Below, piece by piece: positions 1 to 64,000 of a stretch of 64,000 nucleotides of DNA. Positions within the stretch are counted from its first letter, which is position 1. Every line of letters begins with the position of its first letter. The translations under genes and the position numbers were made by a program. The notes under the pieces are model-generated. The model worked only from the letters and a program-made list of their open reading frames with translations, made no database searches and had not been told where the DNA came from. Origin of the DNA: Escherichia coli (GTDB lineage: Bacteria > Pseudomonadota > Gammaproteobacteria > Enterobacterales > Enterobacteriaceae). The stretch lies in assembly GCF_003991155.1 (NCBI RefSeq), contig NZ_CP031293.1; one strand, 5' to 3'.

Positions 1-1265
1 TCGATGGTGACTTTTGCCGTTCCTGCGACCACTACCCAGTGTTCCGCGCGGTGATGGTGCATCTGTACCGACAAACCTTCGCCCGGTTTCACGGTGATGC
101 GTTTCACCTGATAGCGGTCGCCCGCGTCGATAGAGTCATATTTGCCCCACGGACGATACACTTCGCGATGCACCCGATGCTCATGGCGACCATCAGCTTT
201 GATCTGCTCGACCACTTTTTTCACATCCTGCACCGCATTACGGTCGGCAATCAGCACCGCATCTTTGGTCTGCACTACCACCAAATCTTTCACCCCGACG
301 GTGGTGACCAGGCCAGATTCGGCATACACATAGCTGTTTTCAGTTTTGTGATTAATCACATCGCCATGGCAAACGTTGCCCTCGGCGGTGTGGGCGCTGA
401 TCTCCCATAAAGAGGACCAGGAGCCGACATCGCTCCAGCCTGCATCCATCGGCACCACAACGGCATCTGCCGTGCGTTCCATGACCGCGTAATCCACCGA
501 CTCTTCCGGGCAGGCCAGAAACGCTTCTTCATCCACACGAATAAAATCGAGATCCGGATCGACGGCGCTCATCGCTTTTTCGCAGGCATCGAGAATATCC
601 GGGCGATATTTTTTCAGTTCTTCGAGATAGCGTCCGGCACGGAACAGGAACATACCGCTGTTCCAGTAATATTCGCCACTTGCCACATAGGCCTGGGCGG
701 TTTCCAGATTCGGTTTTTCGACAAACTGCGCCACTTCAAAGGCCACCGCATCCTGCTCACCCGCCGACACTTCACCGCGACGAATATAGCCATATCCGGT
801 TTCAGGTAGATCCGGCACAATGCCGAAGGTCACCAGCTTGCCCGCTTCGGCATACGGCATGGCATTACGCACGGCGGCACGGAACGCGTCTTCATCGGCA
901 ATCACATGATCCGCCGCCAGCACCAGCATTAATGGGTCGTTCTCCGGGCTATGACGTTTTGCCGCCAGCGCCGCCAGCGCAATGGCCGGTGCAGTGTTAC
1001 GCCCTGCCGGTTCGAGAATAATGTTCTCGGTGAGTTTGTTCAGTTGACGCAGCTGTTCCGCGACAATAAAGCGGTGCTGCTCATTGCAAATCACCACCGG
1101 GCTTTCGCACTCCACGCCGTTCAGGCGGCAGATGGTGGTTTGCAGCATGGTGAGATCGCCTTTCAGGCATAAAAACTGCTTGGGGTAAAGTACGCGGGAA
1201 AGCGGCCATAAGCGGCTACCGGAGCCACCTGCCATCACAACTGGATAGAGTTTCGACTGCGCCAT
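1..1265 (-). CDS. cpsB: mannose-1-phosphate guanylyltransferase (partial; 3' end beyond window start)
   Basis: Minus-strand ORF starting ATG at 1265 ([24 protein letters not shown]..., nucleotidyltransferase G-loop) runs off the window edge; not in ORF track because it has no stop in window. Confidence 0.85.
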
Positions 1266-1267
1266 AA

Positions 1268-2491
1268 TTATCCCCGAATATCATTTATAAATTGACGTAA
1301 CACGTTCTCTTTATCGAGCGTGCGTTCGGCATATTCACGTGCCACCGTGTTGTGTTTGGGCAGCAGGAGCGCCTGACGAATCCCCGCCACCAGCGCCTCG
1401 ACCGATTCCGGTTCCACGCAAACCGCAATGCCCGGAAAGGTTTCGCAAAGCTGTCCCAGTTCTGTGTGGGCTTCAGCAGTAATCACCGCGTTACCGCCTA
1501 CCGCCAGAATATTGGTCAGTTTCGACGGCAATACGGCATCTGCCGCGCCGCGTTTTTGCACCACCAGATGGCAATCCCCCATCTTCAGCAGTGCGGGTAA
1601 AGCGTCATATGATTGCAGCGGAAAAAATTGCATGTTGCGCAGTCCACGCTGCTGCGCCATTTTTTCCAGCCGCGCTTTGCCGCCGCCCTGCCCGACAATG
1701 GCAAAAATAAGCGGTTCATCGCGCAGGCGATCGGCAGCTTCAATAACGTTTTCCAGCCCCTGCTTTTCACCAATATTGCCGGAGTAAAGAACGATTTTTT
1801 TGTTATCCGGCAGGGCAAGCTGGTTACGAAGGTCGTCAACATCGGCGTCTGCAACATGTTGAAAACGGGCGATTTCCGACCAGTTGGGGAAGAAGATGAC
1901 GTTTTCCGCCGCCACGCCTTTTTCGATAGCTTTATTCATCATCGAGCGCGAAATCGTGGAGACGTTATCGACGTTATGCAGTCCGCTACGTTCGAACGCC
2001 GTCGCCAGCTGTGCCACTTTGCCGCCTTTACTTTTTCCGGCAAGGCCCAGCCCCAGCATGGCGTCCACTTCGTAATCCTGAATATGCAGCACCGTGCGCG
2101 CACCAGACAGTTTCGCCAGCAGGCGCATTCCCGGCGTGCAAAACAGCGTTGGCACCACGCCGATAATGCGATCCGGCTTCCAGCGACGTTGCGCCATCAG
2201 CGGAAAGAAACTGCTGGCGGCAAAACTGCCGAGATGCAACAGGCGTTTCAGGGTGCTCGGCTGTTTTGGCACGTACAGCGGGCAGCGCCACACCGTGGCG
2301 GCCCCCTCTTCTCGTTTGTACCGCCAGGCGGAATAGTTCTCGCCCACCTGCCATTGCGGGTAGTAAGGCGGTGCGGTAATAACCCGCACCTCATGACCTT
2401 GTGCCGCCAGCCATTCCACCATCTCGCCGGTGTACTTGCCGATGCCGGTTAACTCCGGCGAGTAGTTAATGCCGTAGACCAGTATTTTCAT
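1268..2491 (-). CDS. wcaI: colanic acid biosynthesis glycosyltransferase
   Basis: 407-aa [23 protein letters not shown]... GT-B glycosyltransferase; position between cpsB and gmm as in K-12 wca cluster. Confidence 0.9.
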
Positions 2492-2967
2492 AATCCGGGT
2501 ACTCCGGCACGCTTCTCAGCGAGAAAATAGGCGCGGCTGTTAGCGTGAACATTGTCACTGGCGAGCAACGCGTCCGGCGTCAGCCAGCGGTAATCGTCAT
2601 GCTGCTCATCCGGCAGTAACAGATCTTCTTCAGCGACTCTGAAGCGAAAACCGAGCACCACATAGTGAGTGGTGAAATCCGTGTCGGAGAAGTTATCGTC
2701 ATAAAAGTGCTGCCAGACACCGTAAAACTGGCCTACTGTTATCGGCAGACGCAGCCCCAGTTCCTCCATCGTCAGCCGCTCAAATGCGGCTTCCAGCGTT
2801 TCGTCTTTCTGCACGCGCCCTCCCGGCACAAACCAGTAACCCTGCGCCGGGCGGTTGGTTCTTTTGCCAAGCAGAAACTCGCCGCGACTGTTCTCGACAA
2901 TAAAGTCGAGAGAGACAAGCGGAGTAGAGCGCACTACCGTGGCAAAGTCTTCCTGACGTAAAAACAT
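2488..2967 (-). CDS. gmm: GDP-mannose mannosyl hydrolase (Nudix)
   Basis: [15 protein letters not shown]... with Nudix box ([23 protein letters not shown]); start trimmed to second Met; 4-nt overlap with wcaI. Confidence 0.9.
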
Positions 2968-2969
2968 CA

Positions 2970-3935
2970 TTACCCCCGAAAGCGGTCTTGATTCTCAAGG
3001 AACCACTGGTAAGTGCTGGCGAGCCCCGCTTCCAGTGAGATTTCGTGATACCAGCCAAGCTGATGCAGGCGTGTCACATCCAGCAGTTTGCGCGGTGTAC
3101 CATCCGGTTTACTGGCATCAAAAACCACCCGACCTTTGTAACCCACCACTTTGGCGATGGTTTGCGCCAGCTCGCGGATAGTGCAGTCAACGCCCGTGCC
3201 GACGTTAATGTGCGACAGCATCGGTTGGGTGTTCTCCAGCCAGACTTCGTGCGCCAGCTCCATCACATGAATGCTCGCCGCCGCCATATCATCGACGTGC
3301 AGAAATTCGCGCATCGGTGTACCGCTGCCCCACACCACCACGTCCGGTGCATTCTGTGCCGTCGCCTCGTGGAAGCGACGCAGCAATGCAGGGATCACAT
3401 GCGAATTACTCGGGTGGAAGTTGTCATGCGGGCCATACAGGTTGGTCGGCATGACCGAGCGATAATCGCGTCCATACTGGCGGTTGTAAGATTCGCACAG
3501 TTTGATCCCGGCGATTTTGGCAATAGCATAAGGCTCGTTAGTCGGCTCCAGCGTACCCTGCAATAACTCGCTTTCTGCCATCGGCTGTTTTGCCAGTTTC
3601 GGGTAGATACAGGACGATCCGAGAAACAGCAGTTTGTTCACGTCGTTCTGATGCGCGGCGTGAATGATGTTGCTCTCAATCATCATGTTCTGGTAGATGA
3701 AATCTGCCGGATAGGTGTTGTTGGCAACAATGCCGCCCACTTTCGCCGCCGCCAGATAGACCTGGTCAATACGTTCGCTGGCAAAGAAATCATGCACCGC
3801 GCGGCTGTCCAGCAGGTTCAGCTCGTCGCGGGTGCGTAATACCAGTTCCACATCACCGCGCTGTTCGAGCTGCCGCCTGATGGCGGAACCGACCATCCCG
3901 CGATGGCCAGCGATAAAAATGCGTTGTTTACTCAT
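2970..3935 (-). CDS. fcl: GDP-L-fucose synthase
   Basis: 321-aa ORF, N-terminal Rossmann GxxGxxG ([11 protein letters not shown]), SDR-type epimerase/reductase; follows gmd. Confidence 0.92.
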
Positions 3936-3937
3936 GC

Positions 3938-5059
3938 TTATGACTCCAGCGCGATCGCCACGTCGTAGCCGTGAGATTTCAGCAGAGAGTGTTTTTTCGC
4001 CGCTTCAAGGTCATTAGCCACCATTTCAGACACCATCTCTCTGAGGGTGATTTCCGGTTTCCAGCCCAGTTTTTCGTGCGCTTTGGTCGGGTCGCCGAGC
4101 AGCGTTTCAACTTCAGCCGGACGGAAGTAACGCGGATCAACGGCGATAATCACATCACCCGGTTTAACGCCCGGCGCGTCATGCCCGGTGACGGAAACCA
4201 CAATGCCCTTCTCTTCAACGCCCGTACCTTCAAAGCGCAGTTTGATGCCCAGTTGTGCTGCCGCCATTTCCACGAACTGACGCACGGAGTACTGAACGCC
4301 GGTGGCAATAACGAAATCTTCCGGTTGTTCCTGTTGCAGCATCATCCACTGCATTTTTACGTAGTCTTTGGCATGGCCCCAGTCACGCAGGGAATCCATA
4401 TTGCCGAGGTACAGGCACGATTCCAGCCCCTGGGCGATGTTGGCGATTGCGCGGGTGATTTTGCGGGTAACGAAGGTTTCGCCGCGGCGCGGGGATTCAT
4501 GGTTGAAGAGAATACCGTTACAGGCGTACATGCCGTAGGATTCGCGGTAGTTAACGGTGATCCAGTAGGCGTACAGTTTGGCGACCGCATACGGAGAGCG
4601 TGGATAGAACGGCGTGGTTTCTTTCTGCGGAATTTCCTGCACCAGACCATACAGTTCAGAGGTGGAAGCCTGATAGAAACGGGTTTTCTTTTCCAGACCG
4701 AGGAAGCGGATCGCCTCCAGCAGACGCAGCGTACCCATCGCGTCGACGTCAGCGGTATATTCCGGTGACTCAAAAGAAACCGCAACGTGGCTCATTGCGC
4801 CCAGGTTGTACACTTCATCCGGCTGCACTTCACGCAAAATGCGCGTCAGGTTGGAGGTATCACTCAGGTCGCCATAATGCAGATGGAATTTCGGGTTGCA
4901 GGTGTGCGGATCCTGATAAATGTGATCCACGCGCTCGGTGTTGAATGACGATGCGCGACGCTTAATACCATGCACCTCGTAACCTTTTTCCAGCAGAAAC
5001 TCTGCCAGGTAAGAACCGTCTTGTCCGGTTACGCCGGTGATGAGAGCGACTTTTGACAT
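3938..5059 (-). CDS. gmd: GDP-mannose 4,6-dehydratase
   Basis: 373-aa [35 protein letters not shown]..., canonical Gmd N-terminus. Confidence 0.95.
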
Positions 5060-5085
5060 GTCTTATTCCTCTGTATTTTTTGAAT

Positions 5086-5634
5086 TTATTCAGTTTCAAC
5101 GCGTTTGCGTATCACCACTGCGGGGTTCCCCCGGCAAACCACATTTGCCGGAAGCGATTTAAAAACACTGCTTCGCGCACCCACGACGGTGCCGTTGCCG
5201 ATCGTGACGCCAGGGGCAACAAAAACATCTGTCGCCAGCCAGCATTTCTCGCCAATCACAATAGGCGTGGCGTTAATGGTGAAATGTTGACTTGCATGGT
5301 CGTGGCTCCCGGTGCATAAATAACTTTTTTGCGATATCACCGAATGTGCGCCAATGGTTATTTCACCGAGGGTATATAAATTGACCTCATCGCCGACCCA
5401 CGCGTAATCACCTAAGGTTAATTTCCACGGATAGGTAATTTTTACTGACGGACGAATAACTACGTTTTTTCCTATTTTTGCGCCGAATAAACGTAATAAA
5501 AATGCCCGCCAGCGATACAATACTTGTGGCGACCAGGCAAATATTGTTGCCTGTACCGCCCACCATAATTGCACTTTAATAGCATTGCTGCCCCGGAACC
5601 CTTTCGGCACCGAGAACCCACTTAAATCCTGCAT
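5086..5634 (-). CDS. wcaF: colanic acid biosynthesis acetyltransferase
   Basis: 182-aa ORF with hexapeptide-repeat (left-handed beta-helix) acyltransferase signature. Confidence 0.88.
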   Translation of the reverse strand: MQDLSGFSVPKGFRGSNAIKVQLWWAVQATIFAWSPQVLYRWRAFLLRLFGAKIGKNVVIRPSVKITYPWKLTLGDYAWVGDEVNLYTLGEITIGAHSVISQKSYLCTGSHDHASQHFTINATPIVIGEKCWLATDVFVAPGVTIGNGTVVGARSSVFKSLPANVVCRGNPAVVIRKRVETE

Positions 5635-5649
5635 CGTTTTCCCTTATAT

Positions 5650-6396
5650 TCAGCTTTTGTTATATAAGGCTTTCGTCTTTGAGGTAGTACGCTGGCGTAA
5701 ATGCCAGGATAATTCTGCCCAGAAGCCAGGCACATGTAATATTTGCCGTTGGACTTTTTTGGCATCAGCACACAATTCCATATTATTGGTGGTAGATACC
5801 CCACCCATGGAAAATTCAGACACCAGGCCATTGAGTTTTTTAAATGCATAACCGGCTTTATACATTTTGGCCGCCAGCGCGTAGTCGGAAGAAACTTTAT
5901 ATTCCAGGTCATAACGCCATTTCTTCAAGCCGGACACCGGGAAAAATATCGCCTGATGACTGGCGGGCAGGCTGTGGTAAATATACCAGCCCGGTTTGGC
6001 GCTACGTTTAATTTTATGCCCGTCGCCAAAATCCAGCAGCGCATCGCCGGTGATCATCACGTTATCTTTTTGCACTTTTAACTTACGGACAAAATTTGCG
6101 GCATCCTGATGAAAAATATCGCCCGAGTTGAGAAACAACGCGAACTTGCCTTGTGCCATCGCAATGCCCTTGTTCATGGCGTCGTAGATACCGTTATCTG
6201 GCTCGCTGACAAAGCGTAGGTTATAGATACCCTTGAGATTTTCCAGATACTCACGGGTACCGTCGTTGGAACCGCCATCGACAACAATCCATTCGAAGCT
6301 GATATCGTCCACCTGCGCTAGATGCGCCAGCGAGGCATGTGTTTTGACTATCCCTTCGAGGTTACGAAACGCGACAGTGATTATGCTAAGCAACAT
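5650..6396 (-). CDS. wcaE: colanic acid biosynthesis glycosyltransferase (GT2)
   Basis: 248-aa ORF, GT2-type motifs ([10 protein letters not shown], DxD-like). Confidence 0.88.
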
Positions 6397-6406
6397 GTTC
6401 TTATTC

Positions 6407-7624
6407 TTACCTCGTAATATTTAACGCTTTTCGCAAAATAAACGGACAGACGATTAAAAATGCATATTCCGGGCTAAATATCGAACCGGTAAAAAACAGC
6501 GATACCGGAGTAAAAAGATATAATTGCACGCGAAAATTGCGGTTATCACCAAAAGCGTTGATCATCATTTTTATCACTTTCCCCATGTACCACAGCGATA
6601 AAAACACTGCGAACCAGGAAAAATAAATAATCAGCAGATACAAACCATTGTCTATGGTTTTTCCGACATCCGCACCGTTAAATATTCCGAATGATGCGAC
6701 ATATTCATAAAGTGAGCCAAATCTGACTACACCGTCAATATGGGTCAAAGAATAACCGACCATCACCAGCGGACCGACAATACGATAATACGATGACGAA
6801 CCTTCCGTGCCTAAATCACCCAGACGGGTGGAAATATAAGGAAACGCGATTACCACACCAACCAGGAATACAGCCAGAGAAACCAATGCTAACGGTAACT
6901 TTTTCTTAATCGCCTCTTTATTCAGATATTGAAATGCCCACTCCAGCAAATAAAAAAGGATAAAGGTCATAACCCCTGAAAACGATCCGGATAATATTAT
7001 CCCTGCGAGAATCATAGCATCGGTTTTAGGCGTTTTGATACCAAACTGTTTGATGCTGAGCCAAATTGAGATTAATGCCAGAGCGAAAAATGCCGGTTCG
7101 AAATAAAGTGCTGTCGTGCGCTTGCCGCCGAATTTAATGAAATTCAGCACATAGCTGTTGCTGTAAATCAGATATTTCGAAATCGACTCCATAATACTGC
7201 TACCGCCGGTGAGGATAATTTGCGCCATCTCCACCGCCGCCAGCGCCACCACCAGCCCGACCACCAGATAAAAGAAACGTAATATCTTGCGATGGTTGTG
7301 TGGCGAAATTGTTTTAAAACGAATACTCCACACCATGCCAATAATGATCACAATATAGACAAACAGCATGGTTGAAGTGACGTATTTACTGGCATCCAAC
7401 GACTGACCAAACAGGTAGTTAAACGCCGTGAGTCCCGCACCAACCCCTAAGGCAATCATCAATTTTTTAACGTTGATGCGCTCTAAAAACAGCAGTAACA
7501 AGACGGGTAAAAAAGTGACGATGGTAATGGGGAAACTTTCGCCAAGCTGGGCGATTTTGACGTTAACCAGCAGGTAAATCAGCGGCAGCAGTAGGTAGCT
7601 ACAGATTCTGATAGAAGTTGACAT
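6407..7624 (-). CDS. wcaD: colanic acid polymerase (multi-TM)
   Basis: ORF-track entry is N-extended; start trimmed to [15 protein letters not shown]...; highly hydrophobic polytopic protein. Confidence 0.85.
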
Positions 7625-8816
7625 ACTCCTCCAGCATCTGTTGTCCACTGTAGGCGGCGCGGCTGCGTTGGCTAAACCCAGCCAGCGTGGTACCAAATAT
7701 CGCCTGCGCGATTTCCGGTTTGCTTAACTGCACCAGTTGCAGCACGTCTTCTTCGCTGACGGTTTTACCGCCGGATTTTTGCAGAACTTCCCGCGCCGCG
7801 TCGCTATGGGTGGCAATCACCGGCACGCCAATCGATAGCGCCTCACACAAAATCAGCGGGTAGTTATCGACGCGAGAACTGAATACCAGCGCATCCATCT
7901 GATTGAGCGCGCTCATCAACTTGCGCTTGTCAGTTTCAAAGCCGTGATTAACCACGTTGCCAGCGGTGAACGGCGAGAACTTACCAAAGGTATGCAGTTC
8001 AATTTTGTCGCCCAGCGCCATCATCTCACGTACCAGTTGCTGGTTAGTTTTGCCGTCGTAACGCAGATCATGCGCCACCACCGCGATTTTCGGCTTGTCC
8101 TGGGTTTCGCGCACCGGAGGCAAGTCCGCCAGAATCGCTTCGGTTGCCATATCAATACCGTTATTGATAATCCGGCAACGCCCTGGACCGTACAGACTAT
8201 TGAAAGCATCAGCCACATGCTGGCTGGGGGAAATAAACTGACAGCCCAGTGCCAGCATCTCGCGGAATAACTGGCGTTTACCCGCCACCAGCTGGTGCGC
8301 GCGATCAATCTTCACCGGTGGATAGTTATTTAAGGTCGGGCATTTCTGGCAGCCCGTTTTCCAGCCTTCGCAACCGTCGGTAAAGGCGCAGCGTCCGGTA
8401 ACGCTCCAGTGATCGTGTAACGTCCAGACCAGAGTGATATCCGGTTTATGGTTTTTCACTTTTTCGCAAAAGCGCACCACGCTCTTAAGATTCAACCAGT
8501 AGCTGTGCAGCACATGAAAATGCAGGACCACCGGACCCGGTGTGCGAGTAATGGTGCGATATAACTCATTGAAATTGCCGAACAGATCGCGATTAAACAG
8601 ACGAAACAACGCAATGTTCGCCATCGCGGTCATCCGCGGCGTATGTTTGATGACCTGCGGATAGTTTTGATGACTGACGCTCTCTTTGCCGCCTTTGCCG
8701 TAGCCGTAGACAAAATGTGACGCCAGCCCCTGTTGCAGCGCGCGCTGGTGGAGATCTAACGCCACACCTGCTGCCCCGCCTTCCGCCAGTCGCACATTGA
8801 ATTGCAGAATATTCAT
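7599..8816 (-). CDS. wcaC: colanic acid biosynthesis glycosyltransferase
   Basis: 405-aa ORF MNILQFNVRLAEGGAAGVALDLHQRA..., GT-B family. Confidence 0.9.
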   Translation of the reverse strand: MNILQFNVRLAEGGAAGVALDLHQRALQQGLASHFVYGYGKGGKESVSHQNYPQVIKHTPRMTAMANIALFRLFNRDLFGNFNELYRTITRTPGPVVLHFHVLHSYWLNLKSVVRFCEKVKNHKPDITLVWTLHDHWSVTGRCAFTDGCEGWKTGCQKCPTLNNYPPVKIDRAHQLVAGKRQLFREMLALGCQFISPSQHVADAFNSLYGPGRCRIINNGIDMATEAILADLPPVRETQDKPKIAVVAHDLRYDGKTNQQLVREMMALGDKIELHTFGKFSPFTAGNVVNHGFETDKRKLMSALNQMDALVFSSRVDNYPLILCEALSIGVPVIATHSDAAREVLQKSGGKTVSEEDVLQLVQLSKPEIAQAIFGTTLAGFSQRSRAAYSGQQMLEEYVNFYQNL

Positions 8817-9301
8817 TTAATTACCTTCACTCGCGCTTTTTCTCCCACCACCAGCGCGTTGTCCGGGACAGAGTCGAGCACCACGCTGCCCGCGCCCACG
8901 GTGACGTTGTTACCAAGCGTGATATCACCAAGAATAATGACGTTGGCACCGAGTTCGACGCCGTTGCCAATGTGTGGACATGCCATGTTATCGGCACCAC
9001 GATTGCCGATAGTGACGCCGTGACGAATGGTGAAATCATCCCCCGCGACCACGTTTTTATTGATCACCACGGCGTAACCGTGATGGATAGTGAAACGGCG
9101 GCCAATGGTCGCGGCGGCCTGGATTTCATAACCGAAAAAGCATTCGGTGATAATGCGATACAGCACCAGCAGCGGGGCCGCCCACAGATTGTTGAGGACG
9201 TTCTTTTTGCGCCACACCGAACAAAAATGAGCGACGCGATAGGCAAGAACCATGCAGCACGGACGTAAACTCCAGCTGTTGGCGCGCAGATCTTCCAGCA
9301 T
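8813..9301 (-). CDS. wcaB: colanic acid biosynthesis acetyltransferase
   Basis: 162-aa ORF with hexapeptide-repeat acetyltransferase pattern (serine acetyltransferase-like); 4-nt overlap with wcaC. Confidence 0.88.
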   Translation of the reverse strand: MLEDLRANSWSLRPCCMVLAYRVAHFCSVWRKKNVLNNLWAAPLLVLYRIITECFFGYEIQAAATIGRRFTIHHGYAVVINKNVVAGDDFTIRHGVTIGNRGADNMACPHIGNGVELGANVIILGDITLGNNVTVGAGSVVLDSVPDNALVVGEKARVKVIK

Positions 9302-9303
9302 CT

Positions 9304-10143
9304 TTAGCGCCCCCGAATACCATCAGCCAGACGTTTGCCGTTACGCACCGACAGCAGCGTCAGCAAAGTGCGCCAGGTCATGCGTTTATTGCGGATCTGG
9401 TAGAGGGTAAACAGCTGATATTTTTTGCTGGCGCGGTCGAATTTGTCTTTGTGCTTGCGGTAAAAGTGGAAGTATCCGGAGAATTTTTTCGGTGACGATG
9501 TGATCTGCATTTCACCATGATTGATATGCAGGATCTGCGTCGCCTCTTCCACTTTCCACGGTTCGCCGTACTCCACCACCATCCGCAGGAAGATGTCGTA
9601 ATCCTGTGCCGCTTTCAGTTTGGTATCGAACAAGCACTCTTTGAAACGCCACGCCCAGGTAAAGACCTGATTGCCAATAATATTGCGTTTGTAGAACAGG
9701 CGGCGTGAATACGGCGATTTGGGATACAGCGGCAAGCTTGCCGGTTGGGAATAGACTTCGCCCTGGCAAACGTAGTCGTTAGCGTACAAAAAGGCGTGAG
9801 TGACCAGTTGCTGTTTATGGGCGAGGAAGACGCTCAGGCGGTTGGGTGTCCATTCATCATCATCATCGATCCCGGTGATGTATTCCCCTTGCGCCAGCAT
9901 AATCGCCTGGTTACGTACCGCGCACGCCCCGCTGTTAATGTCGTTGTGAATGTAGGTAATACGCGGATCGTTGAGGGCGGTGACGTATTGTTGTAGTTGT
10001 TCCCAGGAGGTGGAGCAATCATCCACGATAATCATCTCCCAGTTGTTGTAGTCCTGGCGCAGGACCGATTTTATCGCCCGAATAGCCAGTTGTTGGCGGT
10101 TCCAGGTCGGCATATAGATTGAAATCAGCGGATTGTCTTTCAT
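9304..10143 (-). CDS. wcaA: colanic acid biosynthesis glycosyltransferase (GT2)
   Basis: 279-aa ORF, MKDNPLISIYMPTWNRQQLAIRAIKSVLRQ... GT2 N-terminus. Confidence 0.9.
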   Translation of the reverse strand: MKDNPLISIYMPTWNRQQLAIRAIKSVLRQDYNNWEMIIVDDCSTSWEQLQQYVTALNDPRITYIHNDINSGACAVRNQAIMLAQGEYITGIDDDDEWTPNRLSVFLAHKQQLVTHAFLYANDYVCQGEVYSQPASLPLYPKSPYSRRLFYKRNIIGNQVFTWAWRFKECLFDTKLKAAQDYDIFLRMVVEYGEPWKVEEATQILHINHGEMQITSSPKKFSGYFHFYRKHKDKFDRASKKYQLFTLYQIRNKRMTWRTLLTLLSVRNGKRLADGIRGR

Positions 10144-10169
10144 AGGTTGTTCTCCCGGCTTATGAGCTG

Positions 10170-10235
10170 GTTTGCTTGCCGGATGCGGCGTGAACGCCTT
10201 ATCCGGCCTACGGGGCGGTGCGAATGCAGGCGTCG
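10170..10235. repeat. REP/BIME palindromic element
   Basis: gccggatgcggcgtgaacgccttatccggcctac motif read directly between wcaA start and wzc stop. Confidence 0.75.
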
Positions 10236-12398
10236 TTATTTCGCATCCGACTTATATTCGTATTCGTAATAGCCATAATCCTGATACGCGCTGGCGCGGC
10301 GGAAGATGGAGTTCAAAATCACCCCTTTCACCGGAATACCGTTTTGCTCAAAGCGGCTCAGACTGGTTTCCACTTCTTTCAAGGTGTTGACCGCATAACG
10401 CGCCACCATTAACGTGGTTTCGACATGACGACCAACAATTGCCGCATCGGTCACTGCCAGAATCGGCGGCGTATCAATCAACACCAGGTCATAGTTTTTA
10501 CTCGCCCACTTCACCAGTTCGGCAAAGCGTTCGCTCATTAACAGTTCTGAAGGATTTGGCGGCACCTGACCGCGCGGGATCAGGTCAAATTTGGCAATAG
10601 AGGTCGGTTTAGCAGCGGTAGTAATATCGCCCTGTCCAATCAGAATTTCCGACAGGCCATTAACGTTATTAGTGCCCAACAGCTCGTGGGTGTAGCCTTT
10701 GCGCATATCGCAGTCGATCAACAACACCCGTTTATTGGTCTGGCTAATCACCGCCGCCAGGTTGGCGCAGACAAAGGTTTTACCGATTGACGGGCTAACC
10801 CCGGTCATCATCAACACATTGTTCTGCGCCTGCATCATCGCGAAGTGCAGACTGGTACGCAGACTGCGGATGGCTTCAATCGCCAGATCGGTTGGATTCC
10901 CCACCGCCAGTAGCTGGCTCTGTTTATAGCGTTTAATCCCTTTGATGGTTTTGACGCTATCGCGCGCTTTCTGCCATTCCGACAACGGGATGCTGGCATA
11001 GACACTGATACCGTGTTCTTCCAGCACCTGCGGGCTTTCGATGCCGCGATTAAACAACGAGCGCAGCAGCACACCCACGATAGAGAGCATCAGGCCAAGG
11101 ATAATCGCGCCGAGGATAATCAGCCCTTTCTTCGGTTTTAGCACGCCAGGCTGGGTGATTGCCGGGTCAACAATGCGCACATCGCCGACGGTGCTGGCTT
11201 CGGTGATTTTCAGCTCCTGCTCTTTATTCAGCAGTTGCATATAGACCTGTTGACCAGACTCGACATCGCGGGTCAGACGGACAATTTCCTGCTGGGTTTT
11301 CGGCATCGCCGTTACGCGACCGTTAAGTTTGGCTTTCTCTTCTTCCAGCGCCTGCCGTTTCTCCAGCAGCGTGCGATACGCCGGGTGAACTTTGGTGTAC
11401 AGCTTGGAGATTTCCGCTTCTTTAAAGGTCAGTTCGTTCAACTGCGCGTCGATGTTCACCATCGAATCGAGCACCGCTTTTGCTTCCAGCGGCAGATCAA
11501 CAGAATCTTTATCCTGACGGAAGGCATTCAGTTTGTTTTCGGCAACATCGAGGCGGCTACGTACTTCCGGTAACTGTTGCGCGAGGAAAGCGAGGCTTTT
11601 CGACGCTTCCGCCGATTTGCGCTCAATATTTTGTTCCTGATAGTTACGGGCGATGCTGTTAAGAATGTCGCGGATCTGTTCGCGATCTTCACCGGTATAA
11701 GTCAGGCTCAGTACGCCTGCGTCTTTGCCGTTCTCCGTTACCGTCAGGCTGTTTTGCAGTTGGTTGATCATCCCCAGCGTGGAGTATTTGGTGACGGTAA
11801 ACTCACTGCCCGGGCTGGCGTGAATGGCTTCAACCATCAGCGTGACGCCTTCTTTTTTCAGCATCTGGCCCGCTTGCCCACGGGCGCTAAAGCCGCCGTC
11901 GCTGCTCAGAGTGTAGTTTTTATCGTCCAGCACATTAAGCGTAAACACCTGATCCGCCATCTCTTTCGGGCGGTTAAAGGTGGTCACTTTTACCGTCTCG
12001 TTCTGGCGTCCCATCAGGCGATCCCAGCCCGCACCGAAAATAGGGAACGTGTTTTTGCTCACTGCAATATCGAGGTCGAGATCGTCCACCGTTTTACCAA
12101 GCACCAGACGCGAACGAATCAACTGGATCTCGGCGTCCGATGCTGGCGGTTTGTTGGCTAATGCCGAACCAATGTCCTGCACTAACGAATTGCCGCTGTT
12201 TTGCTCGATTTGTACCAGTGCGTCGGCACTATAAATCGGCGTGGCTAAGAAGGTGTAAACCACGGCACAGAGGGCAAATACGGCGGTGATGCCAATTACC
12301 CACCAGCGCGCTTCAATGACGGTGCCGACCAGGCGACCAATATCGATTTCATCACTGCCCGTTACCGGAGCGGCATGTTGTTTTACTTTTTCTGTCAT
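10236..12398 (-). CDS. wzc: tyrosine autokinase / polysaccharide co-polymerase
   Basis: Start trimmed to MTEKVKQHAAPVTGSDEID...; Walker A (GVSPSIGKT), C-terminal Tyr-rich tail (YQDYGYYEYEYKSDAK). Confidence 0.93.
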   Translation of the reverse strand: MTEKVKQHAAPVTGSDEIDIGRLVGTVIEARWWVIGITAVFALCAVVYTFLATPIYSADALVQIEQNSGNSLVQDIGSALANKPPASDAEIQLIRSRLVLGKTVDDLDLDIAVSKNTFPIFGAGWDRLMGRQNETVKVTTFNRPKEMADQVFTLNVLDDKNYTLSSDGGFSARGQAGQMLKKEGVTLMVEAIHASPGSEFTVTKYSTLGMINQLQNSLTVTENGKDAGVLSLTYTGEDREQIRDILNSIARNYQEQNIERKSAEASKSLAFLAQQLPEVRSRLDVAENKLNAFRQDKDSVDLPLEAKAVLDSMVNIDAQLNELTFKEAEISKLYTKVHPAYRTLLEKRQALEEEKAKLNGRVTAMPKTQQEIVRLTRDVESGQQVYMQLLNKEQELKITEASTVGDVRIVDPAITQPGVLKPKKGLIILGAIILGLMLSIVGVLLRSLFNRGIESPQVLEEHGISVYASIPLSEWQKARDSVKTIKGIKRYKQSQLLAVGNPTDLAIEAIRSLRTSLHFAMMQAQNNVLMMTGVSPSIGKTFVCANLAAVISQTNKRVLLIDCDMRKGYTHELLGTNNVNGLSEILIGQGDITTAAKPTSIAKFDLIPRGQVPPNPSELLMSERFAELVKWASKNYDLVLIDTPPILAVTDAAIVGRHVETTLMVARYAVNTLKEVETSLSRFEQNGIPVKGVILNSIFRRASAYQDYGYYEYEYKSDAK

Positions 12399-12400
12399 TC

Positions 12401-12844
12401 TTATACCTGCTCTGCGTTCAATGCCTGCGCCCACTGGCGGGCAGACCGTTCAAGTAATGTGTACACCGCTGCAAACGTTTCCCGGCTTTTGCGATACGGA
12501 TCGGGGATTTCACATTCGTTATCCCAGTGACCAAACAGCATCACTTTGCCGCGCATCTCAGGTGCCATCTCGCATAAGCGTTCGATATGGCGCTTTTCCA
12601 TGGTCAAAATCAGGTCGTAGTTGCGACACAGACGGCGGCTGATTTGCCGTGCACAGTGACCTTCCAGAGACAGTTGATGTTCTGCGGCGACGCTGATAGC
12701 AGTAGGGTCAGCGCCCTTACCGACCAGCGCGCCGAGTCCAGCGGACTCCACTTTCAGCTCCGGGTGATAACGTTGCAGTAAGCGTTCCGCCGTCGGGGAG
12801 CGGCAAATATTGCCGACACAGACAACTAAGATGTTGTTAAACAT
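12401..12844 (-). CDS. wzb: low-molecular-weight protein-tyrosine phosphatase
   Basis: 147-aa ORF with CX5R P-loop (VCVGNICRSP). Confidence 0.93.
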   Translation of the reverse strand: MFNNILVVCVGNICRSPTAERLLQRYHPELKVESAGLGALVGKGADPTAISVAAEHQLSLEGHCARQISRRLCRNYDLILTMEKRHIERLCEMAPEMRGKVMLFGHWDNECEIPDPYRKSRETFAAVYTLLERSARQWAQALNAEQV

Positions 12845-12849
12845 GACGA

Positions 12850-13989
12850 TTACCAGTTATGAATGTCGCTGGCTGTATCCGTCATGTAACGGACACCGCT
12901 AATAGTTGGCAGCAACTGATTGATCAGACGGTTCCAGCGGGAAACCGGGGCGGTGGTGACATACACCACGTCATAAGGTTGCAGGCGGAATTCTGTCGCC
13001 ATCACCAGCGACGTGGCATCGGACATATCCAGCTGGTAGATATTGGCAATCTTGCCGTTACGCCCGCCCTCGCCTTTCAGCGGACGAATGACAAAGATGC
13101 CGCTGGCGTTGGAGGTGGTCATGTCGATGCCTTCAGCATTGCCCAGGGCTTCAGTCAGGGTCATGCCGCTAAAGTCCATTTTCAGGGTGCTCTGTTTCTT
13201 CACTTCACCCATCACAAACACTTTCAGATCATCATTACGTGGCACGTAAAGAATATCGCCGGGGTAAAGCAGTCGGTTCTGATTGAGGTCGCCGTTTTGC
13301 ATCAGCGCCTGCAAAGAAATGCGTTCTTCACGACCATTGTGTGTTAGCACTACGTTGCGCCAGTCAGCGGTGTCGGTCAGGCCACCTGCGGCGTTGATGG
13401 CGTCGAGAATGGTCAGTGGCACGTTGGTGATCGCCTGTTGACCGGATTTATTCACCTGACCGGAGATATAGGCTTTTTGCGAGCGGAAGGCGGCGATATT
13501 AACGTCCACCTGCGGGTCAGCGATGTACGTCGCTAAGCGCCCGGTAATATCACTGCGGATTTCAGCGAGCGTTTTCCCCACGACGTGAACCTTGCCGATA
13601 TACGGGTAGAACATGGTGCCGTCAGGCTGTACCCAGTTGCCGGTGTCGCTGGAGCTGCGGTACTGACCGGCTGGCGTGGTGAGTTCCGGGTGATCCCAGA
13701 CGGTGACATTAAGAACGTCCCCCGGCCCGACGCGATACTGATAATTCGCGATCTCACTTTCCAGCGTCATATTGGGGCGCGCTACATTCGGGCGTGGGCG
13801 TAATTGATCAATCAGGCGCGGGGTCAACGGATAAACATTCACCATTTTGTCGAGATCGAAATCAGCGTCCTGCTGTTTGATGACGTCTTTCCCCATCGTC
13901 GACATATTGCTGCCCGGAAGTACTGTGCAACCGCTTATCAAGGTTACTGACACCAATAATGGCATCAATTTCATTTTGGATTTCATCAT
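12850..13989 (-). CDS. wza: outer-membrane polysaccharide export lipoprotein
   Basis: 379-aa ORF; lipoprotein signal peptide with lipobox (LISGC). Confidence 0.93.
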
Positions 13990-14167
13990 TGTTTATTTAT
14001 CACTTTGGCAGAGTAATTATCCTGTGCACTATTAATAGCAATGTCGCCATGCACATTTACCTTGCAGTTAATTGAATAAAAATTTAACTGGCATCAGTCC
14101 TAAAAAAATTGATTTCATCCGCAAGCTATTGACAGAATAATTCAGACTGGTCTTTCAGGCATCCAGA

Positions 14168-14179
14168 CACGCTACCGCC
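14168..14179 (-). promoter_or_regulatory. ops element (GGCGGTAGCGTG) in wza leader
   Basis: Reverse complement of 14168-14179 is GGCGGTAGCGTG, the RfaH-recruiting ops consensus, upstream of wza on the minus strand. Confidence 0.7.
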
Positions 14180-14647
14180 CCTGGCTTTTTAGCTACCAAT
14201 ACACTGATTTAGCTTAATTTTTAAAACCCTCTCAACATACAGTCGTTGATGAGAAAGGGTTATTGCGGAAATTAACTTCCGAATATAAGGTGACATTATG
14301 GTAATTGAATATTGGCTCTCCAATAATGCAGGAGGAAGTGTTACAGCTAACGGAATAGCAGGCAAGGTAACAATTCGGCAATTGGCTATTTTTAAGAATT
14401 ATATTAAGTGTCATTCAATATGGTTTTTAGGAGTTTCTTTAGGTTGACAATATTTAATATAGTGTCTCCACATGCGATATTTCTTAAATAATGTTTTATT
14501 ATTACCACTTTTAATTCAGGGATAATGTGAGGTTATAACCCTCAAATAATATGAGATAAATAGTGCTGCAACATTGCATTTTTGCCCCGATTTATCCATG
14601 ATCGAATTGTGACATTTGTCATACAACGAATAGGTTTTGTACTTACT

Positions 14648-16231
14648 ATGGAATGGATTGCCGATCCGTCTATCTGGGCTGGATTAATCACGCTGATTGT
14701 GATCGAACTGGTCCTCGGCATTGATAACCTGGTCTTTATTGCCATCCTCGCCGAAAAACTACCGCCGAAGCAGCGCGACCGCGCACGGGTTACCGGGCTG
14801 CTGCTGGCGATGTTAATGCGCCTGTTACTGCTGGCGTCAATCTCCTGGCTGGTCACCCTGACTCAACCGCTGTTCAGCTTCCGCTCGTTTACCTTTAGCG
14901 CCCGCGACTTAATCATGCTGTTTGGTGGTTTCTTCCTGCTGTTCAAAGCCACGATGGAGCTGAACGAACGGCTGGAAGGGAAAGACAGCAATAACCCCAC
15001 GCAACGCAAAGGTGCGAAGTTCTGGGGGGTGGTGACACAAATTGTGGTACTGGACGCCATCTTCTCACTCGACTCGGTGATTACCGCCGTCGGGATGGTC
15101 GACCATTTACTGGTCATGATGGCCGCCGTCGTTATCGCTATCAGCCTGATGTTGATGGCCAGCAAGCCGTTAACGCAATTTGTTAACAGTCACCCGACGA
15201 TCGTTATTCTCTGCTTAAGCTTCCTGTTGATGATTGGCTTTAGCCTGGTGGCAGAAGGTTTCGGCTTCGTCATTCCGAAAGGCTACCTGTACGCTGCTAT
15301 TGGTTTCTCGGTGATGATCGAGGCGCTCAATCAGTTGGCTATCTTTAACCGGCGACGTTTTCTTTCCGCTAACCAGACGCTGCGCCAGCGAACTACCGAA
15401 GCGGTAATGCGCCTGTTAAGCGGGCAAAAAGAAGATGCGGAACTGGATGCCGAAACCGCGTCTATGCTGGTGGATCATGATAATCAGCAAATCTTTAATC
15501 CGCAGGAACGGCGGATGATTGAGCGGGTACTTAATCTTAACCAGCGTACCGTCAGCAGCATTATGACGTCGCGCCACGATATTGAGCATATCGATCTCAA
15601 CGCACCGGAAGAAGAAATCCGCCAGTTGCTGGAGCGAAATCAGCACACGCGACTGGTGGTTACTGATGGCGATGACGCGGAAGATTTGCTCGGTGTTGTT
15701 CACGTTATCGACCTGTTACAACAGTCACTGCGCGGCGAACCGCTCAACCTGCGGGTGTTGATTCGCCAGCCGCTGGTGTTCCCGGAAACCTTGCCGTTGT
15801 TACCTGCCCTGGAGCAGTTCCGTAATGCCCGCACACACTTTGCTTTTGTAGTGGATGAGTTTGGCTCGGTGGAAGGGATTGTGACATTAAGTGACGTCAC
15901 AGAAACCATTGCCGGTAACTTACCGAATGAAGTGGAAGAGATCGACGCCCGCCATGATATTCAGAAGAATGCCGACGGTTCCTGGACGGCGAATGGTCAT
16001 ATGCCGCTGGAAGATCTGGTGCAATATGTGCCGCTGCCGCTGGATGAAAAACGTGAATATCACACCATTGCCGGGCTATTGATGGAATATTTGCAGCGTA
16101 TTCCAAAACCTGGCGAAGAAGTTCAGGTGGGGGATTATTTGCTTAAAACGTTGCAGGTGGAAAGCCATCGCGTGCAGAAGGTGCAAATTATTCCGCTACG
16201 TAAGGATGGCGAGATGGAGTACGAAGTGTGA
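14648..16231 (+). CDS. yegH: TerC-family inner membrane protein with CBS and CorC/HlyC domains
   Basis: ORF-track entry trimmed to [13 protein letters not shown]... (527 aa); TerC-like TM region, CBS pair, C-terminal transporter-associated domain. Confidence 0.88.
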
Positions 16232-16236
16232 TAAAA

Positions 16237-16276
16237 CATCAAATGCGCAGGTTCAAACTGCGCATTTGATTTATAC
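16237..16276 (+). terminator. Rho-independent terminator after yegH
   Basis: Perfect inverted repeat catcaaatgcgcag / ctgcgcatttgat with 7-nt loop followed by T-rich run. Confidence 0.6.
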
Positions 16277-16305
16277 AAAATTTAGTATAATCTAAGGATG
16301 GAGTA

Positions 16306-16644
16306 ATGAGAAAAAAGCTGGCTTTTCTTGATACCAGTCTTGACGATTTACGCGCATTTCCAGAATCGTCTCGACAGGAAATTGGCTATCAACTCGACAG
16401 GATCCAACAAGGGTTAAACCCATACGACTGGAAACCTTTTTCAACTATCGGCCCTGGTGTGCGAGAGATTCGTACTCGCGATGCTGATGGGATCTATCGC
16501 GTCATGTATATCGCAAAATTTGAAGAAGCGGTTTACGTATTGCATTGTTTTCAAAAGAAAACACAGACTACCAGTCAATCGGATGTTGATTTAGCCAAAC
16601 GACGCTATAAAGAACTTGTTCAGGAGCGGAAAAATGAAAATTGA
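16306..16644 (+). CDS. HigB-like toxin (Gp49-like, RelE/ParE superfamily)
   Basis: 112-aa ORF; C-terminal pattern YVLHCFQKKTQTTSQSDVDLAKRRYKEL typical of Gp49-like toxins; toxin-first order, 11-nt overlap with downstream HTH gene. Confidence 0.65.
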   Translation: MRKKLAFLDTSLDDLRAFPESSRQEIGYQLDRIQQGLNPYDWKPFSTIGPGVREIRTRDADGIYRVMYIAKFEEAVYVLHCFQKKTQTTSQSDVDLAKRRYKELVQERKNEN

Positions 16645-16924
16645 AACCTTTGATAGTGTGTGGGATGCGGTGAGTGACACCCCTGAACAAGCGGAAAATA
16701 TGCGGATCCGTGCCGAACTTGTAACGATCATTAATAACTGGATTGAACAACAAGGGTTTAGCCAGGCTCAGGCAGCGTCTGCTTTAGGGGTCACTCAACC
16801 TCGCATATCTGAACTTGCCAGAGGTAAGATCCAGATCTTTAGTATCGATAAATTGATCACCATGATGGCTCATGCAGGATTGCATATTCAACGTATTGAA
16901 ATTCAATATCCACATGCTGCTTAG
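16634..16924 (+). CDS. HigA-like antitoxin (XRE-family HTH)
   Basis: Start at ATG 16634 preceded by aggagcgg SD; HTH segment QAQAASALGVTQPRISELARGK. Confidence 0.65.
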   Translation: MKIETFDSVWDAVSDTPEQAENMRIRAELVTIINNWIEQQGFSQAQAASALGVTQPRISELARGKIQIFSIDKLITMMAHAGLHIQRIEIQYPHAA

Positions 16925-16935
16925 TGCTATAAACA

Positions 16936-16965
16936 CAGATGGCGACAAATTGACGCCGCCATCTG
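16936..16965. terminator. bidirectional hairpin between convergent higA-like gene and asmA
   Basis: Inverted repeat cagatggcg ... cgccatctg read directly. Confidence 0.45.
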
Positions 16966-16976
16966 CATAACTTGTC

Positions 16977-18830
16977 TTACATCTTCTCCAGCAACTTCTT
17001 CACATCTTTGCCATTGCGGGAATCTTTATTCCGCTCGGCCCAGTCATTCAGGCGACGTTTCGCTTCATCCTGTAGATGTTTGCGCAGTAACTGATCCACT
17101 TGCAGGCTGTAATTGAGTTGCTGCCAGTTGCCATAAACCCGCAGCGGTACTGGCGTTTCTTTGAGGAAATCAATCAGTTTGCTTTCTCCGTTCCAGCCAC
17201 CAATCACACGAATGTCAAACTGGGTGTCGCAGGTTTGATCTGCCAGATTCAACATGCCTTCCCCTGTCAGCGCCAGCACTGGCGATTGACCTTGCATGTC
17301 GTTTAACGTCACGACGCCATCCTTCAACGTCAAATCGGTGGTAAAGCGGTCAAGACGCGTTACGTTATCGAAGTTTTCAGCGGCCTTCACATCACCACCA
17401 TTACGTTCTACCGCTTGCTGAATCATCTGCTGGAAGTTCATCCCTTCCATGCGCGTGTCGGTCATTTCGACATGTGCCTGTCCTTGCCAGTTATGGCGGA
17501 ATGCGTCGGCATCTATGTCAGCACCGGAGAAATCACCAGCCAGTGACATCTTTCCGGTCAACGAAATCGGATAGTTAAACGCCTTCAGAATGGTACCAAT
17601 CTCAACGTTTTCCAGCCGTGGCTGGAAGTTTATCCGCGGATTTATTGATGTCGCGTCCAGCGTGCCCGGCAGCGAAACCTGTCCACCGTTAAGCTTGCCC
17701 TGCAGTTGAGTAATTTCCAGCAAACCCGACTTGTTGGTCATTTGCGTGGCAACGTCTGTAAAATTCATTCCGCGCCAGCGCACGTTACTGGCCTGCAACA
17801 AAATATCAGCCGTAAAGCCATGCAATCCCTGATAGGCCGGTTCATCAATACGCGAAGAAATGACCGGGCGCGGCAACGTGGATTGGCTCTGCCCTTGCTG
17901 CGCGGCACCGTTTTCACCGTTCGCTGTTTCTTTAAGCGGGATGAGGTTGTCAAGATTCAGTTGCGGGAATTGCAGTCTCAACTGCCATTCCGGTTTCTCT
18001 GTCAACGTGACCTGTGCTTGCCCGCTCAGCGTACTGTCATTGGCGGTCAAACTAATTTGGTTAAATGAAAGGCGTTTATGTGACTCCTGCCACTGGGCCT
18101 GGAAACTCCCCTGCCCCTGAATACCTTGTTTTGGTAAATCGGCACCCTGCAACTGCCAGTTAATTTGTTCAATAGCCGCCGTTAAATCATGCGGATAATC
18201 AGAAGCATCTACCGTACCGTTAAGGGATATCGTGAGGTCGCGCTGATCGCGATTAACCCGCCCGGAGAACTCAAATGAGCCACGATGTTGGGGATCTTGT
18301 TCCATTTGCAGGCGGATATTGCGGATTGTCACCTGCTCGTCATCTTCATGCTGGAACACCAGCACGCTGTCCGCCATCTTAAGACTGGATATATCAAACG
18401 ACCATCCGCGATCGTCTGACAGATCCGGCAAGGTATTGTCGCGCGGTGCAACCGGAGCGTCTTCACTGCGCACCGCTTCCGTCTGCGGCGTCAGTTGGAT
18501 CACAGCCCCTTTTAGCATCACCTGCTTAACGCTCAGTTGATGACTCAGTAGTGGTAAAAGCGCCACGTCCAGACGCATGTTGTCGGCGCGAACCAGTGGC
18601 TGGCTCGCGCCCTGGGCGGTGAGAGACATTCGCCCGGAGAGGATACTAAGCTGCGGCCAGACGTGCCAACGCAGTGGCCCGTCGAGCTGCAATTGATAAC
18701 CGCTACGTGCAGCAACTTGCTTGACCATATAGTCGCGGAAATCATTCGGATTCACCAGCAACACTAACGCAGATAACCCGGCCACCAGCACGACCAGGAG
18801 TATCATCAGCGTCGTCAGAAATCGTCTCAT
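16977..18830 (-). CDS. asmA: outer-membrane assembly protein AsmA
   Basis: 617-aa ORF with N-terminal TM anchor (MRRFLTTLMILLVVLVAGLSALVLL). Confidence 0.9.
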   Translation of the reverse strand: MRRFLTTLMILLVVLVAGLSALVLLVNPNDFRDYMVKQVAARSGYQLQLDGPLRWHVWPQLSILSGRMSLTAQGASQPLVRADNMRLDVALLPLLSHQLSVKQVMLKGAVIQLTPQTEAVRSEDAPVAPRDNTLPDLSDDRGWSFDISSLKMADSVLVFQHEDDEQVTIRNIRLQMEQDPQHRGSFEFSGRVNRDQRDLTISLNGTVDASDYPHDLTAAIEQINWQLQGADLPKQGIQGQGSFQAQWQESHKRLSFNQISLTANDSTLSGQAQVTLTEKPEWQLRLQFPQLNLDNLIPLKETANGENGAAQQGQSQSTLPRPVISSRIDEPAYQGLHGFTADILLQASNVRWRGMNFTDVATQMTNKSGLLEITQLQGKLNGGQVSLPGTLDATSINPRINFQPRLENVEIGTILKAFNYPISLTGKMSLAGDFSGADIDADAFRHNWQGQAHVEMTDTRMEGMNFQQMIQQAVERNGGDVKAAENFDNVTRLDRFTTDLTLKDGVVTLNDMQGQSPVLALTGEGMLNLADQTCDTQFDIRVIGGWNGESKLIDFLKETPVPLRVYGNWQQLNYSLQVDQLLRKHLQDEAKRRLNDWAERNKDSRNGKDVKKLLEKM

Positions 18831-18851
18831 GGTATCCTCAATGGGCCTGAA

Positions 18852-19433
18852 TTAGTCTTTATCGATTCGGCTGGCTACCGCGCCCTGCTGGTTGCGATAT
18901 TTCGCATCTTCACGGCGGTTGTAAGGTCGCGCCGCCGGGCCGGAAAGCGGCTCAAAGCTCAGCGCACCAATTAACATGCCCGGACGCAGCGCCAGCGGCA
19001 GCTTACCGGAGTTGTAGAACTCCAGCACAATGCAGCCAGACCAGCCCGGATCGATGCGGTGCGCGGTGACGTGCACCATCAGCCCCAGACGCGCCAATGA
19101 GGAACGCCCGTCCAGCCAGCCCACCAGATCGGCTGGCAGCGTCACCGACTCCAGCGTCACCGCCAGCGCCAGCTCTCCTGGGTGAAGATAGAACGCCTCG
19201 CTTTCATCGAGAACGATCTCATCGCTCATCACGCGGTCAAGCGCGGCGCTCACTTCATCTTTGGGACCGCTCAGATCGATAAACGCTGCCGTGTGACCAC
19301 GGAAGGTACGAAATTTATTGCCCAGGCGCACATCCACCGTCGCGCCGTTAATACGCTCCACTGGCGGACGTGGGTTGATCGACAAACGGCCTTCATCAAG
19401 CCAGGCTTCAATATCTCGGTCACACAGACGCAT
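18852..19433 (-). CDS. dcd: dCTP deaminase
   Basis: 193-aa [22 protein letters not shown]..., canonical Dcd. Confidence 0.95.
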
Positions 19434-19524
19434 GGCATTTTCTCCTTTCGAGCATCACTCCCTTAACGCCAATTACGTCAAGGGCATACCAGGTTATCAC
19501 TGAACGGTACACAATTTATCAAGC

Positions 19525-20166
19525 TTATTCAAAGAACTGACTTATTTTCGCTTTCAATATATCGATCGCGATGCGGTTTTTCCCGCCGCGCGGCACGATA
19601 ATGTCCGCATATTGTTTAGAAGGCTCAATGAATTGCAGGAACATCGGGCGCACGGTTTTTTGATATTGCGCCATCACTGAATCCATTGAACGCCCACGCT
19701 CGTTAACGTCACGCTTGATGCGGCGCATCAGGCAGATATCCAGCGGGGTATCAACGAAAATGGAGAAGTTAAGTTCGTCACGCAAACGCGCATCCGTTAG
19801 CAGCAAAATGCCTTCGAGAATGATGACTTTCTTCGGCTCAACCGTCACCGTTTCTTTCATACGCGTATGTTCAACATAGCTGTAAACCGGCAGGTCAATG
19901 GCCGAGCCGCGTTTCAACGCTTGTAAATGCTCAAGCAACAGGCTGTGATCCATCGCGCTGGGATGGTCGTAGTTGGTCTTAACGCGTTCTTCCATCGACA
20001 GATGGCTTTGATCTTTGTAATAGCAGTCTTCGGGAATTACGCCGATGTGTTCATCACCGACTTGCTCACGTAATTCACGATAAAGGGTACTGGCAATAAG
20101 ACTCTTGCCGGAAGCCGATGCGCCAGCGATACCGATAATGACGCACTGATGAGACTGATCAGTCAT
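19525..20166 (-). CDS. udk: uridine/cytidine kinase
   Basis: ORF-track entry trimmed to [22 protein letters not shown] (Walker A); 213 aa. Confidence 0.93.
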
Positions 20167-20483
20167 ATATTTAGCGACCTGATTAACCTGGATGTTAGGA
20201 AGGGGGCGACGAAGCGCCAAACGCGGCAATTATAGGGATTTCATCCGCCTGATACCAGTCGAATAGCGTTGCCGCGCGCTCAGAGTTAATTGTTGACGAA
20301 GAATTCCCGGTGGCAAATTACGTTGATCAGTTTTATACAAGGTAAAAATTGTTATACGCAGTTGCGCAAATTATCCGCCTTTACGTCACTTTATGAGCAA
20401 TTCGCATATAAAATGTAAAACTTTTGTACTAGCATAAACACAGAAACGAATACTGGCGACCTGGTCTTGCGGATAAAGCGGTA

Positions 20484-23400
20484 ATGAGCAAACAATCACA
20501 GCATGTATTAATTGCCCTGCCCCACCCGCTGCTTCACCTGGTCAGTTTAGGTTTAGTCTCGTTTATCTTTACCCTTTTCTCGCTTGAGTTTTCGCAGTTT
20601 GGCACCCAACTCGCCCCACTGTGGTTCCCGACGTCCATCATGATGGTGGCGTTTTATCGCCATGCCGGGCGCATGTGGCCGGGGATTGCGCTGAGCTGCT
20701 CGCTGGGAAATATCGCCGCATCCATCCTGCTTTTTTCCACCAGCTCGCTGAACATGACCTGGACGACCATCAATATTGTTGAAGCCGTGGTCGGGGCAGT
20801 GCTACTGCGTAAATTGCTGCCGTGGTATAACCCATTGCAAAATCTGGCTGACTGGCTGCGTCTGGCACTCGGCAGCGCCATTGTTCCACCTCTGTTAGGG
20901 GGTGTTCTGGTTATCCTGCTGACGCCCGGAGACGATCCTCTCAGGGCATTTTTGATATGGGTACTGTCAGAATCCATCGGCGCACTGGCACTGGTGCCGC
21001 TGGGATTGTTATTTAAACCACACTATCTGCTGCGCCATCGCAACCCACGGTTGCTTTTTGAGTCGCTGCTCACGTTAGCCATCACACTGACGTTAAGCTG
21101 GCTTTCGATGCTGTATCTGCCGTGGCCTTTTACTTTCATTATTGTGCTGTTGATGTGGAGCGCCGTGCGCCTGCCACGAATGGAAGCCTTTTTGATCTTC
21201 CTTACCACGGTGATGATGGTGTCACTGATGATGGCCGCGGATCCCTCCCTGCTTGCTACGCCGCGTACATACCTGATGAGCCATATGCCGTGGCTACCGT
21301 TTTTGCTGATCCTGCTGCCCGCCAACATCATGACCATGGTGATGTATGCCTTTCGTGCGGAACGCAAACACATTTCCGAAAGCGAAACCCGTTTTCGTAA
21401 TGCCATGGAATATTCCGCCATCGGCATGGCATTAGTGGGCACCGAGGGACAATGGCTGCAATCCAACAAAGCGCTCTGCCAGTTTCTCGGTTACAGTCAG
21501 GAAGAACTGCGCGGACTCACCTTTCAGCAACTGACCTGGCCGGAGGATCTCAATAAAGATCTGCAACAGGTTGAAAAGCTGATCAGCGGTGAAATAAACA
21601 CCTATTCAATGGAAAAACGCTACTACAACCGCAATGGCGATGTTGTCTGGGCGTTGCTTGCCGTCTCACTGGTGCGCCACACGGATGGCACGCCGCTCTA
21701 TTTTATCGCTCAGATTGAAGACATTAACGAGCTAAAACGCACCGAACAGGTGAACAAGCAACTGATGGAGCGCATCACGCTGGCTAACGAAGCGGGCGGG
21801 ATTGGCATCTGGGAGTGGGAGCTAAAGCCGAATATTTTTAGCTGGGATAAGCGGATGTTCGAGCTGTATGAAATTCCTCCGCATATCAAACCGAACTGGC
21901 AGGTGTGGTACGAGTGCGTGCTGCCGGAAGATCGCCAGCACGCCGAAAAAGTGATTCGCGATTCATTGCAATCACGCTCGCCCTTTAAGCTGGAATTTCG
22001 CATTGCCGTGAAAGATGGCATCCGCCATATCCGCGCCCTCGCCAACCGGGTACTGAATAAAGAAGGCGAAGTCGAACGTCTGCTCGGCATTAATATGGAT
22101 ATGACCGAGGTTAAACAGCTTAACGAGGCATTGTTTCAGGAAAAAGAGCGCCTGCACATTACGCTGGATTCCATCGGTGAAGCCGTGGTCTGTATTGATA
22201 TGGCGATGAAAATTACCTTTATGAATCCGGTGGCGGAGAAGATGAGCGGCTGGACGCAGGAAGAAGCGTTAGGTGTTCCACTCCTGACGGTGTTGCATAT
22301 TACTTTTGGCGACAACGGACCATTAATGGAGAACATTTACAGTGCCGACACCTCACGTTCCGCGATTGAACAAGATGTGGTGTTGCACTGCCGAAGCGGC
22401 GGCAGCTACGACGTGCATTACAGTATTACGCCGTTAAGTACTCTGGACGGCAGCAATATAGGCTCGGTTCTGGTGATTCAGGACGTCACCGAATCGCGCA
22501 AAATGCTGCGCCAGCTGAGCTACAGCGCCTCCCATGATGCACTGACGCATCTCGCCAATCGCGCCAGTTTTGAGAAGCAACTGCGTATCCTGCTGCAAAC
22601 GGTAAACAGTACACATCAGCGACATGCACTGGTGTTTATCGATCTTGATCGCTTTAAAGCGGTGAATGACAGCGCCGGGCACGCCGCTGGCGACGCTTTA
22701 CTGCGCGAACTGGCGTCATTGATGCTGAGTATGCTGCGCTCCAGCGACGTGCTGGCGCGACTCGGTGGCGATGAATTTGGTCTGCTGCTGCCAGATTGTA
22801 ATGTCGAAAGTGCGCGTTTTATCGCTACACGCATTATCAGCGCCGTGAATGACTATCACTTTATCTGGGAAGGACGAGTACATCGGGTAGGTGCCAGTGC
22901 CGGGATTACCTTGATTGATGACAACAATCATCAGGCGGCTGAAGTGATGTCGCAGGCTGATATCGCCTGTTATGCCTCCAAAAATGGTGGCCGGGGCCGG
23001 GTGACGGTTTACGAACCGCAGCAAGCTGCCGCACATAGCGAACGGGCGGCGATATCGCTTGATGAACAGAGGCGGATGATTAAAGAGAATCAGTTGATGA
23101 TGATCGCCCACGGTGTCGCTTCGCCGCGGATCCCGCAAGCGCGTAATTTGTGGCTGATTTCACTTAAGCTCTGGAGTTGCGAAGGCGAGATTATTGATGA
23201 ACAAACATTTCGTCGTAGCTTCAGCGATCCGGCACTTAGCCATGCTCTTGACCGACGGGTATTCCACGATTTTTTCCAGCAGGCCGCAAAAGCGATTGCC
23301 AGTAAAGGCTTAAGCATCGCCCTCCCCCTTTCCGTTGCCGGTTTGAGTAGCGCCACGCTGGTGAATGAACTAATTGAGCAGCTGGAAAATAGCCCTCTAC

Positions 23401-23801
23401 CACCACGGTTATTACATCTGATTATTCCGGCAGACGCGATTTTAGATCACGCAGCAAGCGTGCAAAAACTGCGGCTGGCGGGATGTCGGATCGTATTCAG
23501 TCAGGTGGGCCGCGATCTGCAAATCTTCAACTCGCTGAAAGCAAATATGGCAGATTACCTGCTACTTGATGGTGAGTTATGCGCCAGCGTGCAGGGTAAT
23601 TTGATGGATGAGATGCTGATTACGATTATTCAGGGGCATGCTCAGCGACTCGGGATGAAAACCATCGCCGGGCCAGTCGTTTTACCCTTAGTGATGGATA
23701 CGCTTTCGGGCATCGGCGTCGATCTGATTTATGGTGATGTGATTGCCGATGCCCAACCGCTGGATTTGCTGGTGAATAGCAGTTATTTCGCGATTAACTA
23801 A
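20484..23801 (+). CDS. dgcE: membrane-anchored diguanylate cyclase (MASE1-PAS-GGDEF-EAL)
   Basis: 1105-aa ORF; N-terminal polytopic region, PAS repeats, GGDEF motif (RLGGDEFGLLL), C-terminal EAL-like domain. Confidence 0.9.
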   Translation: MSKQSQHVLIALPHPLLHLVSLGLVSFIFTLFSLEFSQFGTQLAPLWFPTSIMMVAFYRHAGRMWPGIALSCSLGNIAASILLFSTSSLNMTWTTINIVEAVVGAVLLRKLLPWYNPLQNLADWLRLALGSAIVPPLLGGVLVILLTPGDDPLRAFLIWVLSESIGALALVPLGLLFKPHYLLRHRNPRLLFESLLTLAITLTLSWLSMLYLPWPFTFIIVLLMWSAVRLPRMEAFLIFLTTVMMVSLMMAADPSLLATPRTYLMSHMPWLPFLLILLPANIMTMVMYAFRAERKHISESETRFRNAMEYSAIGMALVGTEGQWLQSNKALCQFLGYSQEELRGLTFQQLTWPEDLNKDLQQVEKLISGEINTYSMEKRYYNRNGDVVWALLAVSLVRHTDGTPLYFIAQIEDINELKRTEQVNKQLMERITLANEAGGIGIWEWELKPNIFSWDKRMFELYEIPPHIKPNWQVWYECVLPEDRQHAEKVIRDSLQSRSPFKLEFRIAVKDGIRHIRALANRVLNKEGEVERLLGINMDMTEVKQLNEALFQEKERLHITLDSIGEAVVCIDMAMKITFMNPVAEKMSGWTQEEALGVPLLTVLHITFGDNGPLMENIYSADTSRSAIEQDVVLHCRSGGSYDVHYSITPLSTLDGSNIGSVLVIQDVTESRKMLRQLSYSASHDALTHLANRASFEKQLRILLQTVNSTHQRHALVFIDLDRFKAVNDSAGHAAGDALLRELASLMLSMLRSSDVLARLGGDEFGLLLPDCNVESARFIATRIISAVNDYHFIWEGRVHRVGASAGITLIDDNNHQAAEVMSQADIACYASKNGGRGRVTVYEPQQAAAHSERAAISLDEQRRMIKENQLMMIAHGVASPRIPQARNLWLISLKLWSCEGEIIDEQTFRRSFSDPALSHALDRRVFHDFFQQAAKAIASKGLSIALPLSVAGLSSATLVNELIEQLENSPLPPRLLHLIIPADAILDHAASVQKLRLAGCRIVFSQVGRDLQIFNSLKANMADYLLLDGELCASVQGNLMDEMLITIIQGHAQRLGMKTIAGPVVLPLVMDTLSGIGVDLIYGDVIADAQPLDLLVNSSYFAIN

Positions 23802-23838
23802 GGCGTGCTTCCCCATCGACTGATGCGGCGTATCAGGC

Positions 23839-24696
23839 CTACAATTCGTCCGTTCCGTCTGGTTGCCAGCCTTCCGTATACCAGATATGCAACAGCGCAT
23901 AAGAACGCCAGGGCTTCCAGCGTTCGGCATAACGGCGGATTTGTGCCGGTGTCATTCCCGGAAATCGCTGTTTAATCAGATAATCATCCGGCAGGAAAAC
24001 ATCTTTCGCCTGCCAGCCACGTAAGGCGAAATAATTCGCCGTCCAGCGCCCGATACCCGGAAAAGTTTGCAGCGTTTTCATCGCTTGTTCTACGTCGCTC
24101 GGTATTGTCATTGGTAAGGTGCCCTCCAGCGCCGCATTTGCCAGATGAATCAGTGCCTCTGCCCGTTTCAACGGCATACCTAACGCTTTTAATGCCTGCG
24201 GGTCGGCTGCAGCCAGCCGCTGAGGCGTGGGGAAGCAGACATAATCCGGAAAATCATCCAACCGTTCGCCATAAAGCTGTGCCACTCTGGCGGTCAATTT
24301 TGCCGCCATCGCCACGCTCACCAGTTGGCCTAAAATCGCCCGCACGCCCTGCTCAAAAGCATCAACACTGCCGGGTAAACGCAATCCGGGCCGCGCCGCG
24401 CCTAACTTGCCCAACGCACCGTTAACAATCTGCGGGTTACATTGCAGATCAAACAGGCGGCTCATTTTCGCCAGACACTCTGCGGCAACAGGTTCTAAAC
24501 CTGCACTTAAATTTATGTGCAGAGTATGGCGGGCTATATCCGGAATAGCAGTCACCACGCCGCGATATTCGCCCATCGCCAGACTACGGGCATAATAATC
24601 GTCAGCGACCGTTTCCACACCGTTCACCGCACGGGCGGCGAGAAATCCCAACATCCACGACCAGTCATACGGCGGCTGCCAGTTCAGGGTATACAT
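23839..24696 (-). CDS. alkA: 3-methyladenine DNA glycosylase II
   Basis: 285-aa ORF MYTLNWQPPYDWSWMLGFLAARAV...; C-terminus differs slightly from my recollection of the K-12 protein. Confidence 0.9.
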   Translation of the reverse strand: MYTLNWQPPYDWSWMLGFLAARAVNGVETVADDYYARSLAMGEYRGVVTAIPDIARHTLHINLSAGLEPVAAECLAKMSRLFDLQCNPQIVNGALGKLGAARPGLRLPGSVDAFEQGVRAILGQLVSVAMAAKLTARVAQLYGERLDDFPDYVCFPTPQRLAAADPQALKALGMPLKRAEALIHLANAALEGTLPMTIPSDVEQAMKTLQTFPGIGRWTANYFALRGWQAKDVFLPDDYLIKQRFPGMTPAQIRRYAERWKPWRSYALLHIWYTEGWQPDGTDEL

Positions 24697-24829
24697 CGCA
24701 TCTCCTTGTTAATCCGCTTTCAGCATAAACGTTATTCAGACGCTGCGCTTTGCTTTCATATTCCGGTTGTCGCGACGGCAACATTTCGCTAAAGTCACGC
24801 CCCTTCTTCACCGGCATGGGGATTATTTC

Positions 24830-26182
24830 GTGTTTATTGGTTTTGATTACGGTACAGCAAACTGTTCAGTGGCGGTCATGCGCGACGGTAAACCGCATTT
24901 GCTAAAAATGGAAAACGACAGCACGCTGCTGCCTTCAATGCTTTGCGCGCCAACGCGTGAAGCGGTAAGCGAATGGCTGTACCGCCATCATGACGTTCCG
25001 GCAGACGACGATGAAACGCAGGCGCTGCTGCGTCGGGCGATTCGTTATAACCGCGAAGAAGATATCGATGTTACGGCGAAAAGCGTGCAGTTCGGTCTTT
25101 CCTCACTGGCACAGTACATTGATGATCCAGAAGAGGTGTGGTTTGTGAAATCACCAAAATCGTTCCTCGGTGCCAGCGGCTTAAAACCGCAGCAGGTAGC
25201 GCTGTTTGAGGATCTGGTCTGCGCAATGATGCTGCACATTCGCCAGCAGGCGCAGGCGCAATTGCCAGAAGCGATTACCCAGGCGGTGATTGGTCGCCCG
25301 ATCAACTTCCAGGGGCTGGGCGGCGATGAAGCAAACGCCCAGGCACAAGGGATTCTGGAGCGCGCAGCGAAGCGTGCCGGGTTTAAGGACGTGGTATTCC
25401 AGTACGAGCCGGTGGCGGCTGGGCTGGATTACGAAGCCACCTTGCAGGAAGAAAAACGGGTGCTGGTGGTGGATATTGGTGGTGGTACGACTGACTGTTC
25501 ATTGCTGCTGATGGGGCCGCAGTGGCGTTCGCGTCTCGATCGTGAAGCCAGCCTGCTGGGTCACAGTGGTTGCCGTATTGGCGGTAACGATCTGGATATC
25601 GCACTGGCGTTTAAAAACCTGATGCCGTTACTGGGCATGGGTGGCGAAACCGAAAAAGGCATCGCCCTGCCGATTCTGCCGTGGTGGAATGCGGTTGCCA
25701 TCAACGACGTCCCTGCGCAAAGTGATTTCTACAGTAGTGCCAACGGTCGTCTGCTTAACGATCTGGTACGCGATGCCCGCGAACCGGAAAAAGTGGCCCT
25801 GTTACAGAAAGTCTGGCGTCAGCGTTTAAGCTATCGCCTGGTACGTAGCGCAGAAGAGAGCAAAATTGCGCTTTCAAGCGTAGCGGAAACCCGCGCCTCA
25901 CTGCCGTTTATCAGCGATGAACTGGCTACGCTGATTAGCCAGCAAGGGCTGGAAAGCGCCCTCAACCAGCCACTGGCGCGGATTCTGGAACAGGTGCAAC
26001 TGGCGCTGGATAACGCCCAGGAAAAACCGGATGTCATCTATCTGACTGGTGGTAGCGCCCGATCGCCGCTGATTAAAAAAGCGCTGGCAGAACAGTTGCC
26101 GGGCATTCCGATTGCAGGCGGCGATGACTTTGGCTCCGTCACCGCCGGGCTGGCACGCTGGGCGGAAGTGGTGTTTCGTTAA
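24830..26182 (+). CDS. yegD: Hsp70-family (actin-like ATPase) protein
   Basis: Start trimmed to GTG at 24830 (MFIGFDYGTANCSVAV...), 450 aa; DnaK-like phosphate-binding motifs (VVDIGGGTTD). Confidence 0.88.
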   Translation: MFIGFDYGTANCSVAVMRDGKPHLLKMENDSTLLPSMLCAPTREAVSEWLYRHHDVPADDDETQALLRRAIRYNREEDIDVTAKSVQFGLSSLAQYIDDPEEVWFVKSPKSFLGASGLKPQQVALFEDLVCAMMLHIRQQAQAQLPEAITQAVIGRPINFQGLGGDEANAQAQGILERAAKRAGFKDVVFQYEPVAAGLDYEATLQEEKRVLVVDIGGGTTDCSLLLMGPQWRSRLDREASLLGHSGCRIGGNDLDIALAFKNLMPLLGMGGETEKGIALPILPWWNAVAINDVPAQSDFYSSANGRLLNDLVRDAREPEKVALLQKVWRQRLSYRLVRSAEESKIALSSVAETRASLPFISDELATLISQQGLESALNQPLARILEQVQLALDNAQEKPDVIYLTGGSARSPLIKKALAEQLPGIPIAGGDDFGSVTAGLARWAEVVFR

Positions 26183-26194
26183 TTGAAAAATGGC

Positions 26195-28135
26195 TCAGTA
26201 GCGGCTTAAATCAGCCTTCGCCTGAGCCAGTTTTTCTGCCGCCTGACGTAGCTGCTCCATCAACGGCATGGTCCGTGCTGGAGCATGAAGGCGGAATCGC
26301 TGCAACTCTGTCGCACCGACAGTCAACGCCGATTCCAGCCGATGTCGTTTGGCGGTCATTTTCGCCATTACCGCTTGTCTGTCTGCTGGCGTTACCGCTT
26401 CATTCGGCCTGAAAACAAAACGGCGTTCGCAACTCGCTTTCCAGTCGATAACCGCCTGGGTCAGATGATCACCAAAACCTTTTACTTGCTTAACGCTCCG
26501 TCGGGTAACATCTGCGGCGGTTTCAATACCAAAGGACCGTAACGCCGCTTTACGCGCAGGGCCAACGCCGGGAATAGAGGCAACATCAATAAAAAATCCC
26601 TCCAGAAACTTCTGCTTCTGCCGTTCCCTTGCGGTGTCCTGAAGTGCTGCCAGATCGCGCTTTTCTTCTTCCGGTAACCCAAGAATTTCGTCCTTCATTT
26701 TTTCGAGCATCGTCCGTTTGGCGATAAAACCTTCCAGCCCGCCCAACTGTTGGATCTGGCTGACTAAATGGTCATAGTCCATTTTTGCGCGATTAAAAGC
26801 CTCTCTTTGTCGCTGGACTTCTGCTTTGTACGCTTTGCTTGTCAGGCTGCCAATAATCCAGATAGCCGCCAGCACGGGAACCAAAATGATATAACGCGGT
26901 TCTACCTGAAGGCCGCAAAGCAGCAGCGATAACGCTGACAGTGCGATCTCAATCAGAATGATGTATTCACGCCTTAACAGGCCTAAAGGAAGCGGCCTGC
27001 CAGTCGGTTGGAAATGATCGGGTAATGGCAGTTGCAATGCTGGTGGTGCTACTGACGCCATCACCATCGCCCAGACTTTCGCCAGCACAAAATCACCGCT
27101 GGTGGTAATGACCTCTTCGCCGAGATCAATAAAATAGATAACGCCTTGATTATCCAGCGCACACCACGGGCAGTCAGTCAAATGACCGGGGTAAACATGC
27201 ATTGCCGAAACGGTACATTTCTTTAACTGTTGGCGTAGTAAATCAAGTGCCGCAACCCACGCTTTTGCCGTCGGACGCCCGGTTGCCACGCCACTTTCCG
27301 TGAATGCCTGCTGAAACATGGCTTCAACATCACCTGGTAACATCGACAGCGGAATAGATCGTGGCGGCGGTTTTAAACCACGTCGCTGATTATCTGACGC
27401 GTAGGCATAACGGAAATGGGCAATATCCGTCTCCAGCGCATTACCCGCATCAGAGATAAGCGGTACACCGGAATAAGGATGCCGACCACCAAACAAGACG
27501 TGAAAAATCAGCAACGCAAGGCCAAAATTATCGTGATTCGCGGTGCGTTCAAAGCCAACAAATGACGACAAGGTTTGTAGCTCTGGCGGCGTAAAATGCG
27601 ACACGCCAACTTCGCATAAATGCAACGTGCCATTAGCGTTAATCTGAAAGGAGTCGCTATCAATCAACACCACTTTGCTGTCGCGACCTACCATAAAGCT
27701 GTTCTGGTTTACGTCACCCACGACGTGCCCGTGCTCGTGAATCGTAGCAAAAGATGAAGCAATATTGCGCGCAACATAGAGTAGAAAATCCCACGCACAA
27801 TGAGGGTAACTCTGGCGACGATGTGCCGGGCTATAGATCATATGAATCGGTTCTTTACCTGAAACCTTCGGCATCATAAAACCGATAACCTTTCCGCCTC
27901 GTCCACCGTGAAGCGTTGCCTGCGGCCAGGCGACATAATTCAACAATTGCGCGTCAGCTGTCGCAGCCATAAAGGCAAGTTTGTCCTGTTTTAAGGCGGG
28001 TGGCGGCGTGTGATAAATCTTGGCAACGCTATCGGCAAACTCCTCGATATCATAAACCGCACCTTCACCGCCTTTGCCCAGTTCACGGCCTGGCGTAACG
28101 CACTCACCAGTAGCAGTATATAAAGTGGGTTTCAT
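26195..28135 (-). CDS. yegI: eukaryotic-like Ser/Thr protein kinase with two hydrophobic helices and C-terminal HhH-like motif
   Basis: Gly-rich loop GKGGEGAVY, VAKIY lysine, HVVGDVNQNSF catalytic-loop-like, IDSDSF DFG-like; ATG at 28135 forms ATGA overlap with yegK stop (ORF track extends to GTG 28144). Confidence 0.85.
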   Translation of the reverse strand: MKPTLYTATGECVTPGRELGKGGEGAVYDIEEFADSVAKIYHTPPPALKQDKLAFMAATADAQLLNYVAWPQATLHGGRGGKVIGFMMPKVSGKEPIHMIYSPAHRRQSYPHCAWDFLLYVARNIASSFATIHEHGHVVGDVNQNSFMVGRDSKVVLIDSDSFQINANGTLHLCEVGVSHFTPPELQTLSSFVGFERTANHDNFGLALLIFHVLFGGRHPYSGVPLISDAGNALETDIAHFRYAYASDNQRRGLKPPPRSIPLSMLPGDVEAMFQQAFTESGVATGRPTAKAWVAALDLLRQQLKKCTVSAMHVYPGHLTDCPWCALDNQGVIYFIDLGEEVITTSGDFVLAKVWAMVMASVAPPALQLPLPDHFQPTGRPLPLGLLRREYIILIEIALSALSLLLCGLQVEPRYIILVPVLAAIWIIGSLTSKAYKAEVQRQREAFNRAKMDYDHLVSQIQQLGGLEGFIAKRTMLEKMKDEILGLPEEEKRDLAALQDTARERQKQKFLEGFFIDVASIPGVGPARKAALRSFGIETAADVTRRSVKQVKGFGDHLTQAVIDWKASCERRFVFRPNEAVTPADRQAVMAKMTAKRHRLESALTVGATELQRFRLHAPARTMPLMEQLRQAAEKLAQAKADLSRY

Positions 28136-28893
28136 GGTAACCACATAGCCAGTGCCAACGTTTTATCATCATCCGTACGCTCGTTTACCGCCGGGCTGGA
28201 CAAAAACTGCTTTAACAATTCAGGTAATAAATCGAGTTGTTCCTGCGTTGCTGACGCCAGTCCATTGAAAAACGGGGTAAAGAAAGGCACATGCGGAGAA
28301 TTATCCAGCATATTTAACGCCAGTCTCTGAATACCATCCGTAAATGCTGCAACTCTATGCGCACGCTCAGTGCTGGTGAAAGTTTCCAGTCTGGAAACGG
28401 CATCTTCATCGGTAATGAAATGCGTCATGTTGGCATATTCACCCACCATCGGCGTGAGAGGCAATTGCAGACCGTGACCCAAATCTACCACCACGCCGCC
28501 ATCGCCAATCTGCATAATCAAGGTGCCGTCAGGCGATGAAATCAGTCCCAGAAATGTGCAGGCAAAATCGCGAACCGCTAATTCTTTGGCTTCCGCCTCG
28601 GCAAAAAGTCGCTGACGAACGGTCAGCACAATATCCGTTGCGAGGACATCATTAAGCCCCAATTCCCCGCCCTGCACTTTTTGCATCATATAAGCCATCG
28701 CTTCATTGACGGCAAGCGTCGCACCTTCGCCACCCTGCGAAACGCTGCCTGCGCCATCAGCGACAAATACCGTCAATAATGGCTGCTGGTCTTCTAGCCA
28801 GGCAACCTGCATCTGGCAGGCATCCTGGCAAGGCAAGTCCGCGCTGATGTGCGACGTTCCAACGGTTGATGCATAGACCAGACGCCAGCTCAC
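28132..28893 (-). CDS. pphC: PP2C-family Ser/Thr protein phosphatase
   Basis: 253-aa ORF; PP2C metal-binding signature ([16 protein letters not shown]); ATGA overlap with yegL stop at 28890-28893. Confidence 0.85.
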
Positions 28894-29549
28894 ACTGACG
28901 TCCAGCCTTTTGGCGCTTCCAGCACAACTTCCGTTCCCGGCGTGGAGCGGGAAACCGAACGCAGCGAACTGGATAACCAGCTAAACAGTTCACGGAATTG
29001 TAATCCCTGCAGTGGCAAAGGCTGACGAACGCTGATTTGTGCCAAAGTCTTCATATCCGCCCCCTGAACACCGATGGAAAAGAAGGCAAACTTCTTATCT
29101 TCTTCCCCCTGAAACACTTTGTTGGCGGCAGCCTGCCACTCATCGGTTGGAGCGCCATCAGTGATCAGGAAAATCCACGGGCGATAATACGAAATACCAT
29201 TGGCACGATACTCACGTTTGCGCTCCTCAACCATATTCAGGGCTTTGGTAATGGCAGCGCCCATTGGTGTATCGCCCTGGGCAAACAGGATGGGCGGGAA
29301 AAAATTAGCGGCGCTGGTAAAGGGTTGTTCCACATGCACCGGGCCGAACGTCACAATACCGAGTTCCACTCTTTTTAAGGCCAGCGAATCGGCAAGCAGC
29401 TCATCGCGAAAGGTAACCAATCCGGCGTTAAGTTCATTAATGGGTCTACCGTTCATAGAACCAGAAACATCCAGCAGCAAAATGCAGGGGCAACGTGGTT
29501 CCGGGTTACTGGCAAAATCGCTGGTGGCAAACGTGATTTGTTCGCTCAT
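28890..29549 (-). CDS. yegL: von Willebrand factor A domain protein (TerY-like)
   Basis: 219-aa ORF; MIDAS motif DVSGSM plus downstream ITDG. Confidence 0.85.
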
Positions 29550-29695
29550 AAGAAATCCTTTCTTAGAGAATTATTGAGGTCCGGTATCATACCGATTGCA
29601 ATAATGAAATAAGAGCAAACGAAGAAACTTTCAGAATTAGGCCCGGCGGCGCAGAAAATTTTGCTATTCGCCTCGCAAGAACGGAGAGCCGTCGA

Positions 29696-29724
29696 TTGAC
29701 ACTAAGGGCGGAGTGACATAATTT
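29696..29724 (+). promoter_or_regulatory. sigma70-like promoter of first Sib RNA
   Basis: ttgaca (29696-29701), 17-nt spacer, taattt (29719-29724); equivalent ttgaca-N17-tacttt recurs in each later repeat (e.g. 30031-30059). Confidence 0.5.
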
Positions 29725-29730
29725 CAGGAG

Positions 29731-29877
29731 TGAGGGTTAGGGAGAGGTTTCCCCCTCCCCCTGGTGTTCTTAGTAAGCCTGGAAGCTAATCACTAAGAGT
29801 ATCACCAGTATGATGACGTGCTTCATCATAACCCTTTCCTTATTAAAAGTCCTCTTCTCCGGGAGAGGGTTTCCCGT
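29731..29877 (+). ncRNA. sib: Sib antisense RNA, copy 1 (approximate ends)
   Basis: Antisense to ibs copy 1, between the promoter and a GC hairpin plus T-rich tract (~29855-29880); ends inferred from recalled K-12 sibA geometry. Confidence 0.55.
29770..29829 (-). CDS. ibs: Ibs type I toxin peptide, copy 1 (MMKHVIILVILLVISFQAY)
   Basis: 19-codon minus-strand ORF read by hand; hydrophobic peptide matching the Ibs family; too short for the ORF track. Confidence 0.75.
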   Translation of the reverse strand: MMKHVIILVILLVISFQAY

Positions 29878-30065
29878 TTCAGCGTCCCGCTGAAATCGTC
29901 GGCTTACCTCCTTTCGCCCTGAATGCAGTCTATCGCTAACGCGTGAACAAAATAGTTTCCTCTGTGATTATTGCGTAACGTCTCGCAAAGAATATTTGCT
30001 GGCAGGATCGCAGACTACAAAGCCTGCGGATTGACAATCTGATTGTGAAGGCATACTTTCAGGAG

Positions 30066-30205
30066 TGAGGGTAGAGCGGGGTTTCCCCCGCCCTGGTAGT
30101 CTTAGTAAGCGGGGAAGCTTATGACTAAGAGCACCACGATGATGAGTATCTTCATCATGACCCTTTCCTTATTTAAGGCCCCTTCCTCGGGAGGGGCTTT
30201 CCCGT
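30066..30205 (+). ncRNA. sib: Sib antisense RNA, copy 2 (approximate ends)
   Basis: Promoter ttgaca 30031-30036 / tacttt 30054-30059; terminator hairpin ~30177-30207. Confidence 0.55.
30102..30158 (-). CDS. ibs: Ibs type I toxin peptide, copy 2 (MMKILIIVVLLVISFPAY)
   Basis: 18-codon minus-strand ORF read by hand. Confidence 0.75.
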   Translation of the reverse strand: MMKILIIVVLLVISFPAY

Positions 30206-30393
30206 TTCAGCGTCCCGCTGAAATCGTCGGCCTACCTCCTTTTGCCCTGAATACAGTCTATCGCTAACGCGTGAACAAAATAGTTTCCTCTGTGATTATT
30301 GCGTAACGTCTCGCAAAGAATATTTGCTGGCAGGATCGCAGACTACAAAGCCTGCGGATTGACAATCTGATTGTGAAGGCATACTTTCAGGAG

Positions 30394-30533
30394 TGAGGGT
30401 AGAGCGGGGTTTCCCCCGCCCTGGTAGTCTTAGTAAGCGGGGAAGCTTATGACTAAGAGCACCACGATGATGAGTATCTTCATCATGACCCTTTCCTTAT
30501 TTAAGGCCCCTTCCTCGGGAGGGGCTTTCCCGT
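30394..30533 (+). ncRNA. sib: Sib antisense RNA, copy 3 (approximate ends)
   Basis: Same repeat architecture, 328 bp downstream of copy 2. Confidence 0.55.
30430..30486 (-). CDS. ibs: Ibs type I toxin peptide, copy 3 (MMKILIIVVLLVISFPAY)
   Basis: 18-codon ORF identical to copy 2. Confidence 0.75.
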   Translation of the reverse strand: MMKILIIVVLLVISFPAY

Positions 30534-30721
30534 TTCAGCGTCCCGCTGAAATCGTCGGCCTACCTCCTTTTGCCCTGAATACAGTCTATCGCTAACGCGT
30601 GAACAAAATAGTTTCCCCTGTGATTATTGCGTAACGACTCGCAAAGAATATTTGCTGGCAGGATCGCAGACTACAAAGCCTGCGGATTGACAATCTGATT
30701 GTGAAGGCATACTTTCAGGAG

Positions 30722-30861
30722 TGAGGGTAGAGCGGGGTTTCCCCCGCCCTGGTAGTCTTAGTAAGCCGGGAAGCTTATGACTAAGAGCACCACGATGATG
30801 ATCCACTTCATCATGACCCTTTCCTTATTTAAGGCCCCTTCCTCGGGAGGGGCTTTCCCGT
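30722..30861 (+). ncRNA. sib: Sib antisense RNA, copy 4 (approximate ends)
   Basis: Same repeat architecture. Confidence 0.55.
30758..30814 (-). CDS. ibs: Ibs type I toxin peptide, copy 4 (MMKWIIIVVLLVISFPAY)
   Basis: 18-codon minus-strand ORF read by hand. Confidence 0.75.
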   Translation of the reverse strand: MMKWIIIVVLLVISFPAY

Positions 30862-31049
30862 TTCAGCGTCCCGCTGAAATCATCGGCTTACCTCCTTTCG
30901 CCCTGAATGCAGTCTATCGCTGACTTGCGGATAAAATAGTTTCACATGTGATTATTGCGTGACGTCTCGCAAAGAATATTTGCTGGCAGGATCGCAGACT
31001 GCAAAGCCTGCGGATTGACAATCGGACCGTGAAGGCATACTTTCAGGAG

Positions 31050-31189
31050 TGAGGGTAGAGCGGGGTTTCCCCCGCCCTGGTAGTCTTAGTATGCTGGGTA
31101 GCTAATCACTAAGAGCACCACGATGATGAGTAGCTTCATCATGACCCTTTCCTTATTTAAGGCCCCTTCCTCGGGAGGGGCTTTCCCGT
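31050..31189 (+). ncRNA. sib: Sib antisense RNA, copy 5 (approximate ends)
   Basis: Same repeat architecture. Confidence 0.55.
31086..31142 (-). CDS. ibs: Ibs type I toxin peptide, copy 5 (MMKLLIIVVLLVISYPAY)
   Basis: 18-codon minus-strand ORF read by hand. Confidence 0.75.
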   Translation of the reverse strand: MMKLLIIVVLLVISYPAY

Positions 31190-31420
31190 TTCAGCGTCCC
31201 GCTGAAATCATCGGCTTACCTCCTTTCGCCCTGAATGCAGTCTATCGCTAACGCGTAGATAAAATAGTTTCCTGTGTTATTACTGGATGCGTGCTCGCAA
31301 AAGTGCCTGCCATTCAGACGATTCCCGACAGTGTTTCATAATTCCTCCATTTTTCTCCCTTATTGGCTGGCTACACTAGTATCATTCCGCGAAACGTTTC
31401 AGGAAGAGAAACTCTTAACG

Positions 31421-32668
31421 ATGAAAGGCAGTTATAAATCCCGTTGGGTAATCGTAATCGTGGTGGTTATCGCCGCCATCGCCGCATTCTGGTTCTGGCA
31501 AGGCCGCAATGACTCCCGGAGTGCAGCCTCAGGGGCGACGAAACAAGCGCAGCAATCGCCAGCGGGTGGTCGCCGTGGTATGCGTGCCGGTCCATTAGCC
31601 CCGGTTCAGGCAGCGACCGCCGTAGAACAAGCTGTGCCACGTTATCTCACCGGGCTTGGCACCATTACCGCCGCTAATACTGTTACGGTGCGCAGCCGCG
31701 TGGACGGTCAACTGATGGCGTTGCATTTCCAGGAAGGCCAGCAGGTCAAAGCTGGCGATTTACTGGCAGAAATTGACCCCAGCCAGTTCAAAGTTGCATT
31801 AGCACAAGCCCAGGGCCAACTGGCAAAAGATAAAGCCACGCTTGCCAACGCCCGCCGTGACCTGGCGCGTTATCAACAACTGGTAAAAACCAATCTCGTA
31901 TCTCGTCAGGAACTGGATGCCCAACAAGCGCTGGTCAGTGAAACCGAAGGTACCATTAAGGCTGATGAAGCAAGCGTCGCCAGCGCGCAATTGCAACTCG
32001 ACTGGAGCCGTATCACCGCACCAGTTGATGGTCGCGTTGGTCTCAAGCAGGTTGATGTTGGTAACCAAATCTCCAGTGGTGATACCACCGGGATTGTGGT
32101 GATCACCCAGACGCATCCTATCGATTTGCTCTTTACCCTGCCGGAAAGCGATATCGCTACCGTAGTACAGGCGCAAAAAACCGGAAAACCGCTGGTTGTT
32201 GAAGCCTGGGATCGCACCAACTCGAAGAAATTAAGTGAAGGCACGCTGTTAAGTCTCGATAACCAAATCGATGCCACTACCGGTACGATTAAAGTGAAAG
32301 CACGCTTTAATAATCAGGATGATGCGCTGTTTCCCAATCAGTTTGTTAACGCGCGTATGTTAGTCGACACCGAACAAAACGCCGTGGTGATCCCCACCGC
32401 CGCCCTGCAAATGGGCAATGAAGGCCATTTTGTCTGGGTGCTGAATAGCGAAAACAAGGTCAGCAAACATCTGGTGACGCCGGGCATTCAGGACAGTCAG
32501 AAAGTGGTGATCCGCGCAGGTATTTCTGCGGGCGATCGCGTGGTGACGGATGGCATTGATCGCCTGACCGAAGGGGCGAAAGTGGAAGTGGTGGAAGCCC
32601 AGAGCGCCACCACTTCGGAAGAGAAAGCCACCAGCCGCGAATACGCGAAAAAAGGAGCACGCTCCTGA
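31421..32668 (+). CDS. mdtA: RND efflux membrane fusion protein
   Basis: ORF-track entry trimmed to [19 protein letters not shown]... (415 aa). Confidence 0.92.
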
Positions 32669-35600
32669 TGCAGGTGTTACCCCCGAGCAGCACAGGCGGC
32701 CCGTCGCGCCTGTTTATTATGCGTCCTGTCGCCACCACGCTGCTGATGGTGGCGATCTTACTCGCCGGGATTATCGGTTATCGAGCCCTGCCCGTTTCGG
32801 CGCTGCCGGAAGTGGACTATCCGACCATTCAGGTGGTCACGCTTTATCCAGGTGCGAGCCCGGATGTCATGACCTCTGCCGTTACCGCGCCGCTCGAACG
32901 CCAGTTCGGGCAGATGTCTGGCCTGAAACAGATGTCGTCGCAAAGTTCCGGCGGTGCGTCAGTTATCACTTTACAGTTCCAGCTAACATTACCGCTCGAT
33001 GTCGCCGAGCAGGAAGTGCAGGCCGCGATTAACGCTGCGACCAACTTGTTGCCGAGCGATCTGCCTAACCCGCCGGTTTACAGCAAAGTGAATCCGGCAG
33101 ATCCGCCGATCATGACGCTCGCCGTCACCTCAACCGCCATGCCGATGACCCAGGTGGAAGATATGGTGGAAACCCGCGTCGCGCAGAAAATCTCGCAGAT
33201 TTCCGGCGTCGGCCTGGTGACGCTTTCCGGCGGTCAGCGTCCGGCTGTTCGTGTCAAACTTAACGCTCAGGCGATTGCCGCCCTCGGCCTGACCAGCGAA
33301 ACCGTGCGCACCGCCATTACCGGCGCGAACGTTAACTCAGCGAAAGGTAGCCTCGACGGCCCTTCCCGCGCGGTCACGCTTTCCGCGAACGACCAGATGC
33401 AATCCGCCGAAGAGTATCGCCAGCTAATCATCGCCTACCAGAACGGCGCGCCGATTCGTCTGGGCGATGTCGCAACCGTAGAGCAAGGAGCAGAAAACAG
33501 CTGGCTCGGCGCGTGGGCGAACAAAGAACAGGCCATTGTGATGAATGTTCAGCGCCAGCCCGGTGCTAACATTATCTCCACCGCCGACAGCATCCGGCAG
33601 ATGCTGCCACAACTCACCGAGAGTTTGCCGAAATCGGTGAAGGTGACAGTACTTTCTGACCGTACCACCAATATTCGCGCATCCGTCGATGATACTCAGT
33701 TTGAATTAATGATGGCTATCGCGCTGGTAGTCATGATTATCTACCTGTTTTTGCGCAATATTCCGGCGACCATTATTCCTGGCGTCGCAGTGCCGCTGTC
33801 GTTAATCGGCACCTTCGCAGTCATGGTGTTTCTCGATTTTTCGATCAATAACCTGACGCTGATGGCATTAACTATCGCCACCGGATTCGTGGTCGATGAC
33901 GCCATCGTGGTGATCGAGAACATTTCGCGCTATATCGAAAAAGGCGAAAAACCGCTGGCGGCGGCGCTCAAGGGCGCGGGTGAAATCGGTTTTACCATTA
34001 TCTCGCTGACCTTCTCGCTGATTGCAGTGCTGATCCCGCTACTGTTTATGGGCGATATCGTCGGGCGACTGTTCCGCGAGTTTGCCATTACCCTGGCGGT
34101 AGCAATTTTGATCTCCGCCGTGGTGTCGCTGACTCTGACGCCGATGATGTGCGCGCGGATGCTCAGCCAGGAGTCGCTGCGTAAACAGAATCGCTTCTCC
34201 CGAGCCTCGGAGAAAATGTTCGACAGGATAATCGCCGCCTATGGTCGTGGACTGGCGAAAGTGCTGAATCATCCGTGGCTGACCTTAAGCGTGGCGCTCA
34301 GCACGCTGCTGCTTAGCGTGCTGTTGTGGGTGTTCATTCCGAAAGGTTTCTTCCCGGTACAGGACAACGGCATTATTCAGGGCACTTTGCAGGCACCGCA
34401 ATCCAGCTCCTTTACCAATATGGCCCAGCGGCAACGCCAGGTCGCGGATGTGATTTTGCAGGATCCGGCAGTGCAAAGTATGACCTCGTTTGTTGGCGTT
34501 GATGGCACTAACCCGTCGCTGAACAGTGCGCGTTTACAAATCAACCTCAAACCGTTGGATGAACGTGATGACCGGGTGCAAAAAGTCATCGCCCGTCTGC
34601 AAACGGCGGTCGATAAAGTGCCGGGCGTCGATCTCTTCCTGCAACCAACGCAGGATCTGACTATCGATACTCAGGTCAGCCGCACCCAGTACCAGTTTAC
34701 CTTGCAGGCCACATCGCTGGATGCGCTCAGCACCTGGGTGCCGCAACTCGTGGAAAAACTCCAGCAGTTGCCACAGCTTTCTGATGTCTCCAGTGACTGG
34801 CAGGACAAAGGGCTGGTGGCGTATGTCAATGTTGATCGCGACAGCGCCAGCCGTCTGGGGATCAGCATGGCGGACGTCGATAACGCCCTGTACAACGCGT
34901 TTGGTCAGCGACTGATTTCCACTATTTATACTCAGGCTAACCAGTATCGCGTGGTGCTGGAACACAACACTGAAAATACCCCAGGCCTCGCGGCGCTGGA
35001 TACTATCCGCCTGACCAGCAGCGACGGTGGCGTGGTGCCGCTAAGCTCAATTGCCAAAATTGAGCAGCGTTTTGCGCCGCTCTCCATCAACCATCTGAAT
35101 CAGTTCCCGGTAACGACTATCTCCTTTAACGTGCCGGATAACTATTCGCTGGGCGATGCGGTGCAGGCGATTATGGACACCGAAAAAACGCTGAATCTGC
35201 CGGTGGATATCACCACGCAGTTCCAGGGTAGCACCCTCGCCTTCCAGTCGGCATTGGGCAGCACTGTCTGGCTGATTGTCGCGGCGGTGGTGGCGATGTA
35301 TATCGTGCTCGGTATTCTGTATGAAAGTTTTATTCACCCGATCACCATTCTCTCGACGTTGCCAACGGCAGGTGTTGGCGCACTGCTGGCGCTAATGATT
35401 GCCGGAAGTGAGCTGGATGTGATCGCCATCATCGGCATTATTTTGCTGATCGGTATTGTGAAGAAAAACGCCATCATGATGATCGACTTCGCGCTGGCTG
35501 CTGAGCGCGAGCAAGGCATGTCGCCGCGCGAAGCTATTTACCAGGCTTGTCTGTTGCGTTTTCGTCCGATCCTGATGACCACTCTGGCGGCTCTGCTTGG

Positions 35601-35790
35601 CTCGCTGCCGCTGATGTTGAGTACCGGGGTCGGCGCGGAACTACGTCGTCCGTTAGGTATCGGCATGGTCGGCGGTCTGATAGTCAGCCAGGTGCTGACG
35701 CTGTTTACCACGCCGGTGATTTATTTGCTATTCGACCGCCTGGCATTGTGGACCAAAAGCCGCTTTGCCCGTCATGAAGAGGAGGCGTAA
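32668..35790 (+). CDS. mdtB: RND multidrug efflux transporter subunit
   Basis: 1040-aa [30 protein letters not shown]...; TGATG overlap with mdtA. Confidence 0.95.
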
Positions 35791-38700
35791 GTGAAGTTTT
35801 TTGCCCTCTTCATTTACCGCCCGGTGGCGACGATTTTACTGTCGGTCGCCATTACCCTGTGCGGCATACTGGGTTTCCGTATGCTGCCAGTCGCCTCGCT
35901 GCCGCAGGTCGATTTTCCGGTGATCATGGTCAGCGCCTCGCTGCCCGGTGCGTCACCAGAAACAATGGCGTCTTCCGTTGCCACGCCGCTGGAGCGCTCA
36001 CTTGGGCGCATTGCCGGAGTCAGCGAAATGACCTCCAGCAGTTCGCTCGGCAGCACGCGCATTATTTTGCAGTTTGATTTTGACCGGGATATCAACGGCG
36101 CAGCGCGCGATGTGCAGGCGGCGATCAACGCCGCGCAAAGTCTGCTACCCAGCGGGATGCCCAGCCGTCCGACCTATCGCAAAGCGAACCCATCGGATGC
36201 GCCAATTATGATCCTCACGCTGACATCCGATACTTATTCGCAGGGTGAACTGTACGATTTCGCCTCGACACAGCTGGCTCCGACAATTTCGCAAATCGAC
36301 GGTGTCGGTGATGTCGATGTCGGCGGCAGCTCACTGCCCGCCGTACGCGTCGGGCTGAATCCGCAGGCGCTGTTTAATCAGGGCGTCTCGCTGGACGACG
36401 TACGCACTGCCATCAGCAATGCCAACGTGCGTAAACCGCAGGGCGCACTGGAAGATGGCACCCACCGCTGGCAGATCCAGACCAATGACGAACTGAAAAC
36501 TGCCGCTGAATATCAGCCGCTAATTATTCATTACAACAACGGCGGAGCGGTTCGTCTGGGCGATGTGGCGACGGTGACCGACTCAGTACAGGATGTGCGC
36601 AACGCCGGGATGACCAACGCCAAACCGGCTATTTTGCTGATGATCCGCAAGCTGCCGGAAGCCAATATTATCCAGACGGTAGACAGCATCCGCGCCCGTC
36701 TGCCGGAATTACAATCCACCATCCCGGCAGCAATTGATCTGCAAATTGCCCAGGATCGCTCCCCTACTATCCGCGCGTCGCTGGAAGAGGTTGAGCAGAC
36801 GCTGATTATCTCGGTGGCGCTGGTGATTCTGGTGGTGTTTTTATTCCTGCGCTCGGGTCGCGCCACTATTATTCCCGCCGTTGCGGTGCCGGTTTCGCTG
36901 ATTGGTACGTTTGCGGCGATGTACCTGTGCGGATTCAGTCTCAATAACCTTTCGTTAATGGCACTCACCATCGCTACTGGTTTCGTGGTGGATGACGCCA
37001 TCGTGGTGCTGGAAAACATTGCCCGTCATCTGGAAGCGGGGATGAAACCGCTACAGGCCGCGCTACAAGGTACTCGCGAAGTCGGCTTTACGGTGCTGTC
37101 GATGAGTCTGTCACTGGTGGCGGTGTTCCTGCCGCTGCTGTTGATGGGCGGATTGCCGGGTCGCCTGTTACGCGAGTTTGCCGTGACGCTTTCTGTCGCC
37201 ATTGGTATTTCGTTGCTGGTTTCCCTGACGTTAACGCCGATGATGTGCGGCTGGATGCTGAAAGCCAGCAAGCCGCGCGAGCAAAAGCGACTGCGTGGTT
37301 TTGGTCGCATGTTGGTAGCCCTGCAACAAGGCTATGGCAAGTCGCTGAAATGGGTGCTCAATCATACCCGTCTGGTGGGCGTGGTGCTGCTTGGCACCAT
37401 TGCGCTGAATATCTGGCTGTATATCTCGATCCCGAAAACCTTCTTCCCGGAGCAGGACACAGGCGTACTGATGGGCGGGATACAGGCTGACCAGAGTATT
37501 TCGTTTCAGGCGATGCGCGGCAAGTTGCAGGACTTCATGAAAATTATCCGTGACGATCCGGCGGTGGATAATGTCACCGGCTTTACTGGCGGTTCACGGG
37601 TGAACAGTGGAATGATGTTTATCACGCTTAAACCACGCGGCGAGCGGAGCGAAACGGCCCAGCAAATTATCGACCGTCTGCGGGTAAAGCTGGCGAAAGA
37701 GCCGGGGGCGAATCTGTTCCTGATGGCGGTACAGGATATTCGCGTTGGCGGACGTCAGTCGAACGCCAGCTATCAGTACACGTTACTGTCCGACGACCTG
37801 GCGGCACTGCGCGAATGGGAGCCGAAAATTCGCAAAAAACTGGCGACGTTGCCGGAACTGGCGGACGTGAACTCCGACCAGCAGGATAACGGCGCGGAAA
37901 TGAATCTGGTTTACGACCGCGACACCATGGCACGGCTGGGAATCGACGTGCAGGCCGCCAACAGCCTGTTAAATAACGCCTTCGGTCAGCGGCAAATCTC
38001 GACCATTTACCAGCCGATGAACCAGTATAAAGTGGTGATGGAAGTGGATCCGCGCTATACCCAGGACATCAGTGCGCTGGAAAAAATGTTCGTTATCAAT
38101 AACGAAGGAAAAGCGATCCCGCTGTCGTATTTCGCTAAATGGCAACCGGCGAATGCCCCACTATCGGTGAATCATCAGGGATTATCGGCGGCCTCGACCA
38201 TCTCGTTCAACCTGCCGACCGGGAAATCGCTCTCGGACGCCAGTGCGGCGATCGATCGCGCAATGACCCAGCTTGGTGTGCCTTCGACGGTGCGCGGCAG
38301 TTTTGCCGGCACGGCGCAGGTGTTCCAGGAGACGATGAACTCGCAGGTGATCCTGATTATCGCCGCCATCGCCACGGTGTATATCGTGCTGGGTATCCTT
38401 TACGAGAGTTACGTACATCCGCTGACGATCCTCTCCACCCTGCCCTCGGCGGGCGTTGGTGCGCTGCTGGCGCTGGAGCTGTTTAATGCCCCGTTCAGCC
38501 TAATCGCCCTGATAGGAATCATGCTATTAATCGGCATCGTGAAGAAAAACGCCATTATGATGGTCGATTTTGCGCTCGAAGCCCAACGGCACGGTAACCT
38601 GACGCCGCAGGAAGCTATTTTCCAGGCCTGTCTGCTGCGTTTTCGCCCGATTATGATGACTACCCTGGCGGCGCTGTTTGGCGCGCTGCCGCTGGTGTTG

Positions 38701-38868
38701 TCGGGCGGTGACGGCTCGGAGCTGCGGCAACCCCTGGGGATCACCATTGTCGGCGGTCTGGTAATGAGCCAGCTTCTGACGCTGTATACCACGCCGGTGG
38801 TGTATCTCTTTTTCGACCGTCTGCGGCTGCGTTTTTCGCGTAAACCTAAACAAACGATAACCGAGTAA
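35791..38868 (+). CDS. mdtC: RND multidrug efflux transporter subunit
   Basis: 1025-aa ORF, GTG start immediately after mdtB stop. Confidence 0.95.
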
Positions 38869-40284
38869 ATGACAGATCTTCCCGACAGCACCCGCTGGCA
38901 ATTGTGGATTGTGGCTTTCGGCTTCTTTATGCAGTCGCTGGACACCACCATCGTAAACACTGCCCTTCCCTCAATGGCGCAAAGCCTCGGGGAAAGTCCG
39001 TTGCATATGCACATGGTCATTGTCTCTTATGTGCTGACCGTGGCGGTGATGCTGCCCGCCAGCGGCTGGCTGGCGGACAAAGTCGGCGTGCGCAATATTT
39101 TCTTTACCGCCATCGTGCTGTTTACTCTCGGTTCACTGTTTTGCGCACTTTCCGGCACGCTGAACGAACTGTTGCTGGCACGCGCGTTACAGGGCGTTGG
39201 CGGTGCGATGATGGTGCCGGTCGGCAGGTTGACGGTGATGAAAATCGTACCGCGCGAGCAATATATGGCGGCGATGACCTTTGTCACGTTACCCGGTCAG
39301 GTCGGGCCGCTGCTCGGTCCGGCACTCGGCGGCCTGCTGGTGGAGTACGCCTCCTGGCACTGGATCTTTTTGATCAACATTCCGGTGGGGATTATCGGTG
39401 CGATCGCCACACTGATGTTAATGCCGAACTACACCATGCAGACGCGGCGCTTTGATCTCTCCGGCTTTTTATTGCTGGCGGTTGGCATGGCGGTATTAAC
39501 CCTGGCGCTGGACGGCAGTAAAGGTACAGGTTTATCGCCGCTGGCGATTGCTGGCCTGGTCACAGTTGGTGTGGTGGCACTGGTGCTTTATCTGCTGCAC
39601 GCCAGAAATAACAACCGCGCTCTTTTCAGTCTGAAACTGTTCCGCACTCGTACCTTTTCACTGGGCCTGGCGGGGAGCTTTGCCGGACGTATCGGTAGCG
39701 GCATGTTGCCCTTTATGACGCCGGTTTTCCTGCAAATTGGCCTCGGTTTCTCGCCTTTTCATGCCGGACTGATGATGATCCCGATGGTGCTTGGCAGCAT
39801 GGGAATGAAGCGAATTGTGGTACAGGTGGTGAATCGCTTTGGTTATCGTCGGGTACTGGTAGCGACCACGCTGGGTCTGTCGCTGGTCACCATGTTGTTT
39901 ATGACCACCGCGCTGCTGGGCTGGTACTACGTTTTACCGTTCGTCCTGTTTTTACAAGGAATGGTCAACTCAACGCGTTTCTCCTCCATGAACACCCTGA
40001 CGCTGAAAGATCTCCCGGACAATCTGGCGAGCAGCGGAAACAGCCTGCTGTCGATGATTATGCAATTGTCGATGAGTATCGGCGTCACTATCGCCGGGCT
40101 GTTGCTGGGACTTTTTGGTTCACAGCATGTCAGCGTCGACAGCGGCACCACACAAACCGTCTTTATGTACACCTGGCTTAGCATGGCGTTTATCATCGCC
40201 CTTCCGGCGTTCATCTTTGCCAGAGTGCCGAACGATACGCATCAAAATGTCGCTATTTCGCGGCGAAAAAGGAGCGCGCAATGA
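38869..40284 (+). CDS. mdtD: MFS transporter
   Basis: 471-aa 14-TM-like MFS protein; starts directly after mdtC stop. Confidence 0.93.
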
Positions 40285-41684
40285 AGTTCTGGCGACCCGG
40301 TATTACCGGCAAACTGTTTCTGGCGATTTTCGCCACCTGCATTGTCTTGCTGATCAGTATGCACTGGGCGGTGCGTATCAGTTTTGAGCGTGGCTTTATT
40401 GATTACATCAAGCATGGTAATGAACAACGGCTGCAAATGCTCGGCGATGCGCTTGGTGAGCAGTACGCCCAGCACGGGAACTGGCGCTTCCTGCGTAATA
40501 ACGATCGCTTTGTATTTCAGATCCTACGTTCGCTGGAGCATGATAACAACGAAGATAAGCCCGGCCCCGGTATGCCGCCACACGGCTGGCGCACGCAATT
40601 CTGGGTGGTTGATCAAAACAACAAAGTGCTGGTTGGCCCGCGAGCACCGATTCCACCAGACGGCACACGGCGGCCCATTATGGTCAATGGGGCGGAAGTG
40701 GGTGCGGTGATCGCCTCCCCTGTTGAACGACTGACCCGCAATACCGATATCAATTTTGACAGACAACAGAGGCAAACCAGTTGGCTGATTGTCGCTTTAT
40801 CTACCTTGTTAGCGGCGCTGGCGACATTCCCACTGGCGCGCGGTTTGCTGGCTCCGGTCAAACGACTGGTGGACGGTACACACAAACTGGCAGCGGGCGA
40901 TTTCACTACTCGCGTAGCCCCCACCAGCGAAGATGAGTTGGGCAGACTGGCAGAGGATTTCAATCAACTCGCCAGCACACTGGAGAAAAACCAGCAGATG
41001 CGCCGCGATTTTATGGCCGATATCTCCCACGAGCTGCGCACGCCTTTAGCGGTACTGCGCGGCGAACTGGAAGCTATTCAGGATGGCGTGCGTAAATTCA
41101 CGCCGGAGACGGTGGCTTCTTTACAGGCAGAGGTCGGTACACTGACCAAACTGGTGGATGATCTTCATCAATTGTCGATGTCTGATGAAGGCGCTCTCGC
41201 CTATCAAAAAGCACCGGTAGATTTGATCCCACTGCTGGAAGTGGCGGGCGGCGCATTTCGCGAACGATTCGCCAGCCGTGGCCTGAAACTGCAATTTTCC
41301 CTGCCAGACAGTATTACCGTATTTGGCGATCGCGACCGTTTAATGCAGTTATTCAATAACTTACTGGAAAACAGCCTGCGCTACACTGATAGCGGCGGTA
41401 GCCTGAAAATCTCTGCCGAGCAGCACGACAAAACGGTGCGCCTGACCTTTGCCGACAGTGCACCGGGCGTTAGTGACGATCAACTGGAAAAATTGTTTGA
41501 GCGTTTTTATCGCACCGAAGGTTCCCGCAACCGTGCCAGCGGCGGTTCCGGCTTGGGGCTGGCGATTTGTCTTAACATTGTTGAAGCACATAATGGTCGC
41601 ATTGTTGCCGCTCATTCGCCTTTTGGCGGGGTAAGCATTACAGTAGAGTTACCGCTGGAACGGGATTTACAGAGAGAAGTATGA
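40281..41684 (+). CDS. baeS: envelope-stress sensor histidine kinase
   Basis: 467-aa ORF; H-box ([10 protein letters not shown]), HATPase G-boxes; ATGA overlap with mdtD. Confidence 0.95.
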
Positions 41685-42403
41685 CCGAGTTACCAATCGA
41701 CGAAAACACGCCACGTATTTTGATCGTGGAAGATGAACCGAAGCTGGGGCAGTTGCTTATTGATTATCTGCGTGCTGCGAGCTATGCGCCGACGCTTATC
41801 AGCCACGGCGATCAGGTACTGCCATATGTGCGCCAGACACCACCGGATCTGATCCTGTTGGATCTGATGCTCCCTGGCACCGATGGCCTGACGTTGTGTC
41901 GGGAGATTCGTCGTTTTTCTGACATTCCGATCGTGATGGTGACAGCAAAAATCGAAGAGATCGACCGCCTGCTCGGGCTGGAGATTGGCGCAGATGATTA
42001 TATCTGTAAGCCGTACAGCCCACGGGAAGTGGTAGCGCGCGTCAAAACCATTTTGCGCCGTTGCAAACCGCAGCGCGAGTTGCAGCAACAGGATGCTGAA
42101 AGCCCGTTGATTATCGACGAAGGTCGTTTTCAGGCTTCATGGCGCGGAAAAATGCTTGACCTGACGCCTGCGGAATTTCGTCTGCTGAAAACGCTCTCTC
42201 ATGAACCAGGAAAAGTGTTCTCCCGCGAGCAATTGCTCAATCATCTTTATGACGACTACCGCGTAGTAACCGACCGCACCATCGACAGCCACATTAAAAA
42301 CCTGCGCCGCAAGCTGGAATCTCTCGACGCCGAACAGTCATTTATCCGCGCCGTTTACGGCGTCGGTTACCGCTGGGAAGCCGACGCCTGCCGCATCGTT
42401 TAA
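41681..42403 (+). CDS. baeR: OmpR-family response regulator
   Basis: 240-aa ORF; receiver domain plus winged-helix output; ATGA overlap with baeS. Confidence 0.95.
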
Positions 42404-42409
42404 TATTTT

Positions 42410-42450
42410 TACCTGCCGGAGAAGGCATTCACGCCGCATCCGGCAACATT
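42410..42450. repeat. REP-like palindromic element after baeR
   Basis: gccggagaaggcattcacgccgcatccggc motif read directly. Confidence 0.5.
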
Positions 42451-42582
42451 ATCCCATGCATTGTCGGCTATCTGACATTATCTCTCCGCCCTGGCAAGCA
42501 CCTGAAAATCGCTCATACTTTAATCGGCAAACAGTCCTTTTAGATGCTGTTTTCGATACGCAATTTCAATCAAGGAGTCATT

Positions 42583-42915
42583 ATGGCTGGTTGGTTTGAA
42601 CTCAGTAAGAGCAGTGATAATCAGTTCCGGTTTGTGCTAAAAGCGGGCAATGGTGAGACTATCCTCACCAGCGAGCTGTATACCTCAAAAGCCTCTGCGG
42701 AAAAGGGCATCGCGTCGGTACGTAGCAACAGCCCGCAAGAAGAACGCTATGAGAAAAAAACGGCAAGCAACGGCAAATTCTATTTCAATCTGAAAGCCGC
42801 CAATCATCAAATTATCGGCTCCAGCCAGATGTACGCCACCGCGCAATCTCGTGAAACCGGAATTGCCTCCGTTAAAGCCAATGGCACAAGCCAGACGGTA
42901 AAAGACAATACGTAA
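42583..42915 (+). CDS. yegP: DUF1508/UPF0339 family protein
   Basis: ORF-track entry trimmed to MAGWFELSKSSDNQFRFVLKAGNGE... (110 aa); internal two-fold repeat. Confidence 0.85.
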   Translation: MAGWFELSKSSDNQFRFVLKAGNGETILTSELYTSKASAEKGIASVRSNSPQEERYEKKTASNGKFYFNLKAANHQIIGSSQMYATAQSRETGIASVKANGTSQTVKDNT

Positions 42916-43168
42916 TTACGATGCCGGGCGTGGGTTGTTGGCGTCCGGCTTTATATCAAAACAACTCTTAGTTATTGATAATTAAGATTAACCTCCGCCA
43001 TTAAAATAGTGGGCACTGACGAGCACTCGTTGTGCTTTCTTTGTTTACCATCCCATACTTATCTTCCTGAACATGTTCATATGCCAAAATATCTTCTAAT
43101 ACTTTCGTGACGCTATCCGGTTTATGAAATACACTGATGTAAGATTTTTACTTACAGGCGGGTGTAAA

Positions 43169-43420
43169 ATGGCCAGAACGATGACGGTTGATCTCGGCGA
43201 TGAGTTGCGTGAATTTATCGAGTCCTTAATTGAATCCGGCGACTATCGCACCCAAAGCGAAGTGATCCGTGAGTCGCTGCGCTTACTTCGAGAAAAGCAA
43301 GCAGAGTCTCGCCTGCAAGCGTTACGTGACATGCTCGCTGAAGGGTTGAGTAGTGGTGAAGCTCAGCCGTGGGAAAAGGACGCGTTTTTACGGAAGGTGA
43401 AAGCAGGGATAAGGAAATAA
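43169..43420 (+). CDS. ParD-like antitoxin (ribbon-helix-helix)
   Basis: MARTMTVDLGDELREFIESLIESGDYRTQSEVIRESLRLL... typical of ParD/COG3609-type antitoxins; the start is uncertain (alternative in-frame starts at 43124 and 43181). Confidence 0.65.
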   Translation: MARTMTVDLGDELREFIESLIESGDYRTQSEVIRESLRLLREKQAESRLQALRDMLAEGLSSGEAQPWEKDAFLRKVKAGIRK

Positions 43421-43421
43421 T

Positions 43422-43718
43422 GTGCGTACTATAAAACTCATGCCAAAAGCCAATGAGGATTTAGAAGGCATCTGGTATTACAGCTATCACCATTTCGGCG
43501 AACCACAAGCCGACAGATATGTGGAACATCTTTCAGACGTTCTCCAGATTCTGAGTAACAATAATATAGGTACGCCCAGACCTGAATTAGGCGAAGGTAT
43601 TTTTGTTCTTCCTTTTGAACGCCACGTAATTTATTTCCTGCAATCGCCAGAGGAAATTATCGTCATTCGTATCCTTAACCAAAACCAGGACGCCTCCAGA
43701 CATTTACACTGGAGCTAA
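43422..43718 (+). CDS. ParE-like toxin (RelE/ParE superfamily)
   Basis: GTG start 2 nt after antitoxin stop with aagga SD; N-terminal LMPKANEDLEGIWYY motif characteristic of ParE. Confidence 0.65.
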   Translation: MRTIKLMPKANEDLEGIWYYSYHHFGEPQADRYVEHLSDVLQILSNNNIGTPRPELGEGIFVLPFERHVIYFLQSPEEIIVIRILNQNQDASRHLHWS

Positions 43719-43820
43719 ACCCGCCGATTGCGCTACAATGCCCGCCCTTAAAGTGGGGGCACTCCCCTAACCGCTTCATCAGGTGAAGCGGATCTGACCT
43801 GTCATCAGAACGAGAGAATT

Positions 43821-45182
43821 ATGTTTAAACCGGAACTCCTTTCCCCGGCGGGAACGCTGAAAAATATGCGTTACGCTTTCGCTTATGGCGCAGATGCTGT
43901 TTATGCGGGCCAGCCGCGTTACTCCCTGCGTGTGCGCAACAACGAATTCAACCACGAAAATCTCCAGCTCGGCATCAATGAAGCCCACGCGCTGGGGAAA
44001 AAGTTTTATGTCGTGGTCAACATTGCACCGCACAACGCCAAGCTGAAAACCTTTATCCGTGACCTGAAACCGGTGGTGGAGATGGGGCCGGATGCGCTGA
44101 TTATGTCCGATCCAGGGCTGATTATGCTGGTGCGCGAGCACTTCCCTGAAATGCCGATCCACCTCTCGGTGCAGGCTAACGCCGTGAACTGGGCGACGGT
44201 GAAATTCTGGCAGCAAATGGGACTGACCCGCGTGATCCTCTCTCGCGAGCTGTCGCTGGAAGAGATTGAAGAGATCCGTAATCAGGTGCCGGATATGGAG
44301 ATCGAGATCTTCGTTCACGGTGCGCTGTGCATGGCCTACTCCGGTCGCTGCCTGCTCTCTGGCTATATCAACAAGCGCGACCCGAACCAGGGCACCTGCA
44401 CCAACGCCTGCCGCTGGGAGTACAACGTCCAGGAAGGGAAAGAAGATGACGTTGGCAACATCGTGCACAAGTACGAGCCGATTCCGGTGCAAAATGTTGA
44501 GCCGACGCTGGGCATCGGCGCGCCAACCGACAAAGTGTTTATGATCGAAGAAGCTCAGCGTCCGGGCGAGTATATGACTGCGTTTGAAGATGAGCACGGC
44601 ACTTACATCATGAACTCGAAAGATCTGCGCGCTATCGCCCACGTTGAACGCCTGACCAAAATGGGCGTGCATTCGCTGAAAATCGAAGGTCGTACAAAAT
44701 CTTTCTACTATTGCGCACGCACCGCGCAGGTTTACCGTAAAGCTATCGATGACGCAGCTGCGGGAAAACCATTCGATACCAGCCTGCTGGAAACTCTGGA
44801 AGGTCTGGCGCATCGTGGCTATACCGAAGGTTTCCTGCGTCGTCATACTCACGACGATTATCAGAACTACGAATACGGTTATTCAGTTTCTGACCGCCAG
44901 CAGTTTGTTGGTGAGTTTACCGGTGAGCGCAAGGGCGACCTCGCGGCGGTAGCGGTGAAAAATAAATTCTCCGTTGGCGACAGCCTTGAGCTGATGACGC
45001 CGCAAGGGAACATTAACTTTACCCTTGAGCATATGGAAAACGCCAAAGGCGAAGCAATGCCGGTCGCACCGGGCGATGGTTATACTGTGTGGATCCCGGT
45101 GCCGCAGGATCTTGAGCTAAATTACGCGCTGCTGATGCGTAATTTCTCCGGGGAAACCACGCGTAACCCCCACGGTAAGTGA
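43821..45182 (+). CDS. yegQ: U32-family peptidase-like protein (rRNA hydroxylation-associated)
   Basis: 453-aa ORF MFKPELLSPAGTLKNMRYAFAYGADAVYAGQPRYSLR... Confidence 0.92.
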   Translation: MFKPELLSPAGTLKNMRYAFAYGADAVYAGQPRYSLRVRNNEFNHENLQLGINEAHALGKKFYVVVNIAPHNAKLKTFIRDLKPVVEMGPDALIMSDPGLIMLVREHFPEMPIHLSVQANAVNWATVKFWQQMGLTRVILSRELSLEEIEEIRNQVPDMEIEIFVHGALCMAYSGRCLLSGYINKRDPNQGTCTNACRWEYNVQEGKEDDVGNIVHKYEPIPVQNVEPTLGIGAPTDKVFMIEEAQRPGEYMTAFEDEHGTYIMNSKDLRAIAHVERLTKMGVHSLKIEGRTKSFYYCARTAQVYRKAIDDAAAGKPFDTSLLETLEGLAHRGYTEGFLRRHTHDDYQNYEYGYSVSDRQQFVGEFTGERKGDLAAVAVKNKFSVGDSLELMTPQGNINFTLEHMENAKGEAMPVAPGDGYTVWIPVPQDLELNYALLMRNFSGETTRNPHGK

Positions 45183-45266
45183 TTAATTTCGATTATTTTT
45201 CCCGGATGGAAAATTCTTAGAAACCGATCACATACAGCTGCATTTATTAAGGTTATCATCCGTTTC

Positions 45267-45353
45267 GCTGAAAAACATAACCCATAAAATGCTAGCTGTA
45301 CCAGGAACCACCTCCTTAGCCTGTGTAATCTCCCTTACACGGGCTTATTTTTT
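45267..45353 (+). ncRNA. cyaR: CyaR (RyeE) Hfq-dependent sRNA
   Basis: 87 nt gctgaaaaacataacccataaaatgctagctgtaccaggaaccacctcc...cacgggcttattttttt matches the CyaR sequence as I recall it, ending in a terminator hairpin plus U-run. Confidence 0.85.
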
Positions 45354-45511
45354 ATGCATAAGCCCTATCTCTGGTAACCGTCTTCCATTGACCACATCGA
45401 TAGAATCTCCCTTCATAGCACGATGCCTTTCACTTATTGGCATCGTGCTCGCACAGGTTCCGGTTACGCACAGCCAGAACGCGCATGTTTGACGCTTACC
45501 AAAAAATATTC

Positions 45512-45829
45512 TCACTCTCCACATTTGAATGTCAGACGAGCGACGCCATGTAATCCTGCACCTTCTGTCTTCAATTTAACTATCTGCATTTTTTTGCCCT
45601 GTGTAACACAGAAATGAACTGCATCATTTTTTACTATATTTTCTGCACCAGATATTCTACCCCTGGCTAAAGAAGCTTCGGCTTCGGTGTAGTATTGGTT
45701 ATCGAGTTTACGCTGAATATTACTTTTATATGCAAGACCAAATTTACCGATACTTGTCTCATCATTATGTACAGCACACCCAGACATAAGAAAAACACTA
45801 ATTAATGATATAGCAGCTATCTTTTTCAT
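45512..45829 (-). CDS. yegR: lipoprotein-like small protein
   Basis: ORF-track entry trimmed to MKKIAAISLISVFLMSGC... (signal peptide with lipobox), GGGGAAGG SD upstream. Confidence 0.8.
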   Translation of the reverse strand: MKKIAAISLISVFLMSGCAVHNDETSIGKFGLAYKSNIQRKLDNQYYTEAEASLARGRISGAENIVKNDAVHFCVTQGKKMQIVKLKTEGAGLHGVARLTFKCGE

Positions 45830-46244
45830 CTTACCTTCCCCCATTAAATACCAACGACACGCTCTGGTGTTTAAATATAATAATGGCATGATTATTATAA
45901 TTGAATAGGATTATAATAAATGTTCTGTACAACATTTCCTACATAAGTAGGAATTACATACACGGATGCCCTTCCGGGTAACCCCATGGGGGGGGGGTAA
46001 TATATTTTTAATAGTAGATTGAAGATGCCACTGTTTAGTTGAATATTAGGTATATGCTCTTTTTTGAAATTTATCGGTGGCTGCCGTTAATATTCGCTGT
46101 TCCCATTGCAAGCTCCTGGTGGTAACCACTGAATCCCCATACCTGAACTGACTTTTTATCCTCCGACTTTCATCCTGTTCTGACTCCACCTTTTCTTTTC
46201 TGCTCTACACTATCTACAGACCAATCATAAAGGCACATACGATC

Positions 46245-47144
46245 ATGGCAGAATTTCCCGCCAGCTTACTGATTCTTAATGGCAAAAGTACTGACAATCT
46301 ACCCTTGCGCGAAGCAATTATGCTGTTGCGTGAGGAAGGAATGACGATCCATGTGCGGGTCACCTGGGAGAAAGGCGATGCCGCACGATATGTAGAGGAG
46401 GCCCGGAAGTTGGGCGTCGCAACGGTGATTGCCGGTGGTGGCGATGGCACCATTAATGAAGTTTCTACGGCGTTGATTCAGTGTGAGGGGGATGACATAC
46501 CCGCGCTGGGAATTTTGCCATTAGGAACCGCCAATGATTTTGCCACCAGTGTAGGGATTCCTGAGGCACTGGATAAGGCGCTGAAACTGGCAATTGCCGG
46601 TAACGCCATTGCAATAGATATGGCGCAGGTCAACAAACAAACCTGTTTTATTAATATGGCGACAGGCGGATTTGGGACGCGTATTACCACAGAAACGCCG
46701 GAAAAATTAAAAGCCGCGCTGGGTGGCGTCTCTTACATCATTCATGGCTTAATGCGCATGGATACTCTGCAACCGGACCGTTGTGAAATCCGCGGTGAAA
46801 ACTTTCACTGGCAAGGTGACGCCCTGGTCATTGGTATTGGTAACGGGCGTCAGGCTGGTGGCGGTCAGCAATTGTGCCCGAACGCGTTAATTAACGATGG
46901 CTTGCTGCAACTGCGCATTTTTACCGGCGATGAAATTCTTCCGGCTCTCGTATCAACCTTAAAATCTGACGAAGATAACCCGAATATTATCGAAGGCGCT
47001 TCGTCGTGGTTTGATATACAAGCCCCACACGAAATCACTTTTAATCTTGATGGCGAACCGTTGAGCGGACAAAACTTTCATATTGAAATACTTCCGGCGG
47101 CGTTGCGTTGTCGATTACCACCGGATTGTCCATTATTGCGTTAA
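46245..47144 (+). CDS. yegS: lipid kinase (DAG-kinase catalytic family)
   Basis: 299-aa [21 protein letters not shown]... GGDGT motif ([10 protein letters not shown]). Confidence 0.92.
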
Positions 47145-47164
47145 TCAAACTATTCTCTCTTGAA

Positions 47165-47220
47165 CCAGGGAAAATCCGTAATGCCGGATGCGGTGTAAAC
47201 AACTTATCCGGCATACAGAA
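47165..47220. repeat. REP-like palindromic element
   Basis: tgccggatgcggtgtaaacaacttatccggcat motif between yegS and gatR. Confidence 0.5.
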
Positions 47221-47225
47221 CAATA

Positions 47226-48005
47226 CTACACCGTAATTAATTTCACTCGTGTCTTCTGCAATGCCAGTTTATCCACCTCTGACACAGCATCGTCGGTAAT
47301 AATAATGTCAATTTTTTCGATTGGCAGTACCTGATTAAAACCGCGACGATTAAATTTCGATGAATCGAGAACGGCAATCACTTTATTTGCGGCTGTGACC
47401 ATCGCCCCGCTAATCGAATAGCCTTCATTAAAGGTCGTAATACCATTAACCGCATCAATACCATCAGCACCGACAAACATTAAATCGGCATTAATATCCT
47501 GCAATGAACGCTCAGCAATGGAGCCATGCATCGAGCGCGTTTTATGGCGGACCGTGCCACCGCAGACGACCAGAGTAATGTCTTTATTTTCGGAAAGGGC
47601 AAATGCTGCCGGGAGACTGTTGGTAATCACCGTGATATTTTTGGCGGTCATTAATCCTTCGGCGATAAGCATTGTCGTACTTCCGCTGTCGAGAATAACG
47701 GTCATCCCTTCGTGGATCATTTTGACTGCCGCCTGCGCTATTCTGTTTTTTGGCGCGCTGGCGAGCTGAAATCGCTCTTTAAACCCGACTTCCTGGGTCT
47801 CGGTTTCACTATTACCGGACATTATTTTCGCCGCACCGCCATGAAAGCGCGTAACCACGCCTTTTTGTTCGAGAAAGCGCAAATCGGCACGGATTGTCGC
47901 TTCCGAGGCAGCAAATACTCCCGCCAGATCCTGAACAAGCACGGTTCCCTGTTCATTCACTAATTGGATGATCTTATTCCTTCGCTCGAATGAATTCATC
48001 GTCAT
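47226..48005 (-). CDS. gatR: DeoR-family repressor of galactitol operon (intact)
   Basis: Uninterrupted 259-aa ORF with N-terminal HTH and DeoR sugar-binding domain; the true start may be the third codon (MNSFERR...). Confidence 0.88.
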   Translation of the reverse strand: MTMNSFERRNKIIQLVNEQGTVLVQDLAGVFAASEATIRADLRFLEQKGVVTRFHGGAAKIMSGNSETETQEVGFKERFQLASAPKNRIAQAAVKMIHEGMTVILDSGSTTMLIAEGLMTAKNITVITNSLPAAFALSENKDITLVVCGGTVRHKTRSMHGSIAERSLQDINADLMFVGADGIDAVNGITTFNEGYSISGAMVTAANKVIAVLDSSKFNRRGFNQVLPIEKIDIIITDDAVSEVDKLALQKTRVKLITV

Positions 48006-48104
48006 TTACCCATATTCAATTGTGGCTAGTGTAAACGAAGGGGGACCATTGGTGAATGATCTGTTTTGCACAATACCGGGCCAGCATCACGCTGGCCCGC
48101 GGTT

Positions 48105-49145
48105 TCAGGGAATGAGCAACACTTTGCCCGGCATAGCATTACGAGCGATGTCACGCACCGCCTGGGCGAAGCTTTCAAAGCTTCCACGGTGAGCGATTAA
48201 TGGCTCCAGGCTTAACTTACGTTCTGTCAGCAACCGACTCGCCGTTTCCCACTCCTGCCCCGGCCAAGGGCTGGAGTAGTTCATCCAACTGCCGATAACC
48301 GTCAGCTCTTTACGTAATATTTTGCCAAACGTTGTCGATGTTAAATGCAGATCCTGATGCAACGTGCCCACCAGCGTCAGCTGGGCATGAGGCCCGGCAA
48401 TCTCTACCGCCAGTTCGACGGTTTGCGGGACGCCAGCCGTCTCGAGGATAAGCTGATTAAAGCGCAGCTCGCGTAAAACGCCCTGCATTTGCGGCGCGCT
48501 CATTTCAAGGCTGTTAAATGTTTGCATCGCACCGAAAGATTTTGCCAGTGCCAGTTTTTCTGAGCTAATGTCGATTGCCGTCACACTCTTTGCTCCCAGC
48601 GCGACAGCGCACTGAATGGCCAGCAGGCCAATGGTTCCGGCACCAATAATAATAACGTTTTTATTCTCACATCCTTGCGCTAAATGGAACGCATGCAGGC
48701 CAACGGTAATCGGTTCAATAAAAGCGCCATCCTCAATAGGCATATCCGCAGGTAGTGCAAAGACATTGTTTCGCTTAACGACAATATATTCGGCAAATCC
48801 ACCATCACGCCGTGAGCCAATAAAATCATATTTTGCGCACTGGGAATAAAACCCTTTCAGACACTCTGGACAAGTAAAACAGGGTAATAACGGCACACAG
48901 GCAACCGCATCGCCGGGGTGTAAATCATCAACACCGGATCCCACCGCATCAATATAGCCGCTAAATTCATGGCCTAACGTTATTGGATAATAATGTGCAC
49001 CATTTTTAAATATCCTGGGTAAATCGGAACCACATAAGCCCGAGCTTGCAATTTTTACCCGCACCTCATCCTGATGTTTAATTTCAGGAATGACGCTTTC
49101 TGCAACGCGCACGATACCATCAGTATCATTCACCACTGATTTCAT
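48105..49145 (-). CDS. gatD: galactitol-1-phosphate 5-dehydrogenase
   Basis: 346-aa Zn-dependent MDR dehydrogenase, MKSVVNDTDGIVRVAE... Confidence 0.93.
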   Translation of the reverse strand: MKSVVNDTDGIVRVAESVIPEIKHQDEVRVKIASSGLCGSDLPRIFKNGAHYYPITLGHEFSGYIDAVGSGVDDLHPGDAVACVPLLPCFTCPECLKGFYSQCAKYDFIGSRRDGGFAEYIVVKRNNVFALPADMPIEDGAFIEPITVGLHAFHLAQGCENKNVIIIGAGTIGLLAIQCAVALGAKSVTAIDISSEKLALAKSFGAMQTFNSLEMSAPQMQGVLRELRFNQLILETAGVPQTVELAVEIAGPHAQLTLVGTLHQDLHLTSTTFGKILRKELTVIGSWMNYSSPWPGQEWETASRLLTERKLSLEPLIAHRGSFESFAQAVRDIARNAMPGKVLLIP

Positions 49146-49192
49146 AAAAACTCCTGATTGTTAAGGGGGATTACCTCCCCCTCAGGTAAAAA

Positions 49193-50548
49193 TTATTCTG
49201 CGAGAACGGCTTTCTCTTGTTTAATAAAACCACGCGCTCTACGCCAGGTCATGAAAATACCGGTCAGATAAATTGCGCCGATAATAATGAAACCGGGAAT
49301 ATTTTGCGGGGAGAAAACCTGAATCAGTAACCAGGTAATGGGAGAACCGCCCTGATCCATTGAAGCCACCATACCCCCGGCTTTTAACGCGCCCGCATTA
49401 GCCGCCAGTTGGGTGTGCAAACCAATAGTTTGCGTAGCGATCCACAGGGTGATGCTCATAATGATGACACCCGAGATTAAGGTGCGGAACAGATTTCCAC
49501 GATGCACCGCGACCGCCATCGCCACAAAGAAGCCGATGGTGGCAAGGTCGCCAAACGGCAGCACCTGATTACCCGGCACACAAACAGCAATTAAAATGGT
49601 GAGCGGGATAAAAATCAGGCTTGCCGATACCACTGCCGTATGCCCCAGCAACAACGCCGGATCAAGGCCAATCAGGAACTCCTGACCGCCGAACTTCGCC
49701 TGTAAACGACTACGGGCCTGCTTAGCGATGGGCGTTAAACCATCCATGATAGGTTTAATCACCCGTGGCATCAGCAGCATAACTGCCGCCGTTTTTACCG
49801 CCAGCTGCAATACACCTTTGACATCGTAACCCGCAAGGATGCCGATAATCAGCCCCATCACAAAACCCACGGTGACCGGTTCGCCAAAAGGGCCAAATTT
49901 GCGCTGAATATCATCGGCGCTAAATTTAATTCGGTTAACGCCTGGGATTTTCTCGATGATAGCATCGACCAGCACCGCAATCGGCCCCATATACGCCGAC
50001 GTACCGTGCGGAATAGCAATGCCTTCCAGCTCAAAGAAATTTCGGGTATCGCGGGCAAACCAGTCGCCGAGCTTATAAACAAACGCCGCGTGAATTACCA
50101 CACCCGCCATCCCTATCATCCATGAACCGGTTGCCAGATGCAGCAACGCGCCGGTGAAGGTCATATGCCAGATATTCCAGATATCAACATTTACCACCCG
50201 CGTCATACGGGTCAGTAACATCGCCACGTTAACCAGAATCGCAATCGGAATCGCCACCAGCGCAATTTGCGACGCCCAGGTCATGGGTGAAGAGCCCGGC
50301 CAGCCGACATCGACCACATGCAGATTCAGGTCGAAATTTTCCGCCATCGCTTTCGCCGCCGGACCAATGGAATCCAGCATTAAGCCAATCACAAGGCCAA
50401 TGCCAACAAAGCCAATCCCGATATGCAGACCCGCTTTAAAGCAATCGCCTGCCTTCATGCCTAATATTTTAGAAAAAATAATGATGACAATCGGCAGCAT
50501 CACCGTAGGGCCGAGGTCGAGAATATAACGCATGACTTCTGAAAACAT
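49193..50548 (-). CDS. gatC: PTS galactitol-specific EIIC
   Basis: 451-aa polytopic membrane ORF. Confidence 0.93.
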   Translation of the reverse strand: MFSEVMRYILDLGPTVMLPIVIIIFSKILGMKAGDCFKAGLHIGIGFVGIGLVIGLMLDSIGPAAKAMAENFDLNLHVVDVGWPGSSPMTWASQIALVAIPIAILVNVAMLLTRMTRVVNVDIWNIWHMTFTGALLHLATGSWMIGMAGVVIHAAFVYKLGDWFARDTRNFFELEGIAIPHGTSAYMGPIAVLVDAIIEKIPGVNRIKFSADDIQRKFGPFGEPVTVGFVMGLIIGILAGYDVKGVLQLAVKTAAVMLLMPRVIKPIMDGLTPIAKQARSRLQAKFGGQEFLIGLDPALLLGHTAVVSASLIFIPLTILIAVCVPGNQVLPFGDLATIGFFVAMAVAVHRGNLFRTLISGVIIMSITLWIATQTIGLHTQLAANAGALKAGGMVASMDQGGSPITWLLIQVFSPQNIPGFIIIGAIYLTGIFMTWRRARGFIKQEKAVLAE

Positions 50549-50551
50549 AGG

Positions 50552-50836
50552 TCACCCCTGTAAGATAGTCAGAATTTTATTTTGTAATGCTTCGATACCG
50601 ACACCAGAAACAAAAGGCATGCCGTGAACTAACGGAATATTGCCAAAACTACGATCTACCCTGGCAGTGGTGCATATCAAATGCACGCCATCCATATAGG
50701 TTTCTATTTCATTAACCCGACACTGGATTAATTCAACAGGAATATTATGACTCTGACACAACTCTTTAATTTCTTCCGCCGCCATCGTAGAGGTCGCAAC
50801 CGCACCTCCGCAAGCGACAATAATTTTGCGTTTCAT
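50552..50836 (-). CDS. gatB: PTS galactitol-specific EIIB
   Basis: 94-aa [25 protein letters not shown]... Confidence 0.93.
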
Positions 50837-50866
50837 AAATAGTCCTTTTTATTGTTACAGAGGGAT

Positions 50867-51319
50867 TTATTCGTCTGAATCTAAAACATACTTTGTGAAG
50901 TATTCCTTTAACTGGGTTTCAGGAAGAGTGATTAGTGTCTCGACGATATCGGGCTGTTGTAACTTGCCAAATAAACAGCGTAAAAGTTTCAATTGCTGCT
51001 GCGGATTTTCCACAATCAACGCAATAACCAACGATACCGCCACGTCGTTATCATCATCCGCTTGCTGAAAATGAACTTTATTTGTTGGCCTTAACAGATA
51101 AATGGCTGACGACTTAGCATGAATCGCCTCACAATGTGGTATTGCAATGGCGTGCTGCTCAAGCATTATCCCGGTAGGGAATTCTGCTTCTCTGGCAATT
51201 AATGCCTGTGGCCAGGTATCATGAACCACACCTTTCGCGAGCATCTCATTACCGATATGGGTTAAAACTTCGCTACGATCGACAAAAGAAATTCCGCTAC
51301 GAACAAACAGGTTAGTCAT
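50867..51319 (-). CDS. gatA: PTS galactitol-specific EIIA
   Basis: 150-aa ORF. Confidence 0.93.
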   Translation of the reverse strand: MTNLFVRSGISFVDRSEVLTHIGNEMLAKGVVHDTWPQALIAREAEFPTGIMLEQHAIAIPHCEAIHAKSSAIYLLRPTNKVHFQQADDDNDVAVSLVIALIVENPQQQLKLLRCLFGKLQQPDIVETLITLPETQLKEYFTKYVLDSDE

Positions 51320-51328
51320 ATACCGTCC

Positions 51329-53528
<2,200 letters not shown>

Positions 53529-53624
53529 TTAAATGTCGAGATAACGATCACAAAAACGACAATTCGAAAATTAATCAGAATGACAGGCAAAAAAACGGCC
53601 TCCCGATAGGGAAGCCGTAGCAAA

Positions 53625-53700
53625 GTGCGCGTGTTTTTATGCCGGATGCGACGTAAACGCCTTTTCCGTTATACGGGGTAGTGCTGTTCGTATAAGGCGT
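53625..53700. repeat. REP-like palindromic elements
   Basis: gccggatgcgacgtaaacgcc and flanking palindromes between gatY and fbaB. Confidence 0.45.
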
Positions 53701-53701
53701 A

Positions 53702-54754
53702 TCAGGCGATAGTAATTTTGCTATCGAGATAAACGTCCTGCACGGCGTTAATCAGTTTCACGCCGTCAGCCATCGATTTCTTGAACGCCTTACGTCCAAG
53801 AATCAGCCCCATTCCGCCAGCGCGTTTGTTGATAACCGCAGTACGCACTGCATCGCTGAGGTCAGTTTCACCGCCCGCAGCACCGCCGGAGTTTATCAAC
53901 CCAGCCCGGCCCATATAGCAGTTAGCTAACTGATAACGCACCAGATCAATCGGGTTTTCGCTGGTCAATTTGCTGTAAACACGATCGTCGGTATAACCGT
54001 AATTAATCGCTTTATAGCCGCCGTTATTTTCCGCCATTTTTTGTTTGACGATATCCGCACCTATGGTCGCCGCCAGATGGTTCGCCTGACCAGTCAGGTC
54101 GGCGGAAACATGGTAATCAACGCCATCTTTCTTAAAGGCGGAGTTACGCAAATAGGCCCACAGCACTGTCACCATGCCCAGCTCGTGCGCACGTTCAAAA
54201 GCCGCAGAAATTTCTTCAATCTGGCGACGTGACTCTTCCGAGCCAAAATAGATAGTCGCACCAACCGCCACCGCGCCCATATTGAACGCCTGCTCCACGC
54301 TGGCATACAGCGTTTGATCGTAGGTATTCGGGTAACTTAGCGTCTCGTTGTGATTAAGTTTGACGAGGAATGGAATGCGATGCGCGTAACGCCGCGATAC
54401 CGATGCCAGCACGCCGTAAGTTGACGCCACACAGTTACAGCCCGCTTCGATCGCCAGTTCAACAATGTTTTTCGGGTCAAAGTAGAGCGGGTTAGCGGCA
54501 AATGAAGCTCCGGCAGAGTGCTCAACGCCCTGGTCAACCGGCAGAATAGAAAGATATCCTGTGCCAGCCAGACGCCCGGTGTTGTACAACGTCTGCATAT
54601 TACGTAACACCGCTGGCGGGCGATTATTGTCAATCATCACGCGGTCTACGTAGTCATGTCCGGGGAGATAAAGCTGGTCAGAAGGAATAGTCATACAACG
54701 GTGCTGTAAAAGGTTGTCGGCGTCTTTGCCAAGCAACTGCGCAATATCTGTCAT
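53702..54754 (-). CDS. fbaB: fructose-bisphosphate aldolase class I
   Basis: ORF-track entry trimmed to [20 protein letters not shown]... (350 aa). Confidence 0.92.
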
Positions 54755-55010
54755 TACTATGCTCCCGTAAATTCCGATTGGATATCGGCTATGGATTGTC
54801 CTGGCCCGCCTTTTGCGGGCAATCATAATCCTGGTCGTTACGGGCGAGTTTTTCCATCTTTTGGATGTTTTTTCAGCGTTTTCTGTTGGCTCGATTCATC
54901 AGAAAAAATGTTACAGCGGTCAAGCTTTCACCGCAAAGGTATTTAAAAGGTATTATTAAGTGGTATTGTCATCGCGTACCTTACATTACCTGTCATGAAG
55001 GAATTAAAAG

Positions 55011-56288
55011 ATGAAAACAACAGCAAAGCTGTCGTTCATGATGTTTGTTGAATGGTTTATCTGGGGCGCGTGGTTTGTGCCATTGTGGTTGTGGTTAAGT
55101 AAAAGCGGTTTTAGTGCCGGAGAAATTGGCTGGTCGTATGCCTGTACCGCCATTGCGGCGATCCTGTCGCCGATTCTGGTTGGCTCCATCACTGACCGCT
55201 TTTTCTCGGCACAGAAAGTGCTGGCGGTATTGATGTTCGCTGGTGCGGTGCTGATGTATTTCGCCGCGCAACAGACCACTTTTGCCGGGTTCTTCCCGTT
55301 ACTGCTGGCCTACTCGCTAACCTATATGCCGACCATTGCGCTGACTAACAGTATCGCTTTTGCCAACGTGCCGGATGTGGAGCGTGATTTCCCGCGCATT
55401 CGTGTGATGGGGACTATCGGCTGGATTGCCTCTGGTCTGGCATGTGGATTCTTGCCGCAAATGCTGGGTTATGCCGATATCTCACCGACGAACATCCCGC
55501 TGCTGATTACTGCCGGAAGTTCTGCTCTGCTTGGTGTGTTTGCGTTTTTTCTGCCCGACACGCCACCAAAAAGCACCGGCAAAATGGATATTAAAGTCAT
55601 GCTCGGCCTGGATGCGCTGATCCTGCTGCGCGATAAGAACTTCCTCGTCTTTTTCTTCTGTTCATTCCTGTTTGCGATGCCACTGGCGTTCTATTACATC
55701 TTTGCCAACGGTTATCTGACCGAAGTTGGCATGAAAAACGCCACTGGCTGGATGACGCTCGGCCAGTTCTCTGAAATCTTCTTTATGCTGGCATTGCCGT
55801 TTTTCACTAAACGCTTTGGTATCAAAAAGGTATTGTTGCTTGGTCTGGTCACCGCTGCGATCCGCTATGGCTTCTTTATTTACGGTAGTGCGGATGAATA
55901 TTTCACCTACGCGTTACTGTTCCTCGGTATTTTGCTGCACGGCGTAAGTTACGATTTTTACTACGTTACCGCATACATCTATGTCGATAAAAAAGCCCCC
56001 GTGCATATGCGTACCGCCGCGCAGGGGCTGATCACGCTCTGCTGCCAGGGCTTCGGCAGTTTGCTCGGCTATCGTCTTGGCGGTGTGATGATGGAAAAGA
56101 TGTTCGCTTATCAGGAACCGGTAAACGGACTGACTTTCAACTGGGCCGGGATGTGGACTTTCGGCGCGGTGATGATTGCCATTATCGCCGTGCTGTTCAT
56201 GATTTTTTTCCGCGAATCCGACAACGAAATTACGGCTATCAAGGTCGATGATCGCGATATTGCGTTGACACAAGGGGAAGTTAAATGA
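55011..56288 (+). CDS. yegT: nucleoside:H+ symporter family MFS transporter
   Basis: 425-aa 12-TM ORF; ATG with gaaggaa SD. Confidence 0.88.
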   Translation: MKTTAKLSFMMFVEWFIWGAWFVPLWLWLSKSGFSAGEIGWSYACTAIAAILSPILVGSITDRFFSAQKVLAVLMFAGAVLMYFAAQQTTFAGFFPLLLAYSLTYMPTIALTNSIAFANVPDVERDFPRIRVMGTIGWIASGLACGFLPQMLGYADISPTNIPLLITAGSSALLGVFAFFLPDTPPKSTGKMDIKVMLGLDALILLRDKNFLVFFFCSFLFAMPLAFYYIFANGYLTEVGMKNATGWMTLGQFSEIFFMLALPFFTKRFGIKKVLLLGLVTAAIRYGFFIYGSADEYFTYALLFLGILLHGVSYDFYYVTAYIYVDKKAPVHMRTAAQGLITLCCQGFGSLLGYRLGGVMMEKMFAYQEPVNGLTFNWAGMWTFGAVMIAIIAVLFMIFFRESDNEITAIKVDDRDIALTQGEVK

Positions 56289-57289
56289 AAACAGAACGTA
56301 TTCTCGGTGCTCTTTATGGGCAGGCGTTAGGGGATGCGATGGGGATGCCCTCCGAGCTTTGGCCACGCAGCCGCGTTAAAGCACACTTTGGCTGGATTGA
56401 CCATTTTCTGCCTGGACCAAAGGAGAATAACGCAGCCTGTTATTTTAACCGCGCCGAATTCACCGACGATACCTCGATGGCGCTGTGTCTGGCGGATGCG
56501 TTACTGGAACGTGAAGGCGAGATCGATCCGGATCTGATTGGGCGTAATATTCTCGACTGGGCGCTGCGTTTCGACGCCTTTAACAAAAACGTACTAGGTC
56601 CGACCTCGAAGATTGCGCTTAACGCCATTCGCGACGGTAAACCCGTTGCTGAACTGGAAAATAACGGCGTGACCAACGGCGCAGCGATGCGCGTCTCGCC
56701 ATTAGGTTGTTTGCTTCCGGCGCGTGATGTTGATTCCTTTATTGATGATGTGGCGCTGGCCTCCAGCCCGACCCATAAATCCGATCTGGCAGTTGCAGGT
56801 GCGGTAGTCATCGCATGGGCGATTTCTCGTGCCATTGACGGAGAAAGCTGGTCAGCGATTGTTGATTCACTGCCTTCAATTGCGCGACATGCACAGCAAA
56901 AACGCATCACTACCTTCAGCGCCTCACTGGCAGCACGTCTGGAGATTGCGCTGAAAATTGTGCGCAATGCCGACGGCACCGAATCCGCCAGCGAACAGCT
57001 GTATCAGGTCGTTGGCGCAGGTACCAGCACTATTGAGTCCGTTCCGTGCGCCATTGCGCTGGTTGAACTGGCACAAACCGACCCGAATCGCTGCGCCGTC
57101 CTGTGCGCTAACCTTGGCGGCGACACAGACACCATAGGTGCTATGGCGACGGCAATTTGCGGCGCGTTGCATGGCGTTAACGCTATCGATCCTGCGTTAA
57201 AGGCGGAACTGGATGCGGTAAATCAGCTTGATTTCAACCGCTATGCCACAGCGCTGGCGAAGTATCGCCAACAACGGGAGGCGGTATGA
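56285..57289 (+). CDS. yegU: ADP-ribosylglycohydrolase-family protein
   Basis: 334-aa ORF; start overlaps yegT stop (ATGA). Confidence 0.85.
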   Translation: MKTERILGALYGQALGDAMGMPSELWPRSRVKAHFGWIDHFLPGPKENNAACYFNRAEFTDDTSMALCLADALLEREGEIDPDLIGRNILDWALRFDAFNKNVLGPTSKIALNAIRDGKPVAELENNGVTNGAAMRVSPLGCLLPARDVDSFIDDVALASSPTHKSDLAVAGAVVIAWAISRAIDGESWSAIVDSLPSIARHAQQKRITTFSASLAARLEIALKIVRNADGTESASEQLYQVVGAGTSTIESVPCAIALVELAQTDPNRCAVLCANLGGDTDTIGAMATAICGALHGVNAIDPALKAELDAVNQLDFNRYATALAKYRQQREAV

Positions 57290-58251
57290 GCAGCGCTCGA
57301 TTACACACGCTGCTGCCTGAATTAACCACGCGTCAGCCAGTGATGGTCGTCGGCGCGGCGGTCATTGATGTGATCGCCGACGCTTATGCCCTCCCCTGGC
57401 GTGGGTGCGATATCGAACTGAAACAGCAGAGCGTTAACGTTGGCGGCTGTGCACTGAATATTGCCGTGGCATTAAAGCGCCTCGGCATCGAAGCGGGTAA
57501 TGCCTTGCCGCTCGGTCAGGGGGTGTGGGCGGAGATTATTCGCAACCGGATGGCAAAAGAGGACTTAATCAGCCTGATCGATAACGCCGAAGGTGATAAC
57601 GGCTGGTGTCTGGCGCTGGTTGAGCCGGATGGCGAACGCACTTTTATGTCATTCAGCGGTGTGGAAAATCAGTGGAATCGCCAATGGCTGGCACGATTAA
57701 CCGTTGCGCCTGGCAGCCTGCTCTATTTTTCCGGTTATCAACTGGCCTCGCCCTGCGGCGAATTGTTAGTGGAATGGCTGGAAGAGCTGCAAGACGTGAC
57801 GCCATTTATCGATTTTGGCCCACGTATTGGCGATATCCCGGATGCATTACTGGCGCGGATCATGGCCTGTCGACCTTTAGTGTCACTCAATCGTCAAGAG
57901 GCTGAGATTGCCGCCGAACGTTTTGCTCTATCCGCAGAGATAACAACACTAGGCAAGCAATGGCAGGAGAAATTTGCCGCGCCGTTGATCGTTCGTCTCG
58001 ATAAAGAGGGCGCATGGTATTTCAGCAACGACGCTTCTGGCTGCATTCCGGCATTTCCAACGCAAGTTGTAGACACCATTGGGGCGGGCGACAGTCATGC
58101 CGGCGGCGTACTTGCCGGGCTGGCCTCTGGTCTGCCACTGGCGGATGCCGTATTACTGGGCAATGCAGTGGCGTCGTGGGTTGTCGGGCATCGGGGCGGT
58201 GATTGTGCGCCAACGCGCGAGGAACTACTCCTCGCACACAAAAACGTATAG
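57286..58251 (+). CDS. yegV: PfkB-family carbohydrate/nucleoside kinase
   Basis: 321-aa ORF; C-terminal GAGD motif (DTIGAGDSHAGG); start overlaps yegU stop. Confidence 0.85.
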   Translation: MSSARLHTLLPELTTRQPVMVVGAAVIDVIADAYALPWRGCDIELKQQSVNVGGCALNIAVALKRLGIEAGNALPLGQGVWAEIIRNRMAKEDLISLIDNAEGDNGWCLALVEPDGERTFMSFSGVENQWNRQWLARLTVAPGSLLYFSGYQLASPCGELLVEWLEELQDVTPFIDFGPRIGDIPDALLARIMACRPLVSLNRQEAEIAAERFALSAEITTLGKQWQEKFAAPLIVRLDKEGAWYFSNDASGCIPAFPTQVVDTIGAGDSHAGGVLAGLASGLPLADAVLLGNAVASWVVGHRGGDCAPTREELLLAHKNV

Positions 58252-58971
58252 ATCGCTGCGACAGTGGCTGATGCTGTACTCAATAGGCCGTTGCTGTTGG
58301 TCAAGCGCCACTTGCTTGATCACCAGCACCGGTATTTTGCTATCTAACTGAATATGTGACTGAAACTCGGCATCCGGCATCCGGGCGCTAACGCGGGAAC
58401 GCGTACGTTGTGGGTAAATGTGCTGGCTGCGGAAGTAGTCATAAAGAGAAATCCCGATGGCATCAACATCATGAATTAAATGTGCCGGAACCCACGATTC
58501 CTCAATCGATACCGCTTCTTCATCGACATAGCGAATACGCTTAAGCAAAAAGACATCACTTCCCGCTTCGACCGCCAGCTGCTGCGCAACTTCTTCGGGA
58601 CATTTCACGACACGCTTGTTAACCCATAGCGTATCGGGCTTTTTCCCGCGCAATACCACCTGCTGAGAAAAACCTCGCGCTTCTTTCAACGAGTATTCGA
58701 AGATGTTGTTGATCTGCGTACCGTAACCACGCGAACGCGTCACCACGCCCTCTTCTTCCAGCGCCTGCATCGCCTTGCGCACCGTAATGCGCGAAACGCC
58801 GGTTAACTGACTTAAATCACGCTCACCGGGCAAAATATTGCCATGCTCCAGCACCCCGCTGCGCACGGCATTTTTTACCGTTTCGGCAAACTTAATATAA
58901 AGCGGCGTGTTATCCGCCGCTAAAATACGTTCGTTCAGTTGGGCAATCAGCTGGGTATGCGCTTGTTCCAT
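58225..58971 (-). CDS. yegW: GntR/HutC-family transcriptional regulator
   Basis: 248-aa ORF; N-terminal GntR HTH (LPGERDLSQLTGVSRITVRKAM), UTRA-like C-domain; 27-nt convergent overlap with yegV. Confidence 0.88.
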   Translation of the reverse strand: MEQAHTQLIAQLNERILAADNTPLYIKFAETVKNAVRSGVLEHGNILPGERDLSQLTGVSRITVRKAMQALEEEGVVTRSRGYGTQINNIFEYSLKEARGFSQQVVLRGKKPDTLWVNKRVVKCPEEVAQQLAVEAGSDVFLLKRIRYVDEEAVSIEESWVPAHLIHDVDAIGISLYDYFRSQHIYPQRTRSRVSARMPDAEFQSHIQLDSKIPVLVIKQVALDQQQRPIEYSISHCRSDLYVFVCEE

Positions 58972-59022
58972 TTGTCTTTTTCCTGCCGGGGAGTCTGGTG
59001 GGAGTATATCACTGCTTCTTAT

Positions 59023-59841
59023 TTAAGGCGTTTCTTTAATCCCATCAACGAATCCCTGCAACTCCTCCTCTGTGCCATTAAACACATTAAAATCCACCGG
59101 ACCATTAATGCCATCTACCTGCCCACGGTCGGAATGCTGCCAGAAGCGCCAGGCCATGCCGTCATTGTCCGGACGACGTTGATAGTAGTGAGCCACCCAC
59201 CACGGATATTCATTGAAATAGCCCGCCAGATTCGTGTGATAAAAAACGGCTCCTGAGTAAATAATCGGCTTTTTCCCCGTACTTTTTTCGACCATTTTTA
59301 GCCACTGACTTACCCGCTTGCGTAATTCTTTTGCCGATAATTTTCCCCGTTCTTCTACGTCCAGCACGGCAGGGAAATCGCCTTGTGAGAAATCCACCGT
59401 TTGCAGAAATAATCTCGCCTGAACTGAAGCGGATACCGACGGGGAAAAATAATGATACGCCCCGCGCAGCAGGCCATTTTCGCGGCTTAGTTGCCAGTTA
59501 CGCGAAAAATAGGGGTCCACCAGCTTTTCGCCTTCCGTCGCCTTAATAAAGGCAAATTGTAAGCGAATACCGTTATCGCGCATTTTTGCCACCCGCTGCC
59601 AGTCGATTCGCTCCTGCCAGCGTGAAACATCAATACCATGAATGGTGTAACTGGCAGGAATGCGAATAGCAAAAGATTTGACCGGGCGATAACCGTAGAA
59701 GTGGATGTAGTCTTTAATCTGAATTGCTGTCGAATAGAAAAAATTCACCGTCTGACGCGGATAAATTGCAACGATGGAAATTAGCCCAAGAGCGCATAAT
59801 AAAGCGGTGAATTTTTTTCGACTGGTGATTCTCAGCTGCAT
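59023..59841 (-). CDS. yegX: glycoside hydrolase family 25 (lysozyme-like) protein
   Basis: Start trimmed to MQLRITSRKKFTALLCALGLISIV...; GH25 motifs (HGIDVSRWQ). Confidence 0.85.
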   Translation of the reverse strand: MQLRITSRKKFTALLCALGLISIVAIYPRQTVNFFYSTAIQIKDYIHFYGYRPVKSFAIRIPASYTIHGIDVSRWQERIDWQRVAKMRDNGIRLQFAFIKATEGEKLVDPYFSRNWQLSRENGLLRGAYHYFSPSVSASVQARLFLQTVDFSQGDFPAVLDVEERGKLSAKELRKRVSQWLKMVEKSTGKKPIIYSGAVFYHTNLAGYFNEYPWWVAHYYQRRPDNDGMAWRFWQHSDRGQVDGINGPVDFNVFNGTEEELQGFVDGIKETP

Positions 59842-59905
59842 TGGTTTCATCCCTGAATGTCAGCGCCAAAGGCTGACAATAACCAAAGCAGCTATAGTAC
59901 GGTGC

Positions 59906-60706
59906 TCACCACCAGGCGTGGAAGTGGTGAACCGGACCAATACCGTGACCAACTTCCAGCGTGTCGGCCTGGGCTAACGCCGATGAAAGCCAGCTTTTTG
60001 CCTCCTGTACGGTGTCAGCCCAGTTTGTATGGCGCGGGCGCAGTGCAGCCAACGCCGCAGAGAGCGTACAACCAGTGCCGTGAGTGTTTTTGGTCATAAT
60101 GCGCGGTGCGGTAAACCGTTGTTCACCCTCGCGGGTAAACAGCCAGTCCGGGCTTTGCTCATCATCCAGATGACCACCTTTCATTAGCACTGCGCCACAG
60201 CCCATCGCCAACAGCGATCGCCCTTGTTCCAGCATTTCCTGTTCGGTGCGCGCGTGTGGCGCGTCGAGCAAGGCGGCTGCTTCGGGCAAGTTTGGCGTTA
60301 TTAATGAAACATGTGGCAATAATCGACTGCGTAGCGTGGCAACTGCCGAAGGTGAAAGCAGCGGGTCGCCGCTTTTTGCCAGCATAACGGTGTCGAGTAC
60401 CACGTTTTGGATCTGATAACGTTGCAACCGTTCTGCCACCGCTTCAACAATATCGGTTTCCGCCAACATACCGATTTTAGTGGTGTCGATTCGCACATCA
60501 CTGAACACCGAATCGAGCTGGGCGGCGACAAAATCAGGCTCAATGCGATACACCGACTGTACGCCACGGGTATTTTGCGCCACCAGTGCAGTAATCACTG
60601 AGCAACCATAAGCGCCAAGTGCCGAGAAGGTTTTAAGATCGGCCTGAATCCCCGCACCACCACTCGGATCAGTACCGGCAATCGTCAGAGCGTTAATTCG
60701 TTTCAT
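59906..60706 (-). CDS. thiD: hydroxymethylpyrimidine / phosphomethylpyrimidine kinase
   Basis: 266-aa ORF MKRINALTIAGTDPSGGAGIQADLK... Confidence 0.95.
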   Translation of the reverse strand: MKRINALTIAGTDPSGGAGIQADLKTFSALGAYGCSVITALVAQNTRGVQSVYRIEPDFVAAQLDSVFSDVRIDTTKIGMLAETDIVEAVAERLQRYQIQNVVLDTVMLAKSGDPLLSPSAVATLRSRLLPHVSLITPNLPEAAALLDAPHARTEQEMLEQGRSLLAMGCGAVLMKGGHLDDEQSPDWLFTREGEQRFTAPRIMTKNTHGTGCTLSAALAALRPRHTNWADTVQEAKSWLSSALAQADTLEVGHGIGPVHHFHAWW

Positions 60707-60729
60707 GCCTGCACCTCCTGCGTCAATTG

Positions 60730-61491
60730 TCAGAGCGCATCAAGGAAATGTGGAACAAAACTGCCTGGCCCCTCGCTTCTGGCAACTGCGCGTTCTCCGG
60801 CTTGTTTCATCCAGTGACAGGCAGATGCGATATTTTCCAGCGTATCGCCTGGTAGCGCACAACAGGCAGCGACAACCGCCGATAATGCACAGCCAGTTCC
60901 TACCACTTTGGTCATTAGCGGATCGCCACCGTGAATGCCAACGATACGATGTCCATCGGTAACATAATCCACCTCGCCAGTGACCACGACGATTGCGCCA
61001 GTTTCCCGTGCCAGTGTTTGTGCAGCAGGTATCGCGTTAGCTGCGGCATCAGTGGTATCCACTCCCCGTCCGCCATTAGCAACGCCAGCTAATGCCATGA
61101 TTTCCGAAGCATTACCACGTATGGCGGTTGGCTTATGAGACAGAAGTTCCAGACAAAAACGGCGGCGATAATCGAGTGCACCCACCGCTACTGGATCAAG
61201 CGTCCAGGGTGTTTGAGAGCGTTTTGCCTGTTCAACGGCGGCACGCATCGCCTGTGCGCGTGGCTGCGTCAGCGTGCCAACGTTAATCAGCAACGCACTG
61301 GCGATTGCCGCAAACTGACTGGCCTCTTCGGTTTCGATGACCATCGCTGGCGATGCACCGAGCGCCAGTAAGGTATTGGCAGTAAAGGTTTGCACCACAT
61401 CATTGGTCATACAGTGCACAAGGGGGGAATGTTTGTGAAAAAGATGTAACGCGTGCGCAGATTGCGCGGAACTCAGCAGGTCGACTTGCAT
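60730..61491 (-). CDS. thiM: hydroxyethylthiazole kinase (C-terminus 9 codons shorter than the ATGA-coupled frame)
   Basis: 253-aa [21 protein letters not shown]...; in-frame TGA at 60730-60732, followed by 8 more sense codons and a second stop overlapping the thiD ATG. Confidence 0.9.
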
Positions 61492-61640
61492 AGTTTGCTC
61501 CTGCCATAACGTGAAGAAGCAATGACCTGGTGGTCCGTGACTTCCCTACGCTGGCATTATCCAGATCAGGTGATACGGGTATTTCTCAGCCTTCACGCAG
61601 AAGGGCACCCCGAGTCGTTTGGTTGAATCTCTATATTTTG
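61492..61640 (-). promoter_or_regulatory. TPP (thi-box) riboswitch in thiM leader
   Basis: Minus-strand leader contains GGGGUGCCCUUCUGCGUGAAGGCUGAGAAAUACCCGUAUCACCUGAUCUGGAUAAUGCCAGCGUAGGGAAGUCACGG... with CUGAGA thi-box and SD-sequestering stem. Confidence 0.85.
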
Positions 61641-61837
61641 TGCCAGCTTAGGGGAAGTGGCTTGCAGATGCAAGCTCGCCTCCATTAATTGCTTCTTCTC
61701 TGTGTACCCCATTTTGTACCCCATATCAGAAATGAAAAAGAAACATTTAACATCTATCATTCAGATGATAAAAACTATTGATTATCTTAATTTGCTAATT
61801 TATATTATTTATCTAAATTTGATAGGTGAGATAAAAA

Positions 61838-62077
61838 ATGACAGAAACCCAGATCTACGAGAACATTAAGCAAGCCATTAGCAGCGCACCACGAAATAGC
61901 CAAACGATGGAAATGCACCTCCAGATGATCAAATATGCTGACCATCTGAAAAAGGTTACGGCAAAAGAGTTTTGTGAAGGTGTAGGACTTAAAGCCAGCT
62001 TTGGTACAGAGTTCAGCAAAATGAGAAATCTTACCGAGCGACTCAAAGCTGCTGGACTTGACACCACGAAGTTATAA
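61838..62077 (+). CDS. hypothetical small protein (possible HTH regulator) of island
   Basis: 79-aa ORF in AT-rich DNA with ggtgaga SD; no family recognised; divergent from the minus-strand island genes. Confidence 0.35.
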   Translation: MTETQIYENIKQAISSAPRNSQTMEMHLQMIKYADHLKKVTAKEFCEGVGLKASFGTEFSKMRNLTERLKAAGLDTTKL

Positions 62078-62242
62078 AAAACAAATCATCAATATATTAT
62101 TTTTGTTTTCCAGACTTACTTGCATATGTTTCTACGAGCATAAAAAACAACAACCACCACATAGCTATTACCATAATAATGTTTTCCTTTTATATTAAAC
62201 AGAGAAATAGAATTAGAGCGTGGAATAGATGAATTCTATTTT

Positions 62243-62488
62243 CTATAACTTCTTGAGGTTGAATGTAGAAAAAGACAGCTCTTTCATTTCAATAACACCG
62301 AAATTTGATAGCTGTTTCAGCCAGAATTTTAAACCTGACTCAGAGCAACCTGCTCGATGTAACACATCGCTATATTTTAGCGGTGTTGGCTTTCCTTTAT
62401 AGAGGTAAACAAGCGTTTCGTAGGTGTGTTTTCCGGTGTCGTTACACTGAATGCGGTCTACTTGATTTTTTACTAAATATTGGATCAT
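62243..62488 (-). CDS. hypothetical small protein (possible winged-helix) of island
   Basis: 81-aa ORF 11 nt downstream of the 239-aa gene on the same strand. Confidence 0.4.
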   Translation of the reverse strand: MIQYLVKNQVDRIQCNDTGKHTYETLVYLYKGKPTPLKYSDVLHRAGCSESGLKFWLKQLSNFGVIEMKELSFSTFNLKKL

Positions 62489-62499
62489 AGTCCTCCTTA

Positions 62500-63219
62500 T
62501 TAAAATGGAATGTCAAAATCGTCCTCTTCTGTCTCAGGTATCGTGTATATATGTTCTCTTCCTGTAAATTCAGAAACCACTATTGAAATTAGCCTGTATG
62601 CCTCTATTTTATCGCCCTGCGTTTCAGCTAAAGCCCACTCAAGGGCTGCTTCTGTTGGCTGTCCATTCGGTTTGCAAATAGTGACACCGCCCCAAGGAAG
62701 CTCTGTTTTTTCCTGCTGAATAGAGCGTGTTGTTTCTAGTGTTTTTTTATCTTCCGTAGGGGGAAGCTGTTCAGGAACAGCTTTAACAGTAGATACTTGC
62801 TCTGTCTGTGGCTTTTCTGCATTTACAGAGGCTTTCGCTTCTCTTGGTGCTGTAATATGTGCATCTGTAAAGGGTAATGCTTTATAGAGTGATGTTTGAC
62901 CGTGGCGTGCCTCTACAGAAAGAACTCCCATATCAACAAACATATTTATAATATTGCGTACCTGACGATCACTAACCATTCCAATATTAGCTAATGTTTT
63001 TTGAGTAGCGTAACATTCTTGCCCTTGTTCATTGAATCCAGCTATATAGCTATAGATTTCAACGGCTGGCAGTGTAGCGGTGTATTCATTACCAGATGGT
63101 GAGTACCATTTTTTAAACATCTTCAACCATTGCTCAACAACTACATATTTTTGTTTACCATCTTTCTGATTTAGACATTTGGCTTTCGCTTCGGCAATTG
63201 TTTTGATATTTTTGATCAT
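62500..63219 (-). CDS. phage/island protein with wHTH-like N-domain and SSB-like acidic C-terminal tail (DDFDIPF)
   Basis: 239-aa ORF with perfect AGGAGG SD 5 nt upstream of ATG; low-complexity PQTEQ linker; final residues EEDDFDIPF resemble the SSB C-terminal tip. Confidence 0.6.
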   Translation of the reverse strand: MIKNIKTIAEAKAKCLNQKDGKQKYVVVEQWLKMFKKWYSPSGNEYTATLPAVEIYSYIAGFNEQGQECYATQKTLANIGMVSDRQVRNIINMFVDMGVLSVEARHGQTSLYKALPFTDAHITAPREAKASVNAEKPQTEQVSTVKAVPEQLPPTEDKKTLETTRSIQQEKTELPWGGVTICKPNGQPTEAALEWALAETQGDKIEAYRLISIVVSEFTGREHIYTIPETEEDDFDIPF

Positions 63220-63343
63220 TTAGTTCCTCCTTTGTAAGGACTGTAATTAGTAGTTCATTAACAAGTTTTGGAATTGATTTCCCTTCTGCCTTTGCGCGAT
63301 TTAACAACGCGTTATAAGTTGCAGAGTCAAAATTAATATTCAT
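63155..63343 (-). CDS. ribbon-helix-helix (CopG/Arc-like) small regulator
   Basis: ATG at 63343 with aggagaggaga SD; MNINFDSATYNALLNRAKAEGKSIPKLVNELL fits RHH beta-strand plus helices; 3' end overlaps the next gene by 65 nt, so the true stop/frame is uncertain. Confidence 0.45.
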   Translation of the reverse strand: MNINFDSATYNALLNRAKAEGKSIPKLVNELLITVLTKEELNDQKYQNNCRSESQMSKSERW

Positions 63344-63365
63344 TTGGTTTTCTCCTCTCCTGTTA

Positions 63366-63548
63366 TTATTCTTTCTCTGCTTCTGCCTTACGCAGTTCAT
63401 CAATAATCTTGAGTGCATCGTCAAAGCATTTTTCACGCTCTGGATAACCTCGACTCCTTGCCATATTACGATTCATTACTACTTGATGTCGTGTTAACTC
63501 ACCTTTTTTAAATGCCTCTACGACGTGTTCCGGTATAAACCATTTCAT
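63366..63548 (-). CDS. hypothetical small basic protein of island
   Basis: 60-aa ORF MKWFIPEHVVEAFKKGELTRHQ... directly upstream of the RHH gene on the same strand. Confidence 0.35.
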   Translation of the reverse strand: MKWFIPEHVVEAFKKGELTRHQVVMNRNMARSRGYPEREKCFDDALKIIDELRKAEAEKE

Positions 63549-64000
63549 AAAAAACTCCTTATTCAGTTAAAAGAAAAACACCTTGCAAGCCTGACGGCTT
63601 CAAAGTGCATTGATTTTGATTATTTAGAGAAGAATGTTTTTCTGTCCCTCTAGTACCTATTATTACATATAAATAAACATTTGTCAATATCTTTTCATAA
63701 AAAATCAGAACCTTTTCATGCACTTACATTTTTTCTTAGCGATTCGTGCTCTCCTGTGTAGTGCTATTCTTCATTACCAGCTAAAACGCTCTAAAACGCG
63801 TTCTAACGAAGTTTTGATAAAAGCAATACATTCTCTTATGTAATGGCTGTTTAGCTCGCCAGAGGCTTATTTAAGTGGCTTATTTTGTATTTGTTAGATG
63901 ATGATAGATATAAAACAGAGAGTTCTTAGATTAGTTACTTTATAAAACGCTCTGTAAAGCCCTGTAGTGAGTTTATATATGTAGGCAAAGCGGTTTCCAT

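Follow-up and report, generated by a model that had tools for sequence, protein, structure and literature searches.

A toxin-first Gp49/HTH_37 gene pair, probably an active type II toxin-antitoxin module, is one allele of the yegH-asmA interval in Escherichia coli

The HigBA systems of E. coli K-12 (ygjN-ygjM) and P. vulgaris are toxin-first type II toxin-antitoxin (TA) modules, in which the toxin is a ribosome-dependent mRNase with a RelE fold and the antitoxin is an XRE-type helix-turn-helix (HTH) protein. HigB toxins of the K-12 and P. vulgaris type are placed in Pfam families other than Gp49, namely HigB_toxin/HigB-like (PF05015) (PMC11980606). The gp49 family itself has 22K members, is also known under the aliases HigB1, HigB3 and tad, and is described with ribosome-dependent mRNA degradation and the T/A gene order; 69 natural gp49-HTH fusions have been counted (PMC11980606). 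Pairs of a Gp49 (PF05973) and an HTH_37 (PF13744) protein are toxin-first and combine a toxin of the RelE/ParE superfamily with an antitoxin of the HigA superfamily, and seven such modules are found in Tn3-family transposons, including Tn4662a and TnPosp1 (PMC7157771). A survey of the TA systems of E. coli lineages lists 11 Gp49 hit clusters, together with HTH_37 partner groups.

In M. tuberculosis, the Gp49-like toxin HigB1 (Rv1955, the toxin of the TAC system) is a ribosome-dependent A-site mRNase (PMC9098466). Its catalytic pocket is formed by K58, E66, R68, N73, R77, F93, K95, Q98 and K99, and its toxicity is abolished by alanine at K58, R68, R77, K95 or K99. A long C-terminal helix, which touches the P-site tRNA, is typical of Gp49-like toxins. 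HigB2 and HigB3 of the same species, treated as homologues of HigB1, were non-toxic in the same study (PMC9098466).

In this study, we analysed a window of 64,000 nucleotides of E. coli DNA and identified a two-gene pair of this kind between yegH (14648-16231, plus strand) and asmA (16977-18830, minus strand). The toxin gene (16306-16644, plus strand, 339 nt, ATG start) encodes a protein of 112 aa, and the antitoxin gene (16634-16924, plus strand, 291 nt, ATG start) encodes a protein of 96 aa. The two frames share 11 nt (16634-16644) in both the open reading frame listing and the raw sequence. A preliminary description had proposed a toxin-first pair with these protein lengths and this overlap between these two genes, and the proposal proved exact to the base. 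The toxin C-terminus reads ...LHCFQKKTQTTSQSDVDLAKRRYKELVQERKNEN. RefSeq carries both coding sequences with the same boundaries in strains identical over the yegH-asmA region. It names the toxin (WP_001227700.1) “type II toxin-antitoxin system RelE/ParE family toxin” in the PGAP annotation and the antitoxin (WP_000687871.1) “helix-turn-helix domain-containing protein”. A Shine-Dalgarno region, AAGGATGGAG, precedes the toxin gene (16294-16303, plus strand). For the antitoxin, we found the Shine-Dalgarno sequence AGGAG within the 3' end of the toxin gene (16622-16626, plus strand), 7 nt ahead of the ATG. Judged from the sequence, this position and the overlap are consistent with translational coupling of the antitoxin.

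To assign the toxin to a family, we compared it with domain models and found that Pfam Gp49 (PF05973) matches it over the full length of the model (E=1.5e-29, 102 bits, model positions 1-90 of 90, residues 13-102). PHROG 2523 also matches the toxin (E=3.6e-36). At E<=0.001 the toxin has 6,719 homologues, many of them 60-75% identical and found in Enterobacterales, Betaproteobacteria and Alphaproteobacteria; identity to the toxins of M. abscessus prophages is 56%. The AlphaFold (AF2) model of the toxin, built from a 47-sequence alignment that also served for the analysis of family columns, reached a pLDDT of 92.3 and a pTM of 0.84. Its predicted topology runs b1-a1-a2-b2-b3-b4-b5 and ends in a long C-terminal helix, that is, the RelE-type fold and the helix of Gp49-like toxins. 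Every significant Foldseek match of this model in the PDB was a toxin of the RelE/ParE superfamily. The leading matches were S. pneumoniae HigB (6af4), M. tuberculosis HigB1 (7awk, TM 0.68; 7nbu, TM 0.67) and V. cholerae HigB2, and YafQ, RelE and ParE2 were also matched. The Gp49 match and the predicted fold thus support the earlier assignment of the 112-aa protein as Gp49/HigB-like.

M. tuberculosis HigB1 is the best structural match to the toxin model (TM 0.68) and shares with it the Gp49-like family, the toxin-first operon and the long C-terminal helix. It differs in sequence, with 18-20% identity, and in belonging to a three-part system with a SecB-like chaperone, whose gene is absent here. 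A search of PDB sequences with the toxin alone gave a marginal match to S. pneumoniae HigB (E=0.019). A profile search gave this match at E=4.4e-05 and HigB1 at E=0.11, and provided a residue alignment. According to this alignment, seven of the nine HigB1 pocket residues are identical in the toxin: K58 corresponds to K43, E66 to E54, R68 to R56, R77 to R65, F93 to F82, K95 to K84 and Q98 to Q87. The pairing of K58 with K43 is our own reading, based on a common K-P motif and allowing for a 3-residue difference in the loop. The two remaining positions are changed, N73 of HigB1 being D61 here and K99 being T88.

These two changes bear on the main rival to an active TA module, namely that the pair is an attenuated or non-toxic relic. 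It would have kept the TA architecture with a toxin weak or inactive on E. coli ribosomes, and would owe its persistence to being a neutral passenger or a small, autoregulated HTH regulator. Two positions of importance in HigB1 are occupied by T88 and D61 here, and the non-toxic HigB2 and HigB3 of M. tuberculosis show that such relatives exist. However, position 88 is T or A throughout the enterobacterial clade of toxins in the family alignment, so that T88 is no private lesion of this copy. Furthermore, all 13 of the 13 invariant family columns are kept in the toxin (L15, P19, G49, G51, E54, R56, R65, Y68, H80, F82, K84, T89 and R100).

To estimate selection on the pair, both genes were compared with their Salmonella, Erwinia, Yersinia and Photorhabdus orthologues. 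Nonsynonymous divergence (pN) was 0.11-0.20 for the toxin and 0.18-0.25 for the antitoxin, and synonymous divergence (pS) was saturated in both genes (0.78-0.94) over the same four comparisons. A pN far below pS indicates that both genes are maintained as proteins by purifying selection, and this stands against a relic. Chance open reading frames were ruled out by the same difference, by the Pfam E-values and by the thousands of homologues.

The antitoxin is matched by HTH_37 (PF13744, E=4.9e-22) and more weakly by HTH_3 (E=5.4e-07) and HTH_31, in line with its first description as an XRE-HTH protein. Among solved structures, its nearest relative is an HTH protein that is uncharacterised (PDB 2a6c, E=3.1e-14), and S. 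pneumoniae HigA was a weak match in the PDB sequence search (E=0.24). A conserved segment, FDxVWDA, lies at the antitoxin N-terminus ahead of the HTH. We also modelled the two proteins as a single chain, toxin-(GSGGS)5-antitoxin, by AF2 with a mixed alignment. In this linker-fusion prediction (pTM 0.82), residues 3-6 of the antitoxin adopt a beta strand, and the mean pLDDT is 96 over the 10-residue block with antitoxin residues 4-13. An ordered N-terminus in such a model fits a toxin-binding segment ahead of the HTH, and we regard this as suggestive only.

In V. cholerae HigA2, the toxin-binding segment reportedly lies at the N-terminus and the HTH at the C-terminus, and the fusion model suggests the same layout here. 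The V. cholerae HigB2-HigA2 system (5ja8, 8a0x) further resembles the pair in the RelE fold and the long C-terminal helix of its toxin (TM ~0.6). PDB sequence searches detected no sequence similarity between HigB2-HigA2 and the pair, and the identity in structural alignments is 10-18%.

The top Foldseek match, S. pneumoniae HigBA (6af3/6af4), is likewise a two-gene, toxin-first system with an HTH antitoxin, and is the only solved structure that the sequence of the toxin recovered. The match of its HigB to the toxin spans the C-terminal motif RvlY...LHxFxKKTQKT...A.R. It differs in an identity of ~18% and in a poorer superposition (TM ~0.5, rmsd 8-9 A), the latter because of the domain arrangement. 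Phage N15 gp49/gp48, the founder of PF05973, has the same gene order, with a Gp49 toxin and an HTH regulator, a 1-nt overlap, and GTATA/TATAC half-sites upstream. Its toxin is 29-32% identical to the toxin described here, its antitoxin belongs to another HTH subgroup with another N-terminal part, and the pair lies on a linear plasmid-prophage, whereas the E. coli pair lies at a chromosomal core-gene junction. The modules of Tn3-family transposons have the identical Pfam domain pair and the toxin-first order. They adjoin a res site and resolvase or transposase genes, whereas no transposase, resolvase or terminal repeat is present here.

Finally, the pair resembles the HigBA systems of K-12 and P. 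vulgaris in architecture and fold, not in family. The NCBIfam HigA equivalog TIGR02607 scored 16.3 bits on the antitoxin, against a cut-off of 47.7, and TIGR02683 (upstrm_HI1419 toxin) scored 24.8 bits on the toxin, against a cut-off of 62.85. These scores place the pair outside the HigA and HI1419 equivalogs, and canonical membership in either was ruled out. The label “HigB/HigA-like” of the preliminary description therefore holds for architecture and fold, but the pair is of the Gp49/HTH_37 class.

In the region upstream of the toxin gene, we found a 20-nt palindrome (16271-16290), whose two halves are TTATACAAAA and TTTAGTATAA, with the core TATAC-N8-GTATA. A perfect -10 hexamer, TATAAT (16286-16291, plus strand), lies within its right arm. 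The palindrome is 100% identical in the Salmonella orthologue, whose toxin is 79% identical, and the DNA homology between Salmonella and E. coli starts at the palindrome, the sequence farther upstream being unrelated. In Yersinia, Photorhabdus and Achromobacter, the orthologous genes are preceded by the pattern (T)ATAC-N8-GTAT(A), at 13-35 nt from the start codon. In the Erwinia pEP1 orthologue the half-sites are present in the opposite order. A palindrome of this form coincides with the -10 box in four genera besides E. coli. Given that its half-sites are kept ahead of orthologous genes all the way from Salmonella to Achromobacter, the palindrome overlapping the -10 box is probably the operator for the HTH antitoxin or for the toxin-antitoxin complex.

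The promoter itself is atypical. No acceptable -35 element was found at 16-18 nt from TATAAT in the E. coli copy, where TTGATT lies at 14 nt; in the Salmonella copy, we read GTGATA at a spacing of 17 nt. The promoter scan found no plus-strand sigma-70 promoter that passed its rule upstream of the toxin, and the perfect -10 box alone is evident. This suggests that expression could be weak or could need read-through from yegH. The poor -35 element is also a point in favour of a relic.

Two hairpins flank the pair, and both belong to the accessory segment and are missing from the K-12 allele. The first, 3' of yegH (16238-16270), has 16-nt arms and a 13-bp stem in the fold (dG -20.6 kcal/mol, z -7.4). 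It may terminate yegH transcripts. The terminator scan called it on the minus strand only; it has no clean U-tract on the plus strand, so yegH read-through may add to the expression of the pair. The second, between the convergent antitoxin and asmA genes (16936-16965), has a perfect stem of 9 bp, longer on the minus strand (dG -15.5 kcal/mol on the plus strand and -24.8 kcal/mol on the minus strand), and the terminator scan made no call for it on either strand. The pair had been described as flanked by the yegH terminator and a bidirectional hairpin. Both hairpins exist, and a terminator role is plausible for each, but the scan called the first on the minus strand only, and not the second.

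To place the pair in the diversity of E. coli, we compared the alleles of the yegH-asmA interval. The accessory segment extends from the yegH stop codon to the asmA stop codon (16232-16976), and divergence from K-12-type alleles begins and ends at these two codons. Its GC content is 42%, versus 52% in yegH and asmA. In a K-12 strain, yegH and asmA are neighbours separated by a CDS-free spacer of 273 bp, and sensitive blastn and tblastn searches found no module remnant in K-12-type spacers. This agrees with the preliminary description, in which the two genes adjoin in K-12 and the pair is accessory content. The spacers of other module-free genomes measure 67, 292 or 451 bp. These alternative spacers are made up of a REP element together with further repeats, which are found elsewhere in the genome (median 3 places per genome). 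On the alternative alleles, Rfam gave sub-threshold matches only (naRNA4/REP, 33 vs 59.5 bits; TwoAYGGAY, 31.5 vs 43 bits).

The same interval is thus filled with 67-451 bp of unrelated repeat DNA in genomes that lack the module. This ruled out a simple insertion with an empty site in K-12, and indicates allelic replacement. The pair had been described as inserted between yegH and asmA; it is present there, but alternative alleles take the place of the whole interval. An inspection of the allele junctions by eye showed no target-site duplication or direct repeat. Beside the pair, among the neighbours wza, yegH, asmA, dcd and udk, we found no transposase, resolvase, integrase or phage genes and no terminal repeats. 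The yegH-asmA locus is an allelic hot-spot, and the module is one of its alleles.

The complete module is present in 792 of 5,426 complete E. coli genomes (~14.6%, about 15%), as its description as accessory content implied. The 5' part, comprising the hairpin, the promoter and the N-terminal half of the toxin, was found in 792/5,426, and the 3' part, comprising the C-terminal half of the toxin and the antitoxin, in 909-910/5,426. Carriers include O157:H7 and NCTC86. They have the module at a median of one place per genome, nearly always on the chromosome, and in every inspected record it lies between yegH and asmA. Compared with O157:H7, identity is 100% in the 5' half of the module and 97.4% in the 3' half, and this difference points to recombination within the module.

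Derived alleles were found as well. In ~118 genomes (2.2% of 5,426), a hybrid allele joins K-12-type repeat DNA to toxin codon ~58, so that the toxin is truncated at its 5' end and the antitoxin is intact. CU39ES-1 and an assembly labelled E. fergusonii share this junction. The hybrid allele of ECONIH1 additionally carries an IS110-family element and is the sole derived allele with one. A nonsense allele leaves an 82-aa toxin in 326 contigs. Repeated decay of this kind in E. coli speaks for a relic, but a toxin lost while its antitoxin is kept is what one would expect if the toxin is harmful. Considering these points together with the invariant residues and the low pN, we regard the relic as unlikely.

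Toxin-first overlapping pairs with the same domain pair are found in phage N15 (gp49/gp48), in M. abscessus prophages, on the Erwinia plasmid pEP1, in a Salmonella conjugative-transfer region, and in Yersinia, Photorhabdus and Achromobacter. Across eight orthologous loci, the order is toxin-first and the overlaps measure 1-23 nt. The Salmonella pair is 79% (toxin) and 77% (antitoxin) identical and has the identical 20-nt operator candidate. The 74%-identical Erwinia pair adjoins psiA on pEP1. In Yersinia, Photorhabdus and Achromobacter, the cassette stands alone amid unrelated genes. Such scatter among unrelated genes, a conjugative region and a plasmid is usual for mobile TA cassettes. Among E. 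coli plasmids in PLSDB, Gp49 toxins are mostly <60% identical to the toxin of this study, and a near-identical toxin occurs on three “plasmid” records. The one inspected (NZ_CP083887.1) is a chromosomal fragment with asmA-dcd-udk and was rejected as a plasmid-borne copy; the other two are large records of 438 kb and 365 kb.

Based on these results, we consider it likely, with a probability of about three in four, that the pair is an intact, active and autoregulated type II TA module with a ribosome-dependent mRNase, of the Gp49/HTH_37 class and of the reverse-order HigBA-like branch. The uncertainty about its function arises because some Gp49-family toxins are non-toxic and because the promoter is atypical. 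Toxicity, RNase activity, neutralisation, autoregulation and physiological role are proposed by analogy with the family. A literature search with the yegH-asmA locus, the two WP accessions and O157 locus tags found no experimental study, which is a weak null result for the tags, as these were guessed.

In the proposed mechanism, the two genes would be co-transcribed with the toxin first, and their overlap of 11 nt would probably couple translation of the antitoxin to that of the toxin. Like M. tuberculosis HigB1, the toxin would enter the A site of the ribosome and cleave mRNA there, with a predicted basic pocket of K43, E54, R56, R65, F82, K84/K85 and Q87. The N-terminal segment of the antitoxin is predicted to bind and block the toxin, and its C-terminal HTH to bind TATAC-N8-GTATA over the -10 box and repress the operon. 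The low-GC module would have been acquired horizontally; conjugative plasmids and prophages carry close relatives. In E. coli it is fixed at one site, and its movement from lineage to lineage probably occurs by homologous recombination in the core genes on either side.

The main selected role of the pair could be anti-phage abortive infection, in which shut-off of host transcription by the phage, or antitoxin decay, would free the RNase. Defence against phage is a function of many type II TA modules. RelE/ParE toxins are treated as defence toxins (PMC11980606), relatives of the pair lie on prophages and in phage N15, and its patchy distribution is typical of defence genes. However, PADLOC gave weak, domain-level matches only (NsnC, E=0.0024; PDC-M64C, E=6.9e-05), by which a known defence system was rejected, and the neighbours are core housekeeping genes and form no defence island. 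We regard this main role as unlikely. It concerns the role and not the mechanism, and is compatible with an active TA module.

The yegH-asmA locus has three states (intact TA module, orphan antitoxin or neither). It is quite improbable, in our view, that the antitoxin, whose operator candidate is identical to that of a homologue from a conjugative plasmid, serves as an anti-addiction or cross-regulating factor against Gp49 toxins of plasmids and phages. If this were true, selection would act on the interaction with mobile elements, and not on the toxin's effect on its host. Least probable of all is that the chromosomal copy or the orphan antitoxin is an anti-addiction module that neutralises related plasmid toxins and allows plasmid loss without killing: the Salmonella and pEP1 relatives, the shared operator candidate and the ~118 genomes that keep the antitoxin after toxin loss speak for it, but the divergence of E. 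coli plasmid Gp49 toxins and the chromosomal origin of the inspected “plasmid” record speak against it.

The pair is annotated, belongs to a well-described class, has an ordinary architecture and is already known in kind. It adds another strain-variable type II TA module to those on record and is otherwise of little consequence. It is usable as a lineage marker, being absent from K-12 but present in O157:H7 and in about 15% of complete E. coli genomes. Furthermore, the natural series of intact, toxin-truncated and absent alleles at one fixed chromosomal site is suited to the study of TA decay. So far, M. tuberculosis, S. pneumoniae and V. cholerae have supplied most of the biochemistry of the Gp49/HTH_37 class, for which the pair would offer a convenient enterobacterial model.

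The yegH-asmA toxin-antitoxin module is mosaic within E. coli: O157:H7 genomes match its 5' part (16232-16477) at 100% identity and its 3' part (16478-16976) at just 97.4%, and in about 40 genomes the 5' part shows only 80-90% identity.

Other genomes carry a hybrid allele at the same yegH-asmA locus, in which the middle of the toxin gene is fused to K-12-type repeat DNA. Its carriers are about 118 complete E. coli genomes and one assembly labelled E. fergusonii; the allele spans 733-1623, 2453-3000 and 726-2502 of loci L005, L013 and L016, respectively. The junction is constant in every case, falling between ...GCCGCC and GCTCGCGATG. The promoter and the N-terminal half of the toxin are lost, and the antitoxin is kept intact. 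In strain ECONIH1, an IS110-family element is additionally present at the hybrid allele.

Alleles without the module were also inspected. A 451-bp yegH-asmA allele seen in other E. coli contains repeats at 834-977 and 1088-1160 of locus L003. The repeats of such alleles, one of which is approximately 200 bp long, are also found elsewhere in the genome, at a median of 3 places per genome. Two sub-threshold Rfam matches were obtained here, one to TwoAYGGAY RNA (31.5 bits vs a cut-off of 43) and the other to the REP-derived naRNA4 (33.1 bits vs 59.5).

A shortened form of the toxin is common in E. coli. This 82-aa allele (P0045), found on 326 contigs, has an early stop after ...VYVLHCF and also bears R56P. 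It lacks K84/K85 as well as the C-terminal helix, and the P0045 toxin is presumably inactive.

Outside E. coli, we identified two differing Gp49/HTH pairs less than 2 kb apart in a conjugative-transfer region of Salmonella (3001-3625 and 4635-5226 of contig L010), which also carries TraW/TraX-like and exclusion-protein genes. One pair is a close relative of the yegH-asmA module, and the other belongs to an N15-like subtype whose antitoxin has a different N-terminus.

Elsewhere in the window, two 98-aa ORFs upstream of yegQ (43124-43420 and 43422-43718, both on the plus strand) form another small type II pair, likewise accessory. In a strain identical across the compared 1,801-nt region, their counterparts sit between yegP and yegQ; the first is annotated as a ParD-family antitoxin and the second as a RelE/ParE-family toxin. 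K-12 is not known to have a pair of this kind at that position.

Furthermore, at 29717-31282 a 328-bp unit is repeated in tandem, with 4.8 copies in all (93% matches). This array corresponds to five Ibs type I toxin genes annotated between mdtA and yegL in the strain identical across the compared region. Because K-12 has two (ibsA and ibsB), the Ibs array of the window appears expanded relative to K-12.

What the first reader, a model, noticed from the sequence alone, without database searches (positions are those of the whole stretch)
26195..29549. Translationally coupled vWA / PP2C phosphatase / Ser-Thr kinase triad (TerY-P-like) next to a type I toxin array
Three minus-strand genes (yegL, yegK, yegI) are linked by ATGA stop/start overlaps at 28890-28893 and 28132-28135, implying stoichiometric co-expression. 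This is the architecture of the TerY-P triads defined by comparative genomics; a TerY-P system was, as I recall, reported as antiphage in a 2020 defence-system screen. The E. coli chromosomal triad itself has no assigned physiological role that I know of. It sits immediately beside the five-copy ibs/sib array.
Basis: partly seen in the sequence, partly recalled or inferred. Interest (0 to 1): 0.62.

Follow-up and report, generated by a model that had tools for sequence, protein, structure and literature searches.

The report
E. coli yegL-pphC-yegI phospho-switch operon
This is the already annotated E. coli operon for a metal-binding vWA protein, a PP2C phosphatase and a membrane-anchored Ser/Thr kinase; it has the TerY-P gene layout, its relatives in other bacteria often sit among anti-phage genes, and its own function is still untested.

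Summary
The three minus-strand genes are real and sit at the stated coordinates: yegL 28890-29549, pphC/yegK 28132-28893, yegI 26195-28135. Both junctions overlap by 4 nt. The pphC/yegI overlap is ATGA as claimed; the yegL/pphC overlap is GTGA, with a GTG start.

- **Domains.** Pfam confirms vWA (1.3e-9) and PP2C_2 (3.8e-51). E. coli YegI gets no Pfam Pkinase hit. It is still a Hanks-type kinase by family profile, predicted fold and published biochemistry.
- **YegI architecture.** Kinase, invariant CHCC zinc knuckle, two-helix membrane hairpin, coiled coil, (HhH)2-like domain.
- **TerY-P status.** YegL is TerY-like (E=2e-25 to a ter-plasmid TerY), so the triad meets the architectural definition. 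PADLOC's defence models do not recognise it, and its kinase C-terminus differs from the validated Gao system.
- **Distribution.** The triad is core in E. coli (5416/5426 genomes) and under purifying selection (dN/dS 0.06-0.15). In 36% of genomes yegJ splits it.
- **Context elsewhere.** The same three genes were linked in 12/12 loci outside Escherichia. Four of seven loci with long flanks lie among restriction, Abi, PifA or Wadjet genes.

An antiphage or foreign-DNA-sensing role is plausible but unproven. The operon itself is already known, and PphC and YegI have been characterised biochemically.

The parts
28890..29549 (-). yegL: 219-aa TerY-like vWA protein with a complete MIDAS (D27, S29, S31, T94, D131) and a conserved Ser/Thr-rich C-terminal tail ([18 protein letters not shown])
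   Evidence: ORF. Pfam VWA 1.3e-9 and VWA_2 3.3e-7. BLASTP E=2e-25 to ter-plasmid TerY. MIDAS residues invariant across 8 orthologues and 3 TerY proteins. RefSeq annotates it as yegL.
29556..29560 (-). Shine-Dalgarno-like AAGGA, 6 nt upstream of the yegL ATG
   Evidence: Read directly from the sequence. No sigma-70 consensus promoter was found between yegL and the first sib copy.
28890..28893 (-). GTGA overlap: pphC GTG start and yegL TGA stop
   Evidence: Sequence. The same (G/A)TGA junction occurs in L003, L005, L006, L009 and L012.
28132..28893 (-). pphC (yegK): 253-aa Mn-dependent PP2C-type Ser/Thr phosphatase
   Evidence: Pfam PP2C_2 3.8e-51. D24, D46, D131, D186 and D241-243 are invariant in orthologues. 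Activity, the D46N mutant and dephosphorylation of YegI are shown in bioRxiv 303594.
28132..28135 (-). ATGA overlap: yegI ATG start and pphC TGA stop
   Evidence: Sequence. Also ATGA in the two Klebsiella loci; a 1- to 9-nt gap in the other four genera examined. Interrupted by a 725-bp yegJ segment in 1934/5426 E. coli genomes.
27230..28135 (-). yegI residues 1-302: divergent Hanks-type kinase domain (G22, E24, K39, D141, N143, D159-S-D161-S162, E185)
   Evidence: Invariant residues. The family profile hits 253 PDB kinases, best 3.9e-7. Pfam Pkinase hits 40/52 family members. AF2 pLDDT 91.4, Foldseek top hit PknB with TM 0.71. K39D and D141N mutants are inactive (bioRxiv 819920).
27146..27229 (-). 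yegI residues 303-330: CHCC zinc-knuckle-like motif (C307, H313, C322, C325)
   Evidence: All four residues are invariant in 52 family members. CPWC aligns with CPYC of the ter-plasmid TerY-P kinase. Two short strands plus a helix in the AF2 model. Metal binding is inferred, not shown.
26843..26980 (-). yegI residues about 386-431: two hydrophobic helices forming a membrane hairpin with a 5-residue loop
   Evidence: Sequence YIILIEIALSALSLLLCGL / YIILVPVLAAIWIIGSLT. Helices in the AF2 model. Two-pass topology with both termini cytoplasmic was shown experimentally (bioRxiv 819920).
26603..26842 (-). yegI residues 432-511: long helical, coiled-coil-like linker
   Evidence: AF2 secondary structure H418-465, H467-485, H487-500, H502-511.
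26423..26593 (-). yegI residues 515-571: (HhH)2-like domain, the putative DNA-binding module
   Evidence: Pfam HHH_5 7.6e-4. Conserved GIGP and GFG hairpin glycines. AF2 of the C-terminus has pLDDT 94.7. Foldseek's best hits are all (HhH)2 domains (Hjm, RNAP alpha-CTD, Rad51/Dmc1 N-terminal domain, NusA, LigA, DisA), with TM 0.54-0.64 to the small targets but E>=0.28.
26201..26389 (-). yegI residues 583-645: single long C-terminal helix (coiled-coil candidate)
   Evidence: AF2 H583-645 in the full model and H89-151 in the C-terminal model.

Best explanation
The locus is the E. coli yegL-pphC-yegI operon. It is a three-gene phospho-switch of the TerY-P class.

Shown:
- YegI is an active, Mn-preferring Ser/Thr kinase. 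It sits in the inner membrane on a two-helix hairpin with both ends in the cytoplasm, and it autophosphorylates with second-order kinetics.
- PphC is an Mn-dependent PP2C that removes those phosphates.
- The three genes are translationally coupled and are inherited together across many genera.

Inferred:
- YegI has no periplasmic sensor. It carries a zinc knuckle, coiled coils and an (HhH)2-like domain. I therefore propose that it senses a cytoplasmic cue at the membrane, most likely DNA, such as entering phage or plasmid DNA or damaged DNA.
- Binding would bring kinase molecules together and trigger trans-autophosphorylation and phosphorylation of targets.
- PphC would keep the switch off and reset it.
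- YegL, through its MIDAS metal site, would bind an acidic or phosphorylated segment. One candidate is its own conserved Ser/Thr-rich tail or the kinase activation loop. YegL would then act as adaptor or latch.

The most likely biological role is defence against phages or other foreign DNA, in a copy that became fixed in the Escherichia core genome. My confidence by step is about 0.95 for the identity of the parts, about 0.8 for membership of the TerY-P class by architecture, and about 0.4 for a defence role. The figure given is for the whole statement.
For: - **Parts.** Pfam VWA and PP2C_2. Kinase fold by family profile, Pfam on family members and AF2 plus Foldseek. Catalytic, MIDAS and CHCC residues are invariant.
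- **Biochemistry.** bioRxiv 303594 and 819920.
- **TerY relationship.** YegL to TerY E=2e-25. PphC and YegI to the ter-plasmid PP2C and kinase, E=4e-5 and 6e-6, including the CPxC knuckle.
- **Module integrity.** vWA, PP2C and kinase occur in the same order in 12/12 loci outside Escherichia. The vWA/PP2C overlap is conserved.
- **Selection.** All ORFs are intact and dN/dS is 0.06-0.15 in 9 E. coli strains.
- **Defence context.** PADLOC-confirmed neighbours within 10 kb in 4 of 7 long-flank loci:
  - GmrSD-like 2e-213, plus type I RM by Pfam (L003).
  - PDC-S36/PD-T4-1-like 3.9e-95, a WYL regulator and JetB 3.3e-93 (L005).
  - PifA 1.4e-118 and AbiH, next to Tn7-like genes (L006).
  - Type I REase and an Mrr-like nuclease (L009).
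- **Patchy spread.** The closest homologues outside Escherichia are only about 60% identical. They occur in Klebsiella, Piscinibacter and Chromobacterium and on Pseudomonas, rhizobial and sphingomonad plasmids.
- **Precedent.** TerY-P triads protect against T7-like phages (PMC7699616; PMC10889362).
- **DNA link.** Overproduced YegL and YegI are listed among the DNA-damage-promoting proteins (bioRxiv 354589).
Against: - No phage phenotype exists for this subfamily, and no paper in the searchable library links yegI to phage defence.
- PADLOC models do not recognise any of the three proteins as TerY-P.
- In E. coli the triad is core (5416/5426 genomes), has native GC content and sits between housekeeping genes. 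That is atypical for a defence system.
- Two of seven long-flank contexts (L010, L012) show no defence genes, and L011 is ambiguous. Seven loci are not a statistic.
- Expression was undetectable under laboratory conditions (bioRxiv 303594 and 819920; PMC13232886).
- In 36% of E. coli genomes yegJ separates yegI from pphC.
- The (HhH)2 assignment rests on weak E-values. Such domains can bind proteins rather than DNA.
Confidence: 0.45

Rival explanations
1. It is an endogenous signalling module of Escherichia rather than an immune system. The kinase/phosphatase pair, tuned by YegL, regulates a host process at the membrane-DNA interface, such as the response to DNA damage or alkylation, stationary-phase physiology or envelope stress, by phosphorylating host proteins.
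For: - Present in 99.8% of E. coli genomes at a fixed locus next to alkA and yegD, with native GC content.
- Purifying selection on all three genes.
- Overproduced YegL and YegI are listed as DNA-damage-promoting proteins.
- Weak stationary-phase expression of yegI has been reported.
- The L010 context is purely housekeeping, with LexA nearby.
- Many Ser/Thr phosphosites in E. coli have no assigned kinase.
Against: - Phyletic distribution is patchy. The closest homologues outside Escherichia are only about 60% identical, sit at different loci and occur on plasmids and next to Tn7-like genes.
- Defence-gene neighbourhoods in 4 of 7 informative loci.
- Rajagopalan et al. cite recurrent yegI mutations in long-term evolution experiments, and IS insertions are tolerated.
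- The operon is split by yegJ in a third of strains.
Confidence: 0.3
2. It is a Ter-type metal or tellurite stress sensor. YegL, like TerY in ter operons, senses a metal through its MIDAS site and sets the kinase/phosphatase balance as part of a chemical stress response.
For: - YegL is homologous to the TerY proteins of ter plasmids (E=2e-25) and shares their MIDAS.
- The canonical ter cluster carries its own TerY, PP2C and kinase triad.
- Both enzymes prefer Mn2+.
- TerY-P triads were hypothesised to be a metal-sensing phospho-switch (quoted in PMC11090510).
Against: - No TerD, TerZ, TerC or TerW genes, and none of the ter biosynthetic genes, lie next to the triad in the window or in any of the 12 related loci.
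- The similarity of PphC and YegI to the ter-plasmid enzymes is remote (25% identity).
Confidence: 0.08
3. It is a silenced evolutionary relic with no current function in E. coli.
For: - Transcription was not detected under laboratory conditions.
- H-NS is marked at the yegI-yegJ spacer in K-12.
- IS insertions and a short C-terminal truncation occur in individual strains.
Against: - All three ORFs are intact in 9/9 diverse strains, with dN/dS of 0.06-0.15.
- 5402/5426 genomes retain at least 80% of the locus.
- Catalytic residues are conserved.
- Both enzymes are active in vitro.
Confidence: 0.05

Closest known systems
TerY-P (TerY-phosphorylation) triads as defined by comparative genomics (Anantharaman, Iyer and Aravind 2012, quoted in PMC4978471 and PMC11090510), including the triad inside ter plasmids (L007)
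   Same: - Same three components in one operon: a TerY-like vWA with MIDAS, a PP2C phosphatase and a Ser/Thr kinase followed by a Cys-rich knuckle.
- YegL matches ter-plasmid TerY at E=2e-25. CPWC of YegI aligns with CPYC of the ter-plasmid kinase.
   Different: - No ter genes are nearby.
- PphC is 253 aa against 545 aa for the ter-plasmid PP2C, and YegL lacks the TerY-C domain.
- The kinase carries a membrane hairpin, coiled coils and an (HhH)2-like domain.
- The phosphatase and kinase are only remotely similar to the ter-plasmid ones (E=4e-5 and 6e-6).
The experimentally validated TerY-P antiphage system of Gao et al. 2020, and the Pseudomonas aeruginosa variant of Costa et al. 2024 (PMC10889362)
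   Same: Same three-domain logic. Both protect against T7-like podophages, and the P. aeruginosa variant does so without killing most cells.
   Different: - The Gao kinase is described as fused to a C-terminal OB fold (PMC11090510). YegI has a transmembrane hairpin and HhH instead.
- PADLOC's TerY model scores YegL at only E=0.014, and there is no hit for PphC.
- I could not obtain the Gao or Costa protein sequences for a direct comparison.
- No phage phenotype is known for YegLKI.
[quoted passage not shown]
   Same: A vWA, PP2C and kinase triad in which the kinase is followed by a zinc ribbon. YegI has an invariant CHCC knuckle at the equivalent position.
   Different: There are no CnuH, CnuE or McrBC-type genes next to the triad in the window or in the related loci. 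In YegI the knuckle is followed by a membrane anchor and HhH.
Classical bacterial Hanks kinase / PP2C pairs (PknB-PstP, PrkC-PrpC)
   Same: Adjacent kinase and PP2C genes, with the phosphatase dephosphorylating the autophosphorylated kinase. The kinase fold is closest to PknB.
   Different: - There is no extracellular PASTA or other sensor domain; the periplasmic loop is about 5 residues.
- The catalytic motifs are atypical: VGDxxQxS in place of HRDxxPxN, and DSD in place of DFG.
- A vWA partner is obligatory.
Single-gene kinase defence proteins (PD-T4-6) and kinase domains of Mokosh MkoA and MADS mad6 in PADLOC
   Same: Weak profile similarity over the kinase catalytic core (E about 1e-4 to 1e-8).
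   Different: This is generic kinase-fold similarity only. The architecture and the partner genes differ.

Membership tests
TerY-P triad (architectural definition: TerY + PP2C + Ser/Thr kinase, PMC4978471 and PMC11090510) | TerY-like vWA protein with an intact MIDAS | tested here: met
   Pfam VWA 1.3e-9. BLASTP E=2e-25 to ter-plasmid TerY. D27, S29, S31, T94 and D131 are invariant across YegL orthologues and TerY1-3.
TerY-P triad (architectural definition) | PP2C-type phosphatase encoded next to the vWA gene | tested here: met
   Pfam PP2C_2 3.8e-51. 4-nt overlap with yegL. Activity shown in bioRxiv 303594.
TerY-P triad (architectural definition) | Ser/Thr kinase encoded in the same operon | tested here: met
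   There is no Pfam Pkinase hit for E. coli YegI itself. Pkinase does hit 40/52 family members. The family profile hits 253 PDB kinases. The predicted fold matches PknB. K39D and D141N mutants are inactive.
TerY-P triad (architectural definition) | The three genes are inherited together across taxa | tested here: met
   Same order and similar sizes in 12/12 loci outside Escherichia.
TerY-P triad (architectural definition) | Kinase followed by a zinc ribbon or a nucleic-acid-binding domain | tested here: inconclusive
   C307, H313, C322 and C325 are invariant and align with the ter-plasmid kinase knuckle. The (HhH)2-like domain rests on weak scores. Neither metal binding nor DNA binding has been shown.
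Gao 2020 TerY-P defence system as modelled in PADLOC-DB v2.0.0 | Significant match of the vWA protein to the PADLOC TerY model | tested here: not met
   E=0.014, 13 bits. The same model also misses the canonical ter-plasmid TerY proteins, so it is narrow.
Gao 2020 TerY-P defence system as modelled in PADLOC-DB v2.0.0 | Matches of the phosphatase and the kinase to TerY-P component models | tested here: not met
   PphC has no hit up to E=10. YegI hits only MkoA and PD-T4-6 at 1e-3 to 1e-4. I had no positive control with a true Gao-type protein.
Gao 2020 TerY-P defence system as modelled in PADLOC-DB v2.0.0 | Kinase fused to a C-terminal OB fold (as described in PMC11090510) | tested here: not met
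   After the kinase, YegI has a CHCC knuckle, a transmembrane hairpin, a coiled coil and an (HhH)2-like domain.
Gao 2020 TerY-P defence system as modelled in PADLOC-DB v2.0.0 | Protection against phage when expressed | not testable with these tools
   This needs plaque assays. No report was found.
ter (tellurite resistance) gene cluster | Linkage to TerZ, TerABCDE, TerW and the ter biosynthetic genes | tested here: not met
   The neighbours in the window are yegD, alkA, the ibs/sib array and mdtA. No ter genes occur in the related loci. Compare the ter plasmid L007.
Receptor-type Hanks kinases (PknB/PrkC) | Extracytoplasmic sensor domain (for example PASTA) | tested here: not met
   The two hydrophobic helices are separated by about 5 residues (QVEPR). 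Both termini are cytoplasmic (bioRxiv 819920).

The most novel reading that the evidence does not exclude
The Escherichia core genome carries a normally silent, membrane-anchored immune sensor of a TerY-P subfamily that has not been recognised as such. The subfamily is large: 3,219 clusters at 50% identity match the kinase at E<1e-30. It has a fixed architecture of vWA, PP2C and a kinase with zinc knuckle, membrane hairpin, coiled coil and (HhH)2. PADLOC v2.0.0 does not recognise it. On this reading it detects incoming phage or plasmid DNA at the inner membrane and answers by Ser/Thr phosphorylation. The K-12 lineage, where yegJ is inserted between pphC and yegI, would then have an uncoupled and differently regulated version.
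Probability: 0.35. Interest if true: 0.65.

Novelty: already known. Interest (0 to 1): 0.4.

Why it matters
YegI and PphC are the only Hanks-type kinase / PP2C pair described in E. coli, and their physiological role has been open since 2018. Three observations turn that question into a cheap experiment in the best-understood bacterium. The pair belongs to an obligatory three-gene TerY-P-type module. The kinase carries a membrane anchor and an HhH-like domain. Relatives in other bacteria often sit in defence islands.

If the defence reading is confirmed, it would add a widespread subfamily to the defence catalogues. It would also give an example of an immune module fixed in a core genome. If it is refuted, attention shifts to an endogenous DNA- or membrane-linked phospho-signalling role.

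Tried and rejected
- **PADLOC on the three proteins, up to E=10**. There was no TerY-P call. PADLOC also missed the canonical ter-plasmid TerY and PP2C proteins. The negative therefore shows narrow models rather than non-membership of the broad class.
- **PADLOC on ten YegI relatives with other lengths**, to look for a Gao-type kinase among close relatives. None was found.
- **Original papers.** I tried to read Gao 2020 (PMC7985843) and Anantharaman 2012 (PMC4104200). Neither is held, so the definitions come from papers that quote them.
- **P. aeruginosa variant sequence.** I looked for it in the supplements of PMC10889362. Only primers are given, and I judged an exact-match scan of one genome per species unlikely to find it.
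- **Diversifying selection.** The triad looked unusually divergent: 1296 genomes at 90-95% identity against 39 for an mdtB control. Gene-wide dN/dS is low (0.06-0.15), and the excess is mostly synonymous, with dS of 0.196 for pphC. I rejected diversifying selection at gene level. Site-level tests were not done.
- **Recent foreign origin in E. coli.** GC content is 50-54%, as in the flanks. Rejected.
- **Phage-borne origin.** Only 3 weak partial hits in 50,697 phage records. Rejected.
- **NCBIfam** gave only sub-threshold hits.
- **Single-sequence PDB search** was marginal.
- **Simple scans** found no promoter upstream of yegL and no terminator after yegI.


Full report
**1. Observation**

The window is E. 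coli. The region holds three consecutive minus-strand ORFs at exactly the reported coordinates: 28890-29549 (219 aa), 28132-28893 (253 aa) and 26195-28135 (646 aa from the ATG). RefSeq annotates the same genes in other strains as yegL, pphC and yegI, with the same lengths and 4-nt overlaps.

The yegL/pphC junction (28893-28890) is GTGA. pphC starts at a GTG that is also the last codon of yegL. The GTG start is supported by the conserved N-terminus M(S/T)WRLVYAS in orthologues. The same (G/A)TGA overlap occurs in five loci from at least four other genera. The PP2C/kinase junction is ATGA in the enterobacterial loci and a 1- to 9-nt gap in the others.

Overlaps of this kind are common in operons (general knowledge). 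They argue for co-transcription and translational coupling rather than strict stoichiometry. Five SIB RNA genes at 29696-31157 confirm the adjacent ibs/sib array.

**2. Domain identities**

- **YegL.** It matches Pfam VWA (1.3e-9) and VWA_2 (3.3e-7).
- **PphC.** It matches PP2C_2 (3.8e-51).
- **YegI.** It gives no Pfam kinase hit at all, only HHH_5 (7.6e-4, residues 515-551). NCBIfam and PADLOC give only weak kinase-core hits.

Family-level evidence settles the kinase question.
- An alignment of 52 full-length relatives (A1) has invariant G22, E24, K39, D141, N143, D159, D161, S162, E185 and D202.
- Its profile hits 253 PDB kinases, best 3.9e-7.
- Pfam Pkinase hits 40 of the 52 members individually, best 3.7e-13.
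- An AlphaFold2 model (pLDDT 91.4) has an N-terminal 300 residues that match PknB and about 1,900 other kinase structures.
- They also showed that PphC is an Mn-dependent PP2C (D46N is inactive) that dephosphorylates YegI (bioRxiv 303594).

**3. Architecture of YegI after the kinase domain**

- Four residues, C307, H313, C322 and C325, are invariant in the family. They lie on two short strands and a helix. This is a zinc-knuckle-like motif that aligns with the CPYC knuckle of the ter-plasmid TerY-P kinase.
- Two hydrophobic helices at about 386-431 are separated by five residues and form the membrane hairpin.
- A long helical linker follows.
- Next comes a domain with two glycine-hairpin motifs (GIGP and GFG).
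- The protein ends in a 60-residue helix.

A separate model of residues 495-646 (pLDDT 94.7) retrieves only (HhH)2 domains as best Foldseek hits: Hjm, RNA polymerase alpha-CTD, the Rad51/Dmc1 N-terminal domain, NusA, LigA and DisA. TM-scores to the small targets are 0.54-0.64, but E-values are not significant. Sequence profile hits are also marginal. An (HhH)2-like fold is therefore likely. DNA binding is an inference.

**4. Relationship to TerY**

YegL finds the TerY genes of IncHI-type ter plasmids in more than 2,000 plasmid records. On one such plasmid, the canonical cluster runs terW, TerY, a TerD-family gene annotated only as such (terX by my recollection of ter clusters), TerY, TerY with TerY-C domain, PP2C, kinase.

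| Comparison | Result |
|---|---|
| YegL vs first TerY | 31% identity, E=2e-25 |
| PphC vs ter-plasmid PP2C | E=4e-5 |
| YegI vs ter-plasmid kinase | E=6e-6 |

All five MIDAS residues are shared between YegL and the TerY proteins. The locus therefore meets the architectural definition of a TerY-P triad: TerY, PP2C and Ser/Thr kinase, as quoted in PMC4978471 and PMC11090510.

It does not meet the operational definition used by PADLOC. YegL scores E=0.014 against the TerY model, and PphC and YegI hit nothing specific. That negative is weak, because the same models also miss the canonical ter-plasmid TerY and PP2C proteins.

The validated Gao system is described as having an OB fold at the kinase C-terminus, and the CoCoNuT-linked triads a zinc ribbon (PMC11090510). 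YegI has a knuckle, a membrane hairpin and HhH. It is a different branch of the same kind.

**5. Distribution and evolution**

Within E. coli:
- The triad is present in 5416 of 5426 complete genomes, and 5402 of them have at least 80% of it.
- GC content is the same as in the flanks.
- The window comes from a minor lineage. Only 43 genomes are at least 99% identical, both for the triad and for an mdtB control.
- The triad is more divergent than the control: 1296 against 39 genomes fall in the 90-95% identity band.

I compared nine strains gene by gene.

| Gene(s) | dN/dS | dS |
|---|---|---|
| yegL | 0.060 | 0.150 |
| pphC | 0.142 | 0.196 |
| yegI | 0.149 | 0.112 |
| Five flanking genes | 0.02-0.17 | 0.08-0.12 |

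All ORFs are intact. The genes are under purifying selection and are therefore functional. The excess divergence is mainly synonymous, which suggests old alleles or recombination. pphC is the most divergent protein in the region, consistent with the strain-dependent PphC activity reported in bioRxiv 303594.

In K-12-type strains a 725-bp segment carrying yegJ on the opposite strand separates pphC from yegI. It occurs in 1934 of 5426 genomes (36%) and is itself diverse. The window has the uninterrupted form.

Beyond E. coli:
- Outside Escherichia the closest YegI homologues are only about 60% identical. They occur sporadically in Klebsiella spallanzanii, K. aerogenes, Piscinibacter and Chromobacterium.
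- Homologues at 30-43% identity sit on Pseudomonas megaplasmids, including pQBR103, and on rhizobial and sphingomonad plasmids.
- An exhaustive search finds 3,219 clusters at 50% identity with E<1e-30. Most of the 150 best are the same length, about 646 aa.
- Phage genomes essentially lack the kinase.

**6. Genomic context elsewhere**

In all 12 loci examined outside Escherichia, the kinase is preceded by a vWA gene of 218-224 aa. In 10 of the 12 the PP2C gene between them was called at 244-266 aa; in L010 and L011 it was called shorter, at 212 and 221 aa. This is strong evidence for an obligatory three-gene module.

Seven of these loci have 10-kb flanks with domain annotation.

| Locus | Neighbours within 10 kb |
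|---|---|
| L003 | GmrSD-like type IV enzyme (PADLOC 2e-213), type I RM, SymE, BrnA |
| L005 | PDC-S36/PD-T4-1-like protein (3.9e-95), Schlafen-like helicase, MazG-like, WYL regulator, JetB (3.3e-93) |
| L006 | PifA (1.4e-118), AbiH, next to Tn7-like transposition genes |
| L009 | Type I RM, Mrr-like nuclease |
| L011 | Ambiguous: two secreted SNase genes, a HipA-like gene |
| L010 | No defence genes |
| L012 | No defence genes |

This is suggestive guilt by association, not a statistical test. In E. coli the neighbours are fixed housekeeping genes (alkA and yegD on one side, mdtABC on the other) plus the variable ibs/sib array.

**7. Mechanism**

Shown:
- Kinase and phosphatase activities, and their reciprocity.
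- Membrane topology.
- Second-order autophosphorylation kinetics.
- Translational coupling and co-inheritance (and section 6).

Inferred:
- There is no periplasmic domain. The only candidate sensor modules are cytoplasmic: the zinc knuckle, the coiled coils and the (HhH)2-like domain.
- The kinase therefore probably senses DNA, or a DNA-bound protein, at the membrane.
- It would oligomerise through its coiled coils, autophosphorylate in trans and phosphorylate targets.
- PphC would set the threshold and reset the switch.
- YegL's MIDAS site would bind an acidic or phosphorylated segment. Its own invariant tail [15 protein letters not shown] is a candidate substrate.

A link to DNA is hinted at by the listing of overproduced YegL and YegI among DNA-damage-promoting proteins (bioRxiv 354589). 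Precedent for function comes from TerY-P triads that protect against T7-like phages, largely without cell death in P. aeruginosa (PMC7699616 and PMC10889362).

I put the defence reading at about 0.4, an endogenous signalling role at about 0.3, a Ter-like metal-stress role at under 0.1, and a non-functional relic at about 0.05.

**8. What is known and what is new**

Already published:
- The operon, its annotation and the ATGA overlap.
- The yegJ polymorphism.
- The enzymology of PphC and YegI.
- The TerY-P concept and its antiphage activity.

No paper in the searchable library links yegI, pphC or yegL to phage defence. Recent work still calls the pathway's role unknown and its expression undetectable (PMC13232886). 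In K-12 the yegI-yegJ spacer carries constitutive promoters and an H-NS mark (PMC3946193).

This analysis adds five points:
- The correction of the first overlap to GTGA.
- The family-level proof that YegI is a kinase.
- The full YegI architecture, with an invariant CHCC knuckle.
- The size and strict three-gene linkage of the subfamily, and its absence from PADLOC.
- The defence-island contexts elsewhere, set against core status and purifying selection in E. coli.

**9. Verdict**

The feature is real and already known. The functional reading (antiphage) is a reasonable, testable hypothesis that my evidence strengthens somewhat but does not establish. Interest is moderate.

Noticed in passing
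window 29696-31157: There are five tandem sib/ibs type I toxin-antitoxin repeats (SIB RNA, 139-150 bits, spacing 328-335 bp). Copy number varies between strains: 2 in K-12-type ET12567 and UPEC_U013, 3 in most strains examined, 5 here. The array is absent from all related triad loci outside Escherichia.
   Followed up: partly
window 28132-28135; L002 4948-5672: In K-12-type strains a 725-bp segment carrying yegJ on the opposite strand is inserted exactly at the pphC/yegI junction. It is present in 1934/5426 E. coli genomes and is itself diverse (217 genomes at 90-95% identity), so this is an old presence/absence polymorphism. It gives yegI its own promoter region with an H-NS mark (PMC3946193). 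YegJ was recently reported to bind RNase E (PMC13232886).
   Followed up: partly
window 26183-26194: yegD (+ strand, ends 26182) and yegI (- strand, ends 26195) converge with only 12 bp between their stop codons. The simple scan found no terminator-like hairpin there, so the transcripts probably overlap. Overexpressing yegJ is reported to induce yegD (PMC13232886).
   Followed up: no
window 28132-28893 (pphC): pphC is the most divergent gene of the region among nine E. coli strains: mean aa identity 94.7%, minimum 90.5%, dS 0.196 against 0.08-0.12 for the flanks. This suggests old allelic lineages or recombination, and fits the published difference in PphC activity between K and B strains.
   Followed up: partly
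H1 (NZ_CM168009.1, strain PEC403); L018 6022-7941: The only genome listed as 100% identical to the window over the triad has an IS4-like ISVsa5 insertion inside yegI. Strain OkiPb01691 has a yegI annotated 7 codons shorter at the C-terminus. Loss or alteration of yegI is therefore tolerated in some lineages, in line with the recurrent yegI mutations in long-term evolution experiments cited in bioRxiv 303594.
   Followed up: no
L005 7719-8474; L009 8075-8284; L011 7700-8501: A conserved, very basic 69-70-aa ORF (83-87% identical between loci) lies directly upstream of the vWA gene in three related loci. In two of them a staphylococcal-nuclease-like gene lies between this ORF and the vWA gene; its hydrophobic N-terminus looks like a signal peptide by eye. 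It is not present in E. coli or Klebsiella. It could be an accessory component or just a linked neighbour.
   Followed up: partly
window 28890-28960 (YegL residues about 191-212): The C-terminal tail of YegL ([18 protein letters not shown]) is rich in Ser/Thr. It is nearly invariant in orthologues and partly conserved in ter-plasmid TerY proteins. It is a candidate phosphorylation site for the partner kinase.
   Followed up: no
P0148, P0166, P0170, P0214, P0224: Some close relatives of the YegI kinase domain are much longer (870-1160 aa) or have different C-termini. One (P0166) has a region matching the Lamassu LmuB model at 4.4e-8, which may only reflect coiled-coil content. Sphingomonad plasmid homologues are annotated with a topoisomerase-type C4 zinc finger. 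The kinase module appears to be combined with varied C-terminal domains.
   Followed up: no
L008 (pQBR103) 6582-9944 and 16543-17926: Pseudomonas fluorescens megaplasmid pQBR103 carries a full triad (40% identity to YegI). Its neighbours include a Y-family polymerase, RNase HII, HU and a second HhH-domain protein.
   Followed up: no

Follow-up and report, generated by a model that had tools for sequence, protein, structure and literature searches.

The Escherichia coli Ser/Thr kinase YegI: a membrane hairpin, a predicted C-terminal (HhH)2 domain and a possible connection with nucleic acids

The window considered here, by which is meant the whole stretch of 64,000 nucleotides that was analysed, is Escherichia coli chromosome and carries the gene yegI at 26195..28144 on the (-) strand, which is the strand of every feature given with coordinates below. 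The open reading frame encodes 649 residues from a GTG codon, with RefSeq placing the start at an ATG at 28135 to give 646 residues, and its identification is secure: along all 1950 nt the DNA is 100% identical to entries that bear the annotation 'yegI: protein kinase YegI'. The gene is near-universal in the species, being carried by 5410 of 5426 complete E. coli genomes. Because the RefSeq ATG sits three codons downstream, published YegI numbering equals the ORF numbering used here minus 3. The published phosphoserines S153, S160, S162, S602 and S644 thus correspond to ORF residues 156, 163, 165, 605 and 647, and the fact that all five land on serines confirms the offset.

yegI is the last gene of an operon of three, read from the same strand in the order yegL, pphC, yegI. 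The first, yegL (28890..29549), encodes a vWA-domain protein (Pfam VWA, E=1.3e-9; RefSeq annotation) in whose translation the DxSxS MIDAS motif is present as DVSGS. The second, pphC (also yegK; 28132..28893), encodes the PP2C phosphatase partner of the kinase (Pfam PP2C_2, E=3.8e-51; RefSeq annotation), and its stop codon overlaps the start of yegI by 4 nt, ATGA, as read from the sequence. The Hsp70-like gene yegD converges on yegI from the opposite side. The yegJ insertion is absent here and the arrangement is therefore the non-K-12 type of the literature (10.1101/819920, PMC13232886). The operon is reported to show barely any expression under laboratory conditions (10.1101/819920, PMC13232886), and PMC13232886 states, citing earlier literature, that PphC dephosphorylates YegI. 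The order vWA-PP2C-kinase is kept at the homologous loci L003-L007, L009 and L010, and is conserved in five independent distant contexts, these being all five of the distant contigs that include flanking genes, where kinase identity is 33-40%.

The N-terminal part of YegI, residues 8-305 (27230..28123), is a eukaryote-like Ser/Thr kinase domain, identified from profile matches, invariant residues and published activity. Pfam leaves the kinase domain of E. coli YegI itself undetected, HHH_5 being the sole family to reach E<=0.001, and the assignment rests for this reason on homologues and on profile matches to PDB entries. Pkinase is matched by 36 of 45 family members, and the profile of an alignment of 45 family sequences at 32-51% identity (A1) matches the PDB kinases TTK (5.6e-7), RSK and PknE. 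Residues K42, D144, N146, D162, D164, S165 and Q167 are invariant in A1. The motifs are atypical, as described previously (10.1101/819920), with VGDVNQ as the catalytic loop and DSD (DSDSFQ) replacing DFG. NCBIfam is without a dedicated YegI model, returning weak LanL/LanKC kinase matches together with a weak DinB HhH match. YegI is an active Ser/Thr kinase that prefers Mn2+ (Rajagopalan & Dworkin 2020, 10.1101/819920); it autophosphorylates its activation loop, and the kinetics of activation are second-order (10.1101/819920).

Between the kinase domain and the membrane anchor, residues 306-332 (27149..27229) contain the pattern C310-x5-H316-x8-C325-P-W-C328. C310, H316, C325, W327 and C328 are all invariant in 45 sequences sharing 32-51% identity, CxWC is found in nearly all full-length members of the family, and AlphaFold2 (AF2) models a small beta-hairpin (307-319) and a helix (326-332) at this position. 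The CHCC set is accordingly described here as a putative zinc knuckle, the invariance of its residues being what suggests metal binding.

The knuckle is followed by two adjacent hydrophobic stretches, YIILIEIALSALSLLLCGL (residues 394-412, 26909-26965) and YIILVPVLAAIWIIGSLT (residues 418-435, 26840-26893), which on the Kyte-Doolittle scale exceed every other part of the protein in hydropathy (2.31 and 2.07 over 19 residues). They lie within transmembrane (TM) helix 1, residues 392-412 (26909..26971; AF2 helix 392-411), and TM helix 2, residues 417-436 (26837..26896; AF2 helix 417-468), both also located by reporter fusions. A loop of 5 residues, QVEPR, joins the stretches, and basic residues (R, K) stand at both outer flanks. 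The earlier note on this DNA, made from the letters, had proposed a membrane hairpin with both ends in the cytoplasm, and that in-out-in topology is the one established by published PhoA-LacZalpha fusions: those at published positions 340, 390, 439 and 646 report a cytoplasmic location, and those at 414 and 432 a periplasmic or membrane-embedded one, with 432 PhoA-positive (10.1101/819920). YegI is thus a two-pass inner-membrane protein with both termini cytoplasmic (Rajagopalan & Dworkin 2020, 10.1101/819920), and its purification requires detergent (10.1101/819920). That the hydrophobic pair might instead be buried core helices is excluded by the fusion data (10.1101/819920).

Two TM helices and a periplasmic loop of about 5 residues therefore hold YegI in the inner membrane. 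With so short a loop, and both ends in the cytoplasm, the protein is without an extracytoplasmic sensor. In the AF2 model of the full-length protein (45-sequence alignment; mean pLDDT 93.5, pTM 0.81) TM helix 2 runs unbroken out of the membrane and into the cytoplasm, as far as residue 468. Paired, adjacent and strongly hydrophobic segments occur in about 70 of the 79 family members that span the region, their sequence being unconserved, and the pair is missing from a few (P0223, P0158, P0248 and P0249).

Beyond the membrane, three elements are predicted with high confidence: a stalk of helices, an (HhH)2 domain with two hairpins (HhH, helix-hairpin-helix) and a long terminal helix. The stalk, a cytoplasmic linker of residues 437-514 (26603..26836), is modelled by AF2 as helices 417-468, 470-488, 490-503 and 505-514 with pLDDT above 90, and its sequence is poorly conserved except at L480, L501 and L514. 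The (HhH)2 domain that follows is predicted for residues 517-580 (26405..26596) and has two G-h-G hairpin motifs about 30 residues apart, IPGVG (524-528) and VKGFG (554-558), the second succeeded by the conserved series W568-x4-E573-R-R-F576-x-F578. A 62-residue AF2 helix, residues 586-647 (26204..26389), ends the protein and bears the published autophosphorylation sites S602 and S644 (ORF S605 and S647; 10.1101/819920).

The earlier note suspected an HhH element from a single peptide, FFIDVASIPGVGPARKAALRSFGIE (residues 517-541, 26522-26596), which fits the pattern hPGhGxxxA; when YegI was shuffled 20,000 times, this pattern came up in only 65 of the shuffles. Sequence methods on their own give it marginal support. 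Pfam HHH_5 matches residues 518-554 with E=7.6e-4, and of 45 family members only 2 match it at E<=1e-3; profile matches in the PDB to REV1, DinB, L32e and UvrC have E 0.04-0.4 and are likewise marginal, as is that to Pyrococcus furiosus RadA (1pzn; E=0.076), which aligns over both hairpins. NCBIfam and PADLOC are without a model covering the region. The best C-terminal PDB E-values were those of large clostridial toxin repeats (8jhz, 8ji0, 7u1z), which were rejected as spurious since they sum weak 'W..(R/K)(F/Y)xFxP' matches to a repetitive protein, none of them singly significant.

An AF2 model of residues 500-600 (70-sequence alignment) has an overall pLDDT of 88 that rises to 93-98 across the HhH region. 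A Foldseek search of the PDB gives E 0.35-3, such weak values being usual for a domain of about 60 residues, and probabilities that reach 0.97. The list it returns is almost uniformly of (HhH)2 domains, among them RNA polymerase alpha-CTD, the Dmc1/Rad51 N-terminal domain, Hjm, Pol iota, LigA, DisA, NusA and RuvA. The earlier note had allowed that structure prediction might show something other than an HhH fold; AF2 and Foldseek both point to one, and the single motif it had recognised is better described as part of a confidently predicted (HhH)2 domain. The three peptides on which it drew were recovered within the protein, while the span assigned to the whole feature, 26530-26990, proved too short at its left edge, the (HhH)2 domain extending about 125 nt beyond it, to 26405.

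Across 221 family sequences the residues that define the two hairpins are strongly conserved (G528, 97%; G556, 98%; F557, 97%; G558, 98%), as are basic positions that follow them (R/K531, 94%; K532, 80%; R/K569, 92%), with R574 and R575 also conserved. In the same sequences W568 is present in 100%, E573 in 97% and F576 in 99%, and the domain has a mean net charge of +3. The family itself is large. Residues 437-649 of YegI retrieve at least 2,098 clusters (represented at 50% identity) at E<=1e-3, 1,275 of them at E<=1e-10, and most are 640-655 residues long with the same layout and the module at the C terminus. The earlier note had regarded the architecture as unusual for a bacterial kinase of this type; with a family of this size to its name, it is common.

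The layout varies. P0151, P0156 and P0199 have an extra, third TM helix and periplasmic TPR repeats. Non-kinase relatives are also found: in P0212 and P0245 the same module is joined to a cysteine-rich zinc-finger head, P0212 gaining in addition a TM helix and a TonB C-terminal domain, and UniProt I4KB67, which bears the same module, is named "Topoisomerase DNA-binding C4 zinc finger domain protein". Since the module also occurs without a kinase, it is an autonomous unit able to work kinase-free. It is membrane-proximal in most of the architectures examined. Database names have recorded the HhH element for some time. YegI belongs to COG4248 by its identity to yegI, its atypical kinase motifs and its homologous C-terminal HhH module, and HhH has long been in the COG4248 name, quoted already in a 2013 paper; JGI names homologues 'DNA-binding helix-hairpin-helix protein with protein kinase domain', and RefSeq and UniProt name fragments "helix-hairpin-helix domain-containing protein".

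What might an (HhH)2 domain do at the end of a membrane-bound kinase? We infer that it binds nucleic acid. In favour of this reading are the conserved hairpin glycines and basic residues, which are the signature of phosphate contact, the zinc-finger fusion partners, the predicted fold and the conservation of the triad; counted against it are the marginal HhH sequence matches, the Foldseek PDB E-values, all above 0.3, the scant laboratory expression of the operon and the use of this fold in protein contacts as well. The domain would then serve as the input or localisation element of YegI, binding DNA or some other nucleic acid at the inner membrane through the phosphates of its backbone and irrespective of sequence. 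YegI molecules bound in this way would be concentrated or oriented so that they autophosphorylate the activation loop in trans, PphC would reset the switch, and the vWA protein YegL would be a partner or a substrate. We would give this scheme as a whole, from activation by nucleic acid to the parts assigned to PphC and YegL, an even chance of being correct. No DNA- or RNA-binding experiment on YegI was found in the literature searched. The scheme draws some support from a screen in E. coli in which overproduction of YegI or YegL raised endogenous DNA damage, the increase being given as 5-fold or more for YegI, and YegL being counted with the clones in which damage rose strongly (10.1101/354589); the phenotype, coming from overproduction of a membrane protein, may be indirect or an artefact.

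The same domain could instead be a protein-protein or dimerisation module that pairs YegI molecules or docks YegL, PphC or a substrate, with the hairpin merely confining diffusion to two dimensions. Folds of the HhH type do serve protein contacts in ERCC1-XPF, in NusA-AR2/alpha-CTD and in SAM domains, and the most highly conserved residues beyond the second hairpin (W568, E573, F576 and F578) are aromatic or acidic and could form an interface, or equally a core; the adjacent C-terminal helix is, moreover, phosphorylated by the kinase (10.1101/819920). Against this, both G-h-G hairpins and the basic residues that follow them are kept at 94-98%, the domain is net positive, and the non-kinase relatives pair the module with zinc-finger heads, one of them named as topoisomerase-type DNA-binding. 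In purely protein-binding (HhH)2 and SAM domains the G-h-G/basic signature is usually lost. A protein-binding role is on balance a doubtful explanation, though one to be taken seriously.

A further alternative sees in the C-terminal module chiefly a target of autoregulation, which folds onto the kinase and so inhibits or releases it, with HhH as a scaffold for which there is no external ligand. The C-terminal autophosphorylation sites do fall within the helix 586-647, and the pTM of the full-length model suggests a defined arrangement of the domains with respect to one another. The S602A/S644A double mutant, however, suffers only a modest loss of autophosphorylation (10.1101/819920), the module exists without any kinase in P0212 and P0245 and so has a kinase-independent role, and a pure scaffold would leave the strong conservation of the hairpin glycines unexplained; we consider this explanation quite unlikely. 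That the features arose by chance, as buried core helices and an accidental PGVG match with no HhH fold, could draw on the marginal Pfam score and the lack of an NCBIfam or PADLOC model for the region, but is highly improbable and in effect already refuted, given that reporter fusions show membrane insertion and purification needs detergent (10.1101/819920), that so few shuffles reproduce the motif, that the region is conserved across more than 1,200 clusters at E<=1e-10, and that AF2 and the fold search agree on (HhH)2.

Binding of nucleic acid, the reading we favour, can be taken a step further. YegI would be a membrane-tethered nucleic-acid-sensing kinase whose (HhH)2 domain perceives DNA at the membrane's inner face and thereby switches on a yegLKI signalling or defence circuit resembling TerY-P in its logic. 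This extension is speculative and rather unlikely as it stands; if true, the trigger might be, for example, phage or conjugative DNA entering the cell, or contact between nucleoid and membrane after damage. The question matters because YegI is one of few E. coli Ser/Thr kinases, and because nothing in it but the (HhH)2 domain resembles an input, so that the ligand of this domain would show what a vWA-PP2C-kinase triad senses.

Much of this description coincides with what is already on record. The object is YegI itself and the feature is therefore already known, the topology from publication and HhH from database names. Indeed, in the gene, the two-pass topology, the atypical kinase motifs, the partnership with PphC and the HhH annotation there is no difference between the protein encoded here and published YegI. 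The fusions, the kinase activity, the topology and the dephosphorylation by PphC are experimental results. The YegI paper, cited here in its bioRxiv version, was published in FEBS Lett in 2020; the bioRxiv version never mentions an HhH domain (10.1101/819920). The present analysis adds that the domain extends over two hairpins, that the CHCC residues of the knuckle are invariant, how large the family is and which variant architectures it includes. In sum, the original observation is confirmed and its interpretation supported structurally, a function in binding nucleic acid is what we infer from these structural features, and the feature is ordinary and known.

Among comparable systems, triads in which a TerY-like vWA protein is combined with a PP2C phosphatase and a Ser/Thr kinase were reportedly described as TerY-P by Anantharaman, Iyer and Aravind in 2012. 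yegLKI shares with them adjacent, co-directional genes for the three proteins, and a kinase whose C-terminal extension carries a zinc element, a domain presumed to bind nucleic acid, or both. The literature on such triads includes the TerY-P anti-phage system of Gao et al. 2020 and triads associated with CoCoNuT (PMC11090510), and in the triads described the kinase is extended at its C terminus by an OB fold or zinc ribbon (PMC11090510, PMC4978471). The extension of YegI differs, being composed of a CHCC knuckle, a membrane hairpin and (HhH)2 rather than an OB fold or zinc ribbon alone, and yegLKI differs also in being core-chromosomal in E. coli, as the genome counts above attest, and not part of an accessory defence island. 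PADLOC gives no match to YegL, PphC or YegI at E<=0.01; with the threshold raised to 10 only YegL resembles TerY (E=0.014, 13 bits), and PphC and the kinase match no TerY-P model. No anti-phage or stress-resistance experiment on yegLKI was found in the literature searched. On account of the PADLOC result, the different extension and the core-chromosomal location, yegLKI is likened to TerY-P here and not filed under it.

With PknB, PrkC and PpkA YegI has in common a eukaryote-like kinase fold, autophosphorylation of the activation loop, a PP2C partner and anchoring in the membrane. Those kinases have one TM helix and an extracytoplasmic sensor (e.g. PASTA), whereas YegI has a hairpin and keeps all of its domains in the cytoplasm; receptor-type Hanks kinases are recognised by a single TM helix with an external sensor, and YegI falls outside that type. 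The nearest analogue in logic is DisA, in which a helical spine connects a signalling enzyme with an HhH domain that binds DNA at the C terminus of the protein. The likeness is one of logic only: beyond the HhH fold the two sequences are not homologous, and DisA, a diadenylate cyclase, is soluble and octameric, whereas YegI is a protein kinase anchored in the membrane.

The segment that joins the kinase domain of YegI to its membrane anchor contains a motif of three cysteines and one histidine, C310-x5-H316-x8-C325-P-W-C328 (residues 306-332 of the 649-aa ORF; window 27149-27229, minus strand), which was identified by its invariance in the alignment. It is kept by all 45 of the YegI homologues (32-51% identity), and nearly all full-length members of the family carry CxWC. 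Judged from its sequence, this CHCC motif is probably a zinc knuckle. The text of the YegI preprint (bioRxiv 10.1101/819920) makes no mention of it. The kinase domain of the E. coli protein is unusually divergent, with VGDVNQ and DSD motifs. A Pfam-A search of E. coli YegI (window 26195-28144, minus strand) returned no kinase family, even at E ≤ 10; Pkinase was matched by 36 of the 45 homologues.

The architecture of the family is variable. The relatives P0151, P0156, and P0199, of the 786-1006 aa class, extend past the HhH module with a third transmembrane helix and with TPR repeats in the periplasm. A cysteine-rich zinc-finger head stands in place of the kinase in P0212 and P0245, the former further gaining a transmembrane helix and a TonB C-terminal domain and the latter several hydrophobic segments. 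Another relative, UniProt I4KB67, bears the name "Topoisomerase DNA-binding C4 zinc finger" protein.

Within the operon, the stop codon of pphC overlaps the start of yegI in the tetranucleotide ATGA (window 28132-28135, minus strand), an arrangement that suggests translational coupling. Because yegJ is absent between these two genes, the window represents a non-K-12-type E. coli. In E. coli strain PEC403 (NZ_CM168009.1, 3238427-3241714), yegI is interrupted by an IS4-like ISVsa5 element, and its two halves are annotated separately, each as a "helix-hairpin-helix domain-containing protein."

Between yegL and mdtA, a 328-bp unit recurs in tandem, with 4.8 copies and 93% matches (window 29717-31282). 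In an E. coli record whose yegI is 100% identical to that of the window, ibsA and four further genes for Ibs type I toxins, five in all, are annotated in the corresponding interval, which suggests that the array is an expanded ibs/sib toxin-antitoxin repeat. On the other side of the operon, the mechanical ORF of yegD (window 24767-26182, plus strand) has a TTG as its first codon, which precedes the RefSeq start at window 24830 by 63 nt. The RefSeq start agrees with the NCBIfam match, whose first position is residue 22 of the ORF.

An overproduction screen listed both YegI and YegL (window 28890-29549) as "DNA-damage-up" proteins, with a 5-fold or more increase on overproduction of YegI; the clones chosen for mutation sequencing included those of YegL (bioRxiv 10.1101/354589). 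This listing links the operon to DNA, possibly only indirectly. At locus L007 (7812-11018 of one metagenomic contig), a triad of vWA, PP2C, and TPR-bearing kinase genes adjoins genes that Pfam matches to pP_pnuc_1 and, faintly, to SMODS. These neighbors are CBASS-like defense components, which may place the L007 triad in a defense-island context.

Follow-up and report, generated by a model that had tools for sequence, protein, structure and literature searches.

Genes and junctions of the yegL-pphC-yegI locus

The window, by which we mean the whole 64,000-nucleotide stretch of Escherichia coli DNA analyzed here, carries the genes yegL, pphC (also named yegK) and yegI in this order on one strand, with yegD on one side and the sib/ibs-mdtA region on the other (Table 1). 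The gene order was read from the open reading frames, and matching genomes are annotated alike. When the window was compared with the K-12 proteins of the locus by tblastn, identities of 95-98% were obtained, and from residue 5 onward the YegI proteins of the window and K-12 are 95% identical. In gene orientation the pphC-yegI junction reads CTGGCTATGTGGTTACCATGAAACCCACT (window 28160..28115, minus strand), which bears out the initial annotation, where the yegK stop codon and the yegI ATG were described as overlapping in an ATGA. No Shine-Dalgarno core of at least 4 nt was found within 25 nt upstream of the yegI start. Downstream of the triad lie five Sib/Ibs repeats.

Table 1 Features of the yegD-yegL interval in the window.
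Feature	Position	Strand	Basis
yegD, HSP70-family; convergent, left of the triad	24830..26182	+	98% identity to K-12 YegD; K-12 locus annotation
yegI, eukaryotic-like Ser/Thr kinase, 646 aa	26195..28135	-	ORF list and translation
Junction segment, haplotype-specific, 50 bp; K-12 counterpart 785 bp with yegJ	28091..28140	-	blastn and global alignment against MG1655
ATGA overlap: pphC (yegK) stop TGA 28134..28132 and yegI start ATG 28135..28133	28132..28135	-	Direct sequence reading
pphC/yegK, PP2C phosphatase	28132..28893	-	Pfam PP2C_2, E = 3.4e-51; pphC annotation in matching genomes
GTGA overlap: yegL stop and pphC GTG start	28890..28893	-	Junction sequence
yegL, vWA-domain protein, 219 aa	28890..29549	-	Pfam VWA, E = 5.4e-10

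YegL matches VWA_2 (E = 1.9e-7) in addition to the VWA model in Table 1, an assignment at the vWA level that does not distinguish a TerY-like subtype. The phosphatase activity of PphC has been demonstrated biochemically by others (bioRxiv 10.1101/303594), the kinase activity of YegI is described in the literature (bioRxiv 10.1101/303594, 10.1101/819920), and a membrane segment has been reported for YegI (PMC13232886). In our searches YegI gave no Pfam Pkinase match and weak matches to kinase-containing models, namely NCBIfam LanL (E = 5.7e-6) and the PADLOC models PD-T4-6 and MkoA (~1e-4). It has one CxxC motif (CPWC, residues 322-325) and a weak, sub-threshold HHH_5 (HhH) match at residues 515-551.

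The K-12 junction is a replacement

In NC_000913.3 yegI (b2070, minus strand) and pphC (b2072, minus strand) are separated by yegJ (b2071, plus strand), the order that the initial annotation had given for K-12, and 725 bp lie between the start of yegI and the stop of pphC. Alignment against MG1655 confirms that K-12 is without the direct junction and has yegJ between the two genes. It had also been noted that no yegJ could be found between yegD and yegL in the window, and this holds for all 64 kb, where tblastn with K-12 YegJ and blastn with the K-12 insert returned zero matches. The K-12 YegJ protein matches Pfam DUF2314 (PF10077) with E = 2.2e-25, and no such sequence occurs in the window.

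By blastn and global alignment, the 50-bp junction segment of the window corresponds to 785 bp in K-12 (7936..8720 of the K-12 locus L001). The flanks are approximately 96% identical to MG1655, and the break lies at 28090/28141 in the window and at 7935/8721 in L001. The proposal that K-12 carries an insertion was thus right in that K-12 has extra DNA bearing yegJ, but what the alignment shows is a replacement of 50 bp by 785 bp that alters the coding ends on both sides, which rules out a clean insertion with target-site features. The extra K-12 segment, estimated earlier at ~0.5 kb, is in fact about 0.73-0.79 kb. It is made up of a diverged 3' end of pphC, a hairpin, yegJ in the opposite orientation, an AT-rich spacer and a diverged 5' end of yegI. 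The GC content is 37% for the insert and 29% for the spacer, compared with 51-52% for yegI and pphC.

With the segment, K-12 exchanges the first 17 codons of yegI and the last codons of pphC for versions that are diverged yet homologous. The C-terminus of PphC is ..ALWAE in K-12 and ..AMWLP in the window, and the K-12 YegI N-terminus, MKTNIKVFTSTGELTTL, differs from the window type; because of this exchange, YegI has 648 residues in K-12 rather than 646. The 17 codons are a real yegI 5' end, diverged by ~45% (~55% nucleotide identity to the window type). The residues VFTSTGELTTL, which precede GRELG in K-12 YegI, fit a profile made from 49 non-Escherichia YegI N-termini (p ~1e-4 to 3e-4), and this test rules out that the K-12 N-terminus is a random read-in from the insert. 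The identity between K-12 and the window rises to at least 95% exactly at the stretches coding for GRELGKGGEG and DDDKTLALA.

RpoD promoters and an H-NS site have been reported in the spacer between yegI and yegJ (PMC3946193), and we placed them in the K-12 spacer sequence, where the promoters are divergent. An intrinsic terminator between pphC and yegJ was considered and rejected, the hairpin found there having no U tract and a terminator scan calling none; K-12 transcripts may for this reason read through from pphC into yegI, antisense to yegJ. The groups that published on the locus found no condition in which it is robustly expressed (bioRxiv 10.1101/303594, 10.1101/819920, PMC13232886). 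The yegJ product is described as binding RNase E and as causing envelope toxicity on overexpression.

Distribution within E. coli

The survey covered 5,426 complete E. coli genomes, and this collection is biased, K-12 laboratory derivatives being numerous in it. The direct junction (90 bp at at least 95% identity) was present in ~3,470 of them and the yegJ segment in 1,899 (about 35%). The 90-bp window junction is 100% identical in Nissle 1917 and 96.7% identical in EDL933. It is clear from these numbers that yegJ is not specific to K strains, which corrects a published statement (PMC13232886). Four yegJ-positive subtypes were examined; they have common boundaries and a common YegI N-terminus, and their inserts are 94.5-98.6% identical, the divergence among E. 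coli strains reaching 5.5%.

The yegJ state is uncoupled from the alleles of the neighboring genes. Alleles of yegI and pphC are 92-97% identical among strains, pphC falls into two classes within E. coli that are about 92% identical, and the pphC of the E69 lineage is only ~80% identical. Linkage of the yegJ state to flanking alleles was looked for and not found, the flanks being recombined. A few strains have IS1 copies at the locus, which are secondary events.

The locus in other species

Outside E. coli we examined 76 PphC loci of other species with a detectable kinase. In 74 of these pphC and yegI are adjacent, at distances of -34 to +92 nt when start codons are picked heuristically, and 21 have the identical 4-nt overlap. 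Considering both figures, the overlap is a non-chance feature. None of the 76 yegL-pphC-yegI loci contains a YegJ homologue. A contiguous triad without yegJ is found in Escherichia sp. MOD1-EC7003, Escherichia sp. E1V33, E. whittamii, the divergent 'E. coli E69' lineage, Klebsiella spallanzanii and about 70 more distant bacteria, and the 4-nt overlap between pphC and yegI is common to the four non-coli Escherichia lineages and K. spallanzanii. The cassette as such is conserved across many phyla. Since adjacency prevails in 74 of 76 loci, including four Escherichia lineages, with yegJ in none, the sequence comparison supports the window arrangement as the ancestral and majority form and that of K-12 as a derived minority form. 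The initial annotation had left the direction open, and of its two alternatives the one with this strain as ancestral is supported, all sampled relatives being contiguous and without yegJ.

The closest homologues of yegJ are found in Superficieibacter, in the same yegD-mdtA interval and without the triad. In Superficieibacter electus (L085) and in a related metagenomic enterobacterium (L086) yegJ follows directly after yegD on the same strand, and in L086 mdtA and mdtB come after yegJ. Nucleotide identities between these loci and K-12 are 75% for yegJ, 77-79% for yegD and 79.5% for mdtAB. Because the closest relatives share the interval and the divergence resembles that of the flanking core genes, yegJ may have long resided in the yegD-mdtA interval, as opposed to being foreign DNA, and could predate the triad there. 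Homology to the K-12 insert at these loci is confined to the yegJ coding sequence and ~18 bp upstream; no trace of the 5' end of yegI or of the 3' end of pphC was detected, nor any Sib RNA between yegJ and mdtA in L085 and L086 at the Rfam gathering threshold.

A search for a donor gave no candidate. A plasmid or mobile element as carrier of yegJ was rejected after tblastn against 72,556 plasmid records, in which the matches were limited to distant DUF2314 genes and to chromosomes wrongly labelled as plasmids. YegJ homologues of 79-92% identity proved to come from fragmented E. coli assemblies arranged as in K-12, and those of 60-67% identity lie in unrelated environmental contexts without a kinase. 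Among 79 species-level representatives no locus has yegJ beside a kinase, and the same is true of every YegJ homologue context.

Interpretation of the two junctions

We consider it very probable that the window carries the ancestral coupled operon and K-12 a derived replacement of single origin. Here the window would represent the uninterrupted operon yegL (vWA), pphC (PP2C phosphatase) and yegI (Ser/Thr kinase), whose genes are linked by stop/start overlaps of 4 nt, first GTGA and next ATGA. Lacking its own Shine-Dalgarno sequence, yegI would most likely be translated in coupling with the termination of pphC, and such coupling would tie the synthesis of kinase and phosphatase to a single transcript. 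The K-12 allele would have arisen once, when the AT-rich 785-bp segment took the place of the 50-bp junction, presumably uncoupling yegI from pphC and supplying yegI with a promoter of its own. Both alleles would then have persisted in E. coli until the insert had diverged by ~5%, while recombination shuffled the flanking genes. In the literature PphC dephosphorylates autophosphorylated YegI, and pphC and yegI of B strains are described as one operon (bioRxiv 10.1101/303594, 10.1101/819920). It counts against this explanation that a simple insertion leaves the diverged real yegI 5' end of 17 codons unexplained.

The K-12 junction could be the remnant of an introgression. In this case yegJ would have come to sit between pphC and yegI in an unsampled enterobacterial lineage with a diverged triad, the whole locus would have entered E. 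coli by homologous recombination, and recombination with the common allele would later have reduced the incoming DNA to 785 bp, the remaining part being that which could not be converted without loss of yegJ. The VFTSTGELTTL stretch, fitting the non-Escherichia profile in spite of its low nucleotide identity to the window type, points in this direction, as do the residues at the K-12 junction (...ALW in pphC; ...TSTG..TLG in YegI), which match K. spallanzanii and the wider family and differ from the yegJ-negative states of Escherichia (AMW; TATG..TPG). The abrupt return to at least 95% identity within conserved coding stretches and the circulation of divergent pphC alleles at the locus, E69 included, are likewise consistent with it. 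On the other hand no donor was found among the representatives or YegJ contexts described above, the identical nucleotide stretches that distant homologues share at the proposed crossovers are short, 5-8 nt in yegI and at most 18 nt in pphC, and the argument is based on very short sequences. We hold such an introgression to be possible but doubtful, and it would refine the single-replacement explanation, not displace it.

Reversing the polarity seems improbable to us. The yegJ-positive form would then be ancestral in E. coli, and the window junction would have come about either because yegJ was deleted or because an uninterrupted cassette was imported again from a different Escherichia lineage. 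Such a history would agree with the position of yegJ directly after yegD in L085 and L086 and its near-core level of divergence, and with the insert being as old as the diversification of E. coli, given the divergence of up to 5.5% among strains. A deletion would, however, have to recreate the exact ATGA overlap together with the YegI N-terminus common to E. whittamii, the other Escherichia lineages and K. spallanzanii; yegJ occurs neither within nor next to the triad in any outgroup, and the cassette is contiguous in 74 of the 76 lineages. An error of assembly or sequencing as the reason why the window has no yegJ is refuted, nothing was found in its favor, and its likelihood is practically nil: the junction recurs in ~3,470 independent complete genomes, Nissle 1917 and EDL933 among them, and the 24 kb around it are 100% identical to several independent chromosomes.

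A more far-reaching and rather unlikely scenario is that the presence and absence of yegJ is an ancient polymorphism predating the diversification of E. coli, which would switch a TerY-P-like module between the coupled state and a state with an H-NS-silenced kinase under its own promoter beside yegJ. The yegJ-positive junction would be the last unconverted remnant of an introgressed diverged triad, and yegJ an original yegD-mdtA resident caught inside the incoming cassette.

Functional work on YegI, PphC and YegJ has been done almost entirely in K-12 or in K-12 compared with B strains. If K-12 represents a derived minority wiring (~35% of complete genomes) and the coupled operon the ancestral one, conserved across phyla, what has been concluded from K-12 about the stoichiometry and regulation of this kinase and phosphatase may not hold for the majority of E. 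coli, B2, O157 and Nissle-type strains included. Otherwise this is an ordinary presence/absence polymorphism.

Comparison with known systems

The TerY-P (TerY-phosphorylation) triad of Anantharaman, Iyer and Aravind (2012) combines, in the passages of PMC11090510 and PMC4978471 that describe it, a TerY-like vWA protein, encoded first, with a PP2C-like phosphatase and a Ser/Thr kinase, the kinase having a C-terminal zinc ribbon fusion, or an OB fold in the defence-validated variant. The window triad resembles it as a tightly linked cassette that starts with a vWA protein and a PP2C phosphatase and ends with YegI, a Ser/Thr kinase according to the literature. It may differ in the C-terminal part of YegI, which shows neither a clear zinc ribbon nor a clear OB fold. 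With PADLOC-DB v2 (E <= 1e-3), a result that covers the models of that database, whichever TerY-P ones those include, YegL and PphC were unmatched and YegI matched MkoA and PD-T4-6 only in their generic kinase parts; that the triad belongs to a PADLOC defence family, including the TerY-P-like antiphage system (Gao et al. 2020), was rejected for lack of YegL and PphC profile matches. The literature searched contained no link between yegI and TerY-P.

The contrast between the direct junction and yegJ is already published: the ATGA overlap in REL606 and O157:H7 and yegJ in K strains were described by Rajagopalan and Dworkin (FEBS Lett 2020; bioRxiv 10.1101/819920), and the contrast also by Rajagopalan, Nagle and Dworkin (J Bacteriol 2018; bioRxiv 10.1101/303594) and in PMC13232886, which confines yegJ to K strains. 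New here are the polarity, the frequencies within E. coli, the 785-for-50 bp replacement with its swapped coding ends and the separate, H-NS-bound promoter it provides for yegI, and the Superficieibacter context of the yegJ homologues. Set beside the operon in REL606 (E. coli B) and O157:H7, the window carries the same genes in the same order, with pphC and yegI likewise overlapping by the 4 nt ATGA, and has nothing different in kind; it differs only in allele sequence and in the five downstream Sib/Ibs repeats. With K-12 b2070-b2072 it shares the flanking genes (~96% nucleotide identity) and the yegD-mdtA interval, whereas K-12 has, in place of 50 bp, the 785 bp with yegJ, spacer, hairpin and altered PphC C-terminus and YegI N-terminus.

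The pphC-yegI junction in the window

Read in gene orientation, the junction runs ...GCT ATG TGG TTA CCA TGA, with the yegI ATG embedded as CC-ATGA-AA. Because the pphC TGA (28134..28132) and the yegI ATG (28135..28133) are embedded together in this way, the two genes share an ATGA (28132..28135), as the initial annotation had observed; the equivalent overlap of yegL with pphC is GTGA. The reported absence of yegJ was borne out as well: searches of the 64-kb window with K-12 YegJ (tblastn) and with the K-12 insert (blastn) gave no match. The 24 kb around the junction are 100% identical to several complete genomes, and the window is ordinary E. coli chromosome.

Features of the window around and beyond the yegL-pphC-yegI cassette
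Feature	Position	Strand	Basis
yegL	28890..29549	-	ORF
pphC (formerly yegK)	28132..28893	-	ORF
yegI	26195..28135	-	ORF
Sib RNA (RF00113), five tandem copies	29696..31157	+	139-150 bits each, ~328 bp spacing
CyaR/RyeE sRNA	45265..45350	+	Rfam gathering-level match
TPP riboswitch	61526..61622	-	Rfam gathering-level match
JUMPstart element	14168..14206	-	Rfam gathering-level match

The last three entries are ordinary E. coli features. Ibs toxin genes are expected antisense to the five Sib copies; K-12 has two copies at that site (sibA/ibsA and sibB/ibsB), and three ibs genes are annotated in EDL933, ST69 and other genomes. Strains thus differ at this locus in how many copies of the type I toxin-antitoxin repeat they carry.

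The K-12 arrangement

The annotation of MG1655 (NC_000913.3) places yegJ (b2071, +, DUF2314) between yegI (b2070, -) and pphC (b2072, -), just as stated in the initial annotation, with 725 bp from the yegI start to the pphC stop. The flanks of window and K-12 are ~96% identical, with alignment breakpoints at window 28090/28141 and K-12 locus 7935/8721, so that the extra K-12 segment that had been anticipated is present, although not at the expected ~0.5 kb: 785 bp in K-12 correspond to 50 bp in the window. The difference is a replacement rather than a clean insertion. The PphC C-terminus reads ..LALAMWLP in the window vs ..LALALWAE in K-12, and the YegI N-terminus also differs between the haplotypes, K-12 YegI starting MKTNIKVFTSTGELTTLGRELG.

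At 37% GC the K-12 segment is AT-rich, and its yegI-yegJ spacer even more so (29%), compared with 51-52% in yegI and pphC. A published genomic-SELEX study assigned to this spacer an H-NS site as well as RpoD promoters that drive yegI and yegJ divergently (PMC3946193); we found both published promoters in the K-12 sequence, the yegI -10 element ending 15 nt upstream of the ATG. A Shine-Dalgarno core upstream of yegI is absent in both haplotypes. Between the convergent pphC and yegJ lies an 11-bp hairpin (z = -2.7) without a U tract, at which the terminator scan called no terminator.

Polarity of the change

A PphC scan with one genome per species gave 79 loci, 76 of them with a detectable kinase. 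By tblastn the order is yegL-pphC-yegI in 75 of the 76, the single exception (L078, an Acidobacteria MAG) having the kinase upstream of yegL, and none of these loci yielded a YegJ homologue. The pphC-yegI distance lies between -34 and +92 nt in 74/76 loci and is exactly -4 in 21; only in L078 and in L076, a Melainabacteria MAG with a gap of ~1.2 kb (5750..7009) that lacks YegJ homology, are the two genes not adjacent. The 4-nt overlap is also present in Escherichia MOD1-EC7003, E1V33, E. whittamii and E69 as well as in Klebsiella spallanzanii, and these four other Escherichia lineages have the window-type YegI N-terminus. Together, the contiguity of the triad, the overlap and the N-terminus across relatives argue strongly that the uninterrupted form is ancestral and K-12 derived. 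Of the two alternatives offered, that this strain keeps the ancestral state and K-12 carries an insertion, or the reverse, the first is thereby supported in its polarity, while a clean insertion is not.

Origin of the K-12 block

The nearest non-E. coli YegJ homologues (75-76% identical) are from Superficieibacter electus and from an enterobacterium related to it and known from a metagenome. Both lack the triad and have yegJ immediately 3' of yegD on the same strand; on the metagenomic contig the next genes are mdtA and mdtB. At the nucleotide level yegJ is 75% identical to K-12, yegD 77-79% and mdtAB 79.5%. Because of this synteny, and a divergence similar to that of yegD and mdtAB, yegJ looks like an old resident of the yegD-mdtA interval and not recent foreign DNA; we did not find it on plasmids. 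Nothing in these two loci corresponds to the non-coding parts of the K-12 insert. Where mdtA would be, downstream of yegJ, S. electus carries an apparent T6SS effector/immunity island (PQGD01000001.1, locus L085, 5914..9530) with the families SUKH_5/SMI1_KNR4, Tli3, Tle3_C and Imm52.

The K-12 yegI 5' end has ~55% nucleotide identity to the window type, while the adjoining 1.9 kb are 95-99% identical. Its VFTSTGELTTL, just before GRELG, fits a profile of 49 non-Escherichia YegI N-termini; equal or better scores came from 22 of 85,762 null 11-mers and from 33 of 300,000 AT-rich random draws, stop-containing draws being skipped and still counted. Since null sequences so rarely reach this score, the diverged stretch is genuine yegI 5' sequence. 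Next to the junction, the K-12 residues (PphC ..ALW; YegI TSTG..TLG) agree with those of K. spallanzanii and of the family at large, not with the Escherichia states lacking yegJ. Most economically, the block would have come from another triad lineage, not sampled here, in which yegJ was already present, and would later have been trimmed to a minimum by recombination. The exact runs shared where the crossovers are presumed are short, and no donor was found among the examined YegJ homologues and their contexts.

Frequency and age of the yegJ form

The yegJ segment is present at >=80% coverage in 1,899/5,426 complete E. coli genomes, a collection biased by many laboratory K-12 derivatives, and the window-type junction in 3,470, among them Nissle 1917 (100%) and EDL933 (96.7%). 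Identity of the segment is >=99% in 1,159 genomes, 95-99% in 557 and 90-95% in 217. As its carriers include swine, river-water, chicken and clinical strains and an O15:H18 ST69 isolate, yegJ is far from K-specific, though the minority form. The few partial matches stem from divergent alleles or from rearrangement by IS1. Some strains have IS1 in the K-12-type locus: it splits pphC and replaces yegJ in strain 510016 (L083, NZ_CP025851.1), and splits yegJ in EM18-18-42 (H1).

K-12, EC-JS426, GPEC505 and ST69 have identical boundaries and essentially one replaced YegI N-terminus, which points to a single origin. With 94.5-98.6% identity among them, their inserts have diverged about as much as the flanking genes, and the event is therefore old. 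The yegJ state is uncoupled from the flanking alleles, recombination having shuffled the flanks: yegI of HS-01 (without yegJ) is 98.6-98.8% identical to that of K-12 and EC-JS426, and pphC of EC-JS426 (with yegJ) is 96.9% identical to that of 1EC213 (without yegJ) vs 92.9% to K-12.

The pphC gene is unusually polymorphic, with two E. coli allele classes ~92-93% identical, as distant as separate Escherichia species and uncoupled from the yegJ state (window, K-12 locus L001 and loci L094-L098, L084 and L026). In 'E. coli E69' (CP089930.1) pphC is ~80% identical, yet yegL and yegI are 92-94%. This pattern suggests that alleles inside the cassette have been replaced more than once. Annotated frameshifts are found in yegI of 1EC213 (L097, 2926..4865), and dgcE is frameshifted in 1EC213 and in the EDL933 assembly used (L096). 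Recurrent yegI mutations have been reported from the long-term evolution experiment (bioRxiv 10.1101/303594).

Relation to published work and known systems

REL606 has pphC directly ahead of yegI, whereas yegJ intervenes in opposite orientation in MG1655 (Rajagopalan, Nagle and Dworkin; bioRxiv 10.1101/303594), and the four-nucleotide ATGA overlap of REL606 and O157:H7 is broken by yegJ in K strains (Rajagopalan and Dworkin; bioRxiv 10.1101/819920). Göpel et al. 2026 describe the same contrast again and claim yegJ to occur solely in K strains (PMC13232886). The present finding thus correctly rediscovers a published fact; the observation holds and its interpretation is supported. Our additions, all modest, are the polarity and the population frequency, the exact boundaries, the regulatory elements that the insert contains, the syntenic position of yegJ in Superficieibacter, and the unusual diverged ends.

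Pfam assigns YegL to the vWA proteins and PphC to the PP2C_2 phosphatases; that YegI is active as a kinase and is dephosphorylated by PphC is known from earlier work (bioRxiv 10.1101/303594, bioRxiv 10.1101/819920). Neither YegL nor PphC is matched by a PADLOC model, and no link between yegI and TerY-P was found in the literature searched. The C-terminal zinc-ribbon or OB feature of TerY-P kinases is not evident in YegI, but the architecture of the cassette equals that of the TerY-P triad (PMC11090510, PMC4978471), and rather than a demonstrated TerY-P member or defence system we regard it as TerY-P-like in architecture.

Follow-up and report, generated by a model that had tools for sequence, protein, structure and literature searches.

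The window analysed here (the whole stretch of 64,000 nucleotides of Escherichia coli DNA) carries five ibs/sib units arranged head-to-tail at positions 29696-31190. This region is almost certainly a genuine five-unit tandem ibs/sib array at the canonical yegL-mdtA locus, with unit 1 of the SibA/IbsA type and units 2–5 of the SibB/IbsB type. The family, the locus and the tandem behaviour are all known, and the array is already annotated. The recognition loops of the Sib RNAs vary from unit to unit, and the TRD2 domain is constant in copies 2–5; this combination leads to a concrete prediction on cross-talk between tandem type I antitoxins.

As the encoded peptides are only 18–19 aa long, the family was assigned from the Rfam matches, from synteny and from the genes that PGAP annotates in an identical record. 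Five matches to SIB_RNA (RF00113) were found on the plus strand (Table 1), each covering model positions 1–147 of 147, with scores of 138.9–149.5 bits against the gathering score of 56 and E-values from 1e-28 to 3e-31. In each unit an antisense, minus-strand ibs ORF of 18–19 codons lies wholly within the coordinates of the Sib gene. All five peptides begin with MMK, continue with a hydrophobic stretch and have A-Y at the end; their sequences as listed in the initial annotation agree exactly with the translated ORFs. The sequence AAGGAAAGGG precedes every ibs ORF, separated from the ATG by 1–2 nt, and the Shine-Dalgarno (SD) sequence and start codon of each of the five ORFs are located opposite TRD2. 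The yegL-mdtA interval also harbors sibA/sibB in K-12. The window is chromosomal DNA and differs by 4 mismatches over 64 kb from E. coli strain 2016C-3878 (NZ_CP029747.1), which is identical at the array positions and where RefSeq/PGAP annotates ibsA and four "Ibs family toxin" genes. Thus the type I toxin-antitoxin identity, correctly recognised in the initial annotation from the sequence alone, is supported both by the Rfam matches and by the existing annotation.

Tandem Repeats Finder reported the region as a single array (29717-31282, period 328, 4.8 copies, 93% matches, score 2619), and a separate repeat search yielded five in-register copies spaced by 328 bp. The start-to-start distances are 335, 328, 328 and 328 bp; hence the initially suggested repeat length of 328–332 bp holds for the later units at 328 bp, but not for the first one.

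Table 1. Features of the five-unit ibs/sib array and its flanking genes in the window.
Feature	Coordinates	Strand	Basis and remarks	RF00113 match
yegL (vWA-domain protein)	28890..29549	-	ORF; named in NZ_CP029747.1; left flank of the array	
Sib-1 (SibA) promoter	29696..29724	+	-35 TTGACA 29696-29701, 17-nt spacer, -10 TAATTT 29719-29724	
Sib-1 RNA (SibA allele, 144 nt including terminator hairpin)	29732..29875	+	ends by homology to K-12 sibA b4436	29696-29844, 149.5 bits
ibsA, 19 aa, MMKHVIILVILLVISFQAY	29770..29829	-	translation; PGAP ibsA WP_010723109.1; peptide identical to K-12 IbsA	
Sib-2 promoter	TTGACA 30031-30036, TACTTT 30054-30059	+	sequence	
Sib-2 RNA (SibB-like, 136 nt)	30067..30202	+	ends by homology to K-12 sibB b4437	30031-30173, 141.2 bits
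Sib-2 terminator hairpin	~30175-30200	+	consensus fold	
ibs copy 2, 18 aa, MMKILIIVVLLVISFPAY (IbsB with L4I)	30102..30158	-	translation; PGAP Ibs family toxin WP_100792650.1	
Sib-3 RNA	30395..30530	+	sequence identical to Sib-2; promoter -35 30359-30364	30359-30501, 141.2 bits
ibs copy 3, 18 aa, MMKILIIVVLLVISFPAY (identical to copy 2)	30430..30486	-	translation; PGAP WP_100792650.1	
Sib-4 RNA (136 nt)	30723..30858	+	promoter -35 30687-30692	30687-30829, 140.2 bits
ibs copy 4, 18 aa, MMKWIIIVVLLVISFPAY	30758..30814	-	translation; PGAP WP_012767741.1	
Sib-5 RNA (136 nt)	31051..31186	+	promoter -35 31015-31020	31015-31157, 138.9 bits
ibs copy 5, 18 aa, MMKLLIIVVLLVISYPAY	31086..31142	-	translation; PGAP WP_001386901.1	
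mdtA (RND efflux membrane-fusion protein)	31421..32668	+	ORF; named in the identical record; right flank	

The plus-strand Sib promoter noted in the initial annotation was found by sequence in all five units: TTGACA is followed after 17 nt by TAATTT in copy 1 and by TACTTT in copies 2–5. The Sib 3' ends carry a GC-rich hairpin followed by UUUCC, and both promoter and terminator signals are identical to those of K-12 sibA/sibB. In particular, the Sib-1 promoter region is identical in the alignment to the upstream region of K-12 sibA, whose annotated 5' end lies 7 nt past the −10 box. A generic σ70 promoter and terminator scan called no Sib promoter and no Sib terminator in the array, since the −10 boxes match the consensus at 3 of 6 positions only and the U-tract is interrupted. 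The assignment of these signals therefore rests on their identity to K-12 sibA/sibB, and they are predicted to be functional by homology to these expressed genes. A consensus structure was computed by RNAalifold from the five Sibs of the window and K-12 SibA-E. It comprises 37 base pairs, seven of which are maintained by two-sided changes in one or more of the sequences, and recovers the conserved Sib fold, that is, the P1 closing stem, the P5 and P6 hairpins and the terminator hairpin.

By homology to K-12 SibC/ibsC and its relatives, the action of each unit may be outlined as follows. An antisense Sib RNA of ~136–144 nt would be transcribed from the plus strand, starting at its own TTGACA-N17 promoter and ending at an intrinsic terminator, and would pair with the ibs mRNA via two independent domains (Han et al. 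2010, PMC2943612). TRD1, the loop of the P5 hairpin, would pair within the ibs ORF, and TRD2, the single-stranded J1/7 segment, across the ibs ribosome-binding site. Such pairing would block ibs translation and lead to RNase III-dependent decay (for the involvement of RNase III, see PMC4147584). An unrepressed Ibs peptide would insert into the inner membrane and cause depolarisation or a decrease in ATP; IbsC depolarises the membrane (PMC8309996), and the target of Salmonella IbsA is the FoF1 ATP synthase (bioRxiv 10.1101/2025.05.26.656083). The K-12 record describes IbsA, IbsC and IbsE as toxic and labels the other two, IbsB and IbsD, as no more than a 'putative toxic peptide'. Four of the five peptides in the array are of the IbsB type, and their toxicity is accordingly putative.

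Sib-1 differs from K-12 SibA at two positions, and Sib-2 and Sib-3 each differ from K-12 SibB at two positions. Relative to Sib-2, Sib-4 has five differing positions (one in TRD1 and four in the P6 loop), and Sib-5 has six (five in TRD1 and one in the P6 loop). The variation of the IbsB-like units is thus concentrated in two Sib loops, and in the consensus fold the first hypervariable cluster maps to the P5 hairpin and the second to the P6 loop. The P5/TRD1 loop lies opposite ibs codons 14–16 and the P6 loop opposite codons 4–5. The position-specific variation after MMK pointed out in the initial annotation is real and falls where a conserved Sib hairpin has its loop. When 26 SibB-type units were compared over 136 Sib columns, ten columns were highly variable, and all of them lie in one of three elements, TRD1, TRD2 or the P6 loop (hypergeometric P = 2e-5); outside the recognition loops these units are nearly invariant, and Ibs residue 15 is always aromatic (F, Y or W only). 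Among copies 2–5 TRD2 contains no mismatches, and a shared perfect run of 53 nt spans the ibs translation-initiation region. Sib-1 differs from the other four RNAs in TRD1, TRD2 and the P6 loop. The P6 loops read GAGUAU, GAUCCA, GAGUAG and GACGUG.

Given the identical TRD2 and the 53-nt perfect run, we predict that the Sibs of copies 2–5 cross-repress one another's ibs mRNAs, and that Sib-1 does not repress ibs-2, ibs-4 or ibs-5. The opposite reading, strict orthogonality of all five pairs, in which every Sib would repress its own ibs only and specificity would be set by the loop differences and not by TRD2, seems unlikely. It agrees with the concentration of SibB-type variation in the TRD1 and P6 loops, as expected under selection for discrimination, and with repression in K-12 between cognate pairs only, ibsA excepted, as reported in the published K-12 work (PMC2943612). 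However, every non-cognate pair in K-12 has 3–10 mismatches in TRD2, compared to none between copies 2–5. Moreover, in the domain-swap experiments of Han et al. (PMC2943612) either TRD swapped alone sufficed for repression of ibsD. Finally, Sib-2 and Sib-3 are identical in sequence, and hence these two cannot be orthogonal.

The number of units at the yegL-mdtA locus is polymorphic. In a sample spread over 5,422 genomes (60 evenly spaced rows; 11 loci inspected), ~41% had two copies, ~42% three, ~12% four and ~0.7% five, and in some genomes the array is interrupted by IS elements. In K-12 the locus holds two units, sibA/ibsA and sibB/ibsB, in line with the copy number given in the initial annotation, and the expansion relative to K-12 claimed there is correct as one state of a common polymorphism. 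Five copies is the rare upper end of this 1–5-copy polymorphism; together with the existing annotation, this makes the array an ordinary one, and K-12 is not representative of the locus. A single-unit query matched up to 8 places per genome, with 6 in the lineage of the window. Of 11 sequences compared, the window included, 8 encode the copy 4 peptide. The duplicated IL-F allele (WP_100792650) is restricted to approximately 42 of the 5,418 matching records. Genomes with the identical five-copy locus come from many hosts and countries and from unrelated laboratories.

The array has probably expanded through unequal recombination among its 328-bp repeats. Copies 2 and 3 probably go back to a recent duplication of one SibB allele. 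A more elaborate reading, in which the array is a set of rapidly reshuffling cassettes, appears doubtful. According to it, the P5/TRD1 and P6 loops are under diversifying selection and are recombined by unequal crossing-over into lineage-specific combinations of partly orthogonal specificities ({IL, LL, WI} × {F, Y, W}). If true, it would mean that diversity itself is selectively beneficial, which is not yet described at the population scale. It is also quite improbable that unequal crossing-over merely left the extra units behind as neutral by-products, silent or decaying and without added toxin or antitoxin activity. The copy number varies freely from one to five by lineage, which, along with the IS interruptions, suggests that the unit number is weakly constrained. 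On the other hand, an intact ORF, SD, −35 and −10 boxes and a full-length structured Sib match are retained in five of the five units. Combined with the invariance of the 26 SibB-type units outside the loops and the purely aromatic residue 15, this is a pattern of purifying selection rather than decay.

Copies 2 and 3 are 99.4% identical, with an uninterrupted match of 363 nt between them. They had been described as looking identical, and over the transcribed Sib/ibs part this is so, with no differences in the 136-nt Sib; however, two spacer bases per 328-bp unit differ (30289 T vs 30617 C, and 30309 T vs 30637 A). An assembly artefact, with fewer true units and near-identical copies 2 and 3 produced by repeat mis-assembly, has a negligible probability and was rejected: although the 363-nt match exceeds many short reads, no fewer than 31 complete genomes, assembled independently in unrelated laboratories, carry the 2,401-bp five-copy locus at 100% identity (38 at ≥99%), the two spacer SNPs tell copy 2 from copy 3, and other lineages commonly have 3- and 4-unit arrays in the same 328-bp register. 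Hence recent duplication is the preferable of the two options initially offered for these copies, and assembly ambiguity is unsupported.

The five-copy state is real and is stable within one widely disseminated lineage. Beyond correct annotation it matters little. In practice, copies 2 and 3 will be difficult to handle for short-read pipelines and in RNA-seq mapping, because the transcripts of these copies would be identical in sequence.

The closest known system is K-12 sibA/ibsA-sibB/ibsB, which resembles the array in flanking genes, orientation and unit architecture. It has two units instead of five, and the additional IbsB-type alleles of the window (IL-F twice, WI-F and LL-Y) are absent from K-12. 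The 3- and 4-unit arrays at this locus in other E. coli (e.g. O157:H7 strain 4276, JNE12-007, 2017.01.04CC) follow the same 328-bp register and draw on a common pool of unit types. Both WI-F (WP_012767741) and LL-Y (WP_001386901) occur in these arrays as well as in the window, whereas the units differ in order and number. K-12 SibC/ibsC (Han et al. 2010, PMC2943612) has the same fold (P1, P5, P6 and terminator) and antisense layout, and its TRD1 and TRD2 map to homologous columns of the window Sibs. At the same time, it is a single-copy unit at another locus (fau-serA) and has ~58 mismatched alignment columns relative to the SibB-type RNAs. The functional data of Han et al. cover SibC and SibD, whereas units 2–5 of the window are SibB-type; the prediction of cross-repression extrapolates these experiments to SibB-type RNAs. 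The ldr/rdl (LDR) and zorO/orzO systems likewise consist of a small hydrophobic toxin and a cis-encoded antisense RNA, in tandem within one intergenic region (PMC2887945), but their sequences are unrelated to ibs/sib, and the antisense RNA is located 5' of the toxin ORF rather than spanning it (PMC8594479).

A single tandem array was detected between yegL and mdtA at 29717–31282 by Tandem Repeats Finder (period 328, 4.8 copies, 93% matches, no indels, score 2619), and a repeat search of the window yielded five copies in an exact 328-bp register. The Rfam scan of the whole window at the gathering threshold gave five matches to SIB_RNA (RF00113), all on the plus strand, each covering the full model and scoring 138.9–149.5 bits against the gathering score of 56 (E-values from 1e-28 to 3e-31). 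Thus the five tandem ibs/sib repeats of the initial annotation were borne out. Their proposed length of approximately 328–332 bp holds for the last three periods and fails for the first, the start-to-start spacing of the units being 335, 328, 328 and 328 bp.

In all five units the RF00113 matches begin at the −35 hexamer of the Sib promoter and end short of the terminator, so that the model boundaries should not be read as transcript ends. The ends of the antisense antitoxin RNAs (Sib-1 to Sib-5) were taken from annotated K-12 sibA and sibB, which places the RNA starts 36 nt downstream of the match starts. Every unit contains a minus-strand ORF of 18 or 19 codons that begins with ATGATGAAG and is preceded by AAGGAAAGGG; the scripted translations agree exactly with the five peptides reported initially. 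The expected promoter-like sequence was found in every unit, being TTGACA, a 17-nt spacer and TAATTT in unit 1, with TACTTT as the second box in units 2–5. A generic consensus scan called no Sib promoters or terminators in the array, hence their presumed function leans on identity with K-12.

Coordinates of the array components and of other RNA and toxin-antitoxin features in the window
Feature	Position	Strand	Basis or location
RF00113 match, unit 1	29696–29844	+	Rfam scan
RF00113 match, unit 2	30031–30173	+	Rfam scan
RF00113 match, unit 3	30359–30501	+	Rfam scan
RF00113 match, unit 4	30687–30829	+	Rfam scan
RF00113 match, unit 5	31015–31157	+	Rfam scan
Sib-1 RNA	29732–29875	+	K-12 sibA/sibB ends
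Sib-2 RNA	30067–30202	+	K-12 sibA/sibB ends
Sib-3 RNA	30395–30530	+	K-12 sibA/sibB ends
Sib-4 RNA	30723–30858	+	K-12 sibA/sibB ends
Sib-5 RNA	31051–31186	+	K-12 sibA/sibB ends
ParD antitoxin	43124–43420	+	between yegP and yegQ
RelE/ParE-family toxin	43422–43718	+	between yegP and yegQ
RelE/ParE-family toxin	16306–16644	+	between yegH and asmA
HTH antitoxin	16634–16924	+	between yegH and asmA
CyaR sRNA	45265–45350	+	expected core-genome position
thiM TPP riboswitch	61526–61622	−	expected core-genome position
JUMPstart element	14168–14206	−	upstream of wza, expected core-genome position

Together with ParDE and the yegH–asmA pair, the five ibs/sib units make seven toxin-antitoxin modules within 28 kb. 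Only 1,843 of the 5,426 complete genomes of E. coli carry ParDE as a full-length cassette, with partial matches to the 751-bp query in the rest; the yegH–asmA pair occurs in only about 792–910 of the 5,426. Around CyaR, the reference annotation calls no feature between yegQ and yegR. Past the thiM riboswitch, the matching record has an HTH-like domain protein and then three hypothetical proteins annotated at 61838–64000; a variable island may begin in this region.

The five units were aligned with K-12 sibA and sibB, and the RNAs inferred from them were aligned with K-12 SibA–E. Unit 1 carries an allele of SibA/IbsA that departs from K-12 SibA at two positions. Units 2 and 3 carry a SibB allele that likewise departs from K-12 SibB at two positions, one of which changes Leu4 of IbsB to Ile; other alleles of the SibB type occupy units 4 and 5. 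The RNAalifold consensus of these ten RNAs contains 37 pairs, 7 of them kept in at least one sequence via two-sided changes, and matches the published Sib architecture: a closing stem P1, a P5 hairpin whose loop is the first variable cluster, the AUGAUGA/UCAUCAU hairpin P6 whose 6-nt loop is the second, a single-stranded stretch and the terminator. With the covariance-model match, this fold, the canonical locus and a nested antisense hydrophobic ORF of 18–19 aa whose SD lies opposite the second target-recognition domain (TRD2), the array shows all the testable features that define the Ibs/Sib family.

SibC recognises its target through two independent domains, both located where the family varies most: TRD1 (+46 to +68, the P5 loop) pairs within the ibsC ORF, and TRD2 (+99 to +115, J1/7) pairs with the translation-initiation region, the P6 loop being an auxiliary contact; with either domain swapped to the SibD sequence, SibC represses ibsD (Han et al. 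2010, PMC2943612). We mapped these domains onto the Sib alignment, where the numbering agrees with G49CU51 and C107UCCUUC113 of Han et al. Across 26 SibB-type units from 11 sequences (ten genomes in addition to the window), high variability is confined to 10 of the 136 Sib columns: five in TRD1, four in the P6 loop, one at the TRD2 edge and none outside (hypergeometric P = 2e-5, with the units related and the columns not independent). The previously noted variation after MMK is the P6 loop read in the opposite strand. The peptide alleles are combinatorial, with IL, LL or WI at residues 4–5 and F, Y or W, always an aromatic, at residue 15. In IbsC, N-terminal deletions, V5 excepted, do not affect toxicity, and residues 6–19 are required (PMC8309996). 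This tolerance and the invariably aromatic residue 15 fit variation that would act at the level of RNA recognition while peptide function is kept.

Sib-2 and Sib-3 are identical, and Sib-2/3, Sib-4 and Sib-5 differ pairwise at 5–9 positions, every one in TRD1 or the P6 loop. Sib-2 to Sib-5 have no TRD2 mismatches and share a perfect 53-nt run over the complement of the start codon, SD and 5' UTR. In contrast, all non-cognate Sib pairs of K-12 have 3–10 mismatches in TRD2 and 4–9 in TRD1. Sib-1 differs from the others by 3–4 mismatches per element, the longest common run being 14–16 nt. Given the domain swap of Han et al., the shared TRD2 and 53-nt run predict that the four SibB-type antitoxins would cross-protect against each other's toxins, with Sib-1 set apart. 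In their loop-dependent contacts the five pairs may be strictly orthogonal; the common TRD2 of copies 2–5 and the identity of Sib-2 and Sib-3 contradict strict orthogonality. The extra copies are unlikely to be decaying, as all signals are intact in every unit and there is almost no variation outside the recognition loops. By analogy with the K-12 and Salmonella homologues, Sib RNAs would act by translation block and RNase III-dependent decay (PMC4147584), and the toxins would act at the membrane or ATP synthase: IbsC causes membrane depolarisation (PMC8309996), and Salmonella IbsA inhibits the Fo sector (bioRxiv 10.1101/2025.05.26.656083). The four IbsB-type peptides are putative toxins, the K-12 record listing IbsB only as a "putative toxic peptide".

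A megablast search with the locus (29300–31700, 2,401 bases) covered 5,426 complete genomes of E. coli and gave matches in 5,419. Identity over all 2,401 bases is 100% in 31 records and at least 99% in 38. The initial annotation had considered assembly expansion; a one-off event of this kind is ruled out by the identical array in genomes from humans, cattle, pigs, poultry, dogs, sheep, mink, rivers and wastewater of several countries, and an assembly artefact is likewise rejected by the two SNPs separating units 2 and 3. These units, initially described as identical, share an exact run of 363 nt and 99.4% identity, and differ at two spacer bases (30289 T vs 30617 C; 30309 T vs 30637 A).

Copy number was estimated from 60 rows, evenly spaced along the ranked list of 5,422 records with a match, and 11 loci were inspected. 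Two copies were seen in 24 rows (~41%; including K-12, as stated initially, with sibA/ibsA and sibB/ibsB in MG1655, and a variant without any ibsA unit), three in 25 (~42%; including O157:H7), four in seven (~12%) and one, where an IS element cuts the array, in two (~3%). Five copies occur in the window's lineage only (35–38 of 5,422 records, ~0.7%) and are the rare upper end of a common polymorphism. ISEc13 and IS150 interrupt or truncate the array in some lineages, leaving at minimum one unit, e.g. in NZ_LT903847.1 (H74), NZ_OW967795.1 (L014) and NZ_CM128585.1 (H75). A single-unit query matched at most eight places per genome and six in the window's lineage; larger arrays or additional Sib loci may therefore exist. 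Eight to twelve Sib-unit matches fell on plasmid-typed records, including an ibsE-like match on a 785-kb one (H100, NZ_OZ369162.1).

With A for the ibsA unit and IbsB-type alleles named by residues 4–5 and 15, the unit order is A, IL-F, IL-F, WI-F, LL-Y in the window; A, IL-Y, WI-F, LL-Y in JNE12-007; A, WI-F, IL-Y in O157:H7 strain 4276; A, LL-F, LL-Y in TD225-C4; IL-Y, WI-F, LL-Y, LL-F in 2017.01.04CC; and LL-Y, WI-F in ESC53083. Such shuffled orders are the expected outcome of unequal crossing-over among the 328-bp repeats. At 99% identity or above, IL-F occurs in 42 records only, essentially the five-copy lineage, and its two copies differ at just 2 of 328 bases, so the suspected duplication is recent.

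The exact five-unit array is already annotated in RefSeq. In E. coli 2016C-3878 (NZ_CP029747.1; four mismatches to the window across 64 kb), PGAP places ibsA (WP_010723109.1, unit 1) and Ibs family toxins WP_100792650.1 (twice, units 2 and 3), WP_012767741.1 (unit 4) and WP_001386901.1 (unit 5) at the positions of the translated ORFs, between yegL and mdtA. Fozo et al. (2010, PMC2887945) described strain-to-strain differences in the number of type I loci, among them ibs, of which O157:H7 Sakai has seven genes, as well as ibs-sib repetition inside one intergenic region and independent duplications in several lineages. The observation is thus correct but known: to the published family, tandem layout, number variation and variable positions in recognition domains, our analysis modestly adds population frequencies, combinatorial loop alleles and a prediction of cross-repression.
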